Source: an uncultured Gammaproteobacteria bacterium (GTDB lineage Bacteria; Patescibacteriota; Microgenomatia; Daviesbacterales; UBA10151). From it: a stretch of 64,000 nucleotides of DNA. This document shows, piece by piece, positions 1 to 64,000 of the stretch. Location of the stretch: the NCBI GenBank assembly GCA_964500725.1, contig CAZCNP010000001.1, positions 257,520-321,519 on the forward strand, read 5' to 3'. The notes beneath the pieces are model-generated. The model saw nothing but the letters and a program-made list of their open reading frames with translations. It searched no databases and had not been told where the DNA came from. The number at the start of each line of letters is the position of its first letter. Position 1 is the first letter of the stretch. A program made the position numbers and the translations under genes.

Positions 1-289
1 TTAAAGTTCCTTCATTAGAAGGGTTCAGACCCAAATTAGCCTGTTGAATAGCTTTGATCACATCATTTAAAACTGATGCATCCCAGACTTGAACTGTCAG
101 TAGAGAAGGTTGAGGAGCAGAAATATTTCCCACCTCATTTAATTTCATCTGGGATCCATAAACTGAAATTGGAATATTTTCTATCAAAGCAGGATTTGCC
201 CTACCTGCTCTAATACTTGCAATCTCCACCTTAAAATGATGGATGGTATTATCAATCTTTTCACTTGGTCCAGCCAAAACAGGATCCAT
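1..289 (-). CDS. frr: ribosome recycling factor (partial; 3' end runs off the window start)
   Basis: Reverse-strand translation from ATG at 289 gives MDPVLAGPSEKIDNTIHHFKVEIASIRAGRANPALIENIPISVYGSQMKLNEVGNISAPQPSLLTVQVWDASVLNDVIKAIQQANLGLNPSNEGTL, which matches conserved RRF motifs (IRTGRA.P.LL, LGLNP). Classic rpsB-tsf-(pyrH)-frr neighbourhood. Confidence 0.8.
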   Translation of the reverse strand, partial: MDPVLAGPSEKIDNTIHHFKVEIASIRAGRANPALIENIPISVYGSQMKLNEVGNISAPQPSLLTVQVWDASVLNDVIKAIQQANLGLNPSNEGTL

Positions 290-350
290 AATATTATTGT
301 AAGTGTATCAGTGACGAAACCACAAGTAAACAAAAAAGGACAAGCCAACT

Positions 351-806
351 TTACTCTCCTAAAGCAACTCTCTCAAACCTACCCACCTGAATATTTTCTC
401 CTAATTTCCCTATCATTCCTTTAATTAACTGTTCTATAGTTTGAGAATTATCTCTGATATATTCCTGAGTTAATAGCTCTTCCAAAGATGAAGGGTTCAT
501 AGAAGCAATTTGCAAAGCTAACTCGTGGGCTAAATTTTTAAAATCATCTGTTCTGGCAACAAAATCTGTCTCACACAAAAGTTCTACTAAAACTCCAACT
601 TTGCCACTGTGAGAATAAACATCAACAATTCCTGCCTTAACTTCTCTTTCACCTTTTGAGGCAGCTTTATCAAAACCTTTTTTCCTCAAAATTTCTTTGG
701 CCTGCTCCATATCTCCGCCAGACTCATTTAAAGCTTCTTTACAATCAGCTATACCTGCTCCAGTCTGTCCACGAAGTTTTTTGATATCTTCAAGCGTTGT
801 AGCCAT
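351..806 (-). CDS. tsf: elongation factor Ts (short form, 151 aa)
   Basis: N-terminal UBA-like motif TLEDIKKLRGQTGAGIADCKEAL, then LCETDFVARTDDF; sits immediately downstream of rpsB. Confidence 0.9.
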   Translation of the reverse strand: MATTLEDIKKLRGQTGAGIADCKEALNESGGDMEQAKEILRKKGFDKAASKGEREVKAGIVDVYSHSGKVGVLVELLCETDFVARTDDFKNLAHELALQIASMNPSSLEELLTQEYIRDNSQTIEQLIKGMIGKLGENIQVGRFERVALGE

Positions 807-809
807 TTT

Positions 810-1661
810 TTACTCTACTATTCTGTCTGCTTCTTTAATTGCTGCTTTTTCTACTTTTTCCTCAACCTCTGCTACTTCAACAGCCAATGCCTCTCCTACA
901 GATACTTCTCCTGTTTCTTTCTTTTCTTCTGCCTTTTTCTCTTCCTGCTTAGCTAATTTTTCAGCAATTTTACCTGCTTCTTGTTTACCTGCTTTATAAG
1001 CCTCAGCCACAGCTGTAACTAAAATTTTAATAGATTTGATAGCATCATCATTACCAGGAATAGGATAATCTATCTCTGTAGGGTCAGAATTTGAATCAGC
1101 CAAAGCTACTACCTGAGTTTTTAACCTGTTTGCTTCTCTGATTGCAATATTATCTGAGACTGCATCCACCACAAAAATTACATCAGGTAACTTATTCATA
1201 TTCATTACTCCGGCAAAATCAGCCTGTAGCTTAACCATTTTTCTTTCCAGTAAAAGCTGTTCTCTTTTTGTGTATTTGGAAAGCTGACCCTTTTGTTTTT
1301 GTTCTAAATACTCTTTTAATCTTTTAATATTTTTCTGGATTTGTTCAAAGTTTGTTAAAAAACCTCCCATCCATCTGTTTACCAAATATGGAGCCTCTAA
1401 ATCTTTAGCAAGTTCTTCTATAATAGGTTTTGCTTGTTTTTTAGTTCCAACAAAAAGCAACACTTTACCTTCTTTACCAAGGCTATAGACAAATTCACAA
1501 GCTTCTTTTAACAGCTTTTCGGATTGAGTTAAATCAATAACAGAAACACCTTCTCTTGCTCCATAAATATATGGCCTCATTCTGGGATGACCACGTCTGA
1601 CTTGGTGCCCAAAATGAACACCAGCTTCTAATAATTCTTGTAATGTAGGTAATTTGTACAT
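810..1661 (-). CDS. rpsB: 30S ribosomal protein S2 with Lys/Glu-rich C-terminal extension
   Basis: HFGHQVRRGHPRMRPYIYG..., and VVDAVSDNIAIREANRLKTQVVALADSN are S2 signatures; about 70-aa KE-rich tail. Confidence 0.95.
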   Translation of the reverse strand: MYKLPTLQELLEAGVHFGHQVRRGHPRMRPYIYGAREGVSVIDLTQSEKLLKEACEFVYSLGKEGKVLLFVGTKKQAKPIIEELAKDLEAPYLVNRWMGGFLTNFEQIQKNIKRLKEYLEQKQKGQLSKYTKREQLLLERKMVKLQADFAGVMNMNKLPDVIFVVDAVSDNIAIREANRLKTQVVALADSNSDPTEIDYPIPGNDDAIKSIKILVTAVAEAYKAGKQEAGKIAEKLAKQEEKKAEEKKETGEVSVGEALAVEVAEVEEKVEKAAIKEADRIVE

Positions 1662-1806
1662 TTTCCTTATTCACCTCTATCAGCATATAGCTTCAGGAAA
1701 ATCTAGACTGATAGATGTTTAATGTTTGGTATTTTACCAGGATTACTCCAGTAAAGCAAGCTTATCTTCTATTCCCAGAATATCTGCCCCCGAATCAACT
1801 AAAACT

Positions 1807-2007
1807 TCATTTAGATACCAAACCCAACATAGGGGGGCAGGGTTTTTGGCATATGAGCCAAAATTGGCTTTTGGAATCCTTTTTTTTGGCTTTGGTCCAA
1901 GCTTCCTTAGCTGTTTTTCCAAAAGAGACTACAGTCCTTTCATCATCTTTCAGAGCTACCCATAAACCTTTGTATTTTTTATAAATATTTGTCCAATCAA
2001 TAGCCAT
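1807..2007 (-). CDS. small DUF5678-like hypothetical protein (start moved to internal Met MAIDW...)
   Basis: MAIDWTNIYKKYKGLWVALKDDERTVVSFGKTAKEAW resembles the small 'WVAL.dd..Vv..g' family common in CPR/archaea. The upstream part of the track ORF would overlap the GNAT gene. Confidence 0.35.
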   Translation of the reverse strand: MAIDWTNIYKKYKGLWVALKDDERTVVSFGKTAKEAWTKAKKKDSKSQFWLICQKPCPPMLGLVSK

Positions 2008-2077
2008 AATGTTTTTATTATATACCAATTTTGCAAAGATTTTATATGAATTTTTAACATTGGTATATAATTTCCTC

Positions 2078-2548
2078 ATGGCTAAACTTAAGGTTAGAAG
2101 ATATAAAAAAGAAGATAATCCTATGGTTTGGCAGCTTCATAGGTTGGGTTTAGCAGAAATTGGTATAAAACCTACTAAAAACAGCCCTTGGGAAAAGGAC
2201 TTATATGATATAGAAAATGTGTATTTAAAAGATGGAGATTTTTTAGTTGGTGAATATGAAGGTAAGGTAGTAGCTATGGGAGCATTCAAGAAAAATTCAG
2301 ATGAAATATCAGAAACAAAAAGAATGAGAGTCCATCCAGATTATCAAAGACATGGATTTGGCACAGCAATTATTCAAGAATTAGAAAAAAGAGCTAAAAA
2401 GTTAGGTTTTAAAAAGATGATCTTAAATACCAGTGAAAAATGGATTAAAGCCCAAAGTTTTTATACCAAAAATGGTTATCAAGAAACTGGCAGGGAAGTT
2501 TTTGATAAAAAATACCATGCTATTTTTTATGAGAAAGAGTTGGAATAG
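2078..2548 (+). CDS. GNAT family N-acetyltransferase
   Basis: RMRVHPDYQRHGFGTAIIQELEKRAKKLGF is a GNAT motif A (Q/RxxGxG/A). Start placed at ATG 2078 (MAKLKV), in frame with track ORF 2009. Confidence 0.75.
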   Translation: MAKLKVRRYKKEDNPMVWQLHRLGLAEIGIKPTKNSPWEKDLYDIENVYLKDGDFLVGEYEGKVVAMGAFKKNSDEISETKRMRVHPDYQRHGFGTAIIQELEKRAKKLGFKKMILNTSEKWIKAQSFYTKNGYQETGREVFDKKYHAIFYEKELE

Positions 2549-2564
2549 ACTTACGTTAGAGATT

Positions 2565-3059
2565 TCATCTTTCTAGTTCCAAGAATTTATATTTAAACCC
2601 CTTAGATTCAAATTCTTCTGATTCCCAAACTACTTTTTTAAACTCTGAATAATCAGGAAAAACCGTATCTCCCTCAATTTCTGCCTGTATTTCAGTTATA
2701 TATAACTTATCAGCTTTAGATAAAGCTTGTTTATAAACCTCTCCTCCACCAATAATAAAAACCTCCTCACTTCCTTCCTTACCTCTTGCTTGTTGTAATG
2801 CTTCTTGCAAAGAATGAACAACAACACACCCTATTGCAGTATAGTTTGAAGAGGTTGTAATCACAATATTAGTTCTATCTGGCAAAGCTTTGCCAATAGA
2901 CTCATATGTTTTTCTACCCATAATAATTGGGTGACCATTAGTAATCTCTCTAAATCTTTTAAGCTCTCCAGGAATATACCAGGGCATACCACCTTTTTTA
3001 CCTATCACTCTTTTTTCCCCAGCTACAGCAACAATGATAGAGATTTTTGGCTTAATCAT
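2565..3059 (-). CDS. folA: dihydrofolate reductase
   Basis: ISIIVAVA..VIGKKGGMPWYIPGELKRFREITNGHPIIMGRKTYESIG and VFIIGGGEVY are DHFR signatures; directly downstream of thyA. Confidence 0.9.
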   Translation of the reverse strand: MIKPKISIIVAVAGEKRVIGKKGGMPWYIPGELKRFREITNGHPIIMGRKTYESIGKALPDRTNIVITTSSNYTAIGCVVVHSLQEALQQARGKEGSEEVFIIGGGEVYKQALSKADKLYITEIQAEIEGDTVFPDYSEFKKVVWESEEFESKGFKYKFLELER

Positions 3060-3062
3060 ATA

Positions 3063-4043
3063 TTAACCTGCCATCTTGCCTGTTTTGGGGTCATATAATC
3101 CTCCAGCTACAGTCAATTCTGCTTTTAATGCTGGATAAGGATCATAACCCTCTAAAGTAATGTATTCTGGTTCAAAATCATCTAAACTTTTAAAGTTGGT
3201 ATTGAATTTAACTTTAGGAAAAGGCTTGGGCTTCCTCTTAAGCTGCTCCTTAACTTGCTCTATATGATCTTCATAAATATGCACATCTCCAAAAGTATGA
3301 ATAAACTCACCTGGCTGCAATCCTGCTATTTTTGCCAAAATGAGGGTCAAAAGAGCATAACTTGCAATATTAAAAGGAACACCTAGAAATAAATCAGAGC
3401 TTCTTTGGTAAAGCTGTAAAGATAATTTTCCATTTCTATTGCTAACTTGGTACATATTATGGCAAATAGGAAAACGGGAAGCATCCTCATATGTGGCCAT
3501 GGTATATAAATATTCTGGATTCCAAGAATTTACTATTAAGTTTTTAGCATCTGGATCATCTTTTAACTCCTGCATTACCCATTTAAGCTGATCTATTGTT
3601 CTGCCTGGAGTTCTAGTGGGCCATTTCCTCCACATCTCTCCATAAATTCTGGGCAGTTCTCCATATTTTTTGGCAAATTCCTCATCAGTCCTAATTTTTT
3701 CTACAAATTCTTCTTTGGTAAGTTTAGTAACTTTTCCCTCTTCTGCTTTTTTGGAATAAATTTTATAAGGATAGTCATCCCAGATATGAACATTATTATC
3801 TACCAAATATTTAATATTTGTTTGTCCTGACATAAACCAGTAGAGCTCCTGAATAACTCCTTTCCAGTAGACCCTTTTAGTAGTTAGAAGAGGAAAACCA
3901 ACTGATAAATCATATCTGGTTTGCTTGCCAAATAAACTATACAGGACAATCCCTGTTCCTCTATCTACCTTTTTTATCCCTTTAGTTAAAGCTTCTTTTA
4001 AAAGATCTAAATATTGGTACTCTTGATGCTTTGGTCTTGGCAT
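3063..4043 (-). CDS. thyA: thymidylate synthase (ThyA, long form with insertion)
   Basis: FPLLTTKRVYWKGVIQELYWF, PICHNMYQ (active-site Cys), LQLYQRSSDLFLGVPFNIASYALL, FGDVHIY all align to ThyA. Confidence 0.95.
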   Translation of the reverse strand: MPRPKHQEYQYLDLLKEALTKGIKKVDRGTGIVLYSLFGKQTRYDLSVGFPLLTTKRVYWKGVIQELYWFMSGQTNIKYLVDNNVHIWDDYPYKIYSKKAEEGKVTKLTKEEFVEKIRTDEEFAKKYGELPRIYGEMWRKWPTRTPGRTIDQLKWVMQELKDDPDAKNLIVNSWNPEYLYTMATYEDASRFPICHNMYQVSNRNGKLSLQLYQRSSDLFLGVPFNIASYALLTLILAKIAGLQPGEFIHTFGDVHIYEDHIEQVKEQLKRKPKPFPKVKFNTNFKSLDDFEPEYITLEGYDPYPALKAELTVAGGLYDPKTGKMAG

Positions 4044-4046
4044 AAT

Positions 4047-4616
4047 TTATACTTGTTGCTCTTCCTCATGAGGACTTACTCTCCCCCCTTGATGCTGTCC
4101 CCTGTACCCTATTGTTTGCCCCTCAATTTTATAAAAAACAATGTTACAAATTCTAGCCCCCATTTGCAGCTTAACATCAAATTCAGATAAGTTTTTGAGT
4201 CCCATGGTTAAAGCTCCTTTATAACCTGGGTCAGTTTTGGAATTTAACAAAAGTAGTCCTGCCCTAAAAAGTGAGGTCCTGGGAAATAAAACTGGCATTA
4301 AATCTTTTGGGGTATTAATAATTTCTAATGTAGAAACTAAATAATAATCTCCTGGCTTTATAACCACTTCTTCCTGTTTTCTCTTTCTACTGCTAAATTC
4401 TGCTAAAACTTCTGTTTGTACCCCTTTTCTTTTTCCCAAACCAGCTTTCCCATCAGCTTCTATAAACGCTCCCCCTGAGGTAATTTTGTATACAGCCCCC
4501 AGTCTTAAATCCACACCTACTCCTTCTGGATTCTCTAATTCTCTTTTTCCAAGGTTGTCAATTAGTCTATCTTTTTTTATTCTTCTATGGACTTCATCTA
4601 TACCAATTACAGACAT
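4047..4616 (-). CDS. dCTP deaminase / dUTPase-fold protein (second paralog)
   Basis: GVGVDLRLG and PGYKGALTMGLKN match the dCTP deaminase/dUTPase trimeric fold; adjacent to a canonical dcd. Confidence 0.6.
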   Translation of the reverse strand: MSVIGIDEVHRRIKKDRLIDNLGKRELENPEGVGVDLRLGAVYKITSGGAFIEADGKAGLGKRKGVQTEVLAEFSSRKRKQEEVVIKPGDYYLVSTLEIINTPKDLMPVLFPRTSLFRAGLLLLNSKTDPGYKGALTMGLKNLSEFDVKLQMGARICNIVFYKIEGQTIGYRGQHQGGRVSPHEEEQQV

Positions 4617-4673
4617 AATGATTTTTAAGTGGCGAAGTTTGAGCCAGTCAAAAAATAAAACAAACGAGCCACA

Positions 4674-5279
4674 TTATTTCTTTGATTTTCTTTTTCCCAT
4701 TAAATTAGATACTTGTGGTAAATCTGACCCACCATATCTATTATTTGGACTATTTTTATATGACCTCTCAACAGGAGCCGCTAACTTTTCAAAAGAAAAA
4801 GCACAAATAGGAGACCCCTCATAAATAACTAGCTTTTTACCCTTTAAAAATGTCCCAAACTCTAAGACAGGACAACCATCCCAACCAGGATCAAACCTGG
4901 CTGCAGTTGAATGGACTACCACCCCTAGCCTTGCTAAAGAACTTTTACCATGAAGGTGTCCAACAATATTGTCTGGTAAAGTTAATTTTTCTTTAGTGGT
5001 GGCAATCACAAAATCATGATCAGTTAAGATAAAAGGCTGGCCTGGCTTTAGCTCCACTAACTTCATCATCTTTTCCATATCTTCTTTGTTAGTATGTTTA
5101 GTATCTATAATATCCCACCCATCACCGGAAAATACTCTTAATTTATTACCTAGATGAAAATCAATGGTAACCTCATCTACATTCTGCTCCCAATCTTTGC
5201 TGATTGGATCAATTTTAATAATGCCTTTTTTAATATGCTCTTTAATAACCCAATCAGGGAGGGTGCCCAAAATATCCAT
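4674..5279 (-). CDS. dcd: dCTP deaminase
   Basis: FILTDHDFVIATTKEKLTLPDNIVGHLHGKSSLARLGVVVHSTAARFDPGW is typical Dcd (GRSSLARLG). Confidence 0.8.
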   Translation of the reverse strand: MDILGTLPDWVIKEHIKKGIIKIDPISKDWEQNVDEVTIDFHLGNKLRVFSGDGWDIIDTKHTNKEDMEKMMKLVELKPGQPFILTDHDFVIATTKEKLTLPDNIVGHLHGKSSLARLGVVVHSTAARFDPGWDGCPVLEFGTFLKGKKLVIYEGSPICAFSFEKLAAPVERSYKNSPNNRYGGSDLPQVSNLMGKRKSKK

Positions 5280-5338
5280 GCAAAGATCCTATTAGGTTTG
5301 ACCACTTTTTTCAAGTAGGAAGTTAAATAGTTATTAAC

Positions 5339-6064
5339 TCATATCCCTAGTATTGTTCTTAATCTCCTTAAAGCCTCTGCCTCTTTTTCGCTTATTCGTT
5401 GCCTGCTTAAGCTATGTTTTTTCTTAAGCTGCGCAAAACTAAGAGGTTTTTCAGTCAAATAGCGATCTTGTAAAATAGTTTGTTCTATTTCAGATAGCAC
5501 ACCTAGTAAGCCTGATTGTTGAGCTCTTTGAACAATATTTGCATTGTCTTGTTTAATGACTCCTTGTCTATTTGCTTTTCTAACATCAGCTGTTTCTTCT
5601 AACCATTCTCTCAGTCCTTTATTAATCTTTGCTCTTACATCAGGCGATCGCCTCACTGCTATTCTCCTAGCTCGTCTTTCCTCATCCTGCCAACTATCTT
5701 TCATTCTTTGAACCACACCTTCCCGTACTGCCTGATCCTTCCAAGTTTCTTCTTTTGTACGAGTGGGGTAACCATACTGTTTAAGCCAGTTAGAAACCGT
5801 TATTCCTCCCACATCGACAGCTCCATTACTAAGCTCAACAATATCTCTGGCCACAGCTTTAGCAGTTAAACTTGCTGAAAAATATCTTGCAAACAGATAA
5901 CTGCCCAAATCACCAACATATTCTTCGGCTTGGGCAGCAATGGGACTGATTGCTGAGGCAGTTATTGGAAGCCTCATGGTTCTAATTGCCTCCAATGAAA
6001 TGCCTGAAGTTAGTTTTTGGGGTTTATTTCCTATTTGACGTAGCGGTAAATCTCTTTCTGTCAT
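5339..6064 (-). CDS. hypothetical protein with C-terminal sigma-70 region-4-like HTH
   Basis: C-terminus LSEIEQTILQDRYLTEKPLSFAQLKKKHSLSRQRISEKEAEALRRLR resembles sigma-70 region 4.2; N-terminal 190 aa unrecognised; sits inside the tmk-dcd-thyA-folA operon. Confidence 0.5.
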   Translation of the reverse strand: MTERDLPLRQIGNKPQKLTSGISLEAIRTMRLPITASAISPIAAQAEEYVGDLGSYLFARYFSASLTAKAVARDIVELSNGAVDVGGITVSNWLKQYGYPTRTKEETWKDQAVREGVVQRMKDSWQDEERRARRIAVRRSPDVRAKINKGLREWLEETADVRKANRQGVIKQDNANIVQRAQQSGLLGVLSEIEQTILQDRYLTEKPLSFAQLKKKHSLSRQRISEKEAEALRRLRTILGI

Positions 6065-6124
6065 GGTAGTTTCAGTTGATCCTGTAGTATAAATGAAGCC
6101 TTGGGAAAAATCAAATAGGGTGTG

Positions 6125-6778
6125 TTAGTTAGGCACCTTTAGACAATCTATGATTTCTTGATGGATATCATCTGGAATCCTCATGACTTTACCTTTCATA
6201 CAATTTATTACCTGCCAATTTTCTTGTTGGGCCAGGTCTAAATAGATTTTGCTTGCCTGCTGCAGATGTTTTAAATCCTGTTCATGTAAGTCTTGGAATC
6301 TACCTAAAACATTTTTTTGCCCTACTTGAGGATCAATATTTAAAAAGATTGTTAAATCTTCTTTAGGCATACCATTATCCCTATATTCCAGTTCATCCAA
6401 CCACTTGAAGAATTCTTCCCTTTTTTCTTCGGACAAGTTTGCTCCCATATGAGCCTTAGAAGAAGATACATACCTATTTGCTAAAACTATTTTCCCTTCA
6501 GATAACCATTTTTCTATTTTTGGCTTTGCTAACAATCTATCTCCAGCAAAAGCTAAAGCTAAAAGATATGGATTAACTGTATCAATAGATCCAAACTCCC
6601 CCTCTAAATACCTTTTAATTAATTTTCCATAAATATTATCTTCATATCTAGGGAAACTGACTACTTCATAGGGAACCTTTTTATCTTTTAAATACTGGGC
6701 AAGTAAATTAGCCTGGGTAGTCTTACCAGACCCATCAATCCCTTCAATAACAATTAATTTCCCTTGATTTTTGTCCAT
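6125..6778 (-). CDS. tmk: thymidylate (dTMP) kinase
   Basis: GKLIVIEGIDGSGKTTQANLLAQYL P-loop plus the DRY/LID region of the Tmk family. Confidence 0.9.
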   Translation of the reverse strand: MDKNQGKLIVIEGIDGSGKTTQANLLAQYLKDKKVPYEVVSFPRYEDNIYGKLIKRYLEGEFGSIDTVNPYLLALAFAGDRLLAKPKIEKWLSEGKIVLANRYVSSSKAHMGANLSEEKREEFFKWLDELEYRDNGMPKEDLTIFLNIDPQVGQKNVLGRFQDLHEQDLKHLQQASKIYLDLAQQENWQVINCMKGKVMRIPDDIHQEIIDCLKVPN

Positions 6779-6852
6779 AAATGTGTTATATTTACTGCAT
6801 CACGATGAGAGGACTACCAAAGGGTTTTATCCCGCGGGAATGCCTCTCTTTT

Positions 6853-7341
6853 TTATCGCTTCACTTTATTTTTAAACAAATTTACAGAAACAATATAGTT
6901 GGCAAATCTCCTTAACAAGGACGAGTATTTGTCATTAGGAACAATAATTTTAGCAAGTTTGTCCTTTTTATCTAAATATTCAGCAAGACAGTAAAAATCG
7001 CCATCTCCTGAAATAATGATTGCTTTATCATAATGAGGAAACTCTATCATTGTGTGAAGTACTAATTCAGCATCAACATTACCTTTCGTATCACCAGAAC
7101 CCTTCTTTTTTCCCTCGACAGTAGGTTTAAAAATTATTTTGTAGCCTGCCTCTCTCAAAAACATATATAAAGATTCATTCTTGGAAATGTAACCAATAAA
7201 AAGGAACGCATGTTGAACTTTGTATTTAGCAGATAAGTATTTCCGAAATCTTGCAAAATCTAGAATCCAGCCGCTACTTCTAACTCCTAAGTTTAAATTC
7301 TGGCTGTCAATAAAAGCATAAACCTTTTCCTGTTTCTTCAT
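6853..7341 (-). CDS. NYN/LabA-like domain protein
   Basis: VYAFIDSQNL ... IISGDGDF is the LabA/NYN (DUF88) pattern. Confidence 0.65.
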   Translation of the reverse strand: MKKQEKVYAFIDSQNLNLGVRSSGWILDFARFRKYLSAKYKVQHAFLFIGYISKNESLYMFLREAGYKIIFKPTVEGKKKGSGDTKGNVDAELVLHTMIEFPHYDKAIIISGDGDFYCLAEYLDKKDKLAKIIVPNDKYSSLLRRFANYIVSVNLFKNKVKR

Positions 7342-7545
7342 ATAAACCTACTTTAAATCAAACGGGGAAATATTCAAGAGGGAAAATCACTTAGGCTCGC
7401 ACGAACCGTCCTTGTAAGACTTGGAGGGAGGAATCCTAAGAAGGCAGGCTATCAAATTTTTCTAACTCCTCTCGTTCACGTTCATTCATAGCAGGGATGA
7501 TACCATAAATAGGCAAATAGCTACACTTTTTGGCAGATCTAACAG

Positions 7546-9162
7546 CTATTTTATGTTGATTCCTGAGGCTGCTTTGATAAAACCTACAAATAAAGGATGT
7601 GGAGACAGAGGTCTTGATTTTAGCTCTGGGTGAAACTGGGTTCCTACAAAAAATGGATGATCTGGTAATTCTACAATTTCGACTAATTTTCCATCTGGAG
7701 AAGTACCTGCAATGATCATCCCACCATTTGTAAACTGCTTTAGAAACTCATTATTAAACTCATATCTGTGCCTATGTCTTTCAGAGATTTCTGGCTTTCC
7801 ATACAGTTTCCTAACCAAGGTTCCTTCTTTCAACTTACAATCCCAAGCTCCCAATCTCATAGTTGCCCCATATTCTCTCTTTAAAAGCTTTTTTTCCTGA
7901 TCTGGCATGATATGAATAATTGGAAATTTAGTATGCGGGGCAACCTCAGTAGTATGAGCATCAAGCATTCCTAAGACATTTCTGGCATATTCTACACAAG
8001 CAAGCTGCATTCCATAACAAAGTCCAAAATAGGGAATTTTATTTTCCCTACAGTATTTTATAGTAGCAATTTTTCCTTCAATATCCCTTGACCCAAATCC
8101 TCCTGGCACAATTATCCCATCAAACTTTTCTAAAACCTGTTCCCTTTCTAGAACCTTTCCGCTATCCAACCAAGTTATTTCTGGCTTTAACCTTTCTGTC
8201 CAAGCAGCATGCTTGATGGCCTCAATCACAGAAATATATGAATCAGCCAAAGTAAAATCACCTGTTGAAAAATACTTACCCACTATAGCAATCTTAACTG
8301 GCTTAGAGACAAAATCTATCTTGCTAACAAATTCTCTCCACTCTTTTAAATCTTTTTCTTTTCTTGTTAACCCCAGCTTACTGAGTAATCTATCTGTTAA
8401 AGCCTGACTATCAAATCCAATTGGAACCTTATAAATACTATCAACATCAGGAGCAGAAATAATATCCCCTGGCTCCAAACCTGTAGTAATGGACAACTTT
8501 TTTATCCTAGAATTATCAAGAGGTTTTTCACTTCTGGCTAGAATTACATCTGGCTGAATACCTACAGCATTTAAATCCCTAACAGACATTTGCGCAGGTT
8601 TACTTTTCATCTCCCCAATTGATGCTGGAATTGGCAAATAAGTAATATGGACATGAGCTACATCTTGGGGATTTTTCAGCTTCATCAATCTATTTGCTTC
8701 CAAAAACAGAATATTTTGGTACTCTCCGGTTGTGCCACCAATTTCTATTACTACCACATCTGCATCTTTGGCTTTACCTGCTTCTTTGGCTCTTTTGATA
8801 ATTTCTGAGGTAACATAAGTTACAACATCTACGCATTCCCCATCATATTCAAGGTTCCTTTCTCTTTGAATAACAGAAAGATATATTGATCCTTGAGTGG
8901 CAATGCTGTTTTTATTTAAGGACTCATTCATAAATCTTTCATAATGACCTAAATCCTGATCTGTTTCTGTACCATCATCCAACACAAATACTTCACCATG
9001 TTCAATTGGGTTCATGGTGCCTGCATCCACATTTAAGTACGGATCCATCTTTATAGGCACAACTTTATATCCCGCTGATTTTAAAAGTAGAGAAATTGAG
9101 GCAGTTGCAATGCCTTTGCCCAAACCACTAATAACACCACCACTAACAAATATATATTTCAC
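7546..9162 (-). CDS. pyrG: CTP synthase
   Basis: MKYIFVSGGVISGLGKGI N-terminus and the C-terminal glutamine amidotransferase GLCYGMQL motif. Confidence 0.95.
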   Translation of the reverse strand: MKYIFVSGGVISGLGKGIATASISLLLKSAGYKVVPIKMDPYLNVDAGTMNPIEHGEVFVLDDGTETDQDLGHYERFMNESLNKNSIATQGSIYLSVIQRERNLEYDGECVDVVTYVTSEIIKRAKEAGKAKDADVVVIEIGGTTGEYQNILFLEANRLMKLKNPQDVAHVHITYLPIPASIGEMKSKPAQMSVRDLNAVGIQPDVILARSEKPLDNSRIKKLSITTGLEPGDIISAPDVDSIYKVPIGFDSQALTDRLLSKLGLTRKEKDLKEWREFVSKIDFVSKPVKIAIVGKYFSTGDFTLADSYISVIEAIKHAAWTERLKPEITWLDSGKVLEREQVLEKFDGIIVPGGFGSRDIEGKIATIKYCRENKIPYFGLCYGMQLACVEYARNVLGMLDAHTTEVAPHTKFPIIHIMPDQEKKLLKREYGATMRLGAWDCKLKEGTLVRKLYGKPEISERHRHRYEFNNEFLKQFTNGGMIIAGTSPDGKLVEIVELPDHPFFVGTQFHPELKSRPLSPHPLFVGFIKAASGINIK

Positions 9163-9222
9163 GCTAGCATTATCCTTTGTAGCCTTTAAAAAAACAAGTC
9201 TTTTCTTAAATATGGTATAATT

Positions 9223-11226
9223 TTACAGTGGGATTTTACCCTCTGTACTTTTTGGCTTAGTCCAAGAAGCAAATTTGCAGCCTGGCCAATTTTTACAGCC
9301 ATAAAAAGTTTTTCCTCTTTTGGTTTTTCTGACTACTACTTCTCCTCCATCTAAAGGACATTTTGCATTAATTTTTTCTTCCATGGATTCAGTATGCTTG
9401 CAATCCGGGAAGCCAGAACAAGCAAAAAACTTTCCAAATTTACCGATCCTAACAATTAGCTCCTTACCACACTCTGGACATTTTTTACCAACCAGAACAA
9501 CCTCCATCTTAACCTTCTGGGCTGTTTGGGAAACTTTTTCTATCTTTTGCTCAAATGGTTCAAAAAAAGTTTTTAATGTTGGCTTCCATTCTCTTTCCCC
9601 CCTGGCTATCTCATCTAACTCCTCCTCCATGCGAGCAGTAAAGGCAAAATCTACAATATCAGCAAAATTTGCAACTAAAAAATCTGTGACTGCAAACCCT
9701 AAGCTGGTAGGAACAAACTTCTTTTCCAGCTTTTCAACATAGAATCTTTCTTGAATGGTGGATAAAATTGGGGCATAGGTTGAAGGACGACCAATACCCA
9801 GCTCTTCCAGCTTTTTAATCAAAGAAGCCTCAGTGAATCTGGGAGGAGGCTCTGTAAAGTGCTGGCTTGGCTGCAGCTCAATTAAGTTTAGATTATCGCT
9901 TTCTTCAAGCTGGGGTAGTTTTTGTTCTTTTGATTCTTGTGTCTCTTTAGATTCATCTTCCTGGTCCTCTTTTTTTGTATATAGTTTTAACCAACCATCA
10001 AATTTAACAACACTTCCTGTTGCGCGCAATAAATAATCACCAGCTTTTACATCAATAGTAGTTTGGTCTAAAACAGCCTCGTTCATCTGGCAAGCCACAA
10101 ATCTTTTCCAAATTAGATCATAAAGCCTGAAATGATCCTTATTCATTCCGCTGATCTGTCTAATATCCAAGCTCTGACGTCTAACGTCTGTCACTCTGAT
10201 AGCCTCATGAGCTTCTTGAGCATTCTTAGATTTAGATTTAAAAAGCCTGGGGGAACCGGGCAGATATTGCTTACCAAGAGAGCTGCCAATGTATCCTCTG
10301 ACTGCCCCAATTGCCTGAGAAGACAAATTAACAGAGTCTGTTCTCATATAGGTAATCAACCCATGCTCGTATAAAGCCTGTGCTATCATCATGGTCTTTT
10401 TTGCTGACATTCCTAATTTATTAGCAGCAGCCTGCTGCAACGTTGAGGTAGTAAAAGGAGGATAAGGGTAACGCCTGACTTCTTTTTTGGTTACTTTAGA
10501 AACTAAAAACTGGGCATTCTTTAAATTATTAACATGAGTTTCTGCTTCCTCTTGGTTGTTTATCTCGAGCTTTTTACCCTCTTTTTCTATTAAAGTTGCA
10601 ACAAATCTTCCTTCCTCGCCCTGATTACCTTCCAACTCAACTTCTACTATCCAATACTCTATTGCTTTAAAAGCTTGAATCTCTTTTTCTCTTTCTACAA
10701 TCAGTCTTAAGGCTACTGATTGCACTCTTCCTGCAGAGAGACCTTTTTTCACTTTTGCCCAAAGCAATGGTGAAAGTTTATATCCTACTAATCTATCCAA
10801 AATTCTCCTGGCTTGTTGGGCATCAACTAACTTAAAATCAATCAATCTGGGATGTTCAAAAGCCTGTTTTATAGCTTCTTCTGTAATCTCATGGAAAACT
10901 ACTCTTTTAATCTCAGATTTAATATTTGCACCACCTAACAGCTCTGAAATATGCCAAGCAATTGCTTCACCTTCCCTATCAGGGTCTGTTGCCAAATAAA
11001 GAGTTGTAGCCTCTTTTGCAACCTTTTTTAGCTCATTTACCCTTTTGGTTTTATCACGGGGAATCACATACTTGGGTTCAAAATTATGCTCAACATCCAC
11101 TCCAAACTCAGACTTTGGCAAATCTCTAATGTGCCCCATTGAGGCTTCAACTAGAAATTGCGGTCCTAGAAATTTTTGCAACATTTTTGATTTAGTTGGA
11201 CTTTCTACCACCACTAGATTATTCAT
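9223..11226 (-). CDS. topA: DNA topoisomerase I with C-terminal Zn-ribbon repeats
   Basis: TOPRIM N-terminus (LVVVESPTKSK), active-site region LITYMRTDS, C-terminal CPECG.../C..C zinc fingers. Confidence 0.95.
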   Translation of the reverse strand: MNNLVVVESPTKSKMLQKFLGPQFLVEASMGHIRDLPKSEFGVDVEHNFEPKYVIPRDKTKRVNELKKVAKEATTLYLATDPDREGEAIAWHISELLGGANIKSEIKRVVFHEITEEAIKQAFEHPRLIDFKLVDAQQARRILDRLVGYKLSPLLWAKVKKGLSAGRVQSVALRLIVEREKEIQAFKAIEYWIVEVELEGNQGEEGRFVATLIEKEGKKLEINNQEEAETHVNNLKNAQFLVSKVTKKEVRRYPYPPFTTSTLQQAAANKLGMSAKKTMMIAQALYEHGLITYMRTDSVNLSSQAIGAVRGYIGSSLGKQYLPGSPRLFKSKSKNAQEAHEAIRVTDVRRQSLDIRQISGMNKDHFRLYDLIWKRFVACQMNEAVLDQTTIDVKAGDYLLRATGSVVKFDGWLKLYTKKEDQEDESKETQESKEQKLPQLEESDNLNLIELQPSQHFTEPPPRFTEASLIKKLEELGIGRPSTYAPILSTIQERFYVEKLEKKFVPTSLGFAVTDFLVANFADIVDFAFTARMEEELDEIARGEREWKPTLKTFFEPFEQKIEKVSQTAQKVKMEVVLVGKKCPECGKELIVRIGKFGKFFACSGFPDCKHTESMEEKINAKCPLDGGEVVVRKTKRGKTFYGCKNWPGCKFASWTKPKSTEGKIPL

Positions 11227-11267
11227 ATTAATTAACTCTCGGATAATTGTACGGGACTTGTCAAGTA

Positions 11268-11522
11268 TTAAAGACCGCTAAAATCTTCATCTAAAACTTG
11301 AGGGTTAATACTTTCTAGCTCCTTTTGCAAATCAGTAGAACTATCATACTGCACTTGCGCAGGAGGATTATATGATGAAGTTGAGGGAGTTGGAGTTACT
11401 TGATTTGCTTGATTTTGTTTAGAGGCTGGACTGGTAAGAGACGATACCTTTTGATTAAAAAGAAAGAAAATTATAACTACCCCTATTATCAATAAAACTA
11501 AAAATATTTTTTTACTGCTCAT
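11268..11522 (-). CDS. small membrane-anchored hypothetical protein
   Basis: N-terminal TM helix, low-complexity tail. Confidence 0.3.
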   Translation of the reverse strand: MSSKKIFLVLLIIGVVIIFFLFNQKVSSLTSPASKQNQANQVTPTPSTSSYNPPAQVQYDSSTDLQKELESINPQVLDEDFSGL

Positions 11523-11883
11523 TCAAAGCCTTTCCTACCTCTATCTTTGCTTTTAAAATTTTATTTTTTAACCCCAAAAAACTGCTTCTGAGCTGAGTTT
11601 TTGAAGAGTATTTTTGAGCTCTTTGGAAGGCTATAGCCTCAGCTGCTGAAGTAATCCAGTAATCAGCGCTTTCAATTTGGGTATCCACTCCTCCAAAAGC
11701 TACCCTGGTTTCTGTAATTCCTTTTCTTCTTCTTAACTCTTCCATAATTGCTGCCAGTTTTACCATATCTGCCTCAAACCTGCTGCAGACTTTTTGATTA
11801 ACCATATCCAAGGAAACACTAGCATAAGCAGTAATGGGTACAAATATTATCAGGAGCACAAAAAGTAGAACCAACTTCTTCAC
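11512..11883 (-). CDS. secreted hypothetical protein
   Basis: Signal-peptide-like N-terminus; 8-nt overlap with the downstream small ORF suggests coupling. Confidence 0.4.
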   Translation of the reverse strand: MKKLVLLFVLLIIFVPITAYASVSLDMVNQKVCSRFEADMVKLAAIMEELRRRKGITETRVAFGGVDTQIESADYWITSAAEAIAFQRAQKYSSKTQLRSSFLGLKNKILKAKIEVGKALNEQ

Positions 11884-11945
11884 TCTTCTAGCATAACATT
11901 TTAAATATATCTTCTACCACTGTTCTGATGAATGGTTAAATAAAG

Positions 11946-13169
11946 TTAGGGTTCGGTAACCTGTAACTCACAGGGCATTAAATCTATTGCCTGTTCCCAA
12001 CCGATGTTATTATCAGTACTCAAGATAGGAAAAAGTCTACTCACGGGTACAGCTCTTGGAAATTGAGCTAAAATATTCACTTCAGGAATTATTAACCTCT
12101 GCGCACTAAGAGCAATATTTCCTTCTTGAGATTCAGATACCTGGTAAACATATTCCCCATATCTATATACTTCACCAATCCGAATCTCATCAGTCTGAAA
12201 AACTTGTCTTGTTAAAATATTTTCTATACTAACCTCGAATTGATTTGGGTCTGATTGAGAAGGTTTATAGCTAATATCATAATAAGCAGCCTGTGATAAC
12301 TGATCATAATGGTCATCTAGGGTACCAGCAACTACCTGTTTTAATTGATCGATTACTAACATATCTTGTTGTTCGGGATTCATAGTAGGAAAGTAAGCAG
12401 GTAAATTCTTTGATGTTTCTAAATAAAGTTGCATTGCTAGTTGAGCCATATCCTCAGATGGAAGTTTTGGTCGTAAAGGCTCCAACTTATGAATAATTAG
12501 AAACATTAATGAGGTAGAAAGATCATTTTTAAAACCTTGAGGCCAAGCTTTCTGCTTTTCCTGAATTTCTTCGGTTAAGCTATTCACATAAGCAAGTAGC
12601 GACCAATCTTCTGGCATAAATAATGAACCCTTATGAGTTCCAAAAAGCTCTACCAGATCTTGCAAATTTTCCTCCAATGTACGTTGATCATGTAAATAAG
12701 ACCAACGTTCATCGTCAGCCATCGAGACTATATCTATACCTTGCTCTACGTCTTTATCCCCAGCTTTTCTTTCTATCTCAGCATGCAGCATAAAGGAGTT
12801 TATATCTCCCGGGTATCGATATTGAGCATGAAAGTGAATATCTCTTTCATCTGTTAGTTTATCCAGAACCAGGTTTATATAGCAAGCTTCTGGGGATAGT
12901 GCATCACGAGTATGAATTTCAACACTCCTATCGTCATTAAGTAAATAAAATACTTGATATTCATTTCCATCAGGTGAATCTTGAGTACGAATTTGGGTCC
13001 TCCTATAAGCAGATATTGGTGAGCTATCAGGTAAATGATTGGTGCGAACAAAGAGTTGGTATTTAGGATCTTTCTCCCAAGTTGTTTTAATACCATTTTC
13101 CGGATCTATTTTGCTAGCCAAAAATCGTTGGCGCCTTTTATCCCATCTTAATTCAGGTTCTATTTCCAT
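11946..13169 (-). CDS. hypothetical protein (407 aa), no recognisable domain
   Basis: Long ORF of coding-like composition; by eye somewhat higher GC than neighbours; sits beside a TA pair. Confidence 0.45.
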   Translation of the reverse strand: MEIEPELRWDKRRQRFLASKIDPENGIKTTWEKDPKYQLFVRTNHLPDSSPISAYRRTQIRTQDSPDGNEYQVFYLLNDDRSVEIHTRDALSPEACYINLVLDKLTDERDIHFHAQYRYPGDINSFMLHAEIERKAGDKDVEQGIDIVSMADDERWSYLHDQRTLEENLQDLVELFGTHKGSLFMPEDWSLLAYVNSLTEEIQEKQKAWPQGFKNDLSTSLMFLIIHKLEPLRPKLPSEDMAQLAMQLYLETSKNLPAYFPTMNPEQQDMLVIDQLKQVVAGTLDDHYDQLSQAAYYDISYKPSQSDPNQFEVSIENILTRQVFQTDEIRIGEVYRYGEYVYQVSESQEGNIALSAQRLIIPEVNILAQFPRAVPVSRLFPILSTDNNIGWEQAIDLMPCELQVTEP

Positions 13170-13301
13170 ATTATGGAGATTATACCAAGAAGAGGTCTTT
13201 ATTGCTAATTATAGGACTATAAATCTATCCTTTATTAGGAGGACAATCAAACTTCTATCCCAGCAGAAGATCGGTATTTGGTGCAAACGAAAGACCCTTG
13301 A

Positions 13302-13586
13302 TTAATATTTCCTGTATTTGTCATGTTTGCCAATATCAATTAATATGACTGCATTCTCCTCTTTCCAGATAAAAAATATTCTGTCAGACCTATTTAAACG
13401 AATTGTGTACTTACCTTTTGTATTTTTTAGCTTCTCTGTACGTAATCCTGGATGAGTGGGATTCGAGATGAATATAGTAACTGCTTTCCTATAATCTTCA
13501 AGGTGAATACGATTATTTTTAATATATTTTTTAAGCTCATTTAGAAAATGTTGTGTATATTCTAAGCTTATCTTAAGAGGAGACAT
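13302..13586 (-). CDS. type II toxin, RelE/ParE family
   Basis: GKYTIRLNRSDRIFFIWKEENAVILIDIGKHDKY is a RelE/ParE-fold C-terminus; 14-nt overlap with the upstream Phd/YefM-like gene. Confidence 0.7.
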   Translation of the reverse strand: MSPLKISLEYTQHFLNELKKYIKNNRIHLEDYRKAVTIFISNPTHPGLRTEKLKNTKGKYTIRLNRSDRIFFIWKEENAVILIDIGKHDKYRKY

Positions 13587-13842
13587 ACTTTTCTAGCTCT
13601 TGCAGATCTTCTTCTAACTCCTCAATTGTTTTAATTACCTTAGTCTTACCAGCTTTCGAATCTTTTAATGCTTGCTCTGCCAAAATATCTAGTTGTATTT
13701 TCTCCATTAAATCAAGTCCAATTATGGCACCAAGGGGTTTATTATTGGCCATCACCACAATAGGCTCTTTTGTTTTATTAGCTTTTTCTAAAACCTTTTT
13801 ATATTCTCTTTGGATTTGTCTTGCTGAAACAGTGTTAAACAT
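13573..13842 (-). CDS. type II antitoxin, Phd/YefM family
   Basis: NTVSARQIQREYKKVLEKA..EPIVVMANNKPLGAIIGLDLMEKI is a YefM/Phd pattern; precedes and overlaps the toxin. Confidence 0.7.
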   Translation of the reverse strand: MFNTVSARQIQREYKKVLEKANKTKEPIVVMANNKPLGAIIGLDLMEKIQLDILAEQALKDSKAGKTKVIKTIEELEEDLQELEKYVSS

Positions 13843-13898
13843 AATACTAATATTATACTTTTAATTAATATGTACGTCAAGATGACATACAATTATTT

Positions 13899-16433
13899 CT
13901 ATCCAGATAAAAGCTCAACCCCTGCTGTAAATGGTTGGCCCTTTATTAGTTGATTTTGCAGAATCAGCTTAGAAAGTTGGGCTTCTAAAGTATCTTGCAT
14001 CAGCCTTCTTAAAGGCCTGGCTCCCAAAACTGGATCAAAACCTCTCTTGGCAAATTCTGCAACTAAGCTAGGATCAAATGCTACCACATAGCCTTTTTCC
14101 TTCATTTGGGCTTGAAGTGAGGCAAGCTTTATTTGGACTATTTTTTGCAAATCCTCTGTTGATAATGGTTTAAAAAGCACTACTTTGTCAAACCTATTAA
14201 TAAGTTCCGGTCTATAAACTTTTAAAAGCTCCTCATTTACCTTTTGCTCTATAGCTTCCATACTTTGCCTAGTTTGCAAACCTTGAGCAATGGTTAAACT
14301 ACCAGCATTGGAGGTAGCAATAATAATAGTGTTGGTAAAGTCCACAGTTCTGCCTGCCCCATCAGTTAATCTTCCATCGTCTAATACTTGTAAAAATAGC
14401 GTCAAAATTTTCTCGTTGGCTTTTTCAAACTCATCCAAAAGCAGCAGCGCATAAGGTCTGCTTCTCACTGCCTCTGTTAAAAACCCTCCTTCTCCTGCAG
14501 CCCCAATCAATCTGCTGACTGATTCACTGTTTTGATATTCAGACATATCAAATCTAATATATGCTCCTGCCCCTTTGAAATACACCTCAGATAAAGTTTT
14601 CGCAAGTTCAGTTTTACCAACACCAGTAGGTCCTACAAATAAAAATGACCCGATTGGCCTGCCTTCCTCCCTTAAACCAGTTACCGAACGCCTTAAAGTA
14701 TCTGCCACAACTTTAACTGCCTGCTCCTGATCTATCAACCTTTGATGAATTTCATCTTCCAAATTTAATAATTTAGCCGTATCAACATTGCCTACATCCA
14801 CAATAGGCACTTTGACTCTTTGGGAAATTACTCTTTTTACCACATCTTTTGTCACCCATTTGTTGAGGGGTTGAGTTAAGCTTTCTTTAAAAACAGAAAT
14901 AGCACTATCCGGCAAAACACGGTCATGAATCAGCTTTTTAGAAAAAGTAACTGCTGTTTTCAAAGCAATAAAAGTAGTTTTTATTTTGCTTCTTCTTTCT
15001 GCCTCAATTGCACGGTATTCTAGTATAGCCAACGTATCTTTTTCCGTTGCAGAAGGCAGTTCAACTTTCCTGAAAAGCCTAGCAAAACTGCCATTTTTTT
15101 CTAAAACTTTGCTGTAACTTTCTGCCTCTGTTGTCCCAATAAATTGGAAAGTGTCTGATTCCAAATACGGCTGTATCATTGAATATAAATTAAAACTTTC
15201 GCCTACCTGACCCATACCGAGTTCATGAATTTCTTCGATAGCGATTATTGAGTTTTGGGCATAGCCTACCTCTTCAAAGATCGCTTTAACTTTTTCTGCC
15301 AGCTCACCTTGAGTTTTTACTCCTGATAATAACTTTGTTAAATCCAAAAGCACTATTCTCTTAGTAGCCAAAGCAGCAGGCGCATCTCCTGTGACAATTT
15401 GTTTTGCCAGAAAACGCAGAGTGGCTGTTTTTCCAGATCCTGGAGGCCCTACTAAAACCACATTTCTACCGCCTTCTTGTGAAAGAATGTTTACTAAGTC
15501 TTTTAAAACCCCGTCTTCACGGATTAAATCAGCAAACCCTTCGGTAGCTGCCTGCCTGGTTAAGTCTATGCTAACCAAATCTAAATTGGGAGTTGGTACT
15601 CCTAACCAACCTCTATTTGTACCTTTCAGATGATGAACAGTAAAATCATCATCCCAAATAAACACTCTTCTCCAGGTAGATCTTTTTTTCTCTAAATAGA
15701 GTAAAGCTTTTTCAAAATCTTCTAAAGTAAGTTCATATTTTAATAAGTAGGTATCAATATTAGGCATTTCTGACAAGGCTGCTACAAAAAAATGGGCAGC
15801 ATTTAAATATACGCTTCCACAGACTCTTCCTAACTCATATGCCTTCTTTGATACACTTTGCTCGCCGGTAATTTCAAATGCTGGAAGGAAAGATTGTTCA
15901 ATCTCTAAGTTAGCCAAGAGGTCTTTTACCTGATAAGTTTCCAGCAGCTTGTTAAACATTAAATCTTTTCTTTCAAGCAAGGAAGCTTTCCAAAAATCCT
16001 GATCTCTTTTACCAATCTGCCATAGTTTTTTATGAGGATTAACAAATATATTGATAAGAAAAAGACCCAAGCCAGACAAAAATATAGCAATACTAATAAG
16101 ATGAGGTGTATCAAAAATAGCAGCTGCAGGCAGGATCAACCAATAACCACCTATTAAAAATAAAATTACTGTTGCCGCAGCAAATGAAAATAACCCCATG
16201 ACAATTCTGACAAACCGGAAAAGAAAACTTAGTATTCTCCCTACTATTGTGCAGTCATGAAAAAGCGGCGTAAAAAGCAGTCTAAACATCAGCATCACAG
16301 CCAAATCTTCTTCCAAAAAAAGCATTAAATTCTTCCAAGTCCTTACAAAAAAGGCTACAGAATCTGGATACCAAAATTTAAATAAACTAATAGGTAAGGC
16401 TAAATATTTCATTTTCGTTAGAAAATAGTCCAC
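13899..16433 (-). CDS. Clp/Hsp100-type double-AAA+ ATPase with N-terminal multi-TM region
   Basis: Two P-loops (LVGPPGSGKT; FVGPTGVGKTELAK), and a sensor/arginine-finger region; first about 130 aa carry 3-4 hydrophobic helices in place of a ClpA/B N-domain. Confidence 0.75.
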   Translation of the reverse strand: MDYFLTKMKYLALPISLFKFWYPDSVAFFVRTWKNLMLFLEEDLAVMLMFRLLFTPLFHDCTIVGRILSFLFRFVRIVMGLFSFAAATVILFLIGGYWLILPAAAIFDTPHLISIAIFLSGLGLFLINIFVNPHKKLWQIGKRDQDFWKASLLERKDLMFNKLLETYQVKDLLANLEIEQSFLPAFEITGEQSVSKKAYELGRVCGSVYLNAAHFFVAALSEMPNIDTYLLKYELTLEDFEKALLYLEKKRSTWRRVFIWDDDFTVHHLKGTNRGWLGVPTPNLDLVSIDLTRQAATEGFADLIREDGVLKDLVNILSQEGGRNVVLVGPPGSGKTATLRFLAKQIVTGDAPAALATKRIVLLDLTKLLSGVKTQGELAEKVKAIFEEVGYAQNSIIAIEEIHELGMGQVGESFNLYSMIQPYLESDTFQFIGTTEAESYSKVLEKNGSFARLFRKVELPSATEKDTLAILEYRAIEAERRSKIKTTFIALKTAVTFSKKLIHDRVLPDSAISVFKESLTQPLNKWVTKDVVKRVISQRVKVPIVDVGNVDTAKLLNLEDEIHQRLIDQEQAVKVVADTLRRSVTGLREEGRPIGSFLFVGPTGVGKTELAKTLSEVYFKGAGAYIRFDMSEYQNSESVSRLIGAAGEGGFLTEAVRSRPYALLLLDEFEKANEKILTLFLQVLDDGRLTDGAGRTVDFTNTIIIATSNAGSLTIAQGLQTRQSMEAIEQKVNEELLKVYRPELINRFDKVVLFKPLSTEDLQKIVQIKLASLQAQMKEKGYVVAFDPSLVAEFAKRGFDPVLGARPLRRLMQDTLEAQLSKLILQNQLIKGQPFTAGVELLSG

Positions 16434-16435
16434 GT

Positions 16436-16807
16436 CTATTTTGCTCTTATCAGATTCCCTTCTATATCAAGTTCTACAAAATGCTCTACCCTGCCTTCCA
16501 AGTAAGCAACACATTGATTTTCAGGCAAGTCATCTATTGGTAAACGGGGATTATGAACTGTATCTACCACCCAATTTGCCATTAGGGCATTAGAAAGACA
16601 AGGGCCATTTGAAAAATTCTCCCCTCTTTCTTTCCTCTGGCGATACAGAAATATTGCCTGGTTTGCTGCAGCGTCAATCTCGCTTTTCGGAACTGTTTTT
16701 ATAATAAAATTATTAAAAAGAAGGGTAGCTACTACCGTTAAAATTACCACTGTCAAAGAAATAAAAAAAAGTAAGTTTTTTCTTTCAAATAAGATTGGAT
16801 TGGGCAT
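16436..16807 (-). CDS. membrane-anchored hypothetical protein
   Basis: One N-terminal TM helix; stop lies 3 nt from the AAA+ gene start. Confidence 0.4.
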   Translation of the reverse strand: MPNPILFERKNLLFFISLTVVILTVVATLLFNNFIIKTVPKSEIDAAANQAIFLYRQRKERGENFSNGPCLSNALMANWVVDTVHNPRLPIDDLPENQCVAYLEGRVEHFVELDIEGNLIRAK

Positions 16808-16811
16808 TGTA

Positions 16812-17900
16812 TTATCTCTTGCAGTATATCCCAGCTCCTATACTAACAACAAGTCCTGAAATCTCCATTTTTAAAAGCAAGACAGAAATCTTTGCAGATG
16901 GAAGTTGCAGGCATCTGCCAATTTCATCAATATGCAAATTCTCATTTTCTAAACTCTGCAAAACTCTTTTCTCCTCTTCAGATATTTTTAGCTTACTCTG
17001 ATCTTTTGACCCTAGATTAACACTACTAACTCCTAATTCTTCTAACACTTCATCTGGACTAAAAACTGCTTTTGCTCCTTCCCTAATAAGGCTTACTGGT
17101 CCTTTAGATAAATTTGAAGTGACTGGACCAGGCACTGCAAACACCTCTCTTCCTTGCTCTAAAGCAAGCTTGGCAGTAATCAGTGAACCACTATTTTCCG
17201 CTGCTTCAATTACTAAAACCCCTAGAGATAAACCAGAAATTATTCTATTTCTGACAGGAAAATTCCCTGGTAAAGGGGATGCATCAGGAAGAAATTCTGA
17301 AATTACAGCCCCATACCCTGCAGTAATTTTCTCGGTCAAGCTTCTATTTTCATAAGGGAAAATGCGATTTAGGCCTCCACCTAAAACTGCAATGGTTTTA
17401 CCTTCTTGCAAAACTGCAGATAAATGAGCTTGACTGTCTACGCCGCTGGCCAATCCAGAAACAATAGTTAAACCAGCATTTGCAAGCCCTTGGGTAAACT
17501 GTGCTGTTACCACTTTTCCATATCCACTAATTTTTCTCGAACCCACCACCGCAATAGATGACTTATTCCAATCATTTATCTCACCTTTGTAATATAAAAC
17601 TGCTGGTGGATCATAAATTTCTTTTAAAAGATTAGGGTAATTTTTATCTAAAATCGTAAGCCACTTAATACCTGATTTTTGAATCGACTCCGCATAACTT
17701 TCTGGCTCTAAAGTTTTTCTAGTCTGAAGTAGAATTTCTATTATATTTTTGGGGATACCAACTTTATAAAATTCCTGCGCATCTGCCTCCCAGGCTAATT
17801 TTGGGTCTTTAAAATAGTCCAAAATTGCCTTAAGCCTTCTTGGTCCTAAACCATTTATAGAATGTAAGGCTAATAAATAAGGAGTGTTAAAATAATTCAC
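16812..17900 (-). CDS. dprA: DNA processing protein DprA (Smf)
   Basis: Rossmann-like core GGGLNRIFPYENRSL..., and VIEAAENSGSLITA are typical DprA. Confidence 0.85.
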   Translation of the reverse strand: MNYFNTPYLLALHSINGLGPRRLKAILDYFKDPKLAWEADAQEFYKVGIPKNIIEILLQTRKTLEPESYAESIQKSGIKWLTILDKNYPNLLKEIYDPPAVLYYKGEINDWNKSSIAVVGSRKISGYGKVVTAQFTQGLANAGLTIVSGLASGVDSQAHLSAVLQEGKTIAVLGGGLNRIFPYENRSLTEKITAGYGAVISEFLPDASPLPGNFPVRNRIISGLSLGVLVIEAAENSGSLITAKLALEQGREVFAVPGPVTSNLSKGPVSLIREGAKAVFSPDEVLEELGVSSVNLGSKDQSKLKISEEEKRVLQSLENENLHIDEIGRCLQLPSAKISVLLLKMEISGLVVSIGAGIYCKR

Positions 17901-18604
17901 TGGATAGTAAAGATGCCCAGTTCAGACATTTTTCTTTGACCACAGCCATCACTTGCAATATTCCAGTAATAAGTTCCTGGAGGTAAGTTTTCCCTAGTGT
18001 AGGACTTTTTATCTGTTACAACATCGTTAGCAATGTCTACCTTTTGTAAAACCCCATCATCATCTACCTCTTTTGAGGAAGAAATATTTATATAAGTAAC
18101 CTTAGCACTTTTACTTTTTGTCCAACTTAAGGTAACTGTTGTATCTTCTATTTCAGGCTCATTTAAAGTTGCCTGCTCTATTGTACATACAGTATCAACT
18201 GTATCATTAGTTGTTGATTGAATAGTAAATGTGCCAAGGCTGGAAACTTTTCGTTGTTTACAACCATCAATGACAATATTCCAATAATAAGTTCCTGGAC
18301 TCAAATTGGTTTTTGAATATGAATTTTTGTTTGTCACAACATCGTTTACAATATCTGTAACTTCCAAAGATCCATCAGGTTTTAACGACTTGGAAGTAGA
18401 AACATTTAAATAAGTTTTTTTACTGTTTACACTACCTGTCCAAGATAAATTAACAGTTGAGCCATCAATATTATGTGTACTTAAGACAGCTGGTACAATC
18501 GTGCAATTAGAGCTAATTCTATTTTGAACTTTGGGATAAATTATTAATAAAATAACTATAAAAACAGGCAGAATATATTTAAGATTTTTTAATTTAAAGG
18601 CCAT
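17897..18604 (-). CDS. secreted protein with two tandem approx. 100-aa repeats
   Basis: Internal duplication (…PGTYYWNIVIDGCKQRKVSSLGTFTIQ / …PGTYYWNIASDGCGQRKMSELGIFTIQ), N-terminal TM/signal. Confidence 0.5.
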   Translation of the reverse strand: MAFKLKNLKYILPVFIVILLIIYPKVQNRISSNCTIVPAVLSTHNIDGSTVNLSWTGSVNSKKTYLNVSTSKSLKPDGSLEVTDIVNDVVTNKNSYSKTNLSPGTYYWNIVIDGCKQRKVSSLGTFTIQSTTNDTVDTVCTIEQATLNEPEIEDTTVTLSWTKSKSAKVTYINISSSKEVDDDGVLQKVDIANDVVTDKKSYTRENLPPGTYYWNIASDGCGQRKMSELGIFTIQ

Positions 18605-18640
18605 AGCTTGATTATACTCTATTTTCGCAAAAGAACTTGT

Positions 18641-20485
18641 TCATTCCCCTAAAGTTTTTCCTGACTGGGTAGCAGGAGTATATATATCTTGAATTAATTT
18701 ATTTTTATCTGGAGAAAAGTACCACCTAAATGCTTCTTTAACAATAGGTGATGCCACAGAGGAACCTTCCCCCCCACCTTCTATCAGCACTGTCATCACA
18801 ATCTTAGGAGCATCAGCTGGGGCATAACCTGTATACCAGGCATGAGTCCTATCTTTTGGATCACCATACTCTGCAGTCCCAGTTTTTCCAGCTGTAGCAA
18901 TAGGAAAGGTGAAAAATGGCCAGGCTGTTCCTCCTTCTTTAGGTACTAACTTAAGACCGTCTTTGACAAGATCAATTTTTTCCCTTGAAAGCAAATTAGA
19001 TACTAATACCTTAGGCTTGCTGGAAAGCAACACTTCAGGTTTGTATAAAATTCCGTTAGCAGCAATGAAGGAGGTAACTCCTAAAATTTGTAGTGGTGTT
19101 GTCAAAACAAACCCTTGTCCGATTGACATATGCAAAGTATCCCCAGGATACCAAGGCAAACTATAAACTTTTTGCTTCCAAAGCTCATCAGGAACAAGCC
19201 CTATCTCTTCCCCTGGCAAGTCAATATTTAATTTTTTGCCTAACATTAGTTTTTTAGACCACTCCACTAAAGAATCCTGGCCAATAATTTGCGCCACTTT
19301 ATAAAAGTAAGTATCATTTGAACGCATCAGGGCTTTTTGCATATTTACCATACCTTCTACCTTGCCATACTGGTTAAAGTACCAATTGGTAAATTTATAT
19401 GGCCCTAAATACATAATTCCATTGTCTTCAAAGCTGGTATTTGCTGTAATTTTGCCTGAAGATAATGCTGCCAAGGATGAGACTATTTTATAGGTAGATC
19501 CTGGAGGATAAGTCCCACCTATAACCCTATTTAAAATTGGCGAATCAGAGCGAGAAAAAATCTCACTAATTCTGCCTTCCATATCATTTTTGGTGAAAAT
19601 GTTTGGATCAAACGAAGGCACAGAAACCAAGGCTAAAATCTTCCCACTGGTTGGATCCATCGCAACCGCTGTCCCGCAACAACTGTTTACCTTATCTAAA
19701 GTTTCACTTACCAGTTGATAAAGTTTTTCCTGAAGCTGCCAGTCAATTGATAGATAAATATTTTGTCCAGGAATTGTAGGTTGCAATCTTAAGGTTCGGA
19801 TCTTATTTCCCTTGGAATCTACCTCGATAATTTCTCCCCCGTCTATCCCTCTCAACAATTTTTCATACTGGGCTTCTATACCACTTTTGCCAATTTGATC
19901 TCCTAAACGATAATTTCCAGATTCTTGATTCTTAAGCTGCTCCTCAGAAATCTCCCCCATGTATCCTAAAACATGAGCAAGTTTTTCACCCATTGGATAA
20001 TTTCTGACATTATCAATTTCTAAGTTGGCTACCCGAGGGTCGTTTTTTACTTCAAGCTCTAGCGCCTGATCTCTACTGATAAACCTAACTTTGCGTCCAC
20101 TTGCTGCGGGATTATTTAAGCGAAAAGCTGGGGAATTAGCTGCCAAAACTTCACCATTCCTATCATAGATTACTCCTCGTGGAGCATGAATAATTTTCAC
20201 CTGGATACGGTTGCCATCAGCCAGATTTCTATTAGAGTCTCCGTTAACTATTTGCAAATGAAACAACCTAACAAAAAGTACAAAAAACAATATTAAACAA
20301 AATGAGGAAAAAAAGATTATTCTCCAGGTAATATTTTCTTTTATCTCTTCACTTTTAGGCTGGTAATTAGGCAACAGAACATCCGTCCAATCAGCAGCAT
20401 CTTTTTTGAAATGGCCAATTTTACTGGTTACTTTTGCAATTTCATCAGTAAAACCAGGACCTAAACTTCGTTTTTTGCGGATCAT
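18641..20485 (-). CDS. mrdA: penicillin-binding protein 2 (class B transpeptidase)
   Basis: Dimerisation plus transpeptidase domain (STYK-like, SxN, KTGTA); directly downstream of mreCD. Confidence 0.85.
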   Translation of the reverse strand: MIRKKRSLGPGFTDEIAKVTSKIGHFKKDAADWTDVLLPNYQPKSEEIKENITWRIIFFSSFCLILFFVLFVRLFHLQIVNGDSNRNLADGNRIQVKIIHAPRGVIYDRNGEVLAANSPAFRLNNPAASGRKVRFISRDQALELEVKNDPRVANLEIDNVRNYPMGEKLAHVLGYMGEISEEQLKNQESGNYRLGDQIGKSGIEAQYEKLLRGIDGGEIIEVDSKGNKIRTLRLQPTIPGQNIYLSIDWQLQEKLYQLVSETLDKVNSCCGTAVAMDPTSGKILALVSVPSFDPNIFTKNDMEGRISEIFSRSDSPILNRVIGGTYPPGSTYKIVSSLAALSSGKITANTSFEDNGIMYLGPYKFTNWYFNQYGKVEGMVNMQKALMRSNDTYFYKVAQIIGQDSLVEWSKKLMLGKKLNIDLPGEEIGLVPDELWKQKVYSLPWYPGDTLHMSIGQGFVLTTPLQILGVTSFIAANGILYKPEVLLSSKPKVLVSNLLSREKIDLVKDGLKLVPKEGGTAWPFFTFPIATAGKTGTAEYGDPKDRTHAWYTGYAPADAPKIVMTVLIEGGGEGSSVASPIVKEAFRWYFSPDKNKLIQDIYTPATQSGKTLGE

Positions 20486-20510
20486 AACTTCTTTACTACA
20501 CGTAAAATTT

Positions 20511-20954
20511 TTATACCCGTAATTTTATTTCTTTACGGACGATAAACCTTTCCTCCCACAACTTAACTAGATAAAACGCCGGCAAGGAAAGTAACGCAGC
20601 GATGATTACTCCTGAAAACTCCATAGTTGTATTAGTTAACACGGAATTTATAAACTCGCTTAAAGTTAATAGAATCATACTGATTGGCACAATCAGCAAA
20701 GGATTTCCTGCTAAATTAGATCTGGATAATATTTGGACCGCTTGAACAATAACAAGATAAATTATGCTATACAACCCTAAGCTTATTAAGCTTAAATGGG
20801 CGGTCAGCAAACCAAAAGCAAAAGCCAAAGACAAGTTCTCCTTCTCGGATCTAACATATGCTCTGCAGATTAAAATCAGCAAGACAAAATCAACAGGTAA
20901 AATTGTAGTCTGCAAAAAAGCAGCCAGTATTAAAATAATAATTAAAGCTTTCAT
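20511..20954 (-). CDS. mreD: rod shape-determining protein MreD-like membrane protein
   Basis: Polytopic small membrane protein placed between mreC and PBP2. Confidence 0.55.
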   Translation of the reverse strand: MKALIIILILAAFLQTTILPVDFVLLILICRAYVRSEKENLSLAFAFGLLTAHLSLISLGLYSIIYLVIVQAVQILSRSNLAGNPLLIVPISMILLTLSEFINSVLTNTTMEFSGVIIAALLSLPAFYLVKLWEERFIVRKEIKLRV

Positions 20955-20959
20955 AATTT

Positions 20960-21748
20960 TTACTCTACAATCACAAATACTAGCTCCAAATCTCTAATAT
21001 CAAATATGGACTGAACTTTAGCTTGTTTAAATACCTCATTTTCCCTTTCCATAACTTGAATAACTTTTCCCAAAACTAAACCCCTTGGTAAAAACCCTTC
21101 AGTTCCTTCTGAATAAACTAAATCCCCAATGCTTATTTTTTCCTCATGTAATATTTTATCCAGCAAAACATCTGTACCAAATTGTCCAACCAATATTCCC
21201 TTTGCCCTACCTTCATTATTTTGAGAAAAAGCAGCAACTTTAGAGCTTGGATCTGTTAAAAGTTGTATATTTGAGGCTGCAGGCGACACATCAACTACCT
21301 TACCTATAAAATTATCTTCAAAAACTACAGCTTGCCCGACTTTAATACCAGAGCTACTACCTTTATCGATTTTTAAATTTCTTCCCAAACCCATAGGCCT
21401 AGCTGGTAGCACATTATAAGTACTAGGGTCAAGACTTTGTTGTTGAGAAAGAAGACTTTGGGTCTCTGCCACTTTTTTTCTTAAGTTTGCATTCTCAGAT
21501 AAAAGTTTTCCAACTTGCTCTTTTAAAGCTTTATTTTCTTGCGCTGCAAAACGGGCTTGGAAAATAAAATGGAATTGCTTGCCGATATTTCTACTGGTAC
21601 CATACATCCCAAAAGAGACAGGGTTGGTAATGTAAAAAACTAACTTTTTGGGTAAATTGAGAAGGTTAATAGTATCTAAAAGAAAAATTACTAAACTAGA
21701 AAAAATAAGTATTAAAAAAAATTTGATATTGGGCACCGTCTTTTCCAT
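20960..21748 (-). CDS. mreC: rod shape-determining protein MreC
   Basis: N-terminal TM, coiled-coil (ENKALKEQVGKLLSENANLRKK) and beta-rich C-terminus. Confidence 0.75.
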   Translation of the reverse strand: MEKTVPNIKFFLILIFSSLVIFLLDTINLLNLPKKLVFYITNPVSFGMYGTSRNIGKQFHFIFQARFAAQENKALKEQVGKLLSENANLRKKVAETQSLLSQQQSLDPSTYNVLPARPMGLGRNLKIDKGSSSGIKVGQAVVFEDNFIGKVVDVSPAASNIQLLTDPSSKVAAFSQNNEGRAKGILVGQFGTDVLLDKILHEEKISIGDLVYSEGTEGFLPRGLVLGKVIQVMERENEVFKQAKVQSIFDIRDLELVFVIVE

Positions 21749-21822
21749 TTAATTTTCCCAATATAACACTCATAGGAAATACTTGCAAAGTGTTTTACAG
21801 CACGTTATAGTCTAGACACTAC

Positions 21823-22587
21823 ATGAGCAATGCTTTTTTAGGTAAATTAACAACAAAATGGGATGAAGGAAAATTTGTCTGTGTGGGATTGGACTCTGCT
21901 GATTTTGCCCTTAATCAAAAAGTTATAGATGCAACATTTGATTTAGTCTGTGCTTATAAACCAAATAGCGCTTTTTATGAGGCAGAAGGAATAAAGGGTT
22001 TAGAAACCTTAAAAAAAACTGTCCAATATATTAAAGAAAAATCTCCTGAGATACCTATAATTTTAGATGCTAAAAGAGGCGATATTGGGAATACCAACGA
22101 AGCTTACGTTGTGGCTGCTTTTAATGAATTAGGAGTTGATGCCATCACAGTCCATCCTTATTTGGGCAAAGAAGCTCTGCAGCCTTTTTTGGATAGAACT
22201 GATAAGGGGATTATTATTTTAGTAAAAACATCCAATCCTGGGGCTGGAGAATTCCAAGATCTAGAAGTTGAAGGAAAACCACTTTATCAAGTTGTAGCAG
22301 AACATGTTAGGGAGTGGAATACCAACGGAAACTGTGCAGTGGTAGTTGGAGCTACTTACCCAGAAGAGTTAAAAATAGTAAGAGAAATTATTGGAGATGC
22401 GCCGATTCTAGTTCCAGGAGTTGGAACCCAAGGAGGAGATTTATCAGCAACTTTAAAAAATGGTTTAAATAGCAAAAAACAGGGTTTAATCATCAACTCT
22501 TCCAGAGGTATTATCTTAGCCCCAGATCCCAGAGAAGCTGCTTTAACACTACATTCTCAAATCCAGGAGATTTTAAAAGATGAATAA
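21823..22587 (+). CDS. pyrF: orotidine 5'-phosphate decarboxylase
   Basis: VCVGLDSA..., ILDAKRGDIGNT (catalytic Lys/Asp) motifs. Confidence 0.85.
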   Translation: MSNAFLGKLTTKWDEGKFVCVGLDSADFALNQKVIDATFDLVCAYKPNSAFYEAEGIKGLETLKKTVQYIKEKSPEIPIILDAKRGDIGNTNEAYVVAAFNELGVDAITVHPYLGKEALQPFLDRTDKGIIILVKTSNPGAGEFQDLEVEGKPLYQVVAEHVREWNTNGNCAVVVGATYPEELKIVREIIGDAPILVPGVGTQGGDLSATLKNGLNSKKQGLIINSSRGIILAPDPREAALTLHSQIQEILKDE

Positions 22588-23227
22588 TACCTCACAAGCT
22601 GTTGCTAAAATACTGCTTGAGCTAAATGCTATTTCTTTAAATTCCAAAAAACCATTTAGATATGCTTCAGGAATACTTTCTCCTATTTATACTGACTGCA
22701 GGGTGTTGATGGCATACCCTGATAAAAGAAGAGAGATTAGAGACTTCTACATTGAGACGATCCAAAACTCTGCTGACCCTTTTGATGTAGTTGCAGGCAC
22801 TGCCACAGCAGGCATTCCCCATGCTGCCTGGATTGCTGATAAGTTAAATCTACCAATGGTTTATGTGAGAGGAAAAGCTAAAGATCATGGTAAGCAAAAT
22901 TTGATGGAAGGAATTATAAAAAAAGGCCAAAAAGCCATAGTTATTGAAGATTTAGTTTCAACTGGAGAAAGCGCAATAAACAGCGTCAATGCAATAAAAC
23001 AGGCTGGGGGGGAAATTTCTCATGTTTTTTCTATCATTACCTATAGTCTTTCCAAAGCTGAAGAATCTTTTACAGAAAATAATCTCCAGCTGGTTTCTCT
23101 TACCACCTTTAAAGATGTGGTGGAAGAAGCCCAGAAAATGGACCATATTACTAAAGAAGATATGCAGATTATATTAGACTGGACCTCAGATCCACTTACC
23201 TGGGGCAAAAGAATGGGCTTCGAATAG
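22580..23227 (+). CDS. pyrE: orotate phosphoribosyltransferase
   Basis: FRYASGILSPIYTDCR, and the PRPP-binding IVIEDLVSTGES motif; 8-nt overlap with pyrF. Confidence 0.85.
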   Translation: MNNTSQAVAKILLELNAISLNSKKPFRYASGILSPIYTDCRVLMAYPDKRREIRDFYIETIQNSADPFDVVAGTATAGIPHAAWIADKLNLPMVYVRGKAKDHGKQNLMEGIIKKGQKAIVIEDLVSTGESAINSVNAIKQAGGEISHVFSIITYSLSKAEESFTENNLQLVSLTTFKDVVEEAQKMDHITKEDMQIILDWTSDPLTWGKRMGFE

Positions 23228-23232
23228 AAGAT

Positions 23233-24300
23233 TTAAGCTTCCTTTTTTATCTCTTGAGCCAAATAGGGGTTCCACATAGCTCCTGTGGCACTCATTACTA
23301 TATCTGCTCCAGCTTGTTTATACTCAAAATAATCTTCTGACTTAGTAACTCCCCCCACTCCTATAACCAATATTTTTAATCTTTGATCTTTAATTTTTGA
23401 TTTTAATTTTCTCGCCATATCCAATCCCGCCCATCTAATAGCAGCTCCACATACTCCAGATTTTAACCTATTCTTTCCAGGCAAAGCTTGGTTACCATCT
23501 TTATCTACAATTTCTGCAGCTATGGTATTAATAGCAGCAATCCCTTGAGCATATTGAGAAGCAACTTCTACTAATCTTTTAATGTCTTCATCATTTTGAA
23601 AATAACCAACCTTAAGTACTAAGGGTGAATCTCCTAATTCTTCTCTTATGGCCTTACAAACTTTCCCTGTCATATCTAGGTTATAACAAACTAGCCCTTC
23701 ATTACCTATATTAGGACAAGATAAATTAGCCTCAAAAACTCTTGCCCCAGTTTGTTTTGATAACCTGGCAGCCTGCCTCCAATCCTCAATAAAATCTTGT
23801 TCAGTTTGGTTTTCTCTAACAGTCCCCATAAAAGATAAAACCAAAACTTGCCCTTTTCCAGCAAAAGATATAGCCTTTTTAACATCTTCCTGCCAAACAG
23901 ATGGGTCTTTGGATGGCACTCCAAATGAGTTAGTAATAGATAAAGGCTCAGGGTAATTTGTGTCTCCAATAAGTTTACCTTGGGCTTTCTCAAGGGTCAA
24001 ATCACCATCGACTTTTACAGATAAAATATTAGGATAAGGGTGTGAAGGAAAAACATTAGCCCTAACAGTTTTATAAACACAAATATCAAAGCCCTTTTCA
24101 AAAGCAGCTTTACAGAATTTAGAATTTAGAAGCGGTCCTGCTGGAATCCCAAAAGGAAGATATATTTTTTGACCAAAAAAGTCATACTCAGGTTCCCCTG
24201 TTTGCTCATACACTTGTCCGTCATTGAAGGCCCCAAAAGGACCATCATTGTAGTTATCCTCATAGCTTTTGTTCGGATCGTAAAAAGGAGTCTTTAACAT
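23233..24300 (-). CDS. pyrD: dihydroorotate dehydrogenase family protein
   Basis: TIM-barrel flavoenzyme motifs (IGVGGV..., NLSCPN) of the DHODH/DHPD family, in a pyrimidine biosynthesis context. Confidence 0.7.
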   Translation of the reverse strand: MLKTPFYDPNKSYEDNYNDGPFGAFNDGQVYEQTGEPEYDFFGQKIYLPFGIPAGPLLNSKFCKAAFEKGFDICVYKTVRANVFPSHPYPNILSVKVDGDLTLEKAQGKLIGDTNYPEPLSITNSFGVPSKDPSVWQEDVKKAISFAGKGQVLVLSFMGTVRENQTEQDFIEDWRQAARLSKQTGARVFEANLSCPNIGNEGLVCYNLDMTGKVCKAIREELGDSPLVLKVGYFQNDEDIKRLVEVASQYAQGIAAINTIAAEIVDKDGNQALPGKNRLKSGVCGAAIRWAGLDMARKLKSKIKDQRLKILVIGVGGVTKSEDYFEYKQAGADIVMSATGAMWNPYLAQEIKKEA

Positions 24301-24324
24301 AAGTAAATATTAACACAATTTAAA

Positions 24325-24954
24325 CTAACTTAAAATTTCCAAAAGCTCTTCTATATCATCTATTATAAAATCAGGATTATATTGAGCAATATCTTTACCT
24401 AAAAATCCATAAGTTACTCCCACAGTTTTCACCCCAGCATTTTTCCCAGCCAAAATATCATCACCTGTATCACCTACCATATAAGCATTTATTGGCTCTA
24501 CTCCTAATTTTCCAAGAGCAGTCAACACATGCTCTTTGTGTGGCTTTGGATTCTTTACATCATCAGCACTTACTACAACATCGAAGAACCTAGCAACTTT
24601 GGTAACTTTTAAAGAATACACAAGGCTATAACCCAACCTATTACTTACACCAGCCAACAAAAAGCCCTTATCTTTTAAAGTTTTAAGAACTTCTTTTGTA
24701 GCTTTAAATGGTTTAACTAAATGAAAATTTTCTTGTTGAAATTGTTTATGAGTTTCTGAAAGCTCTATCATGTTTCCCTCAGGAATTAGTGTTTGATAAA
24801 ATTCTAAGAGTGGCTTTCCTAAAGCTGTTTTGATATTTATATCAGAAGGGTAAGAATGATTATAAAAAGCAGTAGTATATTTTACAGCATCAAATACAAA
24901 ATTATAGGTATCTAAAAGCGTCCCATCAATATCAAAAAGAATTGCTTTTTCTAT
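24325..24954 (-). CDS. HAD-family hydrolase (start extended to an in-frame ATA overlapping the mreB stop codon)
   Basis: Track ORF 24325..24771 lacks HAD motif I, but the same frame upstream with no stop encodes (I)EKAILFDIDGTLLDT. ATA at 24954..24952 overlaps the mreB TAG as ATAG. C-terminal part carries GDTGDDILAGKNAG (motif IV). Confidence 0.6.
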   Translation of the reverse strand: MEKAILFDIDGTLLDTYNFVFDAVKYTTAFYNHSYPSDINIKTALGKPLLEFYQTLIPEGNMIELSETHKQFQQENFHLVKPFKATKEVLKTLKDKGFLLAGVSNRLGYSLVYSLKVTKVARFFDVVVSADDVKNPKPHKEHVLTALGKLGVEPINAYMVGDTGDDILAGKNAGVKTVGVTYGFLGKDIAQYNPDFIIDDIEELLEILS

Positions 24955-26015
24955 CTTAACCCTCCTGTTACTCTAACTTTGGAAAGCAGGTTTAAATTAT
25001 TTAATACCTCCCCACAACCTCTAGCAACAGTTGTTAAAGGATCATCAGCCACATACACTGGCAGTTTTGTTTCCTCTGCCAATCTTTTATCTAGACCTTT
25101 TAGCAATGCCCCTCCTCCTGCCAAATATATCCCTCTTTCTACTATATCAGTCAAAAGCTCAGGAGGAGTTTCTTCTAACACTCCTTGTACTGCTGAGATT
25201 ATTTGGGAAACTGTTGGAGATAAAGCTTCTCTTATTTCTGCTGTGGTAACTTTGATAGACTTTGGCAAACCATTTGCCAGCTCTCTACCTCTGACTACTG
25301 TTGCCATATTATCTTTGTCTTTTAATGGATAAGCTGAGCCAATTTCTATTTTGACATCCTCAGCAGTTCGCTCCCCTATTAACATCCCATACCTTATTCT
25401 CATATAATTGATAATATCCTCATCCAACTCATCTCCTGCTACCCTTAAAGATTTATTAATTACCATACCTCCTAAAGATATAACTGCCATTTCTGCTGTT
25501 CCCCCACCAATATCTACAATCATTACTCCTTCGGGGTCTTCTACTGGCAGCTTAGCCCCAATTGCTGCAGCCATTGGCTCTTCTATTAAATATGCTTCTC
25601 TGGCCCCTGCTGAAAGACAGGCATCCTGCACAGCCCTTCTTTCTACCTCAGTTACCCCTGAGGGGATACCAACTACCACCCTAGGTCTGGGGATTTTAGG
25701 TAAAGAAAAAAGACCCTTGCCAGGGTTTTCATGAACTTTATGGATAAAGTATCTCAGCATAGCTTCTGTGGTATCAAAATCAGAAATTACCCCATCTCTT
25801 AAAGGTCTTACTGCCTCAATTGCAGCAGGAGTTCTGCCTAACATTCTTTTTGCTTCAGTCCCAATTGCTAAAATTTGTCTGGTTTTTCTATGCAAAGCAA
25901 CAACAGTGGGCTCCCTAATTACAATACCTTTACCTTTGACCAACACCAGAGTATTAACAGTACCCAAATCTATACCAATATCATGAGAAACAAGTTGCCA
26001 GATCTTACCAAACAT
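24951..26015 (-). CDS. mreB: rod shape-determining protein MreB
   Basis: IGIDLGTVNTLV..., DIGGGTAEMAVIS, LAGGGALLKGLD are actin-fold ATPase motifs. Confidence 0.95.
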   Translation of the reverse strand: MFGKIWQLVSHDIGIDLGTVNTLVLVKGKGIVIREPTVVALHRKTRQILAIGTEAKRMLGRTPAAIEAVRPLRDGVISDFDTTEAMLRYFIHKVHENPGKGLFSLPKIPRPRVVVGIPSGVTEVERRAVQDACLSAGAREAYLIEEPMAAAIGAKLPVEDPEGVMIVDIGGGTAEMAVISLGGMVINKSLRVAGDELDEDIINYMRIRYGMLIGERTAEDVKIEIGSAYPLKDKDNMATVVRGRELANGLPKSIKVTTAEIREALSPTVSQIISAVQGVLEETPPELLTDIVERGIYLAGGGALLKGLDKRLAEETKLPVYVADDPLTTVARGCGEVLNNLNLLSKVRVTGGLR

Positions 26016-26084
26016 GAGAGGAGTTTAACATATAAATTGACAATTGAGAATTGACAAGGCTTTCTGTTAGCATAATCTCAGGTA

Positions 26085-27878
26085 ATGAAATACAAAATAA
26101 TCTTTTCAAAACAATTTAGAGTTCCTCTGATAGTTTTAACTGGCATCTTAATTTATCTAATTTTAAAATTTTCAGGGCAAACTCTAATAGCAAATTTAGT
26201 AATTCTTTCAGTAATTATCTTAGGTTCTTATCAACTCTTTTTTGATACCATCAAAAAGCTTGCAAAGAATCGTTTTGCCCTGGACTATATTGCCATAGTT
26301 GCTTTACTTGTTGCCCTTTATACCCAGGAGTTTTTAGTAGCAGCAATCTTGGCTTTAATGCTTTCCTCTGGCAGAACTTTGGAAAATTATGCTGTTTCTC
26401 AGGCTAAAAAATCCTTAACCAGTTTAATTGATAGAATCCCCAGTGATGTTTTACTTTGGGAAAAAGAAAAAGCAGGAGAAAAAGTTAAGGTAAAAGATGT
26501 TAAAGTTGGGCAGTTAATATTTATAAGAGTAGGTGAGGTAATTCCACTAGATGGCATCTTAATCTCAGAAACAGGCCAAACTGATGAATCATCACTTACT
26601 GGAGAACCATATTTTATAGATAAAATAAAAGGGGATATTTTAAGATCAGGAACTGTTAATATAGGTAACCCTATTGTTATCAAAGTCACTAAAACAGAAG
26701 GCAATTCTACCTACAGTAAAATTATAGAACTTGTAAAAAAAGCTCAGGAAGAACAATCCCCCTTTGTTAGACTGGCAGATAGGTATAGTGCTGTTTTTAC
26801 TGCAATTACTTTTGTAATTGCCAGCTTTGCCCTAATTTCTTCCAACTTTGATTTAACTAGAGTCTTGGCCGTGCTGGCAATTGCTACCCCTTGTCCATTG
26901 ATTATTGCCACTCCTGTAGCTTTGTTAGGAGGTGTTAGCTCAGCTGCCAAAAGAAAAATCATTATTAAAAAATTAGCTTGTTTGGAAAGCTTAGCCAAAG
27001 TTAATACTATAGTTTTTGATAAAACTGGCACTATAACTTTAGGTAAACCAAAACTTGCTGAAATAATGCTTTTAACAAAGCAATTCACAAAACAACAAGT
27101 GTTAAGTATTGCAGAAAGCTTAGAAAGAAATTCCCTTCATCCTTTGGCCAAAGCAATTGTAATTAAAGCTCGCAGCAATAATGCTCCTATACAGCATGCA
27201 ACAAACGTTGCTGAAACAATTGGGCATGGCATCTCTGGCATGGTTGGCAAGGAAAAATTTTCTCTTTCTAAAATGGAAGATGATACAGATGGGATATGCA
27301 TCGAGCTTACATCAGACAAAAAAAAGACCGCCATTTTTAAATTTGAAGATGAGTTAAAAACAGATTCCCAAAAATCTTTTGCAACACTTAAAAGCCTAGG
27401 CTTGGATTTAAAAGTATTTACAGGAGATAAACAACTGGCAGCAGAAAAAATCATGCAGCAACTTAATCTAGATTTGGAAATTAGAGCCCAAATGTCACCA
27501 GAAGATAAACTAGCTGGAATAAAGGAGCTGCAAAAATCAGGAAAGGTAGTAGCTATGATTGGAGATGGAATCAATGATGCTCCAGCTTTGGCTCAAGCTA
27601 ATGTTGGACTAGTATTTTCCAACGAGGAACAAACATCTTCTTCTGAGGCAGCAGATATTGTATTTTTGGGAGGTGAAATATCTCAGGTTGTTAATTCTTT
27701 ACAGATTGCCAAAAAAACCATCAAAATTGCCCTGCAAAGTATAGGTTTTGGAATTGGCTTAAGTACTCTTGGAATGATTCTTGCAAGTTTTGGTTATATC
27801 CCCCCAATCTTTGGAGCAGGACTGCAAGAATTAATAGATGTGGCAGTGATTATTAATGCCTTAAGAGCAAGTATTTAA
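26085..27878 (+). CDS. P-type ATPase, P1B-like (cation/heavy-metal translocating; no N-terminal metal-binding domain)
   Basis: DKTGTIT phosphorylation motif, GDGINDAPAL, and TM motif ATPCPL (CPx-like). Confidence 0.8.
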   Translation: MKYKIIFSKQFRVPLIVLTGILIYLILKFSGQTLIANLVILSVIILGSYQLFFDTIKKLAKNRFALDYIAIVALLVALYTQEFLVAAILALMLSSGRTLENYAVSQAKKSLTSLIDRIPSDVLLWEKEKAGEKVKVKDVKVGQLIFIRVGEVIPLDGILISETGQTDESSLTGEPYFIDKIKGDILRSGTVNIGNPIVIKVTKTEGNSTYSKIIELVKKAQEEQSPFVRLADRYSAVFTAITFVIASFALISSNFDLTRVLAVLAIATPCPLIIATPVALLGGVSSAAKRKIIIKKLACLESLAKVNTIVFDKTGTITLGKPKLAEIMLLTKQFTKQQVLSIAESLERNSLHPLAKAIVIKARSNNAPIQHATNVAETIGHGISGMVGKEKFSLSKMEDDTDGICIELTSDKKKTAIFKFEDELKTDSQKSFATLKSLGLDLKVFTGDKQLAAEKIMQQLNLDLEIRAQMSPEDKLAGIKELQKSGKVVAMIGDGINDAPALAQANVGLVFSNEEQTSSSEAADIVFLGGEISQVVNSLQIAKKTIKIALQSIGFGIGLSTLGMILASFGYIPPIFGAGLQELIDVAVIINALRASI

Positions 27879-27916
27879 GTAGACAAAATCCCAAGGCCAC
27901 AGTATTTTTATCCTAA

Positions 27917-29296
27917 TTACTGTCTTCTTGAACTAACCTTTTCTTTAATAGCATCATAAGCTAAATAAGAGAATAAAGCAGCAAAAATAAATGGTATTGC
28001 TGCATAACCTATGGCATACCCTACTATATGATCTACCTTTCTGACTACTCTGTTGGTAAAACTGTCATAACTTTTACACCTTGCTTGCCAGTTTTCCAGC
28101 TTACTTTGAGGCACTTCTAATATTTCCATCCCCTCTACTGCTCTTCTACCTAGCCATCTGGCTATCCCAGCCTGTCCAGCTTTAATCAGAATAATAGGTA
28201 AAAGAGTAGGCAGATCACTCATAAAATCAGGGTCCTCGCACTCAAAATAACAGCTATATAAACAGCCTTGGCATTTTTTTACTTGTTCCCTTTTTATTTG
28301 TCTCCAATCATTACTGTCTAAATCAATTGTGGTATCAAAACCTGTTCGTGCTTCTGGGCAGACTCCTACCTCACCTTTTTCTCCTACTGCCCTAACATGA
28401 ATAAAGGGATCTATTTCAGGGTTACATTTCCAGGAGTTGCCTGGGTATTGTTGGGCTTTGGTTAAATAATTACTATTATTTCTGACAAAACCTGTTCTTT
28501 TTAGATCCAATAAATCTTGAAAGACTTGTTGAATTTGTTCTTCAGTAGGAATTTGGCTCTGGACAGGAACGGTGGAAAATCCCCCTCCAATCTCTTGTAC
28601 AATAGAAGTGGTAAAAAGTATTCCATTTGCAATACAGGTCCTGGCATATAGAGAGATTGAATCTGCCCTCTCAGCTGTGAATACTCTGCTTACCATGGGA
28701 ACAATTCCTTCATTTGCTACAGCCCTTGCTTTGGCTACCAGATTTTTAAAACCTCTTGCTGTCCTTGTATGATCAGAAATAATCATAAAGTCTAACCCTG
28801 CTTTGCCTAAATTTTTAAGGGTACTGTAATTTTCTGGGGTTAAAAAATCACCATTAGTAGTAATATTGGTTACCATCCCTAATTTGGAAGCGTAGGCTAT
28901 AACCTCAGTGGCATGCTCAGCAAAAGTGAAACCTTCTTTTGTTCTAAATGGCTCCTCAGTTGCCCTCCGTATTGGATGTTTTGGATCTTCTGCAGCACAA
29001 AGCATCCCATATGGGCATCTAATATATTTTCCAGAAGTTATGGTGCCTATTCTTGGACAGGTTGCCAAAGTTTCACCTCCTAGATCATTTAAAACTCTAT
29101 AACCTAGTTGATGTATCCTATCTATTTGTCTACAAGTTTCATCTACAGTTGAAGCAGTTTGTGGATTCCAGTTTTTCTTAACATTACAATAACTACAATT
29201 TCTATCACAATTTTCTGGACCAACTACTATTGCCAAACTTCGTCCATCTTTGGCTGCTTGGTATGCTCCCCAGGCCTTTTTTACTTCAGCAATCAT
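27917..29296 (-). CDS. radical SAM enzyme with SPASM-like Cys-rich C-terminal region and C-terminal TM helix
   Basis: CDRNCSYC (CX3CX2C) near the N-terminus; later C-rich cluster CQGCLYSCYFEC; hydrophobic tail GYAIGYAAIPFIFAALFSYLAY. Confidence 0.7.
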   Translation of the reverse strand: MIAEVKKAWGAYQAAKDGRSLAIVVGPENCDRNCSYCNVKKNWNPQTASTVDETCRQIDRIHQLGYRVLNDLGGETLATCPRIGTITSGKYIRCPYGMLCAAEDPKHPIRRATEEPFRTKEGFTFAEHATEVIAYASKLGMVTNITTNGDFLTPENYSTLKNLGKAGLDFMIISDHTRTARGFKNLVAKARAVANEGIVPMVSRVFTAERADSISLYARTCIANGILFTTSIVQEIGGGFSTVPVQSQIPTEEQIQQVFQDLLDLKRTGFVRNNSNYLTKAQQYPGNSWKCNPEIDPFIHVRAVGEKGEVGVCPEARTGFDTTIDLDSNDWRQIKREQVKKCQGCLYSCYFECEDPDFMSDLPTLLPIILIKAGQAGIARWLGRRAVEGMEILEVPQSKLENWQARCKSYDSFTNRVVRKVDHIVGYAIGYAAIPFIFAALFSYLAYDAIKEKVSSRRQ

Positions 29297-29312
29297 AGCT
29301 CCAGATTATTAC

Positions 29313-31385
29313 ATGCAAATCAATCCGGTGCAAATTAATTTATTAATCACTTGCTCCGCTATACCTCTCTCTGCTAGGATAAGTCATGGTATGTTAGATA
29401 AAATTATCTCCTATTCCTTCTATGCTCTTTTTTTTCTAACTCCTCTTGTTTGGTCTTCTTCAAATTACGAGCTTTTTGAATATAACAAGATGATTTTAAC
29501 TTATGGTTTTACCATAATTATTGTTGGGGCATGGATATTAAAATCAATAAACGATAAACGATTAACGATAAAACGCACACCTTTAGATATCTCCCTTCTG
29601 TTGTTTTTAGGTGCTAATATTTTTTCAACAATATTTTCTATAGATCCTCACACCTCTATTTGGGGTTATTATTCCAGGTCTAACGGAGGCCTCTTATCTC
29701 TTATCTCTTATCTCTTGCTTTATTGGGCTTTTGTTTCTAATATAGATTTATCAAAGATTAAATACCTTTTCTGGGCAGCTTTTGCATCAGGCTTTTTGAT
29801 TTCTTTATGGGCAATTGCAGAACATTTTGGAGTTTCTTTTTCTTGTGTAATTTTAAGAGGAGAATTTAATGCCAATTGCTGGATTCAAGATGTCCAAGCC
29901 AGAGTCTTTGCCACCTTAGGCCAGCCCAATTGGCTGGCAGCATATCTTGCCATGTTAATCTTCCCTGCTCTGTATTTCTTTCTAACTGCCACCAAAAAAT
30001 TATTGTACATTGTACATTTTACATTGTTAATTACCCTCTACCTTGCCTTCACCTTCACCTACTCCCGTGGTCCTACACTGGGATTGGTTGGAGGATTGGT
30101 GGTATTTTTATTAGCCGTAACTTTGAACAAAATTAAACCAATTTTTATAGTCTTAATAAGTTTTATAGTTATCAATCTTCTTTTTGGATCTGCCTTAACT
30201 TCTTTTAGACTAGTTTCCAAATTTGCTGCTCCTGCAAGGCCAGGCATCACCCTCCCTGCAGCTGCTCCCTCATCTGGAACCCAATTGGAAAATGGAGGCA
30301 CTGAATCAGGACAAATTAGATTTATTGTTTGGAAAGGAGCCTTAGATATTTTTAAAAATAACCTTTTATTTGGTTCTGGAGTGGAAACCTTTGCTTACTC
30401 TTACTATCAATACCGTCCTGCCTCCCATAATTTAACTTCTGAATGGGATTTTTTGTATAACAAAGCCCACAATGAATACTTGAATTATTTAGCAACCACT
30501 GGTTTAGTAGGATTTACAACTTACATGTTGATAATTGGAACATTTATATTTTGGAGTATTAAATATTATATACAGAGCACTGGGGGTAAAGACAAAAAAA
30601 ATGCTGACGCTTTAATACTTGCTGTTAGCATTCTGGGCTCATATATTAGCTATCTTATTTATAACTTCTTCCTCTTTTCTGTAGTCATTATTGCTGTTTT
30701 CTTCTACCTATTTCCAGCAATTGCTTTTGTTGCTACTAACTCCCTTAAGCCTCTTAAATGGCCTACAATTTTACATTTCATCTATCGCCGCCCATTTTAT
30801 ACTAAAATTGCCAAAGGCTTTGTTGTCTTTTTAACAGTTTATTTTCTCTACTCTTTAGCTCAAATTTGGTATGCAGATACTTTATTTGCCAGAGGCCAAA
30901 GATATTCTGATGCTGGCAATCCAGGCAGAGCATATAATCTGTTACAAACAGCTGCTTTTCTAAATCCTTCTGAACCATTTTACAGATCAGAGTTGGCTCT
31001 TTCTGCAGCTCAAGCTGCAGTATCTTTAGAGGACACTGATACTACTTTGTCTGCTGAGTTAAAAAATGAGGCTCAAAACTTAACTGATCAAGTTTTAGAA
31101 AAAAGCCCAAAAAATGTCTCATTTTTAAGAACAGCAATTAGAACATATTTCGAGCTTTCTACCATTGATAAAACCTACACAGATAAAACTTTACAAGTTT
31201 TGGATAAAGCTATTTCTCTTACTCCCACAGATCCTAAGCTTTACTACAACAAAGCTTTGATATTGGGCGCTGAAGGTAAAAAAGAAGAAGAAATTAAAGC
31301 TCTCGAGCAAACTGTCAAGTTAAAACCAAATTATTTAGAAGCCTTGGCCCAATTAAAAGAAGCAACTGCCTCAGCCAAACCATGA
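29313..31385 (+). CDS. O-antigen ligase/Wzy-like polytopic membrane protein with C-terminal TPR repeats
   Basis: About 12 TM helices with a Wzy_C-like YSRGPTLGL segment; C-terminal TPR-like repeats. Start moved to the MQINPV Met to avoid overlap with the radical SAM gene. Confidence 0.65.
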   Translation: MQINPVQINLLITCSAIPLSARISHGMLDKIISYSFYALFFLTPLVWSSSNYELFEYNKMILTYGFTIIIVGAWILKSINDKRLTIKRTPLDISLLLFLGANIFSTIFSIDPHTSIWGYYSRSNGGLLSLISYLLLYWAFVSNIDLSKIKYLFWAAFASGFLISLWAIAEHFGVSFSCVILRGEFNANCWIQDVQARVFATLGQPNWLAAYLAMLIFPALYFFLTATKKLLYIVHFTLLITLYLAFTFTYSRGPTLGLVGGLVVFLLAVTLNKIKPIFIVLISFIVINLLFGSALTSFRLVSKFAAPARPGITLPAAAPSSGTQLENGGTESGQIRFIVWKGALDIFKNNLLFGSGVETFAYSYYQYRPASHNLTSEWDFLYNKAHNEYLNYLATTGLVGFTTYMLIIGTFIFWSIKYYIQSTGGKDKKNADALILAVSILGSYISYLIYNFFLFSVVIIAVFFYLFPAIAFVATNSLKPLKWPTILHFIYRRPFYTKIAKGFVVFLTVYFLYSLAQIWYADTLFARGQRYSDAGNPGRAYNLLQTAAFLNPSEPFYRSELALSAAQAAVSLEDTDTTLSAELKNEAQNLTDQVLEKSPKNVSFLRTAIRTYFELSTIDKTYTDKTLQVLDKAISLTPTDPKLYYNKALILGAEGKKEEEIKALEQTVKLKPNYLEALAQLKEATASAKP

Positions 31386-31642
31386 AGTCTATAAAAGTAG
31401 CAATTGCGCAAACAAAATTTAAAAATAGGCCTAAAAATATTTCTCAAGAATTTCAAATGTATGGAGTCTATTTAGCAGAAAGCTTGCAAGACACCAAACA
31501 CTATTCTCTTTATATAAAACTTGCAAAAGAGGTAGATAGAAAGCTATTAGAGGAAGCCTTAAACTTTACCAAAGGTTATTACAGCGCTAAATCCAAAGCC
31601 AAAATCTTTATGTGGAGACTCAAAGAACTTAGAAAAACCTAA
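31382..31642 (+). CDS. hypothetical small basic protein
   Basis: ATGA overlap with the upstream stop; no recognisable domain. Confidence 0.35.
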   Translation: MKSIKVAIAQTKFKNRPKNISQEFQMYGVYLAESLQDTKHYSLYIKLAKEVDRKLLEEALNFTKGYYSAKSKAKIFMWRLKELRKT

Positions 31643-31664
31643 CCTTTCTGGTACAATAACCCTC

Positions 31665-32180
31665 ATGGAAGTGGTTAAAGCACCTGACCCTAGACTTAGG
31701 GTCCAAACTAAACCTGTTAAAAAAATAAACAACGGCTTGGTCCAAATTACCAAAGATATGGTAAAACTAACCAAAACCTTCAAAGACCCTCAAGGAGTAG
31801 GTTTGGCTTCTACCCAGGTAGGGCTTGATGGAGCCTTTTTTGTGGCTAAAAATGGGGAAAAATTTATATCTGTTGTAAACCCTAAAATTTTATCCACAGG
31901 CAAAAGAACTAAAAAATATTTTGAAGGATGCTTGTCTGTGCCTAATATGTGGGGGGAGGTTAGCAGGTATTTACAGATTAAAGTTTCTTATCAAGACTTA
32001 ACAGGAAAAACCATCACCAAATCTATCAAAGGAGTTTTAGCCTGGATTTTTCAACACGAGATAGATCATCTAAATGGGGTGTTATTTTCAGATAAGGTTT
32101 TGCAGCAACAAGGCAAGTTCTATAAATTTACTGGCAAAGATAAAACAGGCACAGATACATTCCAAGAGGTGACAATATAA
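31665..32180 (+). CDS. def: peptide deformylase
   Basis: GVGLASTQVG, EGCLSVP and HEIDHLNG are the three PDF motifs. Confidence 0.95.
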   Translation: MEVVKAPDPRLRVQTKPVKKINNGLVQITKDMVKLTKTFKDPQGVGLASTQVGLDGAFFVAKNGEKFISVVNPKILSTGKRTKKYFEGCLSVPNMWGEVSRYLQIKVSYQDLTGKTITKSIKGVLAWIFQHEIDHLNGVLFSDKVLQQQGKFYKFTGKDKTGTDTFQEVTI

Positions 32181-32896
32181 ACTCAAAGTTTAAAATAATT
32201 TTTCTGGGAACACCTGATTTTGTTAAACCAATAAGGGATGTTCTTGATAAACATTTTACTTTGGTAGACTCCCTACCCGAAGCTGATCTGGCAGTAGTTG
32301 CAGCTTATGGCAAGATTCTTACTACAGAGGAGCTAAATACCCCAAAATATGGTTGTATCAATATTCACCCCTCATTACTACCAAAATATAGAGGCCCCTC
32401 ACCCATTCAGTCAACCATTTTAAATGGAGATAAATTTTCTGGTATTTCTATTATTAAAATGGATAAGGAAGTGGATCATGGTCCAATAATTTATCAGGAG
32501 CAATTAGAGCTTTCTAGTAGTGATACTTTTGATACTTTGAGTAAAAAAATGTTTCTTAAATCTGCAGAGGTTTTACCTAAAATAATTACTGAGTTTATAG
32601 AAGGAAAAATTAAACCAGAACCTCAAAACCACCAATTAGCTACTTATTGCAATCAATTAACCAGAGAGAGTGGTTATTTTGATATCAATAAACCCCCATC
32701 TACTGAAATTTTAGATAGAATGATTAGGGCTTACTTCCCTTGGCCAGGGGTCTGGTGTAAATGGAAAATGGATAATGGACAATTGAAAATTGTTAAGTTT
32801 CTACCAGGCAAGAAGATTCAAATGGAAGGTAAGAAAGTAATGCCTTTAAAAGATTTTGCAAACGGATATCCTAATTTTCCTCTGAAAAGTATTTAA
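32177..32896 (+). CDS. fmt: methionyl-tRNA formyltransferase (start extended to ATA overlapping the def stop codon; track ORF begins at TTG 32261)
   Basis: In frame upstream of 32261 with no stop: (I)NSKFKIIFLGTPDFVKPIRDVL, the canonical Fmt N-terminus (cf. MSESLRIIFAGTPDFA). ATA 32177-79 overlaps def TAA 32178-80 as ATAA. Downstream formyl-transferase core HPSLLPKYRGPSPIQ. Confidence 0.65.
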   Translation: MNSKFKIIFLGTPDFVKPIRDVLDKHFTLVDSLPEADLAVVAAYGKILTTEELNTPKYGCINIHPSLLPKYRGPSPIQSTILNGDKFSGISIIKMDKEVDHGPIIYQEQLELSSSDTFDTLSKKMFLKSAEVLPKIITEFIEGKIKPEPQNHQLATYCNQLTRESGYFDINKPPSTEILDRMIRAYFPWPGVWCKWKMDNGQLKIVKFLPGKKIQMEGKKVMPLKDFANGYPNFPLKSI

Positions 32897-33147
32897 GCAG
32901 AAGCTGCTTGTGTAGTTTGTTCGGATTCAACTTTAGCAACCTTCTGAACCTGTACGGCTTTTTTGACTATTCTTAAACATTTAGTGCAATACTTCCCACC
33001 TTTAAAAATATGAAGGTTTGGTTTTTGGACTCTTTTATGAATTGGAGCACGTAAAGCCCAGGTTCCTCCAGCTCCAGATGAACCTTTCTTGTGCCTAGAA
33101 TAATTAACTATATTTTTACCTTTACCGCATCTTGAACAAGCTAACAT
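32893..33147 (-). CDS. rpmB: 50S ribosomal protein L28 (bL28) with short C-terminal extension
   Basis: MLACSRCGKGKNIVNYSRHK...KPNLHIF...YCTKCLR fits the bL28 C.ICGKG / PNL / C.RCLK pattern; start placed at Met 33147 rather than the track's 33183. Confidence 0.7.
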   Translation of the reverse strand: MLACSRCGKGKNIVNYSRHKKGSSGAGGTWALRAPIHKRVQKPNLHIFKGGKYCTKCLRIVKKAVQVQKVAKVESEQTTQAASA

Positions 33148-33164
33148 GTGGTAAACTATATCAC

Positions 33165-33800
33165 ATGCCTGAATTTTTTGCACTATCTATCATTATCCTG
33201 CTTTTTTCTGTAATTATTCATGAGGTGATGCATGGGTATGTGGCTTTAAAATTTGGTGATACCACTGCCCAAAGAGCTGGCAGGCTAACTTTAAACCCTA
33301 TTCCCCATATTGACCTCTTTGGAACCATTCTACTCCCTGCTCTGCTGATTTTTACTGGCTCGCCAATACTGTTTGGCTGGGCTAAACCTGTCCCTGTTAA
33401 CCCTTTAAACTTTTCTAATTTAAGAAAAGGAGAACTATTAGTAGCTGCAGCGGGAATTTTAGCCAATTTTAGTTTGGCTATTTTAGCAGCTTTAATTTTT
33501 CATCTGCTTAATGCCCTGCCTCAAACTTTTCCAAGCTTAGTAGGTTCACTTCTTCGTTTTACAGTTTTAATTAATCTGGTCTTAGGAATCTTCAATCTTT
33601 TTCCTATACCTCCTTTGGATGGATCAAAAGTATTACTTTCTCAGCTTCCATTAAATCTTGCCAGATCTTATCAAAAGATAGAACCATATGGAATTTTAAT
33701 TTTGCTGGTTTTGATAATGGTCCCTTTTGGCAGGTCTTCATTTCTTCAAACAATTTTGGGCTTTTTGGTTGGGCTTTTCTCTGGAATACTAGGCTTTTAA
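33165..33800 (+). CDS. M50 (site-2 protease) family membrane metalloprotease
   Basis: HEVMHG (HExxH) in TM1 and LNLVLGIFNLFPIPPLDG (LDG motif) are M50 signatures. Confidence 0.7.
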   Translation: MPEFFALSIIILLFSVIIHEVMHGYVALKFGDTTAQRAGRLTLNPIPHIDLFGTILLPALLIFTGSPILFGWAKPVPVNPLNFSNLRKGELLVAAAGILANFSLAILAALIFHLLNALPQTFPSLVGSLLRFTVLINLVLGIFNLFPIPPLDGSKVLLSQLPLNLARSYQKIEPYGILILLVLIMVPFGRSSFLQTILGFLVGLFSGILGF

Positions 33801-34967
33801 CCCCTTAATACGAACAACCGCAAATAGGATAAAAAAGATCAGAAGGGCAGAAATTGTAAATGGCGCATGGAACCCAAATCTGGAAAATAACCATCCTCCA
33901 AGTATTGGTCCAATAATTCTGCCTGAAGACTCAAAAGCGCTAGCTATCCCCATTGTAGTTCCTTGTCCTTCTCTTGTAGTCTTAGAAATAAGGGTTTGAA
34001 TTGTTGGCCTGGTTATAGCTGATCCAAAACTAAAGATTACCATTATTAAAGCCATAATAGTAAAAATAGAAGAAAATGGCAGTAATGCCAAGCTTAACAT
34101 CATTAAACTTAGTCCAACAAAAGCAGTTTTAAACTCACCAAGCTTTACAGCAATTTTATCAAGCAGAAACCACTGAGTTGTTCCTGCAGCAATACCTTGT
34201 ACAGAAAATATTATTCCAATTAAGGCAACTGATACTCCCAAAATCTCTGTCCCAAAAAGCGGAATCGTCACCTGATTATTAGATAATGCATAAGACCATA
34301 TAAAGATAAGAATAAAAAGTGATCCTAATTCGCCTTTTAACCCTTGGTACATGGCTTTTAAATTAATAAACCCTTCCTTAATCACCAATTTTTCCTCTGT
34401 TTCTTTTAAAGACTCCTTAAGCAAGAGAGCAACCAGAATAGTATTGATAATAGTTAAGATTGAAGCTAAAAAGAAGGGAAGTTGATGTGAAATAGAAGAT
34501 AAAAAACCCCCAATGGCAGGTCCAAAAATAAAGCCAGTTGCCAAAGACGCGCCCAACCTGCTCATACCTTTGATCCTTTCTTCTTTGGTTGTAACATCAG
34601 CCACATAAGCTGAGGCAGCAGTTAATGCTCCTGAGGCAAAAACACCCTGTAAAAACCTGGAGATAAAAAGCCAGGTTAAGTTATTGGCTATAGCAAAAGC
34701 AGCAAAAGCTATACTAATACCCAAAAGTGATAACAAAATAATAGGTTTTCTGCCAAACCTATCAGATAGTCTTCCCCATAAAGGAGCAAAAAGGAATTCT
34801 CCTACTGCAAAGCATGCTGCCATAAACCCTACTACAGTTTCTGATGCTTGAAATTCCCTGGCATATATAGGCAGCAGAGGAAAAATCATTCCAAAACCTA
34901 CAATATTTATAAAAATTGCCAGATAAATGAAAAAAAGCGGTGATTTTTTCTGAATATTTTCCATCAA
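33789..34967 (-). CDS. MFS transporter
   Basis: 12-TM profile with GRLSDRFGRKP motif A. Confidence 0.8.
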   Translation of the reverse strand: MMENIQKKSPLFFIYLAIFINIVGFGMIFPLLPIYAREFQASETVVGFMAACFAVGEFLFAPLWGRLSDRFGRKPIILLSLLGISIAFAAFAIANNLTWLFISRFLQGVFASGALTAASAYVADVTTKEERIKGMSRLGASLATGFIFGPAIGGFLSSISHQLPFFLASILTIINTILVALLLKESLKETEEKLVIKEGFINLKAMYQGLKGELGSLFILIFIWSYALSNNQVTIPLFGTEILGVSVALIGIIFSVQGIAAGTTQWFLLDKIAVKLGEFKTAFVGLSLMMLSLALLPFSSIFTIMALIMVIFSFGSAITRPTIQTLISKTTREGQGTTMGIASAFESSGRIIGPILGGWLFSRFGFHAPFTISALLIFFILFAVVRIKGLKA

Positions 34968-35541
34968 AATTGCACCCTCAAATGGTGCTATCTAAATATA
35001 TCATATTTTTCCCTTAAAATGTCATCCTGAGCAGAGGGCATTCGTTCCTCAATTACTAACGTAATTGTAAGAATTTAGCCTCAAGGGTCTTGACAAAAGG
35101 AGGCTTTTATGGTTAAGATAGAAATATCCTTTAAGACATTGTAGATGGCCTAAAGGACTTAGGCTCTGCCTAATCCCTACTTAGCACGTTTAAAGCCAAT
35201 ATATTTTTCTTCACTGATTTGTTACTTTACGGGAGTCTGGAGTGTGTTATAAAGCAACTGCCTAAACACCAGGACACCCACCTTAGGTTTTCCTGAGGAA
35301 AAACATTGGCTAAACGACTTTAAGTAGGGAGAAATTATTCTGTTTTTCAGTGTAATTTCTGGAAACCGCTTACCATTATGTGGCGGTTCTTCCAGTTATC
35401 CCAACCTTCTGTTTAATTCCCACTAATTTTGGTAAAATATACATTGTGCCGGTGTAGCATAAATGGATTATGCAGTGCTTTTGTAAAGCACAGACTATCG
35501 GATCATACCCGATCACCGGCTCATAATAATTTATATGCCTC

Positions 35542-35570
35542 TTGACTTTCGGTTTTAGTTTGGGTAATCT
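35542..35570 (+). promoter_or_regulatory. sigma-70-like promoter (TTGACT-17 nt-TAATCT) positioned for a leaderless transcript of the 35577 gene
   Basis: TTGACT at 35542-47, 17-nt spacer, TAATCT at 35565-70; ATG at 35577 is 7 nt after the -10. Confidence 0.4.
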
Positions 35571-35576
35571 GAATAT

Positions 35577-36407
35577 ATGCGCCACTCATTCTACGATGAT
35601 CCTCTTTACAAGAAACAACAAGCTGAAATCACACGTAAATACTGGCAACTTGGTAAATTTGATTTCAAAAGAAAATCTGAAAATAGAATTTGTCAGAATC
35701 CGCAGTGCTCTCGCCCATTTACAACAAAACCACATGAGAAGAAAAAATATTGCAGTCATGCATGCGCTACTTCATTCAGTAATAAAGAAAGAACCACTTC
35801 GTTGTCTTCCGAGAAGCTAAGCAAATTATATGCTTCTGGCCAATCAATAACCGATATCGCTAAACATTTATGTATTTCCAGCAATAAAGTTGTTTACTGG
35901 ATGAATAAGTATAGAATACAAAGACGCTCTATCAGTGATGCTGTGTATTTGAAAAACCACCCAAACGGAGATCCTTTTTCGTTTAGAACTCCTTCTTCTC
36001 TAGCAGAGTCAATGCTGTTGGGATTAGGATTAGGTCTTTACTGGGGAGAAAGCAATAAGCTCAATAAAACATCAATAAGACTAGGCAACACCGATCCGGA
36101 TCTCATGAATTATTTCATCAAATTTATGATAGATATTTGCGGGGTTAAGAAGCAAGATTTAAAATTTGGTTTACAAATATTTACTGATATAGATACCCAA
36201 ACAGCAATGAATTACTGGATGGAAGAACTTGATATCAAAAAAGAGCAATTTTACAAACCTATTATCACAAAATCGAATTCTTTAGGTACCTATAGAAAAA
36301 AGAGTAAATATGGAGTTATAATGTTAAACTACCATAATAGAAAATTAAGAGATCTATTAGTAGGAATGCTGCCGACATGGCTCAGTGGTAGAGCACGTTC
36401 TTGGTAA
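35577..36407 (+). CDS. Zn-ribbon + HTH + LAGLIDADG-like homing-endonuclease-like protein; the 3' 37 nt overlap the tRNA-Thr 5' exon
   Basis: C..C..C..C N-terminus, HTH (SITDIAKHLCISSNKVVYW), and LLGLGLGLYWGE...(LAGLIDADG-like) domain. The frame runs through the tRNA 5' half and stops at TAA in the anticodon loop. Confidence 0.5.
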   Translation: MRHSFYDDPLYKKQQAEITRKYWQLGKFDFKRKSENRICQNPQCSRPFTTKPHEKKKYCSHACATSFSNKERTTSLSSEKLSKLYASGQSITDIAKHLCISSNKVVYWMNKYRIQRRSISDAVYLKNHPNGDPFSFRTPSSLAESMLLGLGLGLYWGESNKLNKTSIRLGNTDPDLMNYFIKFMIDICGVKKQDLKFGLQIFTDIDTQTAMNYWMEELDIKKEQFYKPIITKSNSLGTYRKKSKYGVIMLNYHNRKLRDLLVGMLPTWLSGRARSW

Positions 36408-36600
36408 TTGCTCAAATTGCCCACTTAAGGAGTAATCCTTAAGTGAATTCTGAATAACGGTTAAAGATCATCTTACAAGAGATTGAGACCGTGGCGTTAT
36501 ATACGCCCGAACGACTGACAAGGAGATCCCTTAGGGGATTAAGATACAGTCTAGCCAAAAGCGAAGAACGGGGTCGCGGGTTCAATTCCCGCTGTCGGCT
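36371..36600 (+). tRNA. tRNA-Thr (anticodon GGU) interrupted in the anticodon loop by a 158-nt insertion (approx. 36406..36563) that looks like a compact group I intron
   Basis: 5' half GCCGACA-TG-GCTC-AGTGGTAGA-GAGC-A-CGTTC-TTGGTAA; 3' half GAACG-GGGTC-GCGGG-TTCAATT-CCCGC-TGTCGGC-T. The 7-bp acceptor and 5-bp anticodon stems are complementary across the insertion. The insertion contains AATTGC (P-like) and GACTG/CAGTC (P7, R/S-like AAGATACAGTC) and ends in G after an exon U. Confidence 0.7.
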
Positions 36601-38122
36601 CCCAGCCCCGAGTTGTCGGGTCCGCCCATAGGGCGGACCATTGGTTTAGAGCTTTACAGTAAACTTTTTTGTCTTTTAGTGTGAGGTCCGAGCCGAAGAT
36701 TTTTAAAGCAAGTACCTTTTTTGCCTCCATGTTGTTCCCTCTTGCGATATTAGCAACGCTCGCAGCTTCCACTATCCAGTTTTTGAAAGGTCCGAGCCAA
36801 GCATTTTTACTTTGTTGAAAAGAAAAAATCTGTTCTTCTAATTTTTTCTTTAAAGCAAGCAATTGGGATTTTTTAAGCAGATAATCATTTCTCTCAATAT
36901 CTTGGTCAAGATAGGAATCTAATAAGCGTTGGAGTTTAGAGGAAATTAGTTTAATCTCTGCTTGCTTTTCCTCAACAAACGACTGACAGGATTGGGATAC
37001 ACTCTTTTCTTCTAAGGATAACTTATCAAGCATTTTAGCTGCCCAATTTGTCTTCAAAGAAACTGTGGCTATATTATCTGAAAGCTGTCTATCTAAATCC
37101 TCTTGTCGAATAAAGGGCTCGCTACATTTAACAGTTTTGGACTTTTTCGTACAACGATAGTAAATATATGTCACATCTCTGTTAGTTCCTTGGTAATGTT
37201 TAGTCTTTTGCTCAGCAGTAATCATAAAACCACACTGCCCACAGCGAAAAAGTCCTGTAAAAGGCTTTGTTGGCCTAATATCATGCCAAGATCTACTCTT
37301 TTTGCGCCAAACTTCATGAACTTGATCCCACAGTTTCTTTGTAATGATTGGCTCATGTTTGCCTTCGTGGATCTCTCCTAAATATCTAAAATGGCCATAG
37401 TAGAATGGGTTAGATAAAATTTGTTTACTTACTCTATCAATTTTCAAAACCTTGCCATTCCTACCTACTATGCCATTTTTAGCCAAAAAGTGACATATAT
37501 CTAAAATTCTAAACTTCCTTGTTGCAAACATCTCAAAAGCTCTAACAACAGAAGGAGCTTTTCGCCTGTCAACAATAATAGTTTTAGTTCTTGAATCATT
37601 TATGTACCCAATAGGTGCAAGCTGAGGACATTCACCACGTCTTACTTTTTGGCGTAATCCTCTTTTGGTGTTTTCTGACAGAGAGTCCACGAAGTATTTA
37701 CTTTGCCCAAAGGCGATGGTGAGCATAAATTTTCCTTGAGGAGTAGGATCAAACCAGAATTGAGGAAACTTTAAGGCTTTAATTTTCTCAGTGTCAACAA
37801 GATAGATAATTTTGCCACCATCTACACTATTGCGAGCAAGTCTGTCTGGATGCCAAGCCAAAATACCAGAGGCCTCATTTTTTTCAATTCGCTCAACCAT
37901 AGAATTGAAAATTGGCCTGCCAGGTATTTTGGCAGATTGTTTCTCGATAAGTTCTTCTACTATGTATAAATCCTCACGCTTGGCAAACTCACGTAGCTCG
38001 GTAAGTTGCGCTTCAATAGATAACACCTGTTTATCCTCTACATCTGTAGACTTGCGAGCATATAATATGAATTTTTGCAAAGTATTACTGGTAGTTTGTT
38101 CCATAAAAATACAAATAAACAA
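36551..38122 (-). CDS. large serine recombinase (phage-integrase-type LSR: resolvase catalytic domain + recombinase domain + Zn-ribbon + coiled-coil)
   Basis: N-terminal LYARKSTDVEDKQVLSIEAQ (catalytic Ser), recombinase-domain features, CGQCG...C..C zinc ribbon, coiled-coil C-terminus. The last about 50 codons read through the left inverted repeat and the tRNA 3' exon, so the true stop may be earlier. Confidence 0.8.
   Translation of the reverse strand: MFICIFMEQTTSNTLQKFILYARKSTDVEDKQVLSIEAQLTELREFAKREDLYIVEELIEKQSAKIPGRPIFNSMVERIEKNEASGILAWHPDRLARNSVDGGKIIYLVDTEKIKALKFPQFWFDPTPQGKFMLTIAFGQSKYFVDSLSENTKRGLRQKVRRGECPQLAPIGYINDSRTKTIIVDRRKAPSVVRAFEMFATRKFRILDICHFLAKNGIVGRNGKVLKIDRVSKQILSNPFYYGHFRYLGEIHEGKHEPIITKKLWDQVHEVWRKKSRSWHDIRPTKPFTGLFRCGQCGFMITAEQKTKHYQGTNRDVTYIYYRCTKKSKTVKCSEPFIRQEDLDRQLSDNIATVSLKTNWAAKMLDKLSLEEKSVSQSCQSFVEEKQAEIKLISSKLQRLLDSYLDQDIERNDYLLKKSQLLALKKKLEEQIFSFQQSKNAWLGPFKNWIVEAASVANIARGNNMEAKKVLALKIFGSDLTLKDKKVYCKALNQWSALWADPTTRGWEPTAGIEPATPFFAFG
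36601..36724. repeat. left inverted repeat flanking the serine recombinase gene (65-bp perfect core 36607..36671, imperfect extension to about 36724); contains palindrome GTCCGCCC-ATA-GGGCGGAC
   Basis: Exact reverse complement of 38474..38538; the extended arms also match (gagccgaagattttt... vs gagccgaaagattt...). Confidence 0.85.
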
Positions 38123-38423
38123 AACAATAAATCAAGAAACATTTAAGTGGGAAAAGATGTGAGAGTGTAATTTACTTACCTCTCACTATTTCCACTTAAA
38201 TGGCCGCTCCGGTGCACTCAATCCAAGTTGCCTCGAATTGTCCGAAACGGCCATTAAAAAAGACAACCTTTAAGGACTGAGTGCATTTTCAATATATCAA
38301 ACTGCCAGAAAAAGACAATATAGCAAAAATTCAAATTCTTTTATTTTGGGCAAAGTTTCCGAATTTAGTAGGATTTATTAATGTGATTACTAAGAATAAA
38401 ATATCGCAAGAGATTAAAAATTA

Positions 38424-38549
38424 AAAAAGGTACTGCGGTTAAATCTTTCGGCTCTGTTTTTCTCTTTGCTCTTCAAAAAAGTTTACTGTAAAGCTCTAAA
38501 CCAATGGTCCGCCCTATGGGCGGACCCGACAACTCGGGATTGGGAGCAG
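38424..38549. repeat. right inverted repeat flanking the serine recombinase gene (partner of 36601..36724)
   Basis: caaaaaagtttactgtaaagctctaaaccaatggtccgccctatgggcggacccgacaactcggg is the reverse complement of the left core. Confidence 0.85.
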
Positions 38550-38597
38550 ATATACGATATCGCTCGAACATATTTTATCAATAACTTTTAGGGAATG

Positions 38598-38843
38598 AAA
38601 GCTTGCAAGGAAAAGGGGTAAAGGGGAAAAGGAATTGCAAGCTTCCGCTGCAAAATACGTAACCTGACGCATTATTGGTCGGCTTCCAAGGCATATCCGC
38701 TTTCCACCTTGGTACTAATCCCTACCTTAAACTTAAATCCTTCAAGGCTTTAAATCTGATGCATGCATTTGCGGTTCGCTTCGCTCAGTCCCGCTTCGCG
38801 GGACTTCGCTAAACAAAAATATATTATTTGGGGGAAAATTTCG
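38598..38843. repeat. left long terminal inverted repeat (about 250 bp, imperfect) of a 13.6-kb segment
   Basis: Reverse complement of 51927..52179: an identical outer block (aaagcttgcaaggaaaaggggtaaaggggaaaaggaattgcaagcttccgct), a divergent middle, and an identical inner block of about 110 bp (…ctgatgcatgcatttgcggttcgcttcgctcagtcccgcttcgcgggacttcgctaaacaaaaatatattatttgggggaaaatttcg). Confidence 0.85.
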
Positions 38844-38955
38844 CTTTTTCTCTTCTATATTGTTTGAATTATTTATTCTAATAAATATTTTTTATCTGAG
38901 TAACAAGTAGGATTGATACATGATTTAGATGATTTAGAGAGAAGGATTGAGGATT

Positions 38956-39729
38956 TTAGGGTTTGTAATTAGGGTAAAAATATTGCCATTCCATATTTTT
39001 GATACTTTGTTGAAAATCCTCAGGTATAGGTGCTTGTATAGTTCTCATATTTAATTTGATAGGATGTTGGAAAGTCAGTTCAAAAGCATGCAACATAGTT
39101 CTAGTAGCTCTAATAGCATCTCCACAATATAAGTAATCTCCCACAATAGGGTGTTTTAGATAGTCTGCTGAAACAACCCTAATTTGGTGGGTTCTACCAG
39201 TAACAATCTGCACCTCAGTTAAAGTTCTTATTCGTCCTTCGCCATCTTTTAAGCAAACAAGGGGTTTAAAAAAGGTGATTGAGTTTTTAGCTCCTGGAGG
39301 AATAAAACCTCTACCCGATTGTTCTGGTGTAACGATCTGCATTCTTTCAGTTTGAGTTGGAGCAATTGGTAATTCCGCTTTAAAAGGCTCTTTAAAATCC
39401 AATTCGCCTTCTAAAATCGCCAGATAGATCTTTCTCATGTTGGATCCTGCTTTGTTGGCAAATTGATCAAACAGCGAGATAAAAGCGGGACGAGTTTTGG
39501 AAAAAACCATTACACCTGTGGTATCTCTATCTAATCTGTTAGCTCGTTGCGTATTCCAACCTCTTAAGTGCTTTGCAATTTCTTCTATTCCAACTGGATT
39601 TACTTCTGAGTAATGAGAAGCAATGCCAGCGGGTTTGTTAATAATCAAAACATCCTGATCTTCATAGAGTACATGTTTATCAAAAGCATTAAGGAATTCC
39701 CAGGCTAATTGGTCTCTACCTGCAAGCAT
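38956..39729 (-). CDS. RluA-family pseudouridine synthase
   Basis: NRLDRDTTGVMVFSKT (catalytic Asp motif) and HQIRVVSADYLKHPIVGD. Confidence 0.8.
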   Translation of the reverse strand: MLAGRDQLAWEFLNAFDKHVLYEDQDVLIINKPAGIASHYSEVNPVGIEEIAKHLRGWNTQRANRLDRDTTGVMVFSKTRPAFISLFDQFANKAGSNMRKIYLAILEGELDFKEPFKAELPIAPTQTERMQIVTPEQSGRGFIPPGAKNSITFFKPLVCLKDGEGRIRTLTEVQIVTGRTHQIRVVSADYLKHPIVGDYLYCGDAIRATRTMLHAFELTFQHPIKLNMRTIQAPIPEDFQQSIKNMEWQYFYPNYKP

Positions 39730-39856
39730 TATATCAGGGTTGCCACCCCTGCGGTTGATTTGATCAAGTAACCATCTGTTAAAATCCTCAGTTGTAGTAG
39801 GATGACCTAGAAGCTCTCCAGAGGCTGAAAAAATAATAGTTCTTTTTGAGGAAATC

Positions 39857-41038
39857 TCAGCTGGATTTTTTTTCCCAACCTGCAGCTAACAATTCTTTAA
39901 CTTGCTTATTTGTTGCAAGAGGAGCTAGTACCCCAAAAACTACTAAAGCATCTTGGTCTTCAACATTAGCAACAAAGGTATTTTGTTTATCTTCTACAAA
40001 CCTAGTCAGTTTTGCTTGCAGAACTGCTTTACTGCGTTCATCTGAAGAACTTTCAACTTGATTGTTTAGGCTGTCTTGAATGCGTTGTAATTCTTCTTTG
40101 TCATCAGCTTTGATTGCAATTCCTAGTTTTTGTAAAATCTTTTGATCTACTTCCCCAAGCAGCCTACTTAAACGGTAAATTTCTGCTTTAGTTAATATTG
40201 GATCCACTTCCAAAACTTCTTGAGTAGGCGCTTCTTCTGGAGTTTGAGTTTGAATTTCAGAAGCATCAGGCTGTGCTATTTCATTAGGTGTGAATATAAT
40301 AGAACCTGAACTCTGAGCAGGTTCTGGTGATTTTGCTGGCAGAGTTACAATAGGTGTCTCAGCTGATTTTTTCGCTTTTGCTGGTCTTGGAGCTTGTTCC
40401 TTTGCTTTTGCGATTGGGATAGATGTGGCTGCTGCGGACTTGATGGACTCAACAGGCTTTGGTTCAAGGGTATAAGTAGCCTTTTCAGTCATATTGGAAG
40501 ACCTGATAGTAGCAATAGTATATCCTTGATCTACCAGTTTTGGTCTGATATTAGTTAAAAGAAGATTAGTATTGTTCTTAGAAATACCTAAGGCCTCAGC
40601 CAATTCAACATTAGTTGGTCTTTTAGTGGGGTTTGATAAAAACCAATCTACCATTTGTGTCTCTCTGGGACTTAAACCGGTGAAGATTGGTTTTACTACT
40701 GGCATTGATGTTTCAACAGGACTCTCTGGAACTGGTGCAGTACTAACAATTGGAGCGGTAGGATGTTCTTCTGGCTTGGTGACTTGGGGTATGGATCTTC
40801 CTAGGTAATCTTCAGCGGGTGGTTCTATACCCAGTCTTTTTCTGATTAAATTATTTATTTCTGGAACTATAACGTCTATTTGTCTAGCTGCTTTAATCTC
40901 TGAACGGACTTGAGTAGCCAGCGTTTCAGCTTCATCAATTCTTCCTTCTCTTAAAAGAACAGCACTTTGTTCAGATAACTGAGAGGCCCTGATCATTCTT
41001 TCTTGCTTAACAGTAAATAGAATTCTTTCAATAGCCAT
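39857..41038 (-). CDS. hypothetical protein with central Pro/Ala-rich linker and HTH-like segment
   Basis: MVDWFLSNPTKRPTNVELAEALGISKNNTNLLL looks like an HTH; low-complexity PA-rich middle; no catalytic motif recognised. Confidence 0.4.
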   Translation of the reverse strand: MAIERILFTVKQERMIRASQLSEQSAVLLREGRIDEAETLATQVRSEIKAARQIDVIVPEINNLIRKRLGIEPPAEDYLGRSIPQVTKPEEHPTAPIVSTAPVPESPVETSMPVVKPIFTGLSPRETQMVDWFLSNPTKRPTNVELAEALGISKNNTNLLLTNIRPKLVDQGYTIATIRSSNMTEKATYTLEPKPVESIKSAAATSIPIAKAKEQAPRPAKAKKSAETPIVTLPAKSPEPAQSSGSIIFTPNEIAQPDASEIQTQTPEEAPTQEVLEVDPILTKAEIYRLSRLLGEVDQKILQKLGIAIKADDKEELQRIQDSLNNQVESSSDERSKAVLQAKLTRFVEDKQNTFVANVEDQDALVVFGVLAPLATNKQVKELLAAGWEKKSS

Positions 41039-41101
41039 AATATCTTATAATAAGTGTAATTTATACACCTTCTATCTATAAAAGTCAAGCCTCAGCTGAA
41101 T

Positions 41102-44100
41102 CTAAGAGATTCTACCTTGTTTGCGTAACTTAGCTGCAACAGAAACTATCCTTAAGAGTGGTACATCCAAAGCTTCAGCGATCTGAGGATAGGTTAGAGT
41201 TGGGTTTTGATTTACAAAACTTACCAGACTATTGGTAAGTTCTTCATTTTGTTCAACAGCAGATCTTCGCTGGGTTGTTCTACCATCTCTGACAGGCTGT
41301 ATCTCACCATCTTTAATTAACTTGGCTGCAGATGAGGTGATACTGCTATAAGACTTACCTGTTAAAACTATTATTTGAGCATTACTAAAGCCACAGTTTC
41401 TAAGATCTCTGACTAGATTACCCACGATCCGTTTTCTGCCTGGTTTTTCTTCTTCTTTGTCATCTGCTTTTTGGTTTATTATTATATTTTGGGCAAGTAG
41501 TAGAGCTGCTTTTTGAATTGCCTGATGTGCTCTGTCTTCTACCTCTTTAGCTGTTATACCAAAAATAAGGCCTAGGCGTAGCTGGGTGGTCTCTGAAGAA
41601 CCAATACTTCTCAAATACATAGATAATAAACTTTGTTGCTGAGGAGAGAGTTGTTGTTTTACTTCTGGTCTTTGTATAGCTTGTTTGTAAACCTGCTTAC
41701 ACCAATCAATATCCCTGAAATTGATTTCTAATTTACCAGCTAGTTGATCCGCAATTGTGGGTGAAGAAATTGATGGCGAAGGTTCATCAGGAAAGAGTCC
41801 CAATCTAAAAGCGACTCTTTCAGCACTGGCACCACCATATAATATACCAGGCTGATCTTTTTCCCACCAACGAGTTTGCCTTTCTAATCCTTCATCACCC
41901 CTTAGTTTACCAAGACCTGCACCCTCAAGTTGTCTTACTCGTTCTCTTGTGATGCCTAACTGTCTACCAACTTCCTCTAGTGTTCTTTTCTCTCCAGCAC
42001 CATCCAAATTAAATCTTAATGTTAGTACATCGCGTTCTTTTTCATTTAAATGTTGGGCAAATGCTCGCTCGATCTCTGTTCTAAGTGCGTTGTGTTCTGA
42101 TTCTCTTGTTACTATTTCCTCAATAGATTCACTGGGATCTGATATAAGATCCCCTACGGATTTGCTGTCTTGATCATCCTCATCAAATGTTTCGTCTAAA
42201 GAGGCAACGGTCAGTATCTGAGAATAATATATGCTTAAGGCATTATTAATTGTGCCCTTAGACAGCTTAGTTTTTTCTGCCAGTAGTTGCTCCAGCTCCT
42301 CAAGGTTGGGTTCGTGTCCTCGGGCAACTGTAAATTCCCTAGCTATTTTTCTAGTTTTGCTTAATCTATCTTCTGCATGAACAGGTAATCTGATTAACCG
42401 ACTTTTATCTTTAATAGCTCGATCTATAGATTGTCTGATCCAGTGAGTGACATAGGTAGAGAATTTCGTGCCTCGGGAAACGTCAAATTTATCAATCGCT
42501 CTTAATAAACCAAAGCTGCCTTCTTGAATCAAATCAATGAGTGGTAACCCCATATCTCGATGTTTGTTGGCAATTGATGCAACTAAAAGGTAATTACAAT
42601 TTGCTACTAGATGTTGTAAATTAGGACTCTGGGCAATTGCATTTCTCATTTTGTCCCGATCTTTCTCTGGTGTAACTTCCATAAAGGTTGGATCATTAAC
42701 CAAATCAGCAATTGCGGCCCCTCTATCAAGATACTCAAAAATCAATTTTTCTAGTTGGGCTGTCAATAATGGGAAATGACTGATTTGTCTAAAAAATGCT
42801 TCTTCAACTGAGTTTTCCCCGTTTGCTCCATCTACAGTTACAGATGGTGTCTTAAGATACTGGTCAAAAAGTCCATAATCTATCTGTTCGAAAAAGGCAA
42901 GAGCTTGTTTTTGTTGTTCGCTCAAGACTAGGGGTCCCTTTTTTCTCTCTTTCAATCTTGATGTTTTGGTTACAAAACCTGTACTAAAATCAACTTGTCC
43001 TAGAGCGACAGATTCAGCAGCTCGGGCCACTGATTGATAAATATCTTTTGATTCCACAAAAAACAATCCATCCACTACTGCCTCAAACATAGTAAGTTCT
43101 GACATTAAGTGTCCAATCACCCTTTGATCGTAAGTACCTTTTTCTCTACCTAGAATATCGCCAACCAGATAAGGGATATGAACAGTGACTTGTTCTCTTT
43201 GCCCTAGACGATGAATTCGGTCGATTGCCTGGATATAGCGGCTAATAGCATTAGGAGCGATAAAAAGTATTACCTCTGTAGCTCTATTTTTTGATGAATT
43301 TAATGTAATAGATTCTCCAGCTGTTTGATAATTTCCTACAACTACCCCTAACCCCCCTTCCCCTAAAAAATTATTCTGAATGGACAGTTTTTGTTCATCG
43401 TTTAAGGTACCATCTAAAACACCTACTGGTCTGACCCCCAGAGCCCGCAATCTCTCAGCTATAGCTTTCGTACTAATAGGAGAAGTAAATCTGTTTTCTC
43501 CTTCAACAAAAGGCGTGAAGATAACTACCTTTCGACCTTCAGCTAAAAGTTGTTTAACCTTATCTGCCAACCAAGGCATTTTGACTTGTCCTTCCAATGC
43601 CAGTAATGAATAAAATAAAGAGAAAGAATTGTCTGCATTTTTGATCGCCTGCTCTGCTGCTGACTTGAAACTTTGCTGATGCTCAGGAGACATCGATCCT
43701 AAATCTATCGGTATAAATTTAGTTTCTTTGGCTGGTAACTCAGAAATCTCATCCTTACGGCGTCTCATCATTACTTTCCTTAAAACTTTATATGTTTCAA
43801 CAGGATCGTATCTAATTTTTGCAATCAGCTCTGCTGGGATAAGTTTTGGATTGATCAAATGAGCTAAAATTAATGGTTCAATTAAATCTTTAACAAAAGG
43901 AGTACTAGTTGCAAAAGATACAGTCATCTCAGGGTGATCTTTAATAAACTGATATAAAACTGCAATTCTTTTGGCTATACTTACTCCACCTATTTCTTGT
44001 AAGGGCTTACTTAAGTTTATGGCCTCTATATTTCTAGATTTAATATTATGCGCCTCATCGATTAGAGAAGCAGCAAAAGGAAATTCATTCAACAATCTTC

Positions 44101-45817
44101 TAAAGTTAGGGTGGCGAAAAATATCATAGTTGACTAAAATAACTTGTTTATCCTTAGGGCATGCTTTCAATCGAGCCCTTAACACCTTTATTCGCTCATT
44201 TAAGGTTTTACCCTTAAGTTCTTCTTCAGCTACTGAATTAATATTAACCAAATCAAATCTGTCTGATTGTAAGTGTTTAGCTATTTCTTGTTCAACATTG
44301 GCAATAACTGTTTTACTACCAACTACTAAAACTCTACCTGGTTGTTCCTGTGAACACTCTTTTTTGTCCAGTAAATTTAGAGCTCCTAACATAAAAATAA
44401 GAGTTTTACCAGTTCCAGGTTCATCAGCTAAAATATGGCCACCATTTTCGACAAACTGTTTAATTGCTTCTACCTGATGCAGTAATAAATGTTTTTTATT
44501 ACCTTCTGGATCAAGCGTGGTAAAATAGGCTATCTGAGGAGCAAAATTGGCAATCTCCGCAAAATGTTGATAGATCTGAGGAAAAACTTTAGCATCGAAA
44601 AAATCAGTTAAATTTTTGTCTACATCCTCAGAAGGCATAATCTGTTGCTGGGTATAAATTTTCAAAAATTGGGTAAAAACAGTTGGAGGAATAGTTTTTG
44701 CTCCTGGGTTTTTATCCAAATACAGATTCCAAAACGAAGAAGCAGCTTTATAAAGTTCACTTTTAACAAGAGGTTGATAGTAACCTTCTACCAAAGAAAG
44801 AATGACCTTTTTAGAAGCAGCAGCCACGGCTTGATTATCGCTATCAGCCTGCTTAAAAAATACAACTAACGGATCCGATTGAGACAAAACTTCTTTAGCT
44901 CGATGGGATTTGGTTTGTTCTACAAATTTACTGGCTGTCTGTAAGAGTTTTTTCGCTTCCACCTGGGATAGAGCACCAAAACCACTATCTGGTAATTTTA
45001 CTGATAAATAATTGGTTAGAGCATCCAAAATTAGATCCTGGCTATCTGGTCTTAAAGCTTTAGAAGTTTCTACAACGAAAGTAGCTTCTTCAGTCAGGAA
45101 CCGGCCTACAACTTCCTCGGCATGATCCTCAAAATTTTCAGGGAACTTACCGCAAAGCTGTAATTGAACATTCTCCGGAGCTTTCTGAAAAAACATCTCG
45201 AATCTAGCTTTTCTTCTGGCTGCCGGACTACCAGCTTGAGTTTCATCAGCGTTTGTAACAACATACTGTAAATCCCAAAGGATAGATTCAACATGATGAT
45301 ACTTACCAGTAGCGAATCCTCTATATATAACAGTAGGATTCTCAGGGTCAAATGAGTCTAAAAATTGAGTAAAAGTAATATTCTCCTCAAGCAAACTTAA
45401 ATCATGACCAAAATCACTCCAAAATTTAGGAGTAAATACAAAATCGGCGGATTTGAGCTTAGTTGGAATCCATAATTTTTCAGCCATTAACTGTCTTGAT
45501 TCCGAAACTGTCTGTAGAAATTCTTCTTCCCCAAGAGGGGGTTGAAATTCGGATATTAGTGCTCTAGCTACCCTTTGATCATCTGGACGGCCTGATATAA
45601 AAGAATATCCAAGTCTGAGCATAGAGTACTTACCGCCTCTACCATTGAGAGCATTAGGATTTGCGTCAGGATCGAAAAAGTCAAAGAATTGACCAATATG
45701 CATTTTCCCCCCAACTTTTTCCAAATCTTGCTTTAATCCGCGCCAAAATTCAATTGTGCTAATCCCATCTAAATTTTCAGCGGTAAGAGGAGGTTCCTTT
45801 TCCCTAAGCATAGTCAT
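41102..45817 (-). CDS. 1571-aa fusion protein: unknown N-terminal domain + SNF2/RapA-type helicase ATPase + complete sigma-70 (regions 2, 3, 4) domain + C-terminal HTH-like domain
   Basis: SNF2 motifs I ILADEPGTGKT, II LIDEAHNIKS, V NYQTAGESITLNS, VI QAIDRIHRLGQ. Sigma-70 region 2 IDLIQEGSFGLLRAIDKFDVSRGTKFSTYVTHWIRQSI; region 4.2 RTLEEVGRQLGITRERVRQLEGAGLGKLR. Confidence 0.85.
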   Translation of the reverse strand: MTMLREKEPPLTAENLDGISTIEFWRGLKQDLEKVGGKMHIGQFFDFFDPDANPNALNGRGGKYSMLRLGYSFISGRPDDQRVARALISEFQPPLGEEEFLQTVSESRQLMAEKLWIPTKLKSADFVFTPKFWSDFGHDLSLLEENITFTQFLDSFDPENPTVIYRGFATGKYHHVESILWDLQYVVTNADETQAGSPAARRKARFEMFFQKAPENVQLQLCGKFPENFEDHAEEVVGRFLTEEATFVVETSKALRPDSQDLILDALTNYLSVKLPDSGFGALSQVEAKKLLQTASKFVEQTKSHRAKEVLSQSDPLVVFFKQADSDNQAVAAASKKVILSLVEGYYQPLVKSELYKAASSFWNLYLDKNPGAKTIPPTVFTQFLKIYTQQQIMPSEDVDKNLTDFFDAKVFPQIYQHFAEIANFAPQIAYFTTLDPEGNKKHLLLHQVEAIKQFVENGGHILADEPGTGKTLIFMLGALNLLDKKECSQEQPGRVLVVGSKTVIANVEQEIAKHLQSDRFDLVNINSVAEEELKGKTLNERIKVLRARLKACPKDKQVILVNYDIFRHPNFRRLLNEFPFAASLIDEAHNIKSRNIEAINLSKPLQEIGGVSIAKRIAVLYQFIKDHPEMTVSFATSTPFVKDLIEPLILAHLINPKLIPAELIAKIRYDPVETYKVLRKVMMRRRKDEISELPAKETKFIPIDLGSMSPEHQQSFKSAAEQAIKNADNSFSLFYSLLALEGQVKMPWLADKVKQLLAEGRKVVIFTPFVEGENRFTSPISTKAIAERLRALGVRPVGVLDGTLNDEQKLSIQNNFLGEGGLGVVVGNYQTAGESITLNSSKNRATEVILFIAPNAISRYIQAIDRIHRLGQREQVTVHIPYLVGDILGREKGTYDQRVIGHLMSELTMFEAVVDGLFFVESKDIYQSVARAAESVALGQVDFSTGFVTKTSRLKERKKGPLVLSEQQKQALAFFEQIDYGLFDQYLKTPSVTVDGANGENSVEEAFFRQISHFPLLTAQLEKLIFEYLDRGAAIADLVNDPTFMEVTPEKDRDKMRNAIAQSPNLQHLVANCNYLLVASIANKHRDMGLPLIDLIQEGSFGLLRAIDKFDVSRGTKFSTYVTHWIRQSIDRAIKDKSRLIRLPVHAEDRLSKTRKIAREFTVARGHEPNLEELEQLLAEKTKLSKGTINNALSIYYSQILTVASLDETFDEDDQDSKSVGDLISDPSESIEEIVTRESEHNALRTEIERAFAQHLNEKERDVLTLRFNLDGAGEKRTLEEVGRQLGITRERVRQLEGAGLGKLRGDEGLERQTRWWEKDQPGILYGGASAERVAFRLGLFPDEPSPSISSPTIADQLAGKLEINFRDIDWCKQVYKQAIQRPEVKQQLSPQQQSLLSMYLRSIGSSETTQLRLGLIFGITAKEVEDRAHQAIQKAALLLAQNIIINQKADDKEEEKPGRKRIVGNLVRDLRNCGFSNAQIIVLTGKSYSSITSSAAKLIKDGEIQPVRDGRTTQRRSAVEQNEELTNSLVSFVNQNPTLTYPQIAEALDVPLLRIVSVAAKLRKQGRIS

Positions 45818-45823
45818 GTTATT

Positions 45824-54729: not shown

Positions 54730-56046
54730 ATGCCTCAAAAATCTCCTCCAGAGGAGCATCATGATCATGGAATATTAAAATTTCCTGAAGGGTTTTTATG
54801 GGGGGCTGCTACTTCTGCCCATCAAGTTGAAGGGGAAAATATTAACAGTGACTGGTGGACCTGGGAGCAAAAAAAGCCCTCTCATCTTCATTCAGGCAAA
54901 GCCTGTGACCAATATAATCTTTATGAACAGGACTTCGAACTGGCAAAACAACTTAACCATAATGCCCATAGGTTATCTATCGAATGGTCCAGGATTGAAC
55001 CCAAAGAAGGTGAATTTAATGAGGAGGGAATCCAGCATTATGTGAAAGTATTGAAGTGTTTAAAATCCCTTAATATGACTGTCATGCTAACACTCTGGCA
55101 CTTTACACTCCCTACCTGGCTGGCAGATAAAGGTGGTTGGGAAAATGAAAAAACTCCTTTCTATTTTGAAAGGTTTGTTAAAAAAATAACCCCATTTATA
55201 GGTTCCTATGTTGATTTGTGGGTAACTTTAAATGAACCAGGAGTGTATGTTTATGAAGGATATGTTAGAAGAGAATGGCCTCCCGCCAAAAAAAGCTGGC
55301 TTGGGCAACTTAGAACCTTTTTTAACTTAGTTGCTGCCCACAGGAGAGTTTATAAATATTTACATTCTGTTTATCCTGCAGGCAAACCTGTTGGTATTGC
55401 CAACAATATTTTATCTTTTGAATCTTTCCACAAACACTCTATCAAAGAACAGATTGCTGTATGGGCAAATGACCTTTTTGTGAACCACTTGTTTTATATG
55501 TTTACTAAAAATACCCATGATTTCTTAGGAATTAATTACTACTTTCATGTTCGTTTCAAGGATAAGGAGCTAGTCCCCCAAGCCAAAGATATTACTGGAT
55601 ATATTCATGAGGTCTCAGACTTAGGCTGGGAGATTTACCCTGAAGGAATTTTTGAAGTTTTGACTGATCTGGCAGATGATATACCTATTTATATTACTGA
55701 ATGTGGCATTGCCTCAACTAATGATGACAGAAGGAATAGATTTTTGATTTCTTATTTACAAGAAGTAGCCAGAGCTATCAAAGCAGGAGTCAACGTCAGA
55801 GGCTTTTTCTACTGGTCGCTGTTAGATAACTTTGAATGGCACCTGGGATTTGACCCCAAGTTTGGCCTGGTAGAAGTTGACTACAAAACCCAAAAAAGGC
55901 ATATCCGGCCTTCTGCTTTAGTTTATACAGATATTATTCAAAATAACGGTATTCCTCATGCCCTGCTTCGCTTTATCGGCCACACTGTCCAGGCAGAAGA
56001 AGTATTGGAAAAAAGACAAAAAGAGATAGAAAAAGAGCTGAAATAA
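54730..56046 (+). CDS. glycoside hydrolase family 1 beta-glucosidase
   Basis: FLWGAATSAHQVEG, TLNEP (acid/base Glu), ITECGIA (nucleophile Glu). Confidence 0.9.
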   Translation: MPQKSPPEEHHDHGILKFPEGFLWGAATSAHQVEGENINSDWWTWEQKKPSHLHSGKACDQYNLYEQDFELAKQLNHNAHRLSIEWSRIEPKEGEFNEEGIQHYVKVLKCLKSLNMTVMLTLWHFTLPTWLADKGGWENEKTPFYFERFVKKITPFIGSYVDLWVTLNEPGVYVYEGYVRREWPPAKKSWLGQLRTFFNLVAAHRRVYKYLHSVYPAGKPVGIANNILSFESFHKHSIKEQIAVWANDLFVNHLFYMFTKNTHDFLGINYYFHVRFKDKELVPQAKDITGYIHEVSDLGWEIYPEGIFEVLTDLADDIPIYITECGIASTNDDRRNRFLISYLQEVARAIKAGVNVRGFFYWSLLDNFEWHLGFDPKFGLVEVDYKTQKRHIRPSALVYTDIIQNNGIPHALLRFIGHTVQAEEVLEKRQKEIEKELK

Positions 56047-56939
56047 TGTCCCATCTTCCTTTTACTTTAGCAGCATACCTTTTTAACGCCTTGGCAGTTC
56101 TGACCAATAAGTTTTTACTCTATAAAACTATCCCTGAACCAATAGTTTATGTTTTTTATATCAGCTTGGTATCTTTACTGGCAATTTTGGCCTTACCTTT
56201 TACTAAAATACCCTCCCTAGAGGTATTTTTGACTGCCTCTTTATCAACTATTCTCTGGACAACTGGGGCATATTTTATGTTCAAAGCCTTAAAAATTGGC
56301 CAAGTCTCAAGAGTTATCCCTATTATTGGTACGGCGATCCCCTTGATTTTGTTAATTTTTGCCTCATCAACCAATGCTATCTCCCAGATTCAAATTATTG
56401 CTACTGTAGTTTTAATAATTGGCATGGTTTTTCTAACTAGATCTGACTGGAGAGGAGATTTGCCCAAAAAAGAAATTATTTTTGAGGCTTTGTCAGCTTT
56501 AGCCTTTGCCCTTTCCTATATTATCTTAAGAGAGGCATATCTAAAATTAGATTTCTTTTCCGTTATAGTCTGGTCAAGACTAATCCTGCTGCCTTTAGGT
56601 ATCCTGATGCTGTTGATTCCTAAATTGAGAGCAAAAATTATTACCTCAAAAGGTCCATCTGTTAATTTTTTCTCTAAACCAGGGTTGATATTTTTAGGAG
56701 GACAAACTGCTGGAACTATTTCAGAACTGCTGCTTTTATTTTCTATCTCTTTGACAAACCCAGCTTTGGTAAATTCTTTGCAGGGTACCCAATATATCTT
56801 TTTACTAGCTTTATCAGCTATTCTAGCCAGGTTTTATCCAGGTATTTTCAGGGAAAAATATACTCTATCTAGTATGCTGTCTAAAACCATTGGGATAGGG
56901 TTTATTGGAATTGGGCTGTATTTGTTGGCCTTTGGGTAA
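56046..56939 (+). CDS. DMT/EamA-like 10-TM membrane transporter
   Basis: Two 5-TM halves; ATGA overlap with the GH1 stop. Confidence 0.5.
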   Translation: MSHLPFTLAAYLFNALAVLTNKFLLYKTIPEPIVYVFYISLVSLLAILALPFTKIPSLEVFLTASLSTILWTTGAYFMFKALKIGQVSRVIPIIGTAIPLILLIFASSTNAISQIQIIATVVLIIGMVFLTRSDWRGDLPKKEIIFEALSALAFALSYIILREAYLKLDFFSVIVWSRLILLPLGILMLLIPKLRAKIITSKGPSVNFFSKPGLIFLGGQTAGTISELLLLFSISLTNPALVNSLQGTQYIFLLALSAILARFYPGIFREKYTLSSMLSKTIGIGFIGIGLYLLAFG

Positions 56940-57809
56940 ACTTAAATCTATAGCCACAATTTCAAACACTCTCCTTTCTCTTCTTACTTTCACCTGCATC
57001 CCTGCGTCTTGTCTTATCTCTATTGTATCTCCGTCAACCCATAAACTTTGGCCCTGCATTGCATCACAATCAGTATTAACTTGCTCAGTTTTAAGAATTG
57101 ATTGAGGAGGCACTATCCCTCTTGACCAACAAGCTAGGGTAATCAAAAGTTTGTTTAATCTCACAGCTTTCAATCTACCTTCAATCCAGGCATGTGTTAA
57201 ACTTCGAGAATTGTCTACTTTTTGATTCGGGAAAGCCTTTACAACTCCTAAATAGGGCGAGGTAGAAAATATGTTTAAAGTCACATCATCGGAAGGCTTT
57301 AGAGTATTTAGATAACTAAGAACTGGGATTAATTTGGACCTGATCGCTCCAGGCACCCATCTATACCTTTTATTTAAATTGCCTATCGCTATTTCAAGAG
57401 TACCGGTACCGCAATCAACCAAAAATAGATGCTCTCCGAACTTGCCTGGATGAAAATAAGACGGCCGTAAAGTCCCTTCCTGCCTCGGCTTAACAAACTG
57501 TTCTGGAGTTTGACGGGCTATTTGCAGCAAATTATTATAAAAAATATGATTTGTCCCTGAAGGCAATAATCCTATATGATACTCTGCCCCACTATTATAC
57601 AGGTGCGAAACCACCTTGTTTGCTGTTCCGTCTCCTCCACCTATCAGTATTAGTTTGCAATCATCCAGTTGAGGCAATTGCCTTGCTTCTGACACCACCC
57701 TACCTGTATGTTGAGAAGTAAAATCCTTAACAAACCTGACCACTTCTTTACTTGCATAGGGATCAAGAAATATTCCTATTTCACCATTCATAAGTTTTGT
57801 ATTATACAA
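56865..57809 (-). CDS. diacylglycerol-kinase-catalytic-domain lipid kinase (YegS/DAGK family)
   Basis: LILIGGGDGTANKVVSHL (GGDGT motif). Confidence 0.7.
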   Translation of the reverse strand: MYNTKLMNGEIGIFLDPYASKEVVRFVKDFTSQHTGRVVSEARQLPQLDDCKLILIGGGDGTANKVVSHLYNSGAEYHIGLLPSGTNHIFYNNLLQIARQTPEQFVKPRQEGTLRPSYFHPGKFGEHLFLVDCGTGTLEIAIGNLNKRYRWVPGAIRSKLIPVLSYLNTLKPSDDVTLNIFSTSPYLGVVKAFPNQKVDNSRSLTHAWIEGRLKAVRLNKLLITLACWSRGIVPPQSILKTEQVNTDCDAMQGQSLWVDGDTIEIRQDAGMQVKVRRERRVFEIVAIDLSLPKGQQIQPNSNKPYPNGFRQHTR

Positions 57810-57837
57810 CTTATAGAAAAAGTTTTAGGGATTAAAT

Positions 57838-60225
57838 TTGCCTATTGCACTTCTTCAGAGAAATATTTTAGAATGCGGGCAGTTAAGCTATATGTCCGGC
57901 AAGCACGAACTTATGCCCAAAGGACGAAGAAAAAAAACTATTACCAGGCCCTCTGTTTTAATGATTGCTCTTCTTTTGGTAAAAATTATCTTAATTAAAG
58001 TTGGCCAGCTGCCACTTTTACCTCTTCGCAGCCTTGCAAATATCTCTATGCATGGCCGAAAAACCAAACGCGGCAGATCAAGAACTATACCAATACCTTT
58101 AGTAAAACAGGTGCCAACTTATACCAAAAGGGCTTTTACCAATATTACGGCCTTTTTGAACAAAAAAAGAAACAGAGGTAGGCCTAAAAAATTCCGTCTA
58201 TCAAAAAGGGCTAAAATTGCCATCTGTTTAGCAGTGTTTTTTATATTCGTTTCTTCCTATACCCTTTTTATACTCACAGCAGCATATGCTCTTCCTAATC
58301 CTAACAAACTCTCGTCTTCTGCCTTACCTATCACTACAGAAATCTATGATCGTAATGGAATTTTGCTTTACAGGATTTATGATGGCAGCAACCGCACCCT
58401 AGTTAAACTTCCTGAAGTTCCTAAAAGCTTAATCCAAGCAACGCTGGCAATAGAAGATCAGAATTTTTATCGACATTTTGGTATTGATTTCTCTGCAATA
58501 GCTCGTGCTCTTTATCGCAATATCACCACAGGCTCCCATGAAGGAGCCTCCACTATTACCCAACAGCTTATTAAAAACTCCCTGCTGACCCCTGAAAAAA
58601 CTTATACCCGCAAGATGCGGGAAGGCATACTGGCTTTATGGGCAGAAATCATTTATTCGAAAGAACAAATTTTGCAGATGTATCTAAATGAAGCCCCATA
58701 CGGAGGGTCAATCATGGGTATTGCAGCAGCCTCTCAAACCTATTTTGATAAGTCCCCCTCAGAACTTACTTTGGAGGAAAGTTCTTACCTGGCAGGACTA
58801 CCTGCCTCACCTACCCAGTTTTCCCCTTATGGCTCAAGCCCTAAACTGGCCAAACAGCGCCAAAAAGAAGTTTTGCAACAAATGGTGGAGAATAAATATA
58901 TTACCCAATTTCAAGCAGATGAAGCATACAAACAAGATCTTAATATTAAACCACTAAAAAATAATATTTTAGCTCCTCACTTTGTTTTTTACATTAGAGA
59001 CTATTTGTCAGAAAAATTAGGTCCAAAGCTTGTCTCGCAAGGAGGCTTAAAAGTTTATACCACCCTGGATCTACAGCTACAGCAAAAAGTAGAAGAAATA
59101 GTTAAAAATGAGGTAGATAGTCTCCAAAACTTGAATGTTAAAAATGGCGCAGCAATGGTGACAGATGCGGTTACTGGCCAAATTTTGGCTATGGTAGGCT
59201 CCAGATCTTATCATTATCCTGGTTTTGGCAACTACAATGCTGCTTTGGCTCTTCGCCAGCCAGGGTCTTCTATTAAACCAATTACTTATGCTGCAGCTTT
59301 GAAAAATGGGTTCAGCCCTAGCAATATTCTTTTAGATACGCCAGTCACATTCCGTGACGAGTGGGGCAATGGATATTCCCCAGTAAATTATGATGGTACT
59401 TTTCATGGCCCGGTAACCTTAAGACAGGCTTTAGGCAGTTCTTTAAATATACCTGCAGTCAAACTTTTGGCCACTGTAGGAATTGAGGCTTTTGCCCAAA
59501 CAGCCAGGGATTTAGGAATCACCACTATCGATAATCCTAAACAATATGGGTTGTCTTTAACTTTAGGGTCAGCTGAAGTTAAAATGATTGAGATGATGGG
59601 GGTTTACGGAGCCTTTTCCCAGCTAGGCCAGTTAAACCCACCCACCGGTATTTTAGAAGTCACAGATTCTTCTGGTTATATTCTAGAAGAGTATGAAAAT
59701 TCCTCAAAACAAACTCTTTTACCGGAAACTGCCTTCCTAATCACCCATATCTTATCAGATGATAATGCCAGGAAAATGGCTTTCGGCGCCAACTCTTTAC
59801 TCAAAATCAAGGGTTATGAGGTGGCAGTCAAAACAGGTACTTCTGACAGCAAAAGGGATAACTGGACTTTTGGCTATACTCCAAAGTATGTAGTAGGAGT
59901 TTGGGTAGGCAACCCTGATAATACCCCCATGAATCCTAATCTTGCCTCAGGAATAACAGGAGCAGCCCCAATTTGGAATAAAATCATGCATAAGCTTTTG
60001 GATAACACAACTCCTTTAGCTTTTCAAAAACCATCAGAGATAAAAGAAGTGGCAGTTGATGGGAAAAAAGACCTGGGAGTTGCAGGAAATATCCCCAAAG
60101 CCATGGTCAGAGTCCAAAAAAAGGAAGACAAACTAATTTTTTCTGATCCATTCTCTTCTTATGCTACACCTTCTGCCTTAACTAACCAGCCTCTTTCACC
60201 AGCCACATTCCAATCTACCAATTAA
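57838..60225 (+). CDS. class A penicillin-binding protein (PBP1A: glycosyltransferase + transpeptidase)
   Basis: GT51 motifs EDQNFYRHFGID, and TITQQL; TPase SIKP, SLN, KTGT. True start probably an internal Met (MSGKHELMPKG…). Confidence 0.85.
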   Translation: MPIALLQRNILECGQLSYMSGKHELMPKGRRKKTITRPSVLMIALLLVKIILIKVGQLPLLPLRSLANISMHGRKTKRGRSRTIPIPLVKQVPTYTKRAFTNITAFLNKKRNRGRPKKFRLSKRAKIAICLAVFFIFVSSYTLFILTAAYALPNPNKLSSSALPITTEIYDRNGILLYRIYDGSNRTLVKLPEVPKSLIQATLAIEDQNFYRHFGIDFSAIARALYRNITTGSHEGASTITQQLIKNSLLTPEKTYTRKMREGILALWAEIIYSKEQILQMYLNEAPYGGSIMGIAAASQTYFDKSPSELTLEESSYLAGLPASPTQFSPYGSSPKLAKQRQKEVLQQMVENKYITQFQADEAYKQDLNIKPLKNNILAPHFVFYIRDYLSEKLGPKLVSQGGLKVYTTLDLQLQQKVEEIVKNEVDSLQNLNVKNGAAMVTDAVTGQILAMVGSRSYHYPGFGNYNAALALRQPGSSIKPITYAAALKNGFSPSNILLDTPVTFRDEWGNGYSPVNYDGTFHGPVTLRQALGSSLNIPAVKLLATVGIEAFAQTARDLGITTIDNPKQYGLSLTLGSAEVKMIEMMGVYGAFSQLGQLNPPTGILEVTDSSGYILEEYENSSKQTLLPETAFLITHILSDDNARKMAFGANSLLKIKGYEVAVKTGTSDSKRDNWTFGYTPKYVVGVWVGNPDNTPMNPNLASGITGAAPIWNKIMHKLLDNTTPLAFQKPSEIKEVAVDGKKDLGVAGNIPKAMVRVQKKEDKLIFSDPFSSYATPSALTNQPLSPATFQSTN

Positions 60226-60256
60226 TTTTTGATCCCAATTTTCCAAACTCCTAAAT

Positions 60257-60826
60257 TCACGTTGTAAGCACTACCCAACCGCGGAGGTCAGATTTTTTTA
60301 TTTTAATTGGTGAGGTAATAAATCTGGTGCAGTTTCCAATAAAAATTAGGGTTCCAAAACGGGCATTTTTATTCTTTTCCCAGTACCCTTCTCCTACTGC
60401 CAAGTCATTTTTATAACCCTCTTTCAACTGATTTAAATCATTCTCTTCAAAACCATCAAAAAAGATCACTTTTTTTACTCTAAATTGGCCAATTATGTCT
60501 TTACCAGAAGGTTTAATATAGACTAAATCCCCACTAGAAATAACCCCAAAAGGAGGATTTTTTGCCTTGGAAAAACGGGATTCAATAGTTTTTTTACCGG
60601 ACAATATATCCTCCCCTACTTCTCCTTTGAAAATAGCCAGATGTTTTTGCATATTAATGCTATCTTGAATTATACTACTACCTTTGATATACTTGACAAA
60701 GTGCCTCCAAAAATGGAGGCTTTTTTGTATCGGACTGAAGATCAAAACAACTAAAATTTCTAAAAAATTGTTTTGATCAAGGGAGATCGCTTGCAAAAAA
60801 ATGTCTAAATGACAATTTTTTGACAA
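60257..60826 (-). CDS. ASCH/PUA-like domain protein (probable true start at internal MQKHLAIF)
   Basis: HLAIFKGEVGEDILSGKKTIESRF…LVYIK fits the ASCH pattern. Confidence 0.45.
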   Translation of the reverse strand: MSKNCHLDIFLQAISLDQNNFLEILVVLIFSPIQKSLHFWRHFVKYIKGSSIIQDSINMQKHLAIFKGEVGEDILSGKKTIESRFSKAKNPPFGVISSGDLVYIKPSGKDIIGQFRVKKVIFFDGFEENDLNQLKEGYKNDLAVGEGYWEKNKNARFGTLIFIGNCTRFITSPIKIKKSDLRGWVVLTT

Positions 60827-60838
60827 GGGTAAAACAAA

Positions 60839-61024
60839 ATGAATCCTGTCAATTTTTTAAAGGAGGTTAAAGAAGAGTTAGGAAAAGTAGCCTGGCCAAC
60901 CAGGGAGCAAACCATCCGCTACACTGTATTAGTAATACTAGTAGCTGTAGTAGTAGGTTTGTTCTTGGGAGGATTAGATGCTGTCTTAACAGCTCTAACA
61001 GGGTTTTTGCTAAACAATAAATAA
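60839..61024 (+). CDS. secE: preprotein translocase subunit SecE
   Basis: FLKEVKEELGKVAWPTREQTIRYTVLVILV plus a single TM; position before nusG. Confidence 0.85.
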   Translation: MNPVNFLKEVKEELGKVAWPTREQTIRYTVLVILVAVVVGLFLGGLDAVLTALTGFLLNNK

Positions 61025-61025
61025 T

Positions 61026-61721
61026 ATGGACGACAATCAAACAAATCAAAATACTATTGAAGAGCAAACTGAAGAATCAGCCAGCGAAACTCCCTCTACT
61101 GAAGAACAAGTAGAATCTAATGAGTCTGATACTTCCTCTGAAACAGAAACACCATCCAATGAAGCTGCCCAACCAGCTGATGACAAAAAGAGCAGTCCTA
61201 ATGCTAAGTGGTATGTAGTCCATACCTATTCTGGCCATGAAAACAAAGTTGCCCACACCTTAAAACAAAGAATTGAATCTGAGCATTTGGAAAATAAAAT
61301 TCTGGATGTTTTAGTCCCAATGCAGGATAAAATTGAAATCAAAGGTGGCAAGAAATTATCTGTTAAAGAAAAAATCTTTCCTGGCTATATTTTAGTTAAA
61401 ATGGTTTTGGATGATACCTCTTGGCTGGCTGTCAGAACTACCCAAGGAGTAACTAGCTTTGTAGGTATGGGCAACAAACCCACTCCTATTTCTGATCAAG
61501 AAGTTCAAACTATTGTTAAATTTACTCAAACTGAAGCTCCAATGTACAAACAAGTTTTCTCAGAGAGTGACACAGTCAAAATTGTGGATGGTCCATTTGC
61601 TGACTTTATAGGTAAAATTGATTCAGTTGATCAGGAAAAAGGAAAAGTGCGAGTTTTAGTATCTATCTTTGGCAGGGAAACACCAGTAGAATTAGACTTT
61701 CTGCAAGTGCAAAAAATCTAA
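61026..61721 (+). CDS. nusG: transcription termination/antitermination factor NusG with approx. 50-aa acidic N-terminal extension
   Basis: KWYVVHTYSGHENKV (NGN) and C-terminal KOW (VKIVDGPFADFIGKI). Confidence 0.9.
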   Translation: MDDNQTNQNTIEEQTEESASETPSTEEQVESNESDTSSETETPSNEAAQPADDKKSSPNAKWYVVHTYSGHENKVAHTLKQRIESEHLENKILDVLVPMQDKIEIKGGKKLSVKEKIFPGYILVKMVLDDTSWLAVRTTQGVTSFVGMGNKPTPISDQEVQTIVKFTQTEAPMYKQVFSESDTVKIVDGPFADFIGKIDSVDQEKGKVRVLVSIFGRETPVELDFLQVQKI

Positions 61722-61735
61722 AATTCAACTAACTT

Positions 61736-62161
61736 ATGGCAAAGAAGGTAAAAACATTTATAAAATTAAATATTCCTGCAGGTGAAGCAACTCCTGCTCC
61801 TCCAGTTGGCCCTGCTTTAGGCCAACAAGGACTTCCTATTATGGAGTTTGTCAAAGCTTTCAATGATAAAACTGCTGAGAAAAAAGGCAATATCTTGCCT
61901 GTAGTGATTACTGTTTATGAAGATAGGACCTTCTCTTTTATTACCAAAGAACCTCCTGTTGCTGAAATGATCAAAAAAACCCTATCTTTGGAAAAAGGCT
62001 CTGGCACTGCTTTAAAAGATGCTGTGGGGACATTAACCCAAGCTCAAGTAAAAACTATTGCTGAGGCTAAACTACCTGATTTAAACACCAGAAATGTTGA
62101 AGCTGCTATGAGAATAGTAGAAGGCACAGCCAGAAGTATGGGAGTGAAAATAAATGGGTAG
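61736..62161 (+). CDS. rplK: 50S ribosomal protein L11
   Basis: [31 protein letters not shown]. Confidence 0.95.
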
Positions 62162-62966
62162 ACCAAAAATAAAAATTATTGATGATTCAGCTCCAGAAGC
62201 TGAAGAAAAAGAAAAAAAGGTTAAATCCTCTGATAAACCAGAGATTTCTGAGTCTGCAGCTGCAAATGAAACAAAAACAGCTTCACCAGAAGTTAAAACA
62301 GAGACCAAAAAGCCTCAAAAACCAGGCAAGGAAAAACCTAGAAGCAAAAAATACCAAGAATTAACTAAAGATTTAGACAGAAACAAAAACTACCCCTTAA
62401 ATGAGGCTATAGAAACAGTTAAAAAATTATCATATTCTAAGTTTGAAGGTAGTTTAGAGGCTCATATTAATACAGCAACTACCGGAATCAGAGGATTAGT
62501 TTCCCTGCCTTTTGCCTCCGGCAGAAAACTGCGCATTATAGCTTTTGGTAATGGCGCTGAAACCTCAGGCGCAGATACTGCCGGCACTGAAGATACTATT
62601 GAAAGCATCAACAAAGGCAAAATCGACTTTGATATTGTAGTTACCACCCCTGCATGGATGAGCAAACTTGCCAAAGTAGCCAGAATCTTAGGTCCTAGAG
62701 GACTAATGCCTAATCCTAAAAATGGCACAATTACAGACGATCTTAAAAGATCGGTCGAAGGCTTCCAGGCTGGCAAAACAGAATATAAAACCGAAAGCAA
62801 AGCTCCAGTTATTCATATGGCTTTAGGTAAAATAAACCAACCCACAGAAGAGCTATCAGCCAATATTAAAACTTTACTTCAAACTTTAGGCAAAACTAGA
62901 GTTAAAAAAGTAACCCTTTCCCCAACCATGGGTCCATCAGTTAAATTAGATCTTTCTTCTATTTAA
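62154..62966 (+). CDS. rplA: 50S ribosomal protein L1 with approx. 60-aa K/E-rich N-terminal extension
   Basis: [13 protein letters not shown]…, [19 protein letters not shown]. Confidence 0.9.
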
Positions 62967-63243
62967 CCTCAAATCCTACCTTTAGTTTTAAACCTAATGC
63001 TCCTGCCAGTTTTTTTAGAAGACCTATTGATGGGTTTGAATTCATTCCTTCAATTCTGGAGATCACAGCCTGGGTTGTATGGGCTTTTCTAGCCAATTCC
63101 CTTTGTGAAATATTTCTTTTAAGACGAACTTCAATAAGTTTTCTGCCTAGTTGATACTCAACCTCAGAATCCTCCCAGGTTTTTCTAAATTCTGGATCTT
63201 TTAGACTCTCTTCCAAGTGTTGTTCAAAAGTATATCTTTTCAT
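62959..63243 (-). CDS. higA: XRE-family HTH antitoxin (HigA-like)
   Basis: RNISQRELARKAHTTQAVISRIE is an HTH_XRE motif; follows the HigB-like gene. Confidence 0.7.
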   Translation of the reverse strand: MKRYTFEQHLEESLKDPEFRKTWEDSEVEYQLGRKLIEVRLKRNISQRELARKAHTTQAVISRIEGMNSNPSIGLLKKLAGALGLKLKVGFEVK

Positions 63244-63269
63244 ATATTGTCATAATATCTTAAAAGATA

Positions 63270-63611
63270 TCATTTGTCAATCGGCGGTATTCTGGACAAA
63301 GCAATTGCAATCTCTTTAGGAGGAGTTTTATCAGTCTTCTTGACAAATGCATGAAGTAGCAGAATTTTCTTCTCTTGCCTGGTTATATAAAATATACGCA
63401 CACTATCTCCTCCCAGAATCCTTATTTCCCAAATTGGTGTACCTGCTAACTTCTTAATATGTGGGATTGCTACAGTCAATCCATATTCCTTAATGTATTG
63501 AAAAATCCTAAAAGCTTTTGATTTAACAACAGGACGCTCGTCTAAGAAGTTTTTTACAGGGCTATCGCCTGAAGATGAAATATAGTAGTTAATTTGCCAA
63601 CCCTCATCCAT
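63270..63611 (-). CDS. higB: HigB/Gp49-like RelE-superfamily toxin
   Basis: IWEIRILGGDSVRIFYITRQEKKILLLHAFVKKTDKTPPKEIAIA. Confidence 0.7.
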   Translation of the reverse strand: MDEGWQINYYISSSGDSPVKNFLDERPVVKSKAFRIFQYIKEYGLTVAIPHIKKLAGTPIWEIRILGGDSVRIFYITRQEKKILLLHAFVKKTDKTPPKEIAIALSRIPPIDK

Positions 63612-63969
63612 TTTTTTCTCTTTTTAAAACTTTTTTAAAAATTACTCCTACATCAATCTTGAGGCTATAAAGAGAAATCAGACCAAAAATTAATATAAAA
63701 ATAGCTGCAAGAATATGCCATAAAACTACCATTGTTGAGGCTAAATTAGTAGAAATTCCAAATATTCCAGAAAGTATCAAAAGCCCTGAAGCCTCAGCTG
63801 AACCCACATACCCTGGAGCTGCTGGGATTAAATAGGTTAAAGCAGATAGAAGCTGCCCTAAATACATTTTTAAAAACTCCTGATTTACCCCTAAAGCAAT
63901 AAAGGTAAAATACCAAATTGCTGCATCTGCAGCATAGGCCAAAACTGTGATTGCTATCATATAAAACAA
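63604..63969 (-). CDS. polytopic membrane protein (flippase-like/UPF0104-like)
   Basis: 4 TM helices; 8-nt overlap with higB. Confidence 0.35.
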   Translation of the reverse strand: MFYMIAITVLAYAADAAIWYFTFIALGVNQEFLKMYLGQLLSALTYLIPAAPGYVGSAEASGLLILSGIFGISTNLASTMVVLWHILAAIFILIFGLISLYSLKIDVGVIFKKVLKREKNG

Positions 63970-64000
63970 ATCTTTTGGGTGCCTATTTAGAATTGAGAAT

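Follow-up and report, generated by a model that had tools for sequence, protein, structure and literature searches.

A putative AUA start codon in the four-nucleotide overlap between mreB and a HAD-IA phosphatase gene of Daviesbacteria

The HAD-IA phosphatase gene that lies downstream of mreB in Daviesbacteria is probably translated from an AUA codon, as judged from sequence comparison. In the window, which is the whole 64,000-nucleotide stretch of DNA from an uncultured groundwater bacterium analysed here (G+C content 37%), this codon occupies positions 24954-24952. Most simply, the mechanism would be the known weak initiation at near-cognate AUA, combined with Shine-Dalgarno (SD) pairing and stop/start coupling. 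An earlier note on this DNA had argued for a real non-canonical initiation mechanism and against chance. The start at the ATA is supported by the start position in relatives, by the recurrence of ATA and by the strongest SD sequence of the window; the mechanism, on the other hand, is not a new one. Weak activity of AUA has been measured before, and the ATA start of this HAD gene already stands in GenBank. What is new is the recurrence of a coupled ATAA/ATAG overlap in one Daviesbacteria gene family, its association with the strongest SD sequences, and the systematic truncation of such genes by gene callers. A literature search on AUA start codons in Patescibacteria found no description of them.

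The mreB/HAD junction and the HAD protein

The minus strand carries mreB, the HAD hydrolase gene and pyrD in that order, an arrangement that is common to relatives. mreB and the HAD gene are on the same strand and share a 4-nt stop/start overlap, ATAG (24954-24951). The features of the junction are as follows.

24951..26015, minus strand: mreB, the upstream gene (Pfam MreB_Mbl, E=2e-139; 383 bits to solved MreB)
24951..24953, minus strand: mreB stop codon TAG, overlapping the HAD ATA as ATAG
24952..24954, minus strand: ATA, the proposed HAD start codon, in the column of the family Met; ATG, GTG or TTG in relatives
24961..24966, minus strand: Shine-Dalgarno sequence AGGAGG, within the mreB Thr-Gly-Gly codons, 6 nt 5' of the ATA
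24973..24975, minus strand: in-frame TAG that closes the HAD frame upstream
24772..24954, minus strand: N-terminal 61 codons of the HAD gene (motif I DIDGT and the first part of the cap), missing if the gene is called from ATG 24771
24325..24954, minus strand: full HAD-IA hydrolase ORF, 209 codons plus stop, with a HAD_2 match; MBI4035807.1 has the same extent

The 3' end of mreB reads ...GGA GGG TTA AGA TAG. The HAD frame, one base upstream, reads ATA GAA AAA GCA ATT CTT TTT GAT ATT GAT GGG ACG and gives the N-terminus (I/M)EKAILFDIDGT. The earlier note had placed the HAD start at this ATA, overlapping the mreB TAG as ATAG, and both a fresh reading of the junction and the comparison with relatives bear this out. 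It had also described the HAD frame as free of stops back to the ATA. That is correct, and the frame continues for six more open codons (AGT AAC AGG AGG GTT AAG), none of them ATG, GTG or TTG and none a plausible start. The ATA is the sole AUN codon from the upstream in-frame stop to HAD motif I. The first canonical start of the frame is ATG 24771, which lies 61 codons 3' of the ATA and beyond the DxDGT nucleophile motif, so the 24325..24771 ORF does begin after motif I, as had been noticed. No SD sequence was seen on inspection of the sequence 5' of ATG 24771. The peptide AILFDIDGTLLDTYNFVFDAVK is an example from HAD residues 1-61.

The protein read from the ATA is a complete HAD hydrolase. 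Pfam HAD_2 is matched from its first model position (residues 5-180 against model positions 1-178; E=3.3e-39; 135.3 bits against a cut-off of 23.8), and NCBIfam TIGR01509 (HAD-SF-IA-v3) is matched above threshold (48.3 against a cut-off of 29.4). Solved phosphoglycolate phosphatases, the best being 2yy6 and 2nyv, align from their own residue 2 to residue 3 of the window protein. Motif I is the FDIDGT of residues 7-12, and motifs II-IV are represented by S104, K137 and G161-D162...D166. None of the 119 aligned family members departs from D8, D10 or G11, which rules out that HADs of this lineage simply lack motif I, a circumstance that the earlier note had named as fatal to its claim. Like the HAD-IA phosphatases of the PpaX/phosphoglycolate phosphatase group, the protein matches the full HAD_2 model and has motifs I-IV intact. 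Unlike PpaX and PGP themselves, it falls below both NCBIfam equivalog cut-offs (164.3 bits against 218 for PpaX; 86.3 bits against 180 for PGP_bact), and its assignment therefore stops at subfamily IA.

The 110-nt junction, including AGGAGG and ATAG, is identical in five Logan assemblies from five separate SRA runs (L176-L180). The junction is therefore not a sequencing error, the other circumstance that would have undone the earlier claim. The protein of the window is in GenBank as MBI4035807.1, with 209 aa and annotated from the ATA. A 148-aa C-terminal product, as made by Prodigal-type callers, is recorded on five Logan contigs, and the HAD genes of five other ATA lineages have likewise been shortened by gene-calling software. 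ATA is among the start codons allowed by NCBI translation table 11.

Start codons and Shine-Dalgarno sequences in the HAD family

The family was taken as the best 120 homologues of the HAD protein, of which 119 sequences are in the alignment; homologue lists of this kind are biased towards full-length proteins. About 95 of the 119 aligned members have Met in the column of the ATA. Their N-terminus is typically MKKA[IV]LFD[IV]DGT and their length 209 aa, give or take a few residues, in keeping with the canonical HAD N-terminus that had been read from the sequence of the window. At the level of DNA, the mreB/HAD junction is ATGA in the sister species (L002, L174), GTGA in L011 and L181, TTGA in L091 and TAATG in L089. 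Profile scans of genome and metagenome contigs contributed the junctions of L009-L011, L089 and L091; the matches listed were mostly distant HADs.

Seven of the 120 homologues are called as N-terminally truncated proteins. The DNA was read for six of these, and five have ATAA at the mreB junction. In these lineages, the N-terminus (I)K(K)A[IV]LFD.DG[TV] is intact and the ORF encodes 208-220 aa. The truncated homologue P0088 was also considered as an ATA start and was rejected, its N-terminus being rearranged or chimeric and unrelated. Four HAD copies (P0029, P0039, P0059 and P0120) are called with the N-terminus ...GERSRT-KKAILFD and may have other non-canonical starts. The five ATAA lineages are listed below.

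P0102: ATAA; L003/4/5/9; an NCBI MAG and two Logan assemblies
P0108: ATAA; L006/7/8/10; 14 contigs; three JGI metagenomes identical over 5.6 kb; Daviesbacteria RIFCSPLOWO2_01_FULL_39_23
P0070: ATAA; L169
P0077: ATAA; L170
P0073: ATAA; L171

All six ATA proteins, the window's included, retain D8, D10, G11, T/V12, S104, N105, K137, P138, G161, D162 and D166. For each of them, the nearest neighbour in the family has a called Met start; the identities are 98, 88, 77, 63, 62 and 61%. The DNA was read for two of these neighbours only, with ATGA in L002 and GTGA in L181. Since every ATA protein has a Met-start call as its nearest relative, at least six independent origins or reversions of ATA are the most likely history, as far as the sequences indicate.

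The age and the constraint of the ATA alleles are harder to read. Between the window and L002, which carries the ATG allele, identity is 98-100% in the HAD body and ~82% in the flanks, and dN/dS is consequently silent on selection after the ATA arose. Within the ATA lineages L006/7/8/10 and L003/4/5/9 there are 0-1 differences, and sequences this similar give no measure of purifying selection after the change. In L174, an assembly of the sister species, the HAD gene is split by a deletion of 31 nt. Visibly broken alleles among the top hits number about three (P0088, P0099 and P0243) against six ATA alleles. A single substitution turns ATG into ATA, against 87 substitutions and any frameshift that give a null allele. 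The excess of ATA alleles despite the smaller target suggests that ATA is not equivalent to a null allele, though the bias of the top 120 homologues towards full-length proteins weakens this target-size argument.

SD strength was calculated with an anti-SD assumed to be canonical, ACCUCCUUA, the 16S rRNA gene lying outside the window. With AGGAGG and a 6-nt spacer, the HAD ATA has a duplex energy of -10.8 kcal/mol and ranks first of the 56 start sites of the window, even when every gene is given its best candidate start. This energy is reached by 0.39% of the 3085 ATA triplets in the window. In most genes of the window the SD is weak or missing, and a TATAAT-like box immediately 5' of the ATG is frequent.

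Across the mreB/HAD junctions, the six ATA sites have SD energies of -9.8 to -11.0 kcal/mol. The three GTG/TTG junctions reach -9.3 to -10.3 kcal/mol and the two ATG junctions -5.0 and -5.4 kcal/mol, so a strong SD is not specific to ATA, and the comparison with ATG has n=2. The natural pattern fits a compensation between start-codon strength and SD strength, on small numbers. The local RNA fold at the mreB/HAD junction is no more stable than that of shuffled sequences (z = 0.74), and the 10 promoter-like matches of the region are no excess over the 9.1 expected from shuffling.

The def/fmt junction and the distribution of ATA starts

The window holds a second gene with the same arrangement, as the earlier note had pointed out. 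This gene is fmt, which follows def on the plus strand.

31665..32180, plus strand: def, peptide deformylase (Pfam Pep_deformylase, 5.3e-42)
32166..32171, plus strand: SD sequence GAGGTG, 5 nt 5' of the fmt ATA
32177..32179, plus strand: ATA, the proposed fmt start, overlapping the def TAA (32178-80) as ATAA, 32177-32180
32177..32896, plus strand: fmt ORF from the ATA, 239 codons (Pfam Formyl_trans_N/C)

The 3' end of def reads ...GAG GTG ACA ATA TAA and the 5' end of fmt reads ATA AAC TCA AAG TTT AAA ATA ATT TTT CTG GGA ACA CCT GAT TTT. The N-terminus of fmt read from the ATA would be (M)NSKFKIIFLGTPDFVK, and fmt homologues start with M(x)K[IV]xFLGTPDF. No canonical start of this frame precedes TTG 32261, which is already beyond the conserved FLGTPDF motif. 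SD pairing at the fmt ATA is -7.1 kcal/mol, which is tied third among the 56 sites and is reached by 3.7% of the 3085 ATA triplets. In L173, TTGA stands at the fmt start position behind the same SD, and the sister species has an 87-nt spacer and ATG. The fmt of the window is in GenBank as MBI4035800.1, a truncated 'hypothetical protein' of 211 aa.

Only one of 120 fmt homologues, that of the window itself, is without a canonical start. The truncated fmt homologue P0130 was rejected as an ATA start; it is a mis-called TTGA start. A survey of 4-nt overlaps and of long N-terminal extensions without a start, in ~112 ORFs of related loci, returned only the HAD junction, and when every stop-to-stop ORF of the window was scanned against Pfam, no further domain began 5' of the first canonical start. 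From these surveys, ATA starts are sporadic and concentrated at strong SD sequences in 4-nt overlaps rather than pervasive in the lineage. Scans for an initiator tRNA found none, either in the window or in eight related loci, and infC is absent from the window.

Mechanism, alternatives and significance

In the proposed mechanism, mreB and the HAD gene would be carried on one mRNA with a 4-nt overlap. The anti-SD of 16S rRNA would pair with AGGAGG in the Thr-Gly-Gly codons at the end of mreB, which would bring the AUA, 6 nt further on, into the P site. There the CAU anticodon of fMet-tRNAfMet would pair with A and U and tolerate a C:A mismatch at the third base. The protein would thus begin with Met and not with Ile, as it is the initiator tRNA that is proposed to decode the AUA. 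Ribosomes terminating on the overlapping UAG would keep the site unfolded and supply subunits locally, i.e., by termination-reinitiation coupling. The output of the HAD gene would probably be well below that of an AUG allele. From the anatomy of the junction and its relatives we infer initiation at the AUA, decoding by the initiator tRNA, a contribution of coupling and this level of expression.

The origin of the ATA can be pictured from an ancestral ATGA. A change of G to A would turn TGA into TAA and ATG into ATA. No other change of that G leaves the mreB stop intact, so this state would arise easily. A further change of A to G (TAA to TAG) would give the ATAG of the window and would replace Lys2 by Glu. 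Persistence of the ATA would rest on a strong SD, present from the outset or gained later, and on a probably small demand for the enzyme.

IF3 insists on Watson-Crick pairing at the first two codon positions but tolerates some non-Watson-Crick pairs at the third (PMC10158994). In E. coli, AUA initiates with ~1-2% of the efficiency of AUG, the range in other constructs being 0.02-3% (bioRxiv 10.1101/063800). Coupled genes are most often arranged with a -4 nt overlap, which has been linked to termination-reinitiation (PMC10666635). Against the proposal, once AUGA was replaced by aUAA in an E. coli reporter of coupling that lacked an SD, the downstream ORF was no longer translated (PMC9955659).

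Several known start systems are comparable. The AUU starts of E. coli infC and pcnB are similar in that a conserved protein has no start other than an AUN codon, preceded by a normally spaced SD, in the third-base mismatch to the initiator CAU anticodon that is subject to IF3 discrimination, and in having orthologues elsewhere that use AUG, GUG or UUG. They differ in that the HAD codon is AUA and not AUU, shows no sign of an autoregulatory role, lies within a 4-nt stop/start overlap and is sporadic (~5% of the family) rather than conserved. Ordinary -4 nt ATGA/GTGA overlaps (PMC10666635) have the same geometry, with the SD inside the upstream coding sequence, but AUA makes the overlap ATAA or ATAG, which standard gene callers do not count as an overlap start. 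E. coli reporters (Hecht et al., bioRxiv 10.1101/063800) place AUA in a near-cognate group with AUC, AUU and CUG. Those constructs are synthetic, whereas here AUA is natural and the only plausible start of two housekeeping-type genes, in several lineages. In mitochondria, AUA is both a start codon and a Met codon. The present case shares its use for initiation and differs in that AUA is still Ile in elongation.

Two alternatives do away with the AUA as a start codon read in the ordinary way. It is very improbable that the 148-aa protein from ATG 24771 is the real product and the upstream frame a coincidence or a relic. That product is what Prodigal-type callers report, on five contigs, but it lacks Asp8, the nucleophile, and Asp10 of motif I together with part of the cap, which excludes it as a HAD phosphatase. 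Across the family, moreover, the protein sequence of the 61 upstream codons is conserved, and ATG 24771 has no SD. An artefact or a recoding event is hardly credible, whether as a sequencing or assembly error, as AUA read as Met, as a -1 frameshift that fuses MreB to the HAD protein, or as A-to-I editing of AUA to AUI. The source is a metagenome-assembled genome, the HAD frame is -1 relative to mreB, and mitochondria read AUA as Met; against error stands the identity of the junction in five independent assemblies. Reassignment of AUA to Met was rejected on the ten ATA codons of mreB, seven of which align with Ile and one with Met in solved MreB, with ATT and ATC behaving alike. The frameshift was rejected for want of an X XXY YYZ slippery heptamer at G TTA AGA TAG and on the ordinary ATGA overlap of relatives. 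UACG is the TadA-type editing motif, and none is present at the site, so editing was rejected as well.

The other two alternatives accept the position of the AUA and differ on its efficiency. The HAD gene may be a young pseudogene, silenced by the change of ATG to ATA, yielding nothing functional and open only for lack of time; this is unlikely, but it is the rival to be taken seriously. AUA is very weak in E. coli (~1% of AUG, perhaps near non-functional), aUAA without an SD gave no coupled translation (PMC9955659), the deletion in L174 indicates that loss of the HAD gene is tolerated in the clade and that the gene may be dispensable, and the near identity of the HAD body to the ATG allele would allow the ATA allele of the window to be very young. 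What speaks against silencing is the existence of six ATA lineages with Met-start nearest relatives, complete ORFs and all catalytic residues, and the over-representation of a single specific transition relative to a ~100-fold larger nonsense/frameshift target. All six ATA junctions also have a strong SD at the right spacing, with that of the window HAD the strongest of 56, and a second window gene, fmt, has the same arrangement. Conversely, start fidelity might be relaxed in this lineage by an altered IF3, initiator tRNA or 16S P site, such that AUA is efficient and the change of ATGA to ATAA nearly neutral; this is a stronger version of the preferred explanation rather than a different start site, and it is quite improbable. 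ATA occurs in ~5% of the family (6/121) and in 2 of 56 window genes, far above the frequency in model genomes, where annotated non-canonical starts are reported to be rare, and the lack of an SD in most window genes may mean that the initiation machinery differs from that of E. coli. Yet the ~112 further ORFs of related loci gave no ATA-start candidate besides the HAD junction, the window's fmt is the sole case among 120 homologues, and ATA starts are found only with unusually strong SD sequences, as expected if AUA is weak and depends on assistance.

A wider form of the idea extends to Daviesbacteria as a whole and possibly to other candidate-phyla bacteria. These would have relaxed start discrimination and would use AUA reasonably efficiently when an SD and an overlapping stop are present, making ATAA/ATAG a regular, unrecognised class of coupled starts. 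This is unlikely. If true, the change of ATGA to ATAA would be nearly neutral, and ATAA/ATAG starts would be systematically truncated by current gene callers.

Initiation at a weak AUA, assisted by a strong SD and by coupling, remains the preferred explanation and has consequences of its own. Prodigal-type callers cannot use ATA, and the catalytic N-terminus of the phosphatase is cut off in the five other ATA lineages. Such truncation may also introduce gene losses into the metabolic reconstructions of small candidate-phyla genomes. The junctions show how simply a 4-nt ATGA overlap can turn into ATAA or ATAG with no harm to the upstream gene; the downstream gene, it seems, survives if its SD is strong. 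Such AUAA/AUAG junctions, which occur in nature together with strong SD sequences, would be test cases for the rescue of a near-cognate start by SD pairing and termination-reinitiation.

HAD alleles in related Daviesbacteria

The HAD-IA hydrolase gene lies between mreB and pyrD. Its body (24430-24948, minus strand) is 98-100% identical to positions 3007-3525 of L002, the locus of a sister species (GCA_964415615.1), whereas identity drops to ~82% in mreB and pyrD on either side. The dS values between the window and L002 are 0.96 for mreB and 0.06 for the HAD gene. This similarity, confined to one gene, points to recent recombination or transfer of the HAD gene from one Daviesbacteria species to another; the alternative is a chimeric co-assembly.

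A broken allele is found in L174, a second sister-species locus (GCA_016180885.1), where the flanks of the HAD gene are 100% identical to those of L002. The gene (1408-2006 in L174) has lost 31 nt at a site that aligns with ~24530-24560 of the window, which breaks it into fragments of 133 aa and 67 aa. In the middle of the gene, its sequence diverges from both the window and L002 alleles.

Four HAD homologues (P0029, P0039, P0059, and P0120) are called with N-terminal extensions that end in '...GERSRT-KKAILFD', placing Thr at the Met position of the family. These proteins may start at an upstream ATG within mreB or at another non-canonical codon.

Short Fmt proteins

Daviesbacteria Fmt proteins (window 32177-32896, plus strand, and homologues P0122-P0240) are ~230-240 aa, versus 315. 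Their match to NCBIfam's fmt model covers only position 70 onward and scores 189.5 bits, just below the cut-off of 201.5. Part of the N-terminal domain appears to be missing throughout the family. In L173, the def/fmt locus of a relative, the gene caller chose an internal ATG for fmt (1950-2672, 223 aa). A TTGA overlap start is present with the same GAGGTG Shine-Dalgarno, and the call is a gene-caller truncation of the canonical start.

A possible integrated element and an unusual fusion

Three features of the window are:
35448-35522, plus strand: tRNA-Thr
36551-38131, minus strand: large serine recombinase with Resolvase, Recombinase, and Zn-ribbon domains
41102-45823, minus strand: 1573-aa protein with SNF2-type helicase domains and sigma-70 regions 2 and 4

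The recombinase is ~1 kb away from the tRNA-Thr gene, and several ORFs beyond it (39857-41044, 45824-51153) have no Pfam matches. This region may be an integrated element. The helicase/sigma-70 combination in the 1573-aa protein is an unusual fusion.

Start sites elsewhere in the window

Two long open frames have no start codon at all or none until far into the frame:
56516-56833, minus strand: 105 codons, zero ATG, GTG, or TTG
51704-52033, minus strand: 109 codons, no ATG, GTG, or TTG before codon 64

Neither frame has a Pfam match, and both are probably non-coding or antisense, not additional non-canonical starts. A second ATAG overlap is found at 16436-16439 (minus strand), at the junction of a 133-aa ORF and a ClpB-like gene. 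A GTG follows two codons later, and the start at this junction is ambiguous.

Shine-Dalgarno pairing is weak or absent at most window genes. In many of them a TATAAT-like box sits 5-12 nt 5' of the ATG, which suggests that leaderless or very short-leader mRNAs are frequent in this genome. Examples among the start sites are 13169, 18604, 26085, 35577, and 29296.

What the first reader, a model, noticed from the sequence alone, without database searches (positions are those of the whole stretch)
32177..32263. fmt begins at an ATA codon overlapping the def stop (ATAA); the conserved N-terminus lies upstream of the first canonical start
The first canonical start (TTG 32261) would give an Fmt that lacks its universally conserved N-terminal I-I-F-x-G-T-P-D-F nucleotide-binding segment. 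That segment is encoded in frame upstream (…NSKFKIIFLGTPDFVKPIRDVL) with no stop back to ATA 32177-79. That ATA overlaps the def TAA as ATAA, exactly analogous to the common ATGA coupled overlap, and it leaves 6 residues before IIF as in E. coli Fmt. No ATG, GTG or TTG is available there. The simplest reading is AUA initiation, probably by termination-reinitiation coupling.
Basis: partly seen in the sequence, partly recalled or inferred. Interest (0 to 1): 0.6.

Follow-up and report, generated by a model that had tools for sequence, protein, structure and literature searches.

The report
fmt gene starts at ATA codon
In this uncultivated Daviesbacteria genome the gene for methionyl-tRNA formyltransferase very probably starts at the rare start codon ATA, which overlaps the stop codon of the gene before it; a second gene in the same window does the same, so public annotation cuts such proteins short.

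Summary
In the fmt frame (open 32144-32896) there is no ATG, GTG or TTG before TTG 32261. The conserved Fmt N-terminus (KIIFLGTPDF...) lies upstream of that TTG. ATA 32177-79 overlaps the def stop TAA 32178-80.

The AUA-start reading is well supported, though only by comparison:
- The 23 codons upstream of the TTG are under strong purifying selection (dN/dS about 0.1).
- They form the first strand and helix of the fold.
- The ATA sits exactly where relatives have ATG or TTG overlapping the def stop (ATGA, TTGA).
- A 7-nt Shine-Dalgarno match (GAGGTGA) lies 4 nt upstream, in a window where only 4 of 58 genes have a match of 5 nt or more.

A second gene in the window has the same architecture: a HAD hydrolase with AGGAGG, 6 nt, then ATA overlapping the mreB stop as ATAG. 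That ATA aligns with the start Met of 15/15 homologues. Five independent per-run assemblies reproduce it, and at least four other lineages show ATAA at the same junction. GenBank already starts that HAD at ATA but truncates fmt.

Internal ATA codons still read as Ile. AUA starts with extended SD are known in S. aureus, so this is a new member of a known kind. Whether initiation is by reinitiation or de novo is unresolved.

The parts
31665..32180 (+). def (peptide deformylase) CDS. Its last codons, GAG GTG ACA ATA TAA, carry the SD-like motif and the stop that overlaps the fmt start.
   Evidence: PF01327 143.5 bits; ORF list; syntenic def-fmt pairs in relatives.
32166..32172 (+). Shine-Dalgarno-like GAGGTGA. 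It matches 7 contiguous nt of the canonical SD string TAAGGAGGTGATC and lies 4 nt upstream of the ATA.
   Evidence: Only 0.34% of window positions have a match of 7 nt or more at 3-12 nt upstream. Relative L088 has the same motif at the same distance from its TTG start.
32177..32179 (+). Proposed fmt start codon ATA (AUA), overlapping the def stop as ATAA.
   Evidence: Sequence. It occupies the position of ATG/TTG in the ATGA/TTGA junctions of L001, L089, L092, L088 and L108/L109. P0029 starts M-N-S where the window reads (I)-N-S.
32178..32180 (+). def stop codon TAA.
32177..32896 (+). Revised fmt CDS, 239 codons plus stop: a short-form methionyl-tRNA formyltransferase.
   Evidence: PF00551 106 bits and PF02911 32 bits. 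TIGR00460 189.5 bits. Homologues of 228-248 aa cover 96-100% of it. AlphaFold mean pLDDT 84.
32180..32191 (+). Four codons AAC TCA AAG TTT (N S K F) between the ATA and the consensus K-I-I-F. They are absent from the ATGA/TTGA-type relatives. TTT 32189-91 aligns with the Met of most homologues.
32192..32260 (+). Conserved N-terminal segment KIIFLGTPDFVKPIRDVLDKHFT (strand 1 and helix 1), upstream of the first canonical start.
   Evidence: dN 0.08-0.29 against dS 0.8 to over 2 versus ten relatives. Aligns to residues 2-22 of solved Fmt structures. Strand 6-12 and helix 14-26 in the model.
32261..32263 (+). TTG: the first canonical start and the start used in GenBank (211-aa product). It is probably just an internal Leu codon.
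   Evidence: It aligns with a nearly invariant Leu column.
24951..26015 (-). mreB CDS, the upstream partner in the second case. Stop TAG at 24953-24951.
   Evidence: PF06723 464 bits; sequence.
24961..24966 (-). Shine-Dalgarno AGGAGG, 6 nt upstream of the HAD ATA. The ATG-type relative L169 has TGGTGG here, differing by synonymous changes in mreB.
24325..24954 (-). HAD-IA hydrolase CDS starting at ATA 24954-24952, which overlaps the mreB stop as ATAG. This is the second ATA-start gene in the window.
   Evidence: The ATA aligns with the start Met of 15/15 homologues. The full HAD_2 domain (1-178/178, 135 bits) is obtained only from the ATA. Relative L169 has ATGA here. Five Logan assemblies are identical to the window here. 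GenBank MBI4035807.1 is 209 aa and begins MEKAILFD.

Best explanation
Translation of fmt starts at AUA 32177-79, read by initiator tRNA as (f)Met. The product is a 239-residue short-form methionyl-tRNA formyltransferase.

Two features probably help the weak codon. One is a 7-nt SD match (GAGGUGA) inside the end of def, 4 nt upstream. The other is its position on top of the def stop (AUAA), so ribosomes finishing def are already on the site.

The arrangement is the AT-shifted version of the common ATGA overlap. One G-to-A change turns ATGA into ATAA. That keeps the upstream stop (TGA becomes TAA) and downgrades the start (ATG becomes ATA). In these AT-rich genomes (37% GC) this has happened repeatedly.

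Shown here: the anatomy, the coding status of the N-terminal segment, the homology of the position, and the parallel HAD case. Inferred: that AUA is the codon actually used, that SD and/or reinitiation make it work, and how much protein results.
For: 1. No canonical start exists in the open frame 32144-32260.
2. The 23 codons before TTG 32261 are under strong purifying selection. Against the nearest relative L084, dN is 0.10 and dS 0.93. Nine further relatives give similar values.
3. These codons align with residues 2-22 of solved Fmt structures and form strand 6-12 and helix 14-26 of a confident model. A TTG product would lack both.
4. Relatives L001, L089 and L092 have ATGA, and L088 and L108/L109 have TTGA, at the def-fmt junction. 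The window's ATA lies at that exact position. In L088 the same GAGGTGA sits at the same distance.
5. The SD match is exceptional. Only 4 of 58 first canonical starts in the window have a match of 5 nt or more. Background frequency is 1.4% of positions for 6 nt or more and 0.34% for 7 nt or more.
6. An unbiased look at ORFs with long open stretches before their first canonical start found a second case, the HAD hydrolase. It has AGGAGG, 6 nt, then ATA overlapping the mreB stop. Its catalytic DxDGT motif lies 54 codons upstream of the first ATG.
7. That ATA aligns with the start Met of 15/15 homologues. It corresponds to ATGA in relative L169, whose junction region is 94% identical.
8. The HAD junction is reproduced exactly in five per-run Logan assemblies, so it is not an assembly or base-call error.
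9. ATAA at the same mreB-HAD junction occurs in at least four other lineages: P0220, P0228/P0244, P0216 and P0196. Three of them carry GGAGG and one GGGGG. Where compared (window, P0220, P0228), each is closer to Met-starting homologues than to the other ATA lineages.
10. Internal ATA codons align with Ile, Val or Leu. Only the start ATA aligns with Met.
11. There is a precedent. AUA starts at S. aureus infC, ccpN and citZ, each with an extended SD, gave roughly 10-30% of AUG activity in reporters (PMC13009471).
Against: - There is no ribosome-profiling, proteomic or reporter evidence.
- For fmt, the ATA appears in no other lineage among about 115 loci. I saw no independent assembly of this site. 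No Logan contig carries the 211-aa product.
- The SD-like GAGGTGA is also simply the coding sequence for the conserved Def C-terminus (E-V-T). It is present in L084, where fmt starts 22 nt further on at an ATG. Its presence is therefore not by itself evidence of selection for an SD.
- The organism's 16S 3' end is not in the window, so the anti-SD is assumed.
- Most homologues place their Met four codons downstream, aligned with TTT 32189-91.
- Predicted RNA structure around the site is no different from shuffled sequence, so it gives no support for an unfolding-type coupling.
Confidence: 0.8

Rival explanations
1. Initiation occurs at another near-cognate codon in the open stretch, not at ATA 32177. 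The candidates are ATT 32159, ATA 32195, ATT 32198 and CTG 32204.
For: All four are in frame and upstream of or within the conserved strand. ATA 32195 and ATT 32198 lie just downstream of the position (TTT 32189-91) where most homologues place their Met.
Against: None of the four has an SD-like match of 5 nt or more at 3-12 nt upstream. None overlaps a stop. Starting at 32195, 32198 or 32204 would shorten or remove part of strand 1. ATT 32159 would add six unconserved residues read from inside def. The HAD precedent in the same genome points to the SD-plus-ATA-over-stop architecture.
Confidence: 0.07
2. The ATA, or the lack of a canonical start, is a sequencing or assembly error in this metagenome-assembled genome. 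The real sequence would have ATG at 32177, or TTG at 32189.
For: Only one assembly of this site was seen, and it is identical to L081. No Logan contig carries the same product. A single base change would restore a start at either position.
Against: The same assembly is reproduced base for base across 24095-25962 by five independent per-run assemblies, including the other ATA start. Two random errors hitting two start codons, each next to one of the rare strong SDs, within 64 kb is very unlikely. A second contig of 385,984 bases is on record with the same 211-aa call, which implies it too lacks an upstream canonical start. I did not see its sequence.
Confidence: 0.06
3. fmt here is translated only from TTG 32261 or is a young pseudogene. 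The start codon was lost recently and the upstream segment has not yet decayed.
For: GenBank and Prodigal-type callers use the TTG. Loss of fmt is tolerated in some bacteria (general knowledge, not tested here).
Against: The frame is intact for 239 codons. Every invariant or nearly invariant N-terminal residue is kept. dN/dS is about 0.1 with near-saturated dS, so any loss would have to be very recent. def is intact next door. TTG 32261 has no SD. A TTG product lacks strand 1 and helix 1.
Confidence: 0.05
4. A -1 ribosomal frameshift near the end of def produces a Def-Fmt fusion protein.
For: The fmt frame is the -1 frame of def and is open from 32144. A strong SD lies upstream. A relative (L010) encodes def and fmt as one continuous ORF.
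Against: There is no slippery X XXY YYZ heptamer at GUG ACA AUA UAA. Every ATGA-type overlap has this same frame relation, and in those relatives the genes are separate. The HAD case needs no such mechanism.
Confidence: 0.02

Closest known systems
AUA/AUU start codons with extended Shine-Dalgarno in Firmicutes (S. aureus infC AUA, ccpN AUA, citZ AUA, cvfC1 AUU; PMC13009471) and E. coli infC/pcnB AUU
   Same: A near-cognate AUN start where no canonical codon can give the conserved N-terminus. A long, correctly spaced SD accompanies the weak codon. The expected consequence is reduced initiation.
   Different: Here the organism is a CPR/Patescibacteria bacterium whose genes mostly lack SD-like motifs. 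The AUA overlaps the upstream stop codon. There is no experimental mapping. The fmt ATA is so far confined to one genome rather than conserved across a genus.
Translational coupling at -4 overlaps (NTGA), by termination-reinitiation (PMC6728339, PMC12548453)
   Same: Two genes on the same strand share four bases between stop and start, with an SD inside the 3' end of the upstream gene. Homologous junctions in relatives are the canonical ATGA or TTGA.
   Different: The shared tetranucleotide is ATAA (or ATAG), so the restart codon is non-canonical. Neither paper, as far as I read them, treats non-NTG restart codons. Coupling itself is untested here.
Methionyl-tRNA formyltransferase (E. coli Fmt, PDB 1FMT/2FMT)
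   Same: Formyl_trans_N catalytic core and N-terminal IIFxGTPDF strand. The gene lies next to def.
   Different: This is a short form of 239 aa. It lacks about 50 residues corresponding to E. coli 23-75. From my knowledge of E. coli Fmt, not tested here, that stretch includes the tRNA-contacting insertion loop. Only part of the C-terminal domain matches. The score is below the TIGR00460 cut-off.

Membership tests
Methionyl-tRNA formyltransferase (Fmt; TIGR00460, PF00551 + PF02911) | Formyl_trans_N catalytic domain with the N-I-H-P-S-L-L-P / Asp core | tested here: met
   PF00551 106 bits, profile positions 79-180. The INIHPSLLPKYRG block is invariant among homologues.
Methionyl-tRNA formyltransferase (Fmt; TIGR00460, PF00551 + PF02911) | N-terminal strand and loop (I/V)(I/V)F(x)GTP(x)F | tested here: met
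   Present only if translation starts upstream of TTG 32261. Aligns to residues 2-22 of 4IQF and 1FMT. Strand 6-12 in the model.
Methionyl-tRNA formyltransferase (Fmt; TIGR00460, PF00551 + PF02911) | Score at or above the curated equivalog cut-off | tested here: not met
   TIGR00460 gives 189.5 bits against a cut-off of 201.5, even with the ATA start. This follows from the short form. Close homologues are nevertheless named Fmt by NCBI.
Methionyl-tRNA formyltransferase (Fmt; TIGR00460, PF00551 + PF02911) | Region corresponding to E. coli residues about 23-75, which holds the insertion loop that contacts initiator tRNA (loop location from my own knowledge of E. coli Fmt) | tested here: not met
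   Query residues 24-28 bridge chain residues 23-75 of 1FMT, so about 50 residues are absent. This holds for the whole Daviesbacteria family.
Methionyl-tRNA formyltransferase (Fmt; TIGR00460, PF00551 + PF02911) | Formylation of Met-tRNAfMet | not testable with these tools
   Inferred from homology and the conserved def-fmt pairing.
SD-assisted non-canonical (AUA) bacterial start codon | No ATG/GTG/TTG can produce the conserved N-terminus | tested here: met
   fmt. HAD.
SD-assisted non-canonical (AUA) bacterial start codon | Strong or extended SD at functional spacing | tested here: met
   fmt has GAGGTGA plus 4 nt. HAD has AGGAGG plus 6 nt. Such motifs are rare in this window. The anti-SD of this organism was not available.
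SD-assisted non-canonical (AUA) bacterial start codon | The non-canonical codon sits at the position of the start codon of homologues, and is conserved or recurrent | tested here: met
   HAD: aligns with Met in 15/15 homologues and recurs as ATAA in at least four other lineages. fmt: positional homology to ATGA/TTGA junctions, but found in this genome only.
SD-assisted non-canonical (AUA) bacterial start codon | Direct evidence of initiation (initiation-arrest ribosome profiling, N-terminal peptides, reporters) | not testable with these tools
   Uncultivated organism; no such data were accessible.
Translational coupling by termination-reinitiation at a -4 overlap | Stop and start on the same strand sharing four bases | tested here: met
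   ATAA at 32177-32180 and ATAG at 24954-24951.
Translational coupling by termination-reinitiation at a -4 overlap | Downstream translation depends on upstream translation | not testable with these tools
   Needs reporter constructs with premature stops in def or mreB.
AUA reassigned from Ile to Met (as in some mitochondrial codes) | Internal AUA codons fall at conserved Met positions | tested here: not met
   The 11 internal ATA codons of fmt and HAD align mostly with Ile, Val or Leu, or fall in variable columns. None aligns with a Met-dominated column.
Programmed -1 frameshift fusion | Slippery heptamer at the shift site | tested here: not met
   GUG ACA AUA UAA has no X XXY YYZ pattern.

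The most novel reading that the evidence does not exclude
AUA may be a regularly tolerated restart codon at -4 gene overlaps in Daviesbacteria, and perhaps more widely in AT-rich CPR bacteria. AT-biased mutation would repeatedly convert ATGA into ATAA or ATAG, because the upstream stop survives the change. Ribosomes terminating on the overlap, held by a strong internal SD, would still start there. That would define a systematic and largely unannotated class of start sites. It would also suggest relaxed start-codon discrimination during reinitiation, or an altered IF3 or initiator tRNA, in these organisms. The enzyme that formylates initiator tRNA would be one of the genes expressed this way.
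Probability: 0.3. Interest if true: 0.65.

Novelty: new member of a known kind. Interest (0 to 1): 0.5.

Why it matters
1. Annotation. The GenBank Fmt of this genome (MBI4035800.1) is 28 residues short and is labelled hypothetical. The same error removes the catalytic Asp motif from HAD hydrolases in several public Microgenomates records, which start 13 to over 40 residues late.
2. Mechanism. The repeated ATGA-to-ATAA change gives a simple evolutionary route to non-canonical starts. One transition leaves the upstream stop intact. This predicts where else to look for them: -4 overlaps in AT-rich genomes.
3. Shine-Dalgarno use. In a window that otherwise rarely shows SD-like motifs, two of the strongest matches sit in front of the two AUA starts. 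That fits the idea that the SD matters most for weak or restart codons.
4. Limits. None of this overturns known biology. AUA starts with extended SD are already documented experimentally in S. aureus.

Tried and rejected
- AUA-to-Met reassignment: rejected, because internal ATA codons align with Ile, Val or Leu.
- -1 frameshift Def-Fmt fusion: rejected for lack of a slippery site, although a relative (L010) has a genuine fused ORF.
- RNA structure that hides the SD or start, as in an unfolding-type coupling: the folds of both junctions are no better than shuffles (z = -1.5 and +0.7).
- Other window ORFs with long open stretches before the first canonical start. For def (34 codons) and the gene at 56046 (33 codons), the stretch overlaps the preceding gene. 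The pseudouridine synthase at 38956-39729 (52 codons) fits its ATG, because the Pfam domain begins 25 residues after it.
- A relaxed scan of about 760 kb of fetched loci for SD plus a near-cognate codon gave 28 hits. By eye these are shadow frames, mostly in higher-GC genomes, and none is a real gene.
- An ATA-over-stop scan of about 775 kb found only the HAD junctions as non-trivial cases.
- HAD homologue P0208 (L176) turned out to be a rearranged N-terminus, not an ATA start.
- I first read the window's HAD ATA as very recent, because the protein is 97% identical to the ATG-type P0121. That was wrong. The identity comes from a roughly 600-bp tract of 99-100% identity that begins just downstream of the start codon. 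The junction itself lies in the roughly 80%-identity background.
- Hecht et al. [quoted passage not shown]
- A literature search for non-canonical start codons in the Candidate Phyla Radiation found nothing.
- Rfam found only a tRNA in the window. No infC, initiator tRNA or 16S gene turned up in the parts of the window I annotated.
Full report
**What is there.** The window comes from a Candidatus Daviesbacteria metagenome-assembled genome. A 6.6-kb locus from GCA_016198315.1, contig JACQIW010000013.1, is identical to it. Its GC content is 37%.

- def (PF01327) occupies 31665-32180 and ends GAG GTG ACA ATA TAA.
- In the -1 frame relative to def, an open stretch runs from 32144 to the stop at 32894-96. 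It encodes a formyltransferase (PF00551 106 bits, PF02911 32 bits).
- The first ATG, GTG or TTG in that frame is TTG 32261.
- Upstream of it the frame reads ...GDN-I-NSKFKIIFLGTPDFVKPIRDVLDKHFT. The Ile codon ATA at 32177-79 overlaps the def stop TAA 32178-80.

The only amendment is that the frame is open 11 codons further back than stated. It also holds other near-cognate codons: ATT 32159, ATA 32195, ATT 32198 and CTG 32204.

GenBank starts the protein at the TTG and calls it a 211-aa hypothetical protein (MBI4035800.1).

**Is the upstream segment really coding?** Three lines of evidence say yes.

- Homologues in the 5.8-billion-protein collection are 228-248 aa and cover 96-100% of the ATA-started protein. 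They nearly all begin M-K-(I/V)-x-F-L-G-T-P.
- Of about 115 fmt loci recovered from genomes and metagenomes, this window is the only one with no canonical start upstream of the motif. In nearly all the others it lies 2-6 codons before the motif.
- For the 23 codons between the consensus Lys and the TTG, comparison with ten relatives gives dN 0.08-0.29 against dS 0.8 to over 2. For the nearest relative, L084, dN is 0.10 and dS 0.93. With synonymous sites near saturation, this segment has been under purifying selection for essentially the whole time since divergence.

Structure agrees. The segment aligns with residues 2-22 of solved Fmt structures. In an AlphaFold model (mean pLDDT 84) it forms strand 6-12 and helix 14-26. 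A product starting at the TTG (residue 29) would lack the first strand and helix of the domain.

**Why ATA 32177 rather than another codon?**

- *Position.* The def-fmt junction of relatives is often a 4-nt overlap. L001, L089 and L092 have ...AT ATG A.. (ATGA). L088 and L108/L109 have TTGA. Aligned on the end of def, the window reads ACAAT-ATA-A where L001 reads ACAAT-ATG-A and L088 reads ACGAT-TTG-A. Four extra codons (N S K F) then precede the common K-I-I-F. Homologue P0029 begins M-N-S where the window has (I)-N-S.
- *Shine-Dalgarno.* GAGGTGA at 32166-72 matches seven contiguous bases of the canonical SD string and lies 4 nt before the ATA. L088 has the same motif at the same distance from its TTG. 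None of the other near-cognate codons has an SD-like match of 5 nt or more.
- *Rarity of such motifs.* Only 4 of 58 first canonical starts in the window have a match of 5 nt or more. Only 0.34% of positions have a match of 7 nt or more, and 1.4% a match of 6 nt or more, at 3-12 nt upstream.

**A second, better documented case in the same window.** I listed every large ORF by the length of open frame before its first canonical start. One stood out: a minus-strand gene at 24325-24771 with 67 open codons upstream.

- Those codons encode the HAD nucleophile motif (KAILFDIDGTL).
- The DNA reads ACAGGAGGGTTAAG-ATA-G. That is AGGAGG, 6 nt, then ATA at 24954-52 overlapping the mreB stop TAG at 24953-51.
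- The ATA aligns with the start Met of 15 of 15 homologues.
- Only from the ATA is the full HAD_2 domain recovered: 1-178/178 at 135 bits, against 66-178 from the ATG.
- Relative L169 has ATGA at the same spot. There the motif is TGGTGG instead of AGGAGG, through synonymous differences in mreB.
- Five per-run Logan assemblies from five SRA runs are base-for-base identical to window 24095-25962, including the ATAG.
- NCBI's own annotation of this contig gives this protein 209 residues beginning MEKAILFD (MBI4035807.1). That is a start at the ATA.

A mechanical scan of the window looked for ATA, ATT, ATC or CTG upstream of the first canonical start, with an SD of 5 nt or more, in open frames of 100 codons or more. 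It returned exactly these two genes plus one 40-codon hit that I take to be spurious.

**Recurrence elsewhere.** Among the 120 listed HAD homologues, six were called without the N-terminal DxDG motif. I retrieved the DNA for five of them.

| Lineage | Loci | Sources | Junction |
|---|---|---|---|
| P0220 | L170-172 | one NCBI, two Logan assemblies | GGAGG..ATAA |
| P0228/P0244 | L173-175 | 14 and 35 contigs on record | AGGAGGT..ATAA |
| P0216 | L177 | ENA | GGAGGT..ATAA |
| P0196 | L178 | Logan | GGGGGT..ATAA |
| P0208 | L176 | NCBI | rearranged N-terminus, not an ATA start |

 The sixth, P0190, was not retrieved.

All four ATA lineages keep the N-terminal motif in frame after the ATA. Where I compared them (window, P0220, P0228), each is closer to Met-starting homologues than to the other ATA lineages. 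P0220 and P0228 are only 52% identical to each other. The change has therefore arisen several times.

A single G-to-A transition converts ATGA to ATAA. The upstream stop is preserved (TGA becomes TAA) while the start becomes ATA. This explains why such starts accumulate at -4 overlaps in AT-rich genomes.

**Alternatives considered.**

- *AUA reassigned to Met.* Excluded. The 11 internal ATA codons of fmt and HAD fall mostly in Ile, Val or Leu columns, or in variable ones. None falls in a Met-dominated column.
- *A -1 frameshift fusing Def to Fmt.* This would use the same frame relation, but there is no slippery heptamer, and ATGA-type relatives have separate genes. A genuine fused def-fmt ORF does exist in the distant relative L010.
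- *Sequence error at the fmt start.* This cannot be formally excluded, because I saw only one assembly of that site. However, the assembly is verified at the other ATA start, and two independent errors of this specific kind in 64 kb are implausible.
- *A recent pseudogene.* This is hard to square with the dN/dS, the intact 239-codon frame and the intact def.

**Mechanism: what is shown and what is inferred.**

- *Shown:* the anatomy, the positional homology, selection on the N-terminal segment, and recurrence and reproducibility for HAD.
- *Inferred:* that initiator tRNA reads the AUA, and that the SD and/or the overlapping stop make this efficient enough.

I cannot separate termination-reinitiation from SD-driven de novo initiation. 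Predicted RNA structure around both sites is unremarkable.

The literature fits both. AUA starts with extended SD are experimentally established in S. aureus (infC, ccpN, citZ), at roughly 10-30% of AUG activity (PMC13009471). Intragenic SD motifs often matter for reinitiation at overlapping genes, in some groups more than for de novo initiation (PMC6728339). The -4 NTGA overlap is the commonest coupling arrangement (PMC12548453). I found no paper linking non-canonical starts with the Candidate Phyla Radiation.

**Verdict.** fmt here most probably starts at ATA 32177 (confidence about 0.8). It is a new member of a known kind, SD-assisted AUA initiation, in a new setting: a CPR bacterium, on top of the upstream stop, arising recurrently from ATGA. 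The practical result is a corrected 239-aa Fmt and a rule for finding similar truncated annotations.

Noticed in passing
window 24325-24954 (-), with mreB 24951-26015 (-): A second ATA-start gene: a HAD-IA hydrolase whose ATA overlaps the mreB stop (ATAG), preceded by AGGAGG. Gene callers that allow only ATG/GTG/TTG start it 61 codons late and lose the DxDGT nucleophile motif.
   Followed up: yes
window about 24340-24940 versus L169 (GCA_964415615.1): The body of the HAD gene is 99-100% identical to that of another Daviesbacteria genome, while both flanks are about 75-85% identical, with sharp boundaries. Five independent assemblies reproduce the mosaic, so it looks like a recent recombination or gene-conversion tract rather than a chimera. 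The left boundary lies just downstream of the ATA start.
   Followed up: partly
window 32177-32896 (+) and the whole Daviesbacteria Fmt family (alignment A1/A4): These Fmt proteins are short forms (about 230-240 aa). They lack roughly 50 residues corresponding to E. coli Fmt 23-75, and only part of the C-terminal domain matches. From my knowledge of E. coli Fmt (not tested here), the missing stretch holds the insertion loop that contacts initiator tRNA. TIGR00460 scores 189.5 against a cut-off of 201.5. How they recognise initiator tRNA is open.
   Followed up: partly
L010, about 2242-3579: In a relative (46% identity; MAG CAZXPY010000002.1), def and fmt run in a single open reading frame with no stop between them. 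This is an apparent natural Def-Fmt fusion.
   Followed up: no
L088 1950-2672: The fmt of this relative (P0010, 79% identity) was called from an internal ATG. Its real start is almost certainly the TTG that overlaps the def TGA (TTGA), with GAGGTGA upstream. So canonical TTG starts at overlaps are also missed by the gene caller.
   Followed up: partly
whole window (58 ORFs of 90 aa or more): Shine-Dalgarno-like motifs are rare. Only 4 of 58 first canonical starts have a match of 5 nt or more at 3-12 nt upstream. One of them is rpsB (810-1661), with GAGGTGA. Start assignment here was crude (first canonical codon).
   Followed up: partly
L170-L178 (mreB-HAD junctions of other Microgenomates): Public records of HAD hydrolases in several lineages (for example EKD85293.1 and KKQ75815.1, named 'pyrophosphatase PpaX') are 196 aa and lack the catalytic N-terminus, because their start is ATA overlapping the mreB TAA. 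One record in the same 90% cluster (HCE30808.1) is 209 aa, with the N-terminus restored.
   Followed up: partly
L176 68-712: One HAD homologue (P0208) has its N-terminal about 25 residues replaced by unrelated sequence (PNLFFAQVFSGFVWAGF...). This is a rearrangement or a contig chimera, not an ATA start.
   Followed up: no
window 38956-39885 (-): A pseudouridine synthase gene has 52 open codons upstream of its ATG. The Pfam domain starts 25 residues after the ATG and no SD-plus-near-cognate site is present, so this looks like chance openness.
   Followed up: partly
window 35448-35522 (+): ARAGORN calls a tRNA-Thr(TGT) here, but the Rfam tRNA model at gathering threshold did not report it. Only tRNA-Trp at 52513-52586 was found by both.
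   Followed up: no
window 351-806 (-): The EF-Ts gene is only 151 aa, and its Pfam match covers just positions 1-76 of the 204-position EF_TS model. This is another shortened translation factor in this genome.
   Followed up: no

Follow-up and report, generated by a model that had tools for sequence, protein, structure and literature searches.

A 158-nt divergent group I intron in the tRNA-Thr(GGU) gene of a Patescibacteria genome and a putative homing-endonuclease-type ORF abutting the same gene

The classic group I introns of bacterial tRNA genes are those in the tRNA-Leu(UAA) of cyanobacteria and in the tRNA-Ile of Azoarcus, the latter being about 205 nt long. They resemble the intron family discussed here in their location in the anticodon loop, the lack of an internal ORF, the compact P1-P9 architecture and the GNRA loop on P2, whereas the host tRNA and the position of insertion are different, and the copy described below is shorter and has no P9. 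The closest described introns, however, are those of the Patescibacteria. Introns of tRNA-Thr(GGU) at position 36/37 have been reported from three complete genomes of Patescibacteria (Nakagawa et al. 2026, PMC13011429) and are called “divergent group I introns” there, a name which, in the passage concerned, follows Castelle et al. 2018. According to the same paper, the Rfam model RF00028 is unable to detect these tRNA-Thr(GGU) introns, the intron phylogeny places the three of them within the IA clade, and subgroup IC, which accounts for 81% of bacterial tRNA introns, includes none of the Patescibacteria tRNA introns. The tRNA introns surveyed were 184-894 nt long, and most of those in Patescibacteria are without endonuclease genes and hence considered to be of limited mobility (PMC13011429); the upstream ORF which is a main subject of the present paper is not mentioned there.

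Free-standing endonucleases that go together with ORF-less introns are known from phages, namely the cyanophage psbA gene, the DNA polymerase gene of T3/T7-like phages and the T4 mobE/I-TevIII intron pair, and the concept of trans-homing has been applied to these systems (PMC3984707, PMC2790892). The locus described here has in common with them that endonuclease-type gene and intron co-occur yet are separable, and that decaying copies are found. However, the phage cases involve HNH or GIY-YIG enzymes and protein-coding genes of phages (PMC3984707, PMC2790892), whereas the present ORF encodes a putative nuclease of predicted LAGLIDADG fold, resides in a bacterial chromosome and abuts a tRNA gene within which its stop codon falls.

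The window, that is, the whole stretch of 64,000 nt analysed here, contains a tRNA-Thr(GGU) gene split by an insertion and directly preceded by an ORF. The features of the locus are as follows.

35448..35522, + strand: tRNA-Thr(UGU), intact, the upstream neighbour in a conserved tRNA cluster context (ARAGORN; Rfam tRNA model, 54.9 bits in E-value mode)
35542..35570, + strand: promoter-like TTGACT-17 nt-TAATCT (sequence reading; conserved in the related loci L001 and L003)
35577..36407, + strand: ORF of 276 aa, with Cys4 segment at aa 37-65, HTH at aa 77-116 and predicted LAGLIDADG fold at aa ~140-270
36371..36405, + strand: 5' exon of tRNA-Thr(GGU), positions 1-36, wholly overlapped by the end of the ORF (ARAGORN -i; cloverleaf)
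36406..36563, + strand: group I intron of 158 nt at 36/37, as judged by fold, alignment and covariation
36564..36600, + strand: 3' exon of tRNA-Thr(GGU), positions 37-73, followed by CCCA (ARAGORN -i; cloverleaf)
36619..36639, + strand: terminator-like hairpin directly after the tRNA, within the left arm of a 77-nt inverted repeat

A preliminary description of this DNA held that the two halves make up tRNA-Thr(GGU) only once they are joined, and this was borne out. ARAGORN with intron search placed a tRNA-Thr(ggt) at 36371-36602, its 158-nt intron following position 36, and the exons 36371-36405 and 36564-36600, when joined, form a perfect cloverleaf with the anticodon GGU. The split gene was detected neither by standard ARAGORN nor by the Rfam tRNA model. 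The neighbouring tRNA-Thr(UGU), which is also found at the loci L003-L006, lies 850 nt upstream of the split gene. On the other side, the region of 36.6-52.5 kb was considered as an island at the 3' end of the tRNA and rejected; Pfam gave a pseudouridine synthase and a SNF2-sigma70 fusion, and no mobile-element genes.

The last base of the 5' exon is a U, paired as U·G with the internal guide sequence, and the insertion ends in G. The 233-nt pre-tRNA has a minimum free energy of -89.4 kcal/mol (z = -5.6), none of 200 shuffled sequences being as good, and its minimum free energy fold contains the splice-site U·G, a long hairpin whose loop is GUAA, and a further hairpin bracketed by GACUG/CAGUC. 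The elements of the intron are assigned as follows.

36403-36409 with 36415-36421: P1
36422-36445: P2, with the GUAA loop
36449-36451 with 36522-36524: P3
36457-36462 with 36487-36492: P4
~36466-36484: P5
36493-36497 with 36503-36507: P6
36513-36517 with 36547-36551: P7
36525-36540: P8
36541-36546: J8/7
36554-36555 with 36561-36562: P9.0 (GC/GC)
36563: terminal G
P9 hairpin: absent in the window copy

The pair GACTG and CAGTC, proposed earlier as P7, thus retains this assignment, while AATTGC, which had been taken for a P-like element, belongs instead to the P1 or guide-sequence strand at 36415-36421. AAGATA together with CAGTC represents J8/7 plus P7', and this segment reads AAGAUACAGUC.

When the insertion was checked with the covariance model RF00028, it scored 16.3 bits against the gathering score of 50, formally the rejection by a covariance model that the preliminary description had set against its own group I reading; the alignment of RF00028 to the window nevertheless ran end to end with 36403-36561. 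In a 50-kb scan of 14 relatives the model gave no match at E<=0.01. This failure does not refute the group I assignment, because RF00028 has a known blind spot for exactly these introns (PMC13011429). Since the model was below threshold or silent, comparative evidence was used instead. Loci with the same split tRNA were reached through homologues of the ORF, and 43 distinct homologous introns from CPR genomes, each with 8 nt of exon per side, were aligned (alignment A2). RNAalifold on these 43 introns returned P1, P2, P4, P5, P6, P7, P8 and P9 as well as the exon-exon anticodon stem; P3 was added to the structure as a pseudoknot before the pairs were counted. In the ten helices 96.1% of the cells were paired and 30 of 49 pairs had compensatory changes, values which none of 500 shuffles reached, and sliding of the partner columns lowered the pairing to 32-49%. 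The U·G at the 5' splice site was present in 43/43 introns and the adjoining P1 pairs covaried (GU 18, AU 16, GC 8 and UA 1). P3 covaried with CG to UA changes, and P7 was invariant and so uninformative for covariation. In addition, the two bases after P7' paired with the two before the terminal G (P9.0) in 43/43 introns, both partners being changed in 40 cells. P1, P2, the P3/P7 pseudoknot, P4-P6, P8, P9.0 and the terminal G are kept across the 43 introns. On this comparative evidence the 158-nt insertion is a group I intron, as the preliminary description had proposed, and the splice-site rules on which that proposal leaned, the exon U and the terminal G, are followed throughout the alignment.

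The intron is also, by its sequence and position, a member of the published Patescibacteria family of divergent tRNA-Thr(GGU) introns at 36/37. The host tRNA-Thr(GGU), the insertion point 36/37, the phylum, the failure of RF00028 and the core sequence are all shared with that family, and the genome is of Patescibacteria origin, the 276-aa ORF having 100% identity to a hypothetical protein of Candidatus Daviesbacteria, which belongs to the ultra-small bacteria of the CPR/Patescibacteria. The window copy differs in being 158 nt long and without P9, whereas the published tRNA introns are 184-894 nt. tRNA-Thr had been pointed out as a host outside the classic ones; it is indeed none of those, but as a host it is not new, 36/37 introns having already been reported in Patescibacteria (PMC13011429). 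A metagenome scan by the invariant intron core gave at least 80 further loci, and nearly all of the matches listed were again tRNA-Thr(GGU) with the insertion at 36/37, so that the identical insertion point is seen in more than 100 loci having the core sequence in common. The numerous homologues that ARAGORN labelled as tRNA-Arg(gcg) or tRNA-His(gtg) were rejected as other hosts; all of them have tRNA-Thr(GGU) boundaries, with ...UGGU before the intron, ...G at its end and AAGG after it.

The expectation that an intron of 158 nt would be unusually small was justified, since it is the shortest among the 113 distinct introns listed; the other 112 begin at 169 nt, with a median of 196 and a maximum of 254 nt. 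Among these 113 the P9 hairpin is missing from the window copy only, and the closest relatives, L001 and L003, have it. Consequently, whether this copy is crippled has to be considered. In such a case the loss of P9 would block exon ligation, tRNA-Thr(GGU) would be a pseudogene, and tRNA-Thr(UGU), which is present at 35448-35522, would read all ACN codons. The uniqueness of the P9-less state, the short spacing of only 10 nt between P7' and the 3' splice site, where all other copies listed have at least 27 nt, and the tRNA-Thr(UGU) gene 850 nt upstream speak in favour of this, and the window copy may splice poorly or not at all. On the other hand, the deletion is clean and has left P7, J8/7, P9.0, the terminal G, the core helices and both exons intact; the exons give a perfect cloverleaf, and no further decay is seen in the core when it is compared in the 43-intron alignment. 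Because the core helices, P9.0 and the terminal G are kept, the P9-less copy is presumed to splice and probably still does so; a crippled intron is thought rather unlikely, without being negligible.

The ORF upstream of the intron was described earlier as having 276 codons, reading through the 5' exon and stopping in the anticodon loop. This is the case: it spans the whole 5' exon, and its TAA stop is made of U36 and the first two bases of the intron. In front of it are TTGACT (35542-35547), a 17-nt spacer and TAATCT (35565-35570), with the ATG 6 nt later. A leaderless promoter had been claimed at this place. The arrangement recurs in relatives, most of the 80 loci described below lacking a Shine-Dalgarno sequence and having a -10-like hexamer 5-9 nt upstream of the ATG, but the site in the window was not reported by a consensus scan. 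The position of this putative promoter element implies a leaderless mRNA.

A genome scan with the single window protein gave no relatives. By contrast, a scan that started from an alignment, with each GTDB species represented by a single genome, gave 259 relatives, all of them in CPR-type genomes and well conserved, with a mean column identity of 46%; the family has more than 600 members in CPR. Most members are about 194 aa long and lack the N-terminal Cys4 extension. The family is widespread in CPR and apparently undescribed, no description of a tRNA-docked endonuclease-like gene family having been found in the literature searched.

At all 80 loci fetched from the 259 relatives the ORF lies directly 5' of tRNA-Thr(GGU). 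The tRNA carries the intron at 43 of these loci (including L010) and is without it at 36, and at one the contig breaks off where the tRNA begins. It is the tRNA gene and not the intron to which the ORF is tied, because the 36 loci have it in the same position beside an intron-less tRNA-Thr(GGU). The stop codon starts at tRNA position 8 (U8-A9-G10 = UAG) in 55 of the 72 evaluable loci and is inside the tRNA in 63; its usual location is positions 8-10, whether the intron is present or absent. A stop at position 36 as in the window is found in 4/72; this extended overlap with the 5' exon, a minority variant, arises in the window because positions 8-10 are UGG instead of the usual UAG. Furthermore, distant paralogues (30-35% identity) are located directly upstream of tRNA-Thr(UGU), tRNA-Tyr, tRNA-Met and tRNA-Trp. 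The position of the ORF against the 5' edge of tRNA-Thr(GGU) looks to be the new part of the finding.

As for the protein itself, Pfam gave weak HTH matches at aa 77-116 and a weak zinc-finger match, and a CxxC...CxxxC segment is present near the N-terminus. The Pfam models LAGLIDADG_1, _2 and _3 gave no match above threshold for the window protein, LAGLIDADG_3 matched 8 of 29 members weakly (best E = 0.014), and PDB sequence searches with protein and profile returned noise only. However, AlphaFold models (pLDDT 85-86) gave the following structural matches, with their scores.

TliVMA intein endonuclease (84 residues, 2.6 Å): 8.7
I-Tsp061I: 6.6
WhiA: 6.3
I-DmoI: 6.0
E-DreI: 5.8
PI-PfuI: 5.6
I-CeuI: 5.2
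I-Vdi141I: 5.2

In these models the C-terminal part of the window protein is a single domain of the LAGLIDADG alpha/beta fold. The family motif G-L-G-L-G-L-Y-W-G-E-G closes the first helix of the domain; in the window protein it is GLGLGLYWGES, and the predicted helix 142-158 ends at E158. This Glu is invariant in 29 sequences and also in the 38 that make up a larger alignment, although the residue after it is Ser in the window protein (GES) and Gly (GEG) in at least 90% of the members. Therefore the single LAGLIDADG-like motif of the preliminary description is upheld by the fold and the invariant acidic residue, not by Pfam, and the lack of a catalytic acid, which would have spoken against it, is not observed. 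The fold comparison and the acidic residue that closes the motif helix likewise agree with its view of a homing-endonuclease-like gene placed outside the intron.

The association of ORF and intron was followed in the metagenome as well. Among the matches listed, 64 intron-selected loci have at least 800 nt of upstream sequence, and an ORF of intact length abuts the tRNA in 24 of them. Truncated remnants were found in L091, L096, L160 and L164, and also in L112, which has less upstream sequence; the remaining intron-selected loci have no adjacent ORF, or a distant paralogue beside another tRNA. About half of the intron-bearing loci listed have no intact adjacent ORF or have fragments only. In L090 and L144 both flanks of the ORF match those of L087, with only about 110 nt of the ORF left, and an internal-deletion derivative exists alongside the truncated remnants. 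PHROGs gave no match for the exon-like ORFs of L093. When presence and absence of the intron were mapped on a neighbour-joining tree of the ORFs, at least 14 changes were needed, compared with 27 when the labels were shuffled. Of the ORF-bearing loci, 54% (43/80) have the intron, against 3 of 95 complete Patescibacteria genomes (PMC13011429), two different data sets. The two elements thus show strong co-enrichment but can occur apart, the large enrichment being a comparison across these two data sets.

In WhiA, two degenerate LAGLIDADG domains, which lack the catalytic acids, are combined with a C-terminal HTH. Its place among the top structural matches, with its combination of LAGLIDADG fold and HTH, raises the possibility that the ORF is a domesticated DNA-binding regulator of this type, or a helper in splicing or processing, with a host function and no nuclease activity. 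Across 259 species the ORF is found intact and is well conserved, at the 46% identity given above, and conservation and intactness of this kind could equally come from a host function; moreover, it also stands beside intron-less tRNAs. However, the ORF family falls outside WhiA, having one domain, an N-terminal HTH and an invariant Glu, the metal-binding acidic residue that WhiA lacks. The patchy distribution with truncated remnants and the internal-deletion derivative, as well as the paralogues docked on other tRNA genes, also argue against domestication, and a maturase role cannot account for the 36 intron-less loci. A host function without nuclease activity is accordingly regarded as doubtful.

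The reading that we favour, with somewhat better than even confidence, is that a divergent group I intron and a free-standing ORF of homing-endonuclease type docked on the tRNA gene are found together, the intron often being carried along. By the standard mechanism, exogenous guanosine would attack at the U36·G pair presented by P1, and docking of P9.0 and the terminal G would then allow the exons to be joined into a normal tRNA-Thr(GGU). A promoter of its own would drive the ORF and yield a leaderless mRNA, and this tRNA locus would be the home site of the free-standing gene. In ORF-less alleles the protein may cleave close to the 5' end of the tRNA, so that the gene is copied in by repair, and the intron, 35 bp downstream, would often be co-converted, a form of trans or “collaborative” homing. 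Such co-conversion would explain the enrichment of intron and ORF together with their separability. As a speculation, processing of the co-transcript by RNase P could produce a stop-less mRNA, because the stop codon is within the tRNA, and this may limit the expression of the ORF.

A stricter form of collaborative homing, in which the endonuclease cuts the intron-less anticodon loop and the intron splits the site and protects its carrier, is quite unlikely. An endonuclease-like gene and an ORF-less intron do meet at one small gene, and their co-occurrence is far above the background (PMC13011429; PMC3984707), although two different data sets are compared; but the anticodon loop is uninterrupted in 36 of the 80 ORF-bearing loci, and these genomes would cut themselves. 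L012 is one of them: its anticodon stem equals that of the commonest intron-bearing alleles, which argues against the intron insertion site being the sole cleavage target. That the insertion is no intron and merely happens to fold, the tRNA being simply broken, is highly improbable, since the 16.3 bits and the lack of any relative at E<=0.01 in the 50-kb scan with RF00028 are outweighed by covariation in ten helices including the pseudoknot and P9.0, by the invariant U·G and terminal G, by the same insertion point in more than 100 loci, and by the IA clade placement of such introns in the published phylogeny (PMC13011429).

Beyond the favoured reading, a wider one can be put forward tentatively, as possible but with the balance against it: a superfamily of tRNA-docked endonucleases in CPR, tied to intron spread and tRNA processing, together with the smallest self-splicing intron. 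If this were true, leaderless free-standing LAGLIDADG-HTH genes would exist of which each lineage is docked on the 5' edge of one tRNA gene (Thr-GGU and, for the paralogues, Thr-UGU, Tyr, Met and Trp) and takes its stop codon from positions 8-10. Through co-conversion such genes would propagate group I introns that have no ORF of their own, and RNase P, by cutting the co-transcript and so removing the stop codon, would link the expression of the genes to the processing of the tRNA. Among natural group I introns that self-splice, the 158-nt copy without P9 would be the smallest.

The kind of intron described here is already published, and the window copy is its smallest and P9-less variant among the 113 listed. 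If this copy splices, it would be a natural minimal group I ribozyme without P9, useful for ribozyme structure and engineering. The tRNA-docked ORF family is the part most worth following up. A protein stop codon within a tRNA gene is an unusual arrangement which annotation pipelines ignore, and about half of the tRNA-Thr intron loci have a predicted endonuclease-type gene next to the tRNA, its place at the 5' edge being fixed across CPR lineages. This stands in contrast to the view that Patescibacteria tRNA introns have few endonuclease genes and limited mobility (PMC13011429), and the ORF at the edge of the tRNA offers a testable trans-homing route by which these introns may spread.

The tRNA-Thr(GGU) gene of the window adjoins a large serine recombinase gene, and long inverted repeats are located on both sides of the latter.

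36551-38122, minus strand: large serine recombinase gene with Resolvase, Recombinase and Zn_ribbon_recom domains
36595-36671 and 38474-38550: inverted repeat pair, 77 nt each, arms 96% complementary

The terminator-like hairpin GGTCCGCCCATAGGGCGGACC falls within the left arm, which starts with the final 6 nt of the tRNA 3' exon; this exon is antisense to the final 17 codons of the recombinase. Possible readings of the recombinase with its repeats are a segment that can invert and a recombinase-borne insertion adjoining tRNA-Thr(GGU).

In many other CPR genomes, tRNA-Trp and a small gene that, on visual inspection of the sequence, looks like rpmG are found within a few hundred bases 3' of tRNA-Thr(GGU); in the window the distance to tRNA-Trp is 16 kb. 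A pseudouridine synthase is encoded in this interval (36600-52513) along with several ORFs that have no Pfam match, so there is no obvious sign of a mobile island. The window also encodes an unusual fusion of SNF2/helicase domains (residues ~443-872) with sigma-70 regions (residues ~1074-1306).

41102-45817, minus strand: 1571-aa ORF with SNF2/helicase domains and sigma-70 regions 2 and 4

As for the 3' end of tRNA-Thr(GGU), the discriminator U is followed by CCCA (36600-36604), whereas CCA is found in many of those relatives that encode a 3' end. The tRNA-Thr(UGU) gene (35448-35522) scores 54.9 bits in the E-value mode of the Rfam search, the gathering score being 29, and is absent from the gathering-mode scan of the whole window; this omission looks like an effect of the tool's filter and not a biological one.

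The HTH/LAGLIDADG-fold ORF that overlaps the tRNA 5' exon in the window is reduced at other loci: five intron-bearing tRNA-Thr(GGU) genes (L091, L096, L112, L160 and L164) have a truncated remnant upstream, as do those of L090 and L144, where comparison with L087 shows an internal-deletion derivative that keeps ~110 nt of the ORF. The invariant core of the intron family, in turn, occurs outside tRNA genes in another metagenomic locus, L093.

L093 6385-6399, 6853-6867 and 7667-7681, all on one strand: three intron core copies

Two copies are exact and one has 2 mismatches, and they span at most 1.3 kb. No tRNA exons flank any of the three, Rfam and PHROG searches gave no match, and the copies are set among ORF fragments resembling exons of a protein-coding gene. 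The intron family may also reside in protein-coding genes.

Distant paralogues of the ORF (about 24-35% identity) are located directly 5' of other tRNA genes.

L104 and L146: upstream of tRNA-Thr(UGU)
L113 and L150: upstream of tRNA-Tyr
L107: upstream of tRNA-Met(CAU)
L120: upstream of tRNA-Trp

These positions suggest that the tRNA-docked genes constitute a superfamily wider than the tRNA-Thr(GGU) lineage.

What the first reader, a model, noticed from the sequence alone, without database searches (positions are those of the whole stretch)
36601..38549. Large serine recombinase gene bracketed by its own 65-bp perfect inverted repeats that start at the tRNA-Thr 3' end
The 523-aa LSR has a catalytic Ser motif (YARKST), a recombinase domain, a Zn ribbon and a coiled-coil. 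It lies between two inverted repeats of about 120 bp with a 65-bp perfect core. Each repeat contains the palindrome GTCCGCCC-ATA-GGGCGGAC, a plausible crossover site. The left repeat begins within a few nt of the tRNA-Thr 3' end (ggctccca vs tgctccca in the partner). Perfect identity implies recent activity. The geometry (recombinase inside its own IRs) is unlike a normal attL/attR prophage arrangement. It suggests a self-inverting module or a hairpin/IR-ended insertion that targets the tRNA end. The recombinase ORF also reads through the repeat and the tRNA exon, so its true C-terminus is uncertain.
Basis: seen in the sequence. Interest (0 to 1): 0.7.

Follow-up and report, generated by a model that had tools for sequence, protein, structure and literature searches.

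The report
Recombinase split by its own integration
The repeat-flanked recombinase gene is one end of a ~15.6-kb mobile element inserted at a tRNA gene; the element's insertion site lies inside the recombinase gene itself, and an upside-down spare copy of that gene end sits next to it, a design common in tiny "CPR" bacteria that I could not find described.

Summary
A 517-aa large serine recombinase (LSR, 36551-38104, minus strand) lies between inverted repeats 36595-36671 and 38474-38550 (77 nt, 65 nt perfect). The left repeat starts in the last 7 nt of an interrupted tRNA-Thr(GGT).

The repeats are not the two ends of the element, and the palindrome is not the crossover. The right repeat continues into a conserved 14-codon "tail" that would complete the LSR reading frame, then ~250 nt of conserved non-coding DNA. 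A second inverted core-tail-noncoding copy lies 13 kb away (51927-52227), joined to unrelated DNA just upstream of rpmG.

The best reading is a ~15.6-kb element integrated by attP x attB recombination at the tRNA 3' end. Its attP lies inside the LSR gene's 3' end, so integration cuts off the tail. It also carries an internal inverted spare of the whole attP region. 63 of 80 related CPR loci show the repeat-flanked LSR, at tRNAs with 23 anticodons. 13 show the full two-junction architecture. Both orientations of the LSR segment occur in assemblies.

Inversion in this genome, excision and the tail's function are inferred. No description was found; own-gene att sites are reported only for archaeal tyrosine integrases.

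The parts
36371..36603 (+). tRNA-Thr(GGT), the integration target. 5' part 36371-36407, 158-nt structured insert 36408-36565, 3' part 36566-36603.
   Evidence: Read by eye. The fold keeps the acceptor, D and T arms (z = -5.6). L002 carries the same tRNA uninterrupted. Not called by ARAGORN or Rfam.
36598..36604 (.). Common core GCTCCCA at the tRNA | element junction (attR-like: tRNA-core-rc(X)).
   Evidence: These are the only nucleotides shared by all three sites.
36595..36671 (.). IR-L, the reverse complement of block X. It encodes the LSR residues just before the core. A degenerate extension reaches 36722. It contains the palindrome 36619-36639.
36551..38104 (-). Large serine recombinase gene (517 aa plus stop) in the tail-less state. 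After block X it reads into the antisense tRNA, and the stop codon is supplied by tRNA sequence.
38105..38473 (-). Spacer upstream of the LSR gene. It holds a promoter-like site (38318-38291) and a small hairpin (38140-38202).
   Evidence: Consensus matches only.
38474..38550 (.). IR-R, block X of the internal spare attP. Core TGGGAGC at 38541-38547. Palindrome at 38506-38526.
38548..38591 (+). tail1, in frame with X: (WE)QIYDIARTYFINNF, stop at 38589-38591. It can only be translated if the LSR segment is inverted.
38592..38843 (+). nc1, conserved non-coding module. Hairpin 38598-38649 has a G-rich loop GGAAAAGGGGTAAAGGGGAAAAGGAA. The module ends at ...GGGGGAAAATTTCG.
38844..51926 (.). Segment J (13 kb) between the two inverted tail-nc modules. 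It holds an RluA-like pseudouridine synthase, a 393-aa ORF, a 1571-aa SNF2 helicase-sigma70 fusion, 563-aa and 673-aa ORFs, and a 283-aa DUF5818 protein. Presumed cargo.
51927..52176 (-). nc2, inverted copy of nc1. The hairpin is 100% identical over 52 nt and the rest 93% over 178 nt.
52177..52221 (-). tail2: (WE)CIYDTARTYFINNY plus stop. This is the LSR tail cut off by integration.
52222..52227 (.). Core CTCCCA at the far junction (attL-like: D-core-tail2). Similarity to X stops here.
52228..52586 (+). Host side of the far junction: 61 nt (D), then rpmG (L33, 52289-52456) and tRNA-Trp (52513-52586).

Best explanation
The repeat-flanked LSR is the tRNA-proximal end of a ~15.6-kb integrated element (about 36598-52227). 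The element belongs to a family that is widespread in CPR/Patescibacteria.

Shown from sequence:
- In the LSR reading direction the element reads: D - core - tail2 - nc2 - [J, 13 kb] - rc(nc1) - rc(tail1) - rc(core) - rc(X) - spacer - LSR body - X - core - antisense tRNA-Thr.
- The two outer junctions (D-core-tail2 and X-core-tRNA) are what one attP x attB exchange produces, given attP = X-core-tail and attB = tRNA 3' end-core-trailer.
- attP therefore lies inside the LSR gene. Integration removes a conserved 14-residue C-terminal tail, predicted to be a helix, and leaves the enzyme reading into the antisense tRNA.
- The element also carries an inverted duplicate of the whole attP region (X-core-tail1-nc1) just upstream of the LSR. 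That duplicate is why the gene appears bracketed by its own repeats.

Inferred:
- The free form is a circle in which two long inverted repeats, each holding a target site, separate an LSR segment from a cargo segment, as in the yeast 2-micron plasmid.
- Integration can use either attP copy.
- Exchange between the X repeats flips the 1.8-kb LSR segment. The exchange could be made by the LSR at the cores or by host homologous recombination along the 77-220-nt identical arms. Flipping rejoins the LSR body to tail1 and makes the gene co-directional with the tRNA.
- The spare copy thus lets an integrase that truncates itself on integration recover its full length, or integrate without truncation.
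- The LSR probably reads the conserved T-arm/acceptor end of tRNA genes. That would explain use of many different tRNAs, with the few core nucleotides (tRNA positions ~72-76) matched between element and target.
For: Family architecture:
- 63 of 80 genome loci have the LSR flanked by inverted repeats (median 130 nt, range 51-219). 28 of 53 ungapped pairs are perfect.
- In 44 loci the downstream arm overlaps a convergent tRNA 3' end, usually by 5 nt. These tRNAs cover 13 amino acids and 23 anticodons.
- The last 2-7 nt of both arms track the particular tRNA end: TGGTG, TGGAG or TGGTA.

The tail is coding:
- Outside the upstream arm, 53 or more loci encode in frame the same tail, (L/I)Yxx(A/V/I)RT(Y/H)Fx(K/E)Nx, with the stop 39-45 nt after the repeat.
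- Codon-position entropies are 0.85 / 0.55 / 1.05 for positions 1 / 2 / 3.
- In the window, tail1 and tail2 differ at 8 synonymous but only 3 non-synonymous codons.
- About 15 of the 120 closest homologs end with this tail. Most others read into antisense tRNA (GIEP/GVEP/GFEP).
- Single 90%-identity clusters hold both forms, and read-throughs into at least 10 different tRNAs.

Far junction:
- The window has D-core-tail2-nc2 at 51927-52227. Similarity to the X side begins exactly at GGGATTGGGAG.
- 13 other loci have the same junction 1-3.3 kb upstream, with exact tail-nc repeats of 37-392 nt (119 nt or more in 11 of the 13). Several D sides look like tRNA trailers with intrinsic terminators.

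Other points:
- All four junction types expected for the two orientations are seen in assemblies. L105 shows spacer|X|tRNA-Thr(GGT), the window's own target.
- The xGAAC motif in the tail DNA lies 4 nt further from the core than the T-loop xGAAC of the tRNA in 41 of 42 loci. This is close to the ~5-bp attP/attB half-site offset that I recall from the serine-integrase literature (Rutherford et al. 2013, listed but not read here).
- The LSR is intact.
Against: - No empty attB site was found, so the insertion is reconstructed rather than observed.
- No read-level data were available. Inversion or excision in this genome is untested. Two contigs on record carry the identical protein, and the one I read has the window's orientation.
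- Contigs with a tail on both sides of the LSR (L081, L083-85, L087) could be episomal forms, mixed orientations collapsed by the assembler, or something else.
- Segment J often holds housekeeping-like genes (ProRS, GMP synthase, alanine racemase). The window's SNF2-sigma cluster sits among UvrAB, LexA and enolase genes in another organism. J as mobile cargo is therefore uncertain.
- No clear dyad symmetry was found around the core.
- Integrated copies are strongly biased towards the tail-less orientation, which the model does not predict by itself.
- Whether the tail-less LSR is inactive, and whether the tail matters at all, is unknown.
Confidence: 0.68

Rival explanations
1. A stand-alone invertible switch. 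The 1.95-kb module is a resident phase-variation device. The LSR flips its own gene between the two repeats to change its C-terminus or expression. It has no role in mobility, and the distant tail-nc copy is unrelated debris.
For: The gene is flanked by long, perfect inverted repeats. Both orientations occur in the family.
Against: Members of a single 90%-identity cluster sit at 10 or more different tRNAs, which means recent movement. The far junctions break exactly at the core and join to tRNA-trailer-like DNA in 13 loci and in the window. That is the signature of integration.
Confidence: 0.1
2. A small IS-like transposon (~2 kb). Its termini are the two inverted repeats and it inserts next to tRNA ends.
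For: Many homologs lie on ~2-kb contigs. The repeats resemble terminal inverted repeats.
Against: Family conservation continues 100-350 nt beyond the right repeat through the tail, hairpin and nc module. The right repeat is never followed by host DNA. The short contigs are explained by assembly breaks at the repeats.
Confidence: 0.04
3. A static product of chromosome rearrangement. Segment J is ordinary host DNA. The outer tail-nc module and the inner spare arose from LSR-mediated or homologous rearrangements between element copies and tRNA or pseudo sites. The structure is now fixed and neither inverts nor excises.
For: J holds housekeeping-like genes in several loci. The SNF2-sigma cluster is chromosomal in L109. 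tail1 and tail2 have diverged 25% in the window. L002 is a truncated, evidently immobile copy at the same tRNA.
Against: The junctions D-core-tail2 and X-core-tRNA are in direct orientation. The only single-step precursor is therefore a circle containing J plus an empty site (logic applied). The same three-site design recurs in different CPR phyla with exact repeats. Both tails are under purifying selection. The 65-nt arms remain perfect although the tails have diverged.
Confidence: 0.15

Closest known systems
Large serine integrases of phages and integrative elements (SPbeta SprA, A118/LI integrase, phiC31, Bxb1)
   Same: Same domain order: catalytic Ser domain, recombinase domain, zinc ribbon with inserted coiled coil. 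The junctions are compatible with attP x attB exchange at a short common core.
   Different: Sequence similarity is only distant (E about 1e-7 to SprA, 1e-6 to LI integrase). attP lies inside the integrase coding sequence. An inverted second attP is carried. Many different tRNA genes are used as targets rather than one attB.
Archaeal 'suicidal' SSV-type integrases (SSV1, pTN3, pT26-2)
   Same: The recombination site lies within the integrase's own gene. Integration into a tRNA gene splits that gene (review PMC8371274).
   Different: Those are tyrosine recombinases, and the review describes them as exclusively archaeal. Here the enzyme is a serine recombinase in bacteria, only the last ~14 codons are detached, and a spare inverted gene end is carried.
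Yeast 2-micron plasmid FLP/FRT arrangement
   Same: In the inferred free circle, two long inverted repeats each hold a target site. They separate two unique segments, one of which encodes the recombinase, so two isomers are possible (own knowledge of the 2-micron plasmid).
   Different: FLP is a tyrosine recombinase in a eukaryotic plasmid used for copy amplification. Here the circle is inferred, the element integrates, and no replication role is known.
Tn4451/Tn5397 (TnpX/TndX) large-resolvase transposons
   Same: These are LSR-driven elements that move through a circular form, and recombinase expression depends on whether the element is excised (own knowledge).
   Different: In those elements the circle junction creates a promoter, not a coding-sequence change. 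They show no tRNA targeting and no internal inverted attP.
Integration-dependent immunity of mycobacteriophages (BPs, Brujita)
   Same: attP inside a gene's 3' end, so that integration changes that protein's C-terminus (own knowledge).
   Different: There the gene is the repressor and the integrase is a tyrosine recombinase.
Hin/Gin/Cin/Pin DNA invertases
   Same: A serine recombinase, with a DNA segment between inverted sites that can flip.
   Different: Those are small recombinases lying outside the invertible segment. They use 26-bp sites and an enhancer, and they switch other genes' ends. The LSR matches the PHROG invertase family far less well than the integrase family.

Membership tests
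Large serine recombinase (serine integrase) family | N-terminal resolvase-type catalytic domain with a serine nucleophile and the conserved Arg/Asp residues. | tested here: met
   Pfam PF00239, E = 2e-20. YARKST Ser19 and D87/R88/R91 are invariant in 19 homologs.
Large serine recombinase (serine integrase) family | C-terminal recombinase domain plus a zinc ribbon with an inserted coiled coil. | tested here: met
   PF07508 and PF13408. The AlphaFold model of P0011 has helices 355-435 emerging after the zinc ribbon.
LSR-type integrative element (attP x attB) | Two hybrid junctions that share only a short core with each other, with attP and with attB. | tested here: met
   X-core-tRNA, D-core-tail2 and the intact X-core-tail1 share only GGGATTGGGAG / TGGGAGC. 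The same holds in 13 other loci.
LSR-type integrative element (attP x attB) | Existence of an unoccupied attB and of the excised form. | tested here: inconclusive
   The empty-site scan found nothing. The identical L33 protein occurs only in the same genome. Contigs with both attP copies intact exist but could be assembly mixtures.
Self-splitting ('suicidal') integrases | The att site lies inside the integrase's own ORF, so integration fragments the gene. | tested here: met
   The core lies 14 codons before the conserved stop. About 15 of 120 homologs have the intact end, and most others read into a tRNA.
Self-splitting ('suicidal') integrases | Tyrosine recombinase chemistry and an archaeal host, as the family is defined in the literature. 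| tested here: not met
   This is a serine recombinase in Candidatus Daviesbacteria. The definition comes from the review read.
Hin/Gin-type DNA invertase system | A small (~190 aa) serine invertase outside the invertible segment, short hix/gix sites and an enhancer. | tested here: not met
   The protein is 517 aa with LSR domains, lies inside the segment, and the repeats are 77-220 nt.
IS or transposon with terminal inverted repeats | The inverted repeats are the element's termini, directly flanked by target DNA. | tested here: not met
   The right repeat is always followed by the conserved tail and nc module, not by host DNA.
2-micron-like flip-flop replicon | Recombinase-driven inversion between the repeats in a circular replicon. 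| not testable with these tools
   It needs reads or an experiment. Only the geometry is inferred.

The most novel reading that the evidence does not exclude
The element may control recombination direction without a separate directionality factor, by coupling the recombinase isoform to the element's state. The full-length LSR with its C-terminal helix would be made only from the free circle or after flipping onto the spare end. The integrated copy would make a tail-less enzyme with different activity. In addition, the enzyme may recognise the universal T-arm/acceptor end of tRNA genes. That would make it a generalist tRNA-end integrase in which only the few core bases need to match. This would be the first self-splitting integrase in Bacteria and in the serine family, with a built-in repair copy.
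Probability: 0.25. Interest if true: 0.85.

Novelty: new variant of a known kind. Interest (0 to 1): 0.68.

Why it matters
A review (PMC8371274) describes integrases that carry their att site inside their own gene as exclusively archaeal, tyrosine-type enzymes. This family would extend that principle to serine recombinases and to Bacteria. It also shows a way round the self-truncation problem: an inverted spare gene end.

The family is abundant in CPR/Patescibacteria, with thousands of homologs. It sits at many tRNA genes and breaks many metagenome assemblies, so recognising it improves annotation and assembly of these genomes.

A compact LSR that accepts many tRNA ends, with a short matching core, is a testable lead for how serine integrases choose targets and for engineering them.

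The tail-on / tail-off design also gives a direct experimental handle on LSR directionality.

Tried and rejected
- Palindrome as crossover: rejected. Similarity breakpoints among the three sites fall in the core at the outer edge of the repeats. The palindrome is conserved as a hairpin with different sequences in different subfamilies. It scores as terminator-like only when read from outside inward.
- Element of ~2.2 kb ending at ...GAAAATTTCG: this was my working model. I dropped it when the second tail-nc copy was found. That point is the nc/cargo boundary.
- Dyad symmetry of the sites: not detected, so I make no claim of palindromic att sites.
- Phage origin: no DNA match in the phage collection. 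PHROG hits for the cargo are uninformative.
- Rfam: no known RNA family in the module, the tRNA insert or the nc hairpin.
- Empty site: the metagenome pattern scan for the L091 locus found nothing. The exact L33 look-up returned only the source genome.
- Same-locus inversion: L090 versus L091 (99.4% identical) shows body-X-tail-nc contiguity, but in a different context beyond nc. It does not prove inversion at one locus.
- Contig breaks at k-6 beyond the repeat ends: noted but not interpretable.
- Literature: five full-text searches found no description of this family. Tycheposons are a different kind of tRNA-targeting element.
Full report
**1.
The window comes from a Candidatus Daviesbacteria (CPR/Patescibacteria) genome; the LSR protein is 100% identical to an NCBI entry.
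- Inverted repeats 36595-36671 and 38474-38550 are 77 nt and 96% complementary. The mismatches sit at the outer edge, leaving 65 perfect nt. A weaker extension reaches 36722 / 38423.
- The palindrome GGTCCGCCC-ATA-GGGCGGACC occurs only in these two arms, against 0 expected by chance.
- Between the arms lies a 517-aa LSR gene (ATG 38104, minus strand) with Resolvase, Recombinase and Zn_ribbon_recom domains.
- The catalytic residues are invariant. The AlphaFold model of a 72%-identical relative has canonical LSR architecture. The nearest solved structures are SPbeta SprA and the A118/LI integrase, both distant.
- The ORF has no stop inside the repeat. It runs into the antisense 3' part of a tRNA-Thr(GGT).
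- That tRNA carries a 158-nt structured insert in its anticodon loop and is therefore missed by ARAGORN and Rfam. L002 has the same tRNA uninterrupted.

**2. It is a member of a large family.**
The LSR has thousands of CPR homologs at 60-75% identity, many on ~2-kb contigs. I fetched 80 genome loci.
- 63 have the LSR flanked by inverted repeats (median 130 nt, up to 219). 28 of 53 ungapped pairs are perfect.
- In 44 loci the downstream arm overlaps the 3' end of a convergent tRNA, usually by 5 nt. These tRNAs cover 23 anticodons.
- The last nucleotides of both arms (TGGTG, TGGAG or TGGTA) follow the discriminator and acceptor end of the particular tRNA.
- Within single 90%-identity protein clusters, the read-through C-termini come from at least 10 different tRNAs. 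The elements have therefore moved recently.

**3. The right repeat is not an end.**
- Read outward, the flank of the upstream arm is conserved in all subfamilies. In frame with the repeat it encodes a 13-15-residue tail, (L/I)Yxx(A/V/I)RT(Y/H)Fx(K/E)Nx, with the stop 39-45 nt after the repeat.
- Variation is of the coding type: entropies are 0.85 / 0.55 / 1.05 at codon positions 1 / 2 / 3, with Arg CGA/AGA/CGC and Thr ACN.
- About 15 of the 120 closest homologs actually end with this tail. Most of the rest end in antisense-tRNA peptides such as GIEP. Both forms occur within the same 90% clusters.
- The tail is predicted to be a helix following a disordered linker.
- Beyond the tail, 100-350 nt of non-coding DNA are conserved within subfamilies. 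This includes a hairpin whose stem covaries and whose G-rich loop is conserved.

**4. The other junction.**
- A search for the loop motif found a second exact copy at 52137.
- The region 51927-52227 is an inverted copy of core-tail-nc. The hairpin is 100% identical over 52 nt, the rest of nc is 93% over 178 nt, and the tail is 75%.
- Similarity to the X side begins exactly at GGGATTGGGAG. Upstream of that point the DNA is unrelated and leads into rpmG and tRNA-Trp.
- tail1 (WEQIYDIARTYFINNF*) and tail2 (WECIYDTARTYFINNY*) differ at 8 synonymous and 3 non-synonymous codons. Both have therefore been kept as coding sequence.
- Scanning whole flanks of the related loci found the same thing in 13 of them: D-core-tail2-nc2, then 1-3.3 kb (J), then rc(nc1)-rc(tail1)-rc(core)-rc(X)-spacer-LSR-X-core-antisense tRNA. 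The tail-nc repeats are exact over 37-392 nt, 119 nt or more in 11 of the 13.
- Several D sequences are hairpin-plus-T-run terminators when read downstream of the tRNA. That is what a native tRNA trailer looks like.

**5. What this means.**
- D-core-tail and X-core-tRNA are the two hybrid products of one exchange between attP = X-core-tail and attB = tRNA end-core-trailer. They lie in direct orientation, so the single-step precursor is a circle containing J plus an empty site.
- attP therefore lies inside the LSR gene, 14 codons before its stop, and integration detaches the tail.
- The element additionally carries an inverted copy of the entire attP region next to the LSR promoter side.
- The reconstructed attB in the window is tRNA-Thr ...GGCTCCCA | ATCCCTATTTCTGG... 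rpmG.
- The exchange lies within CTCCCA/TGGGAG, not in the palindrome.

**6. Two orientations.**
All four junction types expected for the two orientations occur in assemblies.
- rc(tail)|rc(X)|spacer and body|X|antisense tRNA make up the window's state.
- body|X|tail occurs in L038, L051, L081, L083-85, L087 and L090.
- tRNA|rc(X)|spacer occurs in L006, L017, L029, L030 and L105. L105 is at tRNA-Thr(GGT), the window's own target.

These could arise by integration through either attP copy, by flipping after integration, or from free forms. Contigs with a tail on both sides always run into a contig end inside the repeat, so mixtures cannot be told from episomes. In the window the 65-nt arms are perfect although the tails have diverged 25%. 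This suggests continuing exchange or gene conversion between the arms (inference). The one other contig I read that carries the identical protein has the same orientation as the window.

**7. Target recognition (inferred).**
The xGAAC motif in the tail DNA lies 19 nt from the repeat end. The T-loop xGAAC of the tRNA lies 15 nt from it. The difference is +4 nt in 41 of 42 loci. This is close to the ~5-bp attP/attB half-site offset that I recall from the serine-integrase literature (Rutherford et al. 2013; the paper appears but I did not read it). I found no clear dyad symmetry, so this remains a lead.

**8. Open points.**
- J is not clearly cargo. In other loci it holds ProRS, GMP synthase, alanine racemase, pilin, transporters and similar genes.
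- The window's 1571-aa SNF2-sigma70 protein is rare: 9 homologs, the best at 41% identity. Its gene trio is chromosomal in L109.
- No empty site was found.
- The functions of the tail, the X hairpin and the nc hairpin are unknown.
- Integrated copies are strongly biased towards the tail-less state.

**9. Comparison and novelty.**
The enzyme is an LSR, and the junctions fit LSR integration. The closest concept is the archaeal SSV-type 'suicidal' integrase, whose att site lies in its own gene and which integrates into tRNA genes. A review calls these exclusively archaeal, and they are tyrosine recombinases. The inferred circle resembles the 2-micron plasmid layout. Five literature searches found no description of this family. 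I rate it a new variant of a known kind: an LSR integrative element with attP inside its own gene, an inverted spare of that gene end, and generalist tRNA-end targeting.

Noticed in passing
window 36371-36603, with the upstream ORF 35577-36407: tRNA-Thr(GGT) carries a 158-nt highly structured insert in the anticodon loop (36408-36565; z = -5.6). There is no Rfam match and ARAGORN does not call the tRNA. A 276-aa ORF resembling a homing endonuclease (weak HNH-endonuclease PHROG hits, a LAGLIDADG-like LGLGLGLYWGES motif) runs into the tRNA 5' part and stops at the TAA of the anticodon loop. L002 has the same tRNA without the insert.
   Followed up: partly
window 38598-38649 and 52118-52169; also L001, L004, L050, L087, L014, L060, L037, L083: The hairpin in the nc module has a covarying stem and a conserved G-rich loop (GGAAAAGGGGTAAAGGGGAAAAGGAA). 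The loop occurs in either orientation even between close relatives: L037 is G-rich while L014 and L060 are C-rich. The loop segment may itself flip, or the hairpin may act in both directions.
   Followed up: partly
window 41102-45817 (minus strand): A 1571-aa fusion of an SNF2-family helicase with a sigma-70 factor. Only 9 homologs reach E < 1e-30 among 5.8 billion proteins, the nearest at 41% identity. A conserved gene trio (about 560 aa, the fusion, about 390 aa) also occurs in L109.
   Followed up: partly
L051 5380-5650; protein P0077: A ~65-nt antisense tRNA 3' fragment is sandwiched between X-core and a short X-end-like sequence plus the tail. It looks like a recombination scar or a captured tRNA piece inside the LSR 3' end.
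   Followed up: no
L002 (Microgenomates Gr01-1014_7), about 3770-5640: At the same target (tRNA-Thr(GGT) next to tRNA-Thr(TGT)) the LSR and X are present, but the upstream repeat, tail and nc module are missing. This is a truncated, presumably immobile copy.
   Followed up: partly
proteins P0002, P0033, P0083, P0094, P0097: 865-904-aa gene calls begin with a different LSR N-terminus (MKYIAYARKSTDEKDKQVLSID...). Only P0002 ends with this family's C-terminal stretch, and P0033 shares part of it. Possible explanations are tandem or nested recombinase genes, or fused gene calls.
   Followed up: no
L091-L097 (contigs carrying P0016): Two independent assemblies end exactly k-6 nt beyond the outer end of a repeat (121 nt at both ends of a k127 contig, 135 nt for a k141 contig). 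This suggests alternative sequence contexts share only ~5 nt of the core. Not interpreted further.
   Followed up: no
window 48000-52000: GC skew is positive here (+0.13 and +0.23) while it is negative across nearly all the rest of the window (one slight positive bin, +0.04, at 26-28 kb). This is the part of J next to the far junction.
   Followed up: no
L069 2538-3711; L063 3961-5565: These are the smallest complete elements. One or two cargo ORFs (an alpha/beta-hydrolase-like protein in L069; a methyltransferase plus an HD-domain protein in L063) lie between exact inverted tail-nc modules (154 nt at 100% in L069).
   Followed up: partly

Follow-up and report, generated by a model that had tools for sequence, protein, structure and literature searches.

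Bacterial transcription initiation by sigma-70 factors is normally ATP-independent, and its promoter-opening step is the textbook example of a reaction of this kind. In eukaryotes an SF2 double-stranded DNA (dsDNA) translocase, XPB/Ssl2 of TFIIH, works on the initiation machinery beside the promoter DNA. The bacterial sigma factors of groups 1 and 2 (RpoD/SigA, RpoS and the cyanobacterial SigA-type proteins) carry regions 1.2, 2, 3 and 4 in this order. Sigma factors are also encoded by phages and mobile elements, for instance gp28 of SPO1 and SigN of the B. subtilis plasmid pBS32, and an accessory sigma on a mobile element would redirect the core polymerase of the host; we know of no phage or mobile-element sigma that carries an ATPase. 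A sigma-70-like module also forms the C-terminal part of a larger accessory protein, MzaA of the MZA anti-phage system, for which a literature search found no mechanism. The two-lobe fold of the Snf2 dsDNA translocases is known from the eukaryotic remodellers ISWI, BRG1, Ino80 and CSB, and also from ZorD and DrmD, two helicases of defence systems. To our knowledge, RapA (HepA) of E. coli is the only Snf2 ATPase established as acting in bacterial transcription; its N-terminal domains are beta-rich (Tudor-like), and it competes with sigma-70. RapA is evidence that bacterial RNA polymerase can be acted on by a Snf2 ATPase (PMC8501970; bioRxiv 10.1101/2024.09.28.614012).

In this work we analyzed a 64-kb stretch of DNA (the window) in which a Daviesbacteria bacterium, a member of the candidate phyla, encodes a Snf2-family ATPase and a sigma-70 factor in a single 1,571-residue polypeptide. 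Full-text literature searches found no description of a Snf2-sigma fusion, in agreement with the first-pass annotation, which knew of none. The reading that we prefer, with a probability of about 0.5 for the whole of it, is that this protein is an accessory, mobile-element-associated factor of the sigma-70 family that carries a Snf2-type dsDNA translocase to RNA polymerase, and that its gene cassette owes at least part of its spread to integrative elements that carry large serine recombinases and, in some cases, a TraG-like ATPase. The fusion joins an apparently active motor to an apparently competent sigma, and being natural and conserved it offers a ready-made experiment on the coupling of the two. 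The gene and the segments of its product are the following (coordinates are positions in the window):

41102-45817, minus strand: fusion gene, 1,571 aa, with an N-terminal domain, a Snf2 ATPase, a linker, sigma-70 regions 1.2-4 and a winged-helix/HTH tail
44528-45817, minus strand: N-terminal all-alpha domain, residues 1-430, family-specific
43043-44500, minus strand: Snf2-family ATPase core, residues 440-925, made up of two RecA-like lobes (Pfam SNF2-rel_dom and Helicase_C); the catalytic motifs are intact
42701-43042, minus strand: linker, residues 926-1039, poorly conserved
41888-42700, minus strand: sigma-70-family module, residues 1040-1310, with regions 1.2, 2.1-2.4 and 4 and a probable region 3 that contains an insertion of about 16 residues
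41105-41887, minus strand: C-terminal extension, residues 1311-1571, a family-specific motif and then winged-helix/HTH repeats

The open reading frame at 41102-45817 is a single unbroken frame; the NCBI annotation starts it at M3, which gives 1,569 aa, and names the product 'sigma-70 family RNA polymerase sigma factor'. The identical protein is present in five contigs from four data sets, namely the NCBI MAG contig (336 kb) and the Logan assemblies of three runs, and about 20 further proteins, 33-46% identical to the fusion, have Snf2 and sigma-70 on one chain. An assembly or frameshift artefact that merged two genes is ruled out by the recurrence of the same frame in these contigs and by the continuous architecture of the diverged homologues, and its probability is negligible. 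Four Pfam families match above their gathering cut-offs: SNF2-rel_dom (residues 457-601, 57.6 bits against 24.9), Helicase_C (residues 752-872, 31.2 bits against 23.5), Sigma70_r2 (residues 1074-1140, 53.9 bits against 24) and Sigma70_r4 (residues 1255-1306, 71.6 bits against 24.1). The proposal of a Snf2 ATPase and a sigma-70 factor in a single polypeptide, put forward in the first-pass annotation, was thus borne out by the intact frame, by the domain matches (region 3 being missed by Pfam) and by the homologues of the same architecture.

In the ATPase core, the catalytic motifs I, II and VI are intact (GTGKT, DEAH and QAIDRIHRxGQ), and the residues K471, D587, E588, R867, R870 and Q873, a set that covers the lysine of Walker A, the D/E of the DExH box and the R/R/Q of motif VI, are invariant in 22 of 22 family members. 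The structural neighbours retrieved by Foldseek are BRG1, ISWI/SNF2h, Ino80, CSB, ZorD and SsoRad54, with E-values of 1e-13 to 1e-15 and TM scores (target) of 0.5-0.69 for ISWI, SNF2h, Ino80, BRG1 and ZorD. Judged from these residues, the Snf2 motor is apparently active and ATPase-competent. The label 'RapA-type', given to it in the first-pass annotation, had to be withdrawn: the RapA model NF003426 reaches only 20.5 bits, where 576 are required, with 41 residues matched, and RapA is absent from the best 50 structural neighbours of the fusion and from its PDB sequence matches. Both proteins contain a Snf2-family ATPase, which in RapA works on bacterial RNA polymerase; nonetheless, the N-terminal domain of the fusion is all-alpha, and whereas RapA is a separate protein that sits non-covalently on the core polymerase, the fusion would attach through its built-in sigma. 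This N-terminal domain holds an internally duplicated motif, FW..DL...F..F.P....GKY, at about residues 24-62 and 131-173, and a comparison with solved folds gave no match.

The motor is followed by a linker with a column conservation of 0.34, against 0.63 for the Snf2 core and 0.50 for the sigma module. Predicted disorder spans residues 910-1002 (about 90 residues) and begins within the segment assigned to the Snf2 core. In the predicted structure the pLDDT is lower than 50 at model residues 481-573 and the pTM is 0.43, so that the prediction gives motor and sigma no fixed position relative to each other. To judge from the aligned homologues, both modules of the fusion are conserved and under selection.

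Residues 1071-1308 of the sigma module can be aligned over their whole length with the RpoD C-terminal model (positions 5-227 of 238, E 5e-57) and also with solved SigA, RpoD and RpoS chains (E 3e-42). Pfam Sigma70_r3 matches the homologues P0008 and P0009 but not the fusion; region 3, which is diverged and carries the insertion of about 16 residues, is covered without a break when the fusion is aligned to RpoD_Cterm and to solved SigA, and we therefore consider it probably present. Helices are predicted across it. The contact residues of sigma were scored at the E. coli-equivalent positions over 22 family members. The equivalents of the core-binding residues D403, Q406 and G408 are found in all of them and that of E407 in 19; for the contacts with the -35 element, R584, E585, R586 and R588 are kept in 21 and Q589 in 22, the helix TRERxRQ being kept in 21-22 of the 22 members; and for the contacts with the -10 element, Y430 is kept in 21, W434 and Q437 in 20, and R441 in 19. 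In the fusion the equivalents of W433 and T440 are H and D, respectively, and both positions are variable across the family. The near-RpoD identity that had been claimed for the two recognition segments is consequently true of the -35 helix contacts but not of the -10 segment, where these two substitutions are found. From these residues, the sigma module appears competent for core binding and promoter reading. With the sigmas of groups 1 and 2 it shares the order of the regions, the helix that binds the core and the residues that contact the -35 and -10 elements; it differs from them in the substitutions at W433 and T440, in the absence of region 1.1 (Pfam gave no Sigma70_r1_1 match in the fusion), in two inserts, of which one separates region 1.2 from region 2.1 and the other lies in region 3, and in its long flanks, with about 1,040 residues preceding region 1.2 and about 260 following region 4. 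The latter had been counted as about 170 unassigned residues. This C-terminal extension carries the motif WWE..P..Y..SAE..LGL, which is common to the stand-alone sigma P0152, and both the number of its winged-helix/HTH repeats and its length vary among the homologues. It is predicted to form helical bundles (pLDDT 80-90), and its matches to HTH_24, MarR-like and Ren-like domains are weak.

The family comprises about 27 clusters among 1.84 billion (1.84e9) representatives, and a search with two patterns that are invariant in nine aligned members found it in 6 of 185,579 species genomes. Every reliably named member belongs to the Microgenomates-group CPR, the distribution is patchy and the divergence fast. 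Among 2.9 million viral contigs no family member was found, and the search returned only generic phage Snf2 helicases of 21-27% identity. As far as these collections extend, the cassette is confined to a few bacteria of the Microgenomates group. Its rarity bears directly on the idea that the fusion is the primary (housekeeping) sigma of its host, an oddity of CPR transcription. This would agree with the similarity of the sigma part, which is highest to group 1/2 sigmas, with the lack of any other sigma gene in the 64-kb window, and with the location of two of the related loci (L001 and L008) among core genes. However, given that the family occurs in so few species genomes, most Microgenomates must use another sigma; the sigma part is only about 35-46% identical to any primary sigma, region 1.1 is absent, and the scores of the fusion stay far short of all equivalog cut-offs for RpoD, RpoS and SigA (193 bits for RpoD against 354-572; 193 against 354 for RpoD_Cterm and 193 against 555 for PRK05658). 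In addition, the sigma is lost or decayed in some members. We consider a housekeeping role very unlikely; if the fusion were the only sigma in the genome, the finding would be still more important.

Six family members have no sigma part at all, and in P0137 and P0151 the sigma motifs are degenerate, from which it follows that the N-terminal domain and the Snf2 core can work without sigma. An own function of the motor is what would be expected if the fusion were a recycling motor anchored on RNA polymerase, in which sigma would serve as a high-affinity handle and Snf2 would dislodge stalled or post-termination polymerase, promoter recognition being secondary or absent; this would be a RapA-like job carried out by a different protein. 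The joint conservation of the motor and of the core-binding residues of sigma is also consistent with such a role, as is the precedent of RapA acting on bacterial RNA polymerase (PMC8501970; bioRxiv 10.1101/2024.09.28.614012). Nonetheless, with DNA reading dispensable it is hard to explain why the -35 helix is kept in 21-22 and the -10 contacts in 19-21 of the 22 members, the fusion has no sequence or domain relationship to RapA, and the extreme rarity and variable location of the family fit housekeeping recycling poorly. A recycling motor is therefore an unlikely explanation.

The fusion is accompanied by the following genes:

45824-47515, minus strand: partner gene, 563 aa, located upstream of the fusion and separated from its start by 6 nt
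39857-41038, minus strand: downstream cassette gene, 393 aa, with conserved N- and C-termini and an acidic, variable middle
38956-39729, minus strand: RluA-type pseudouridine synthase (Pfam PseudoU_synth_2)

Homologues of the partner, drawn from the loci of the fusion homologues, lie directly upstream of the fusion in L001, L002, L008, L011, L012, L066 and L067 (23-37% identity); a word-indexed homologue search with the 563-aa protein returned only a fragment of itself. Homologues of the 393-aa gene lie directly downstream in L001, L002, L008, L009, L011, L066 and L067. The partner has a degenerate class-I methyltransferase-like middle domain and a C-terminal HTH; its domain matches (Methyltransf_11/12/25/29/31 and HTH) are all sub-threshold HMM matches, from which the methyltransferase-like fold is drawn, and it has no canonical SAM-binding motif. 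It also contains two copies of the motif LSxxWFRxxGLL....F.GD, which opens most fusion homologues as well. The long N-terminus of the homologue P0139 was considered as a fused partner protein and this was rejected, since only the short WF..GLL motif matches. The 393-aa protein gave no family match in Pfam, in other profile searches or in PADLOC, and the profiles of both proteins gave only chance-level matches against PDB sequences. On the strength of this gene order, the methyltransferase-like/HTH partner, the fusion and the conserved downstream protein appear as a rare, undescribed three-gene cassette. The sites where it is found differ: in L008 it is flanked by ftsA on one side and ftsZ on the other, in L012 it adjoins hsdR, and in L001 uvrB/lexA/enolase. 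It is from these differing insertion sites, together with the rarity of the family, that the accessory character of the fusion is deduced.

The variable sites, one of them beside the type I R-M gene hsdR, the patchy distribution and the fast divergence also speak for a conflict system, be it anti-phage defence or the anti-defence or takeover system of a mobile element, in which foreign DNA would be the target of Snf2 and of its methyltransferase-like partner (cf. BREX, DISARM, Zorya) and sigma would sense, sequester or redirect RNA polymerase during infection. The methyltransferase-like fold signature of the partner and the mobile-element neighbourhoods described below point in the same direction, as do the best PADLOC matches, which are MzaA for the sigma part and ZorD, DrmD and PbeA for the Snf2 part. 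However, the matches to defence models are all partial and generic. MzaA, the best match in NCBIfam and in PADLOC, which like the fusion bears its sigma module at the C-terminal end of a larger protein, reaches 213.6 bits against an NCBIfam cut-off of 800 and is matched in the sigma region only (positions 459-703 of 726, and 436-656 of 683 in the PADLOC model); the ZorD model gives 27 bits against 1,500, and that of DrmD 22.5 against 950. Although the fusion has the fold of ZorD and DrmD, it carries neither an Mrr nor a PLD nuclease, and the partner genes of Zorya and DISARM are absent. PADLOC identified none of MzaB-E among the eight neighbouring proteins, and no other family in them except for a weak match to a 78-aa SNase fragment. 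Furthermore, the cassette has no conserved nuclease or effector, and the partner is devoid of the SAM-binding motif. A conflict system is, in consequence, rather unlikely.

The evidence for mobility involves four features of the window:

36551-38122, minus strand: large serine recombinase of the integrase type, 523 aa, 3 kb downstream of the fusion and on the same strand (Resolvase, Recombinase and Zn_ribbon_recom)
36595-36671 and 38474-38550: 77-nt inverted repeats that flank the recombinase gene only
38536-38843: left arm of a 305-nt inverted repeat, abutting the recombinase unit
51927-52232: right arm of this repeat, adjacent to tRNA-Trp and 57 nt upstream of rpmG

The recombinase matches a PHROG integrase (E 3e-72). 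The DNA of its unit is 72-74% identical to that of a unit with matching repeats located 3 kb downstream of the fusion in L011. In the window, L011 and L067 alike, the distance from the fusion to a downstream large serine recombinase is 3-7 kb, and both genes are on the same strand. The two arms of the longer repeat (87% identity over 309 nt when aligned with 52232-51927, with cores of 93-100%) enclose 13.1 kb that include the cassette; both ends of the 13,143-nt Logan contig L005 fall at these arms. The first-pass annotation had described an element bounded by terminal inverted repeats next to a serine recombinase. The repeats and the neighbouring recombinase are real, but the data do not support the 13-kb segment as a discrete element: the 305-nt repeats are not att-like, being far longer than the att sites of serine recombinases, the segment shows no shift in composition and contains no phage or conjugation genes, and in the whole window, too, there is no composition shift, no phage gene and no TraG-like ATPase. 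Nor did a distinct promoter motif within it emerge, given that in a promoter and terminator scan of 38.5-48.3 kb the counts were no higher than in shuffled sequences, and no special promoter was found. A structured RNA in the 305-nt repeat was also considered and dropped, since Rfam finds only the tRNA and the fold z-score is only -1.46.

The related loci add to the picture. In L067 the cassette lies beside the same TraG-like ATPase as that of P0152, in addition to the serine recombinase, and P0152 itself sits in a module composed of a recombinase, Xre, sigma and the TraG-like ATPase; a TraG/DUF87-like ATPase thus adjoins the L067 cassette, the stand-alone sigma P0152 and the helicase-sigma fusion P0266. 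In contrast, five relatives have no recombinase or mobility gene within 8-10 kb of the cassette. The link of the cassette with mobile elements has real circumstantial support. It connects the sigma subfamily with integrative/conjugative-type elements of candidate-phyla bacteria, a group in which both mobile elements and transcription have hardly been explored.

According to the reading that we prefer, that of an accessory sigma factor carrying a translocase to RNA polymerase, the sigma module would dock on the core polymerase of the host and read near-consensus -35/-10 promoters. The N-terminal 1,000 residues would take the place of region 1.1, so that the motor would hang by the DNA channel on a flexible leash. 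Its ATP-driven translocation might clear proteins or stalled polymerase off the DNA, or might pump DNA to aid opening or escape, and either action would bias transcription to the targets of the cassette or of the element; the partner protein and the winged-helix/HTH tail would probably add DNA targeting or regulation. We infer in this way both the function of the motor within the fusion and the capture or redirection of host RNA polymerase, the latter as the first-pass annotation had suggested. What would set the fusion apart from the sigmas of phages and mobile elements is the covalently attached translocase, and in P0266 a second type of helicase.

A stronger version would be that the translocase tethered to sigma makes transcription of the sigma-70 type ATP-coupled. 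The motor would either pump or clear the promoter-proximal DNA, which would be the bacterial equivalent of TFIIH/XPB or of initiation assisted by remodellers, or strip the core polymerase from host DNA and hand it over in cis to its own sigma, in a hijack of RNA polymerase by the mobile element. We regard both forms of this proposal as unlikely, and the comparison with XPB/Ssl2 is made by analogy only, homology not being implied. In P0266 a different SF2 helicase was fused independently to the same sigma clade, which argues that the pairing of helicase and sigma is functionally favoured; if transcription were indeed ATP-coupled, P0266 would turn the coupling of helicase and sigma into a general strategy of CPR mobile elements that had not been seen before. 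P0152, the stand-alone sigma closest to that of the fusion, has both the insert specific to the subfamily and the stretch that extends beyond region 4. The findings point to a sigma subfamily with three forms, namely a stand-alone protein, a fusion to Snf2 and a fusion to another helicase.

The surroundings of the cassette were also considered as a conserved housekeeping locus, from the synteny of the pseudouridine synthase and MFS genes; this idea was weakened by the unrelated sites in L001, L008 and L012, and by the mobile-element genes beside the cassette in L067. A 55%-identical pseudouridine synthase gene is found in the same position in L002/L003, and this gene may be either a fourth member of the cassette or a mere neighbour.

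The region 41102-45817 (minus strand) appears in the ORF listing of the window as a single open reading frame of 1,571 amino acids with zero internal stops, in agreement with the continuous SNF2-sigma polypeptide proposed in the first-pass annotation. Both halves of this protein were recognized by Pfam, with all four domains above their gathering scores.

Pfam domains of the fusion protein (residues, score and cut-off)
457-601, SNF2-rel_dom, 57.6 bits, cut-off 24.9
752-872, Helicase_C, 31.2 bits, cut-off 23.5
1074-1140, Sigma70_r2, 53.9 bits, cut-off 24
1255-1306, Sigma70_r4, 71.6 bits, cut-off 24.1

Residues 1071-1308 match the RpoD C-terminal model of NCBIfam over nearly its full length (E 5e-57), and were also aligned by phmmer to the solved SigA/RpoD/RpoS chains (E 3e-42); given that this alignment is unbroken, sigma region 3 appears to be present, with an insertion of approximately 16 residues. 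An identical protein is encoded on JACQIW010000013.1 of GCA_016198315.1, assigned to 'Candidatus Daviesbacteria bacterium' (Patescibacteria group, Microgenomates group), where NCBI places the start at M3 (1,569 aa) and names it only 'sigma-70 family RNA polymerase sigma factor'. The same protein was found on contigs from separate assemblies of three sequencing runs, and a word-indexed search recovered eight homologues (35-41% identity), all of them carrying Snf2, Helicase_C and Sigma70 r2/r4. A frameshift or a chimera, the errors that could have produced the apparent fusion, is therefore excluded.

The family alignment, made with 9 and later with 30 members, and two AlphaFold models divide the protein into five parts.

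Parts of the fusion protein (residues)
1-430, all-alpha N-terminal domain
440-925, Snf2 ATPase
926-1039, linker
1040-1310, sigma regions 1.2-4
1311-1571, C-terminal extension, with the subfamily-specific motif 'WWE..P..Y..SAE..LGL' followed by helix-turn-helix repeats, whose number differs among homologues

In the motor, K471 (Walker A), D587/E588 (DExH) and R867/R870/Q873 (motif VI) are invariant in the 22 sigma-bearing members. Its structural neighbours include ISWI/SNF2h, BRG1, Ino80, CSB, ZorD and a Sulfolobus Rad54-like core, with TM values up to 0.69. The designation of this ATPase as RapA-type was not upheld: the fusion reaches 20.5 bits with the RapA model, whose cut-off is 576, RapA occurs neither among the PDB sequence matches nor among the top 50 structural neighbours, and the N-terminal domain is unlike that of RapA. 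The pLDDT falls below 50 from residue ~910 to 1002 and the pTM of the whole model is 0.43, which indicates that motor and sigma are arranged as beads on a string, joined by a flexible tether.

The family was mapped to the numbering of E. coli sigma-70, using residue roles taken from the literature.

Equivalents of sigma-70 residues kept among 22 sigma-bearing members
Core binding: D403, Q406 and G408, 22; E407, 19
-10 region: Y430, 21; W434 and Q437, 20; R441, 19
-35 helix: R584, E585, R586 and R588, 21; Q589, 22
Variable: W433, 10 (H in the window protein); T440, 7 (D in the window protein)

This pattern is as expected if selection maintains both the binding of core polymerase and the reading of promoters, for which it constitutes evidence, not proof. 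The sigma part shares only ~35-46% identity with any stand-alone sigma, lacks region 1.1, and falls below every RpoD/RpoS/SigA equivalog cut-off. We infer that the sigma module would bind the host core polymerase and read near-consensus promoters, and that the 1,000-residue N-terminal part would take the place of region 1.1, so that the Snf2 motor would be leashed near the DNA channel, a placement presumed from holoenzyme structures. There, the motor could evict DNA-bound proteins or a stalled polymerase; alternatively, it could translocate DNA and in this way aid opening or escape. That the protein is a RapA-like recycling motor for which sigma is merely a handle seems quite unlikely, given how strictly the -35 helix is conserved.

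The distribution of the family is patchy. When residues 215-1315 were searched exhaustively with phmmer against 1.84 billion cluster representatives, ~27 members scored above 350 bits, the next best matches being ordinary sigma factors at no more than 225 bits. Both modules are spanned by ~20 of these members; six (P0145-P0150) consist of the N-terminal domain and Snf2 followed by a short tail only, and in two others (P0137 and P0151) the sigma motifs are decayed. A pattern scan of one genome per species (185,579 species) detected the family in 7 contigs, corresponding to six distinct species genomes; the named carriers are Woesebacteria (two) and Gottesmanbacteria (one). The 'uncultured Gammaproteobacteria' titles of three loci (L008, L009 and L014, 38-42% GC) are probably mislabelled, and L013 (DUGB01000140.1, 'Candidatus Woesearchaeota archaeon UBA10204') is mis-binned, since its identity to L011, the Gottesmanbacteria contig, is 99.9%. 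Two of the six species genomes carry sigma-less versions (L010, 7245-10319, and L014, 7161-9761), with no sigma gene within their 8-kb flanks, and no family member was found in 2.9 million viral contigs. A role as housekeeping sigma is unlikely, as both the rarity of the family, even within Microgenomates, and the existence of sigma-less members argue against it.

In the window the fusion belongs to a three-gene cassette.

The cassette and the genes downstream of it
45824-47515, minus strand, upstream partner, 563 aa
41102-45817, minus strand, fusion
39857-41038, minus strand, downstream protein, 393 aa
38956-39729, minus strand, RluA-type pseudouridine synthase
36551-38122, minus strand, large serine recombinase

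A gap of 6 nt separates the partner gene from the fusion downstream of it, and homologues (23-37% identity) occupy the same position in L001, L002, L008, L011, L012, L066 and L067. The partner gives sub-threshold yet consistent matches to class-I methyltransferases in its middle and to HTH domains at its C-terminus, with a non-canonical SAM-binding motif I. It contains two copies (residues 38-70 and 440-470) of a ~35-residue motif, LSxxWFRxxGLL......F.GDI..A..FA.PE, that also opens most fusion homologues (P0002, P0003, P0005, P0006, P0008, P0009 and P0139) and is missing from the fusion of the window; this motif may be an interaction module. The downstream protein, with conserved ends and an acidic variable middle, has a homologue in all cassettes with sufficient flank, and is followed by the pseudouridine synthase in the window and in L002 (55% identity). 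Just upstream of the partner gene lies a 78-aa ORF (47579-47815) that is similar to a fragment of a staphylococcal nuclease (SNase) and was not found in the other cassettes.

The cassette has no fixed chromosomal home: it lies between ftsA and ftsZ within the division cluster of one MAG (L008, 3358-15536), adjoins a type I restriction R subunit (L012), is placed among uvrB, lexA and enolase (L001), or between G6PD and an MFS transporter (L009). Such a distribution favours a defence or takeover system, an explanation that we consider unlikely because the cassette includes no effector or recognised partner. Matches to known defence proteins fall short of the model cut-offs: the fusion scores 213.6 bits against 800 for MzaA, in a match confined to its sigma region, 27 against 1,500 for ZorD, and 22.5 against 950 for DrmD, and among eight neighbouring proteins no PADLOC model was matched save for the weak SNase fragment.

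Linkage to mobile elements was observed for the fusion and for its sigma clade. The serine recombinase reported beside the fusion is indeed there; it is of the integrase type and shares the strand of the fusion, which lies 3 kb upstream of it. With flanking 77-nt inverted repeats (96%; 36595-36671 and 38474-38550), which enclose the recombinase gene alone, it forms an IS-like unit (36551-38550). A unit with 72-74% DNA identity and matching terminal inverted repeats is present in L011 (8959-10838), also ~3 kb downstream of a fusion; the two fusion proteins are only ~37% identical. Between tRNA-Thr (35448-35522) and the recombinase unit of the window there is a 276-aa protein (35577-36407) that has an IS1/Cbp1-like HTH and weakly resembles families of phage HNH endonucleases. 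In L067 the genes after the cassette encode a Crp-like regulator, a 253-aa protein, a 913-aa DUF8128/DUF87/TraG-like ATPase, an HTH_17 protein and a serine recombinase. The closest stand-alone sigma, P0152 (562 aa; L063/L064/L065; 39% identity over 364 residues), has both the 'SAE..LGL' extension and the insert that marks the subfamily between regions 1.2 and 2.1, and its gene order is serine recombinase, 70 aa, Xre, sigma and a TraG-like ATPase 49% identical to that of L067. A portion of the P0152 C-terminal region is similar to the cassette downstream protein (25% identity). In P0266 (L061, 6001-9264), a same-clade sigma (35% identity) is fused to a different, compact SF2 helicase (ResIII/PF18766 and Helicase_C), next to the same type of TraG/DUF87-like ATPase and a protein homologous to the 253-aa one of L067; FtsK, Mrr and ImuB-like genes are also beside it on this 1.14-Mb contig. 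Members of this sigma subfamily thus occur by themselves, joined to Snf2 or joined to another helicase, and they recur on integrative or conjugative-type elements. Being an independent second helicase-sigma fusion, P0266 strengthens the case for a functional, not accidental, pairing. The remark that no sigma-SNF2 fusion is known to have been described agrees with the full-text searches made and with passages in comparative-genomics papers where sigma factors and Snf2 ATPases are both mentioned, in which none is described. Snf2 and sigma-70 domains are each well known; their covalent pairing, the cassette and the sigma clade linked to mobile elements appear novel.

The fusion had also been placed inside an element bounded by terminal inverted repeats. 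The repeats are real: 305 nt in inverted orientation (38536-38843 and 52232-51927; 87% overall, cores 93-100%) enclose 13.1 kb, the right arm lying 57 nt upstream of rpmG (52289-52456) and adjoining tRNA-Trp. There is little to support a discrete element, since the repeats are unlike serine-recombinase att sites and the enclosed block shows no composition shift and no phage or transfer genes. A 13,143-nt Logan contig ends at both arms, which tells us no more than that assemblies are interrupted at these points. No Rfam family matches the repeat, and folding it as RNA gives a z-score of only -1.46. The block could represent an invertible segment, a decayed element or a duplication that arose by chance. 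Just inside the right arm, ~780 nt (51150-51927) without an ORF of at least 100 aa carry several hairpin-like runs that are rich in GC, against a genomic GC content of ~37%.
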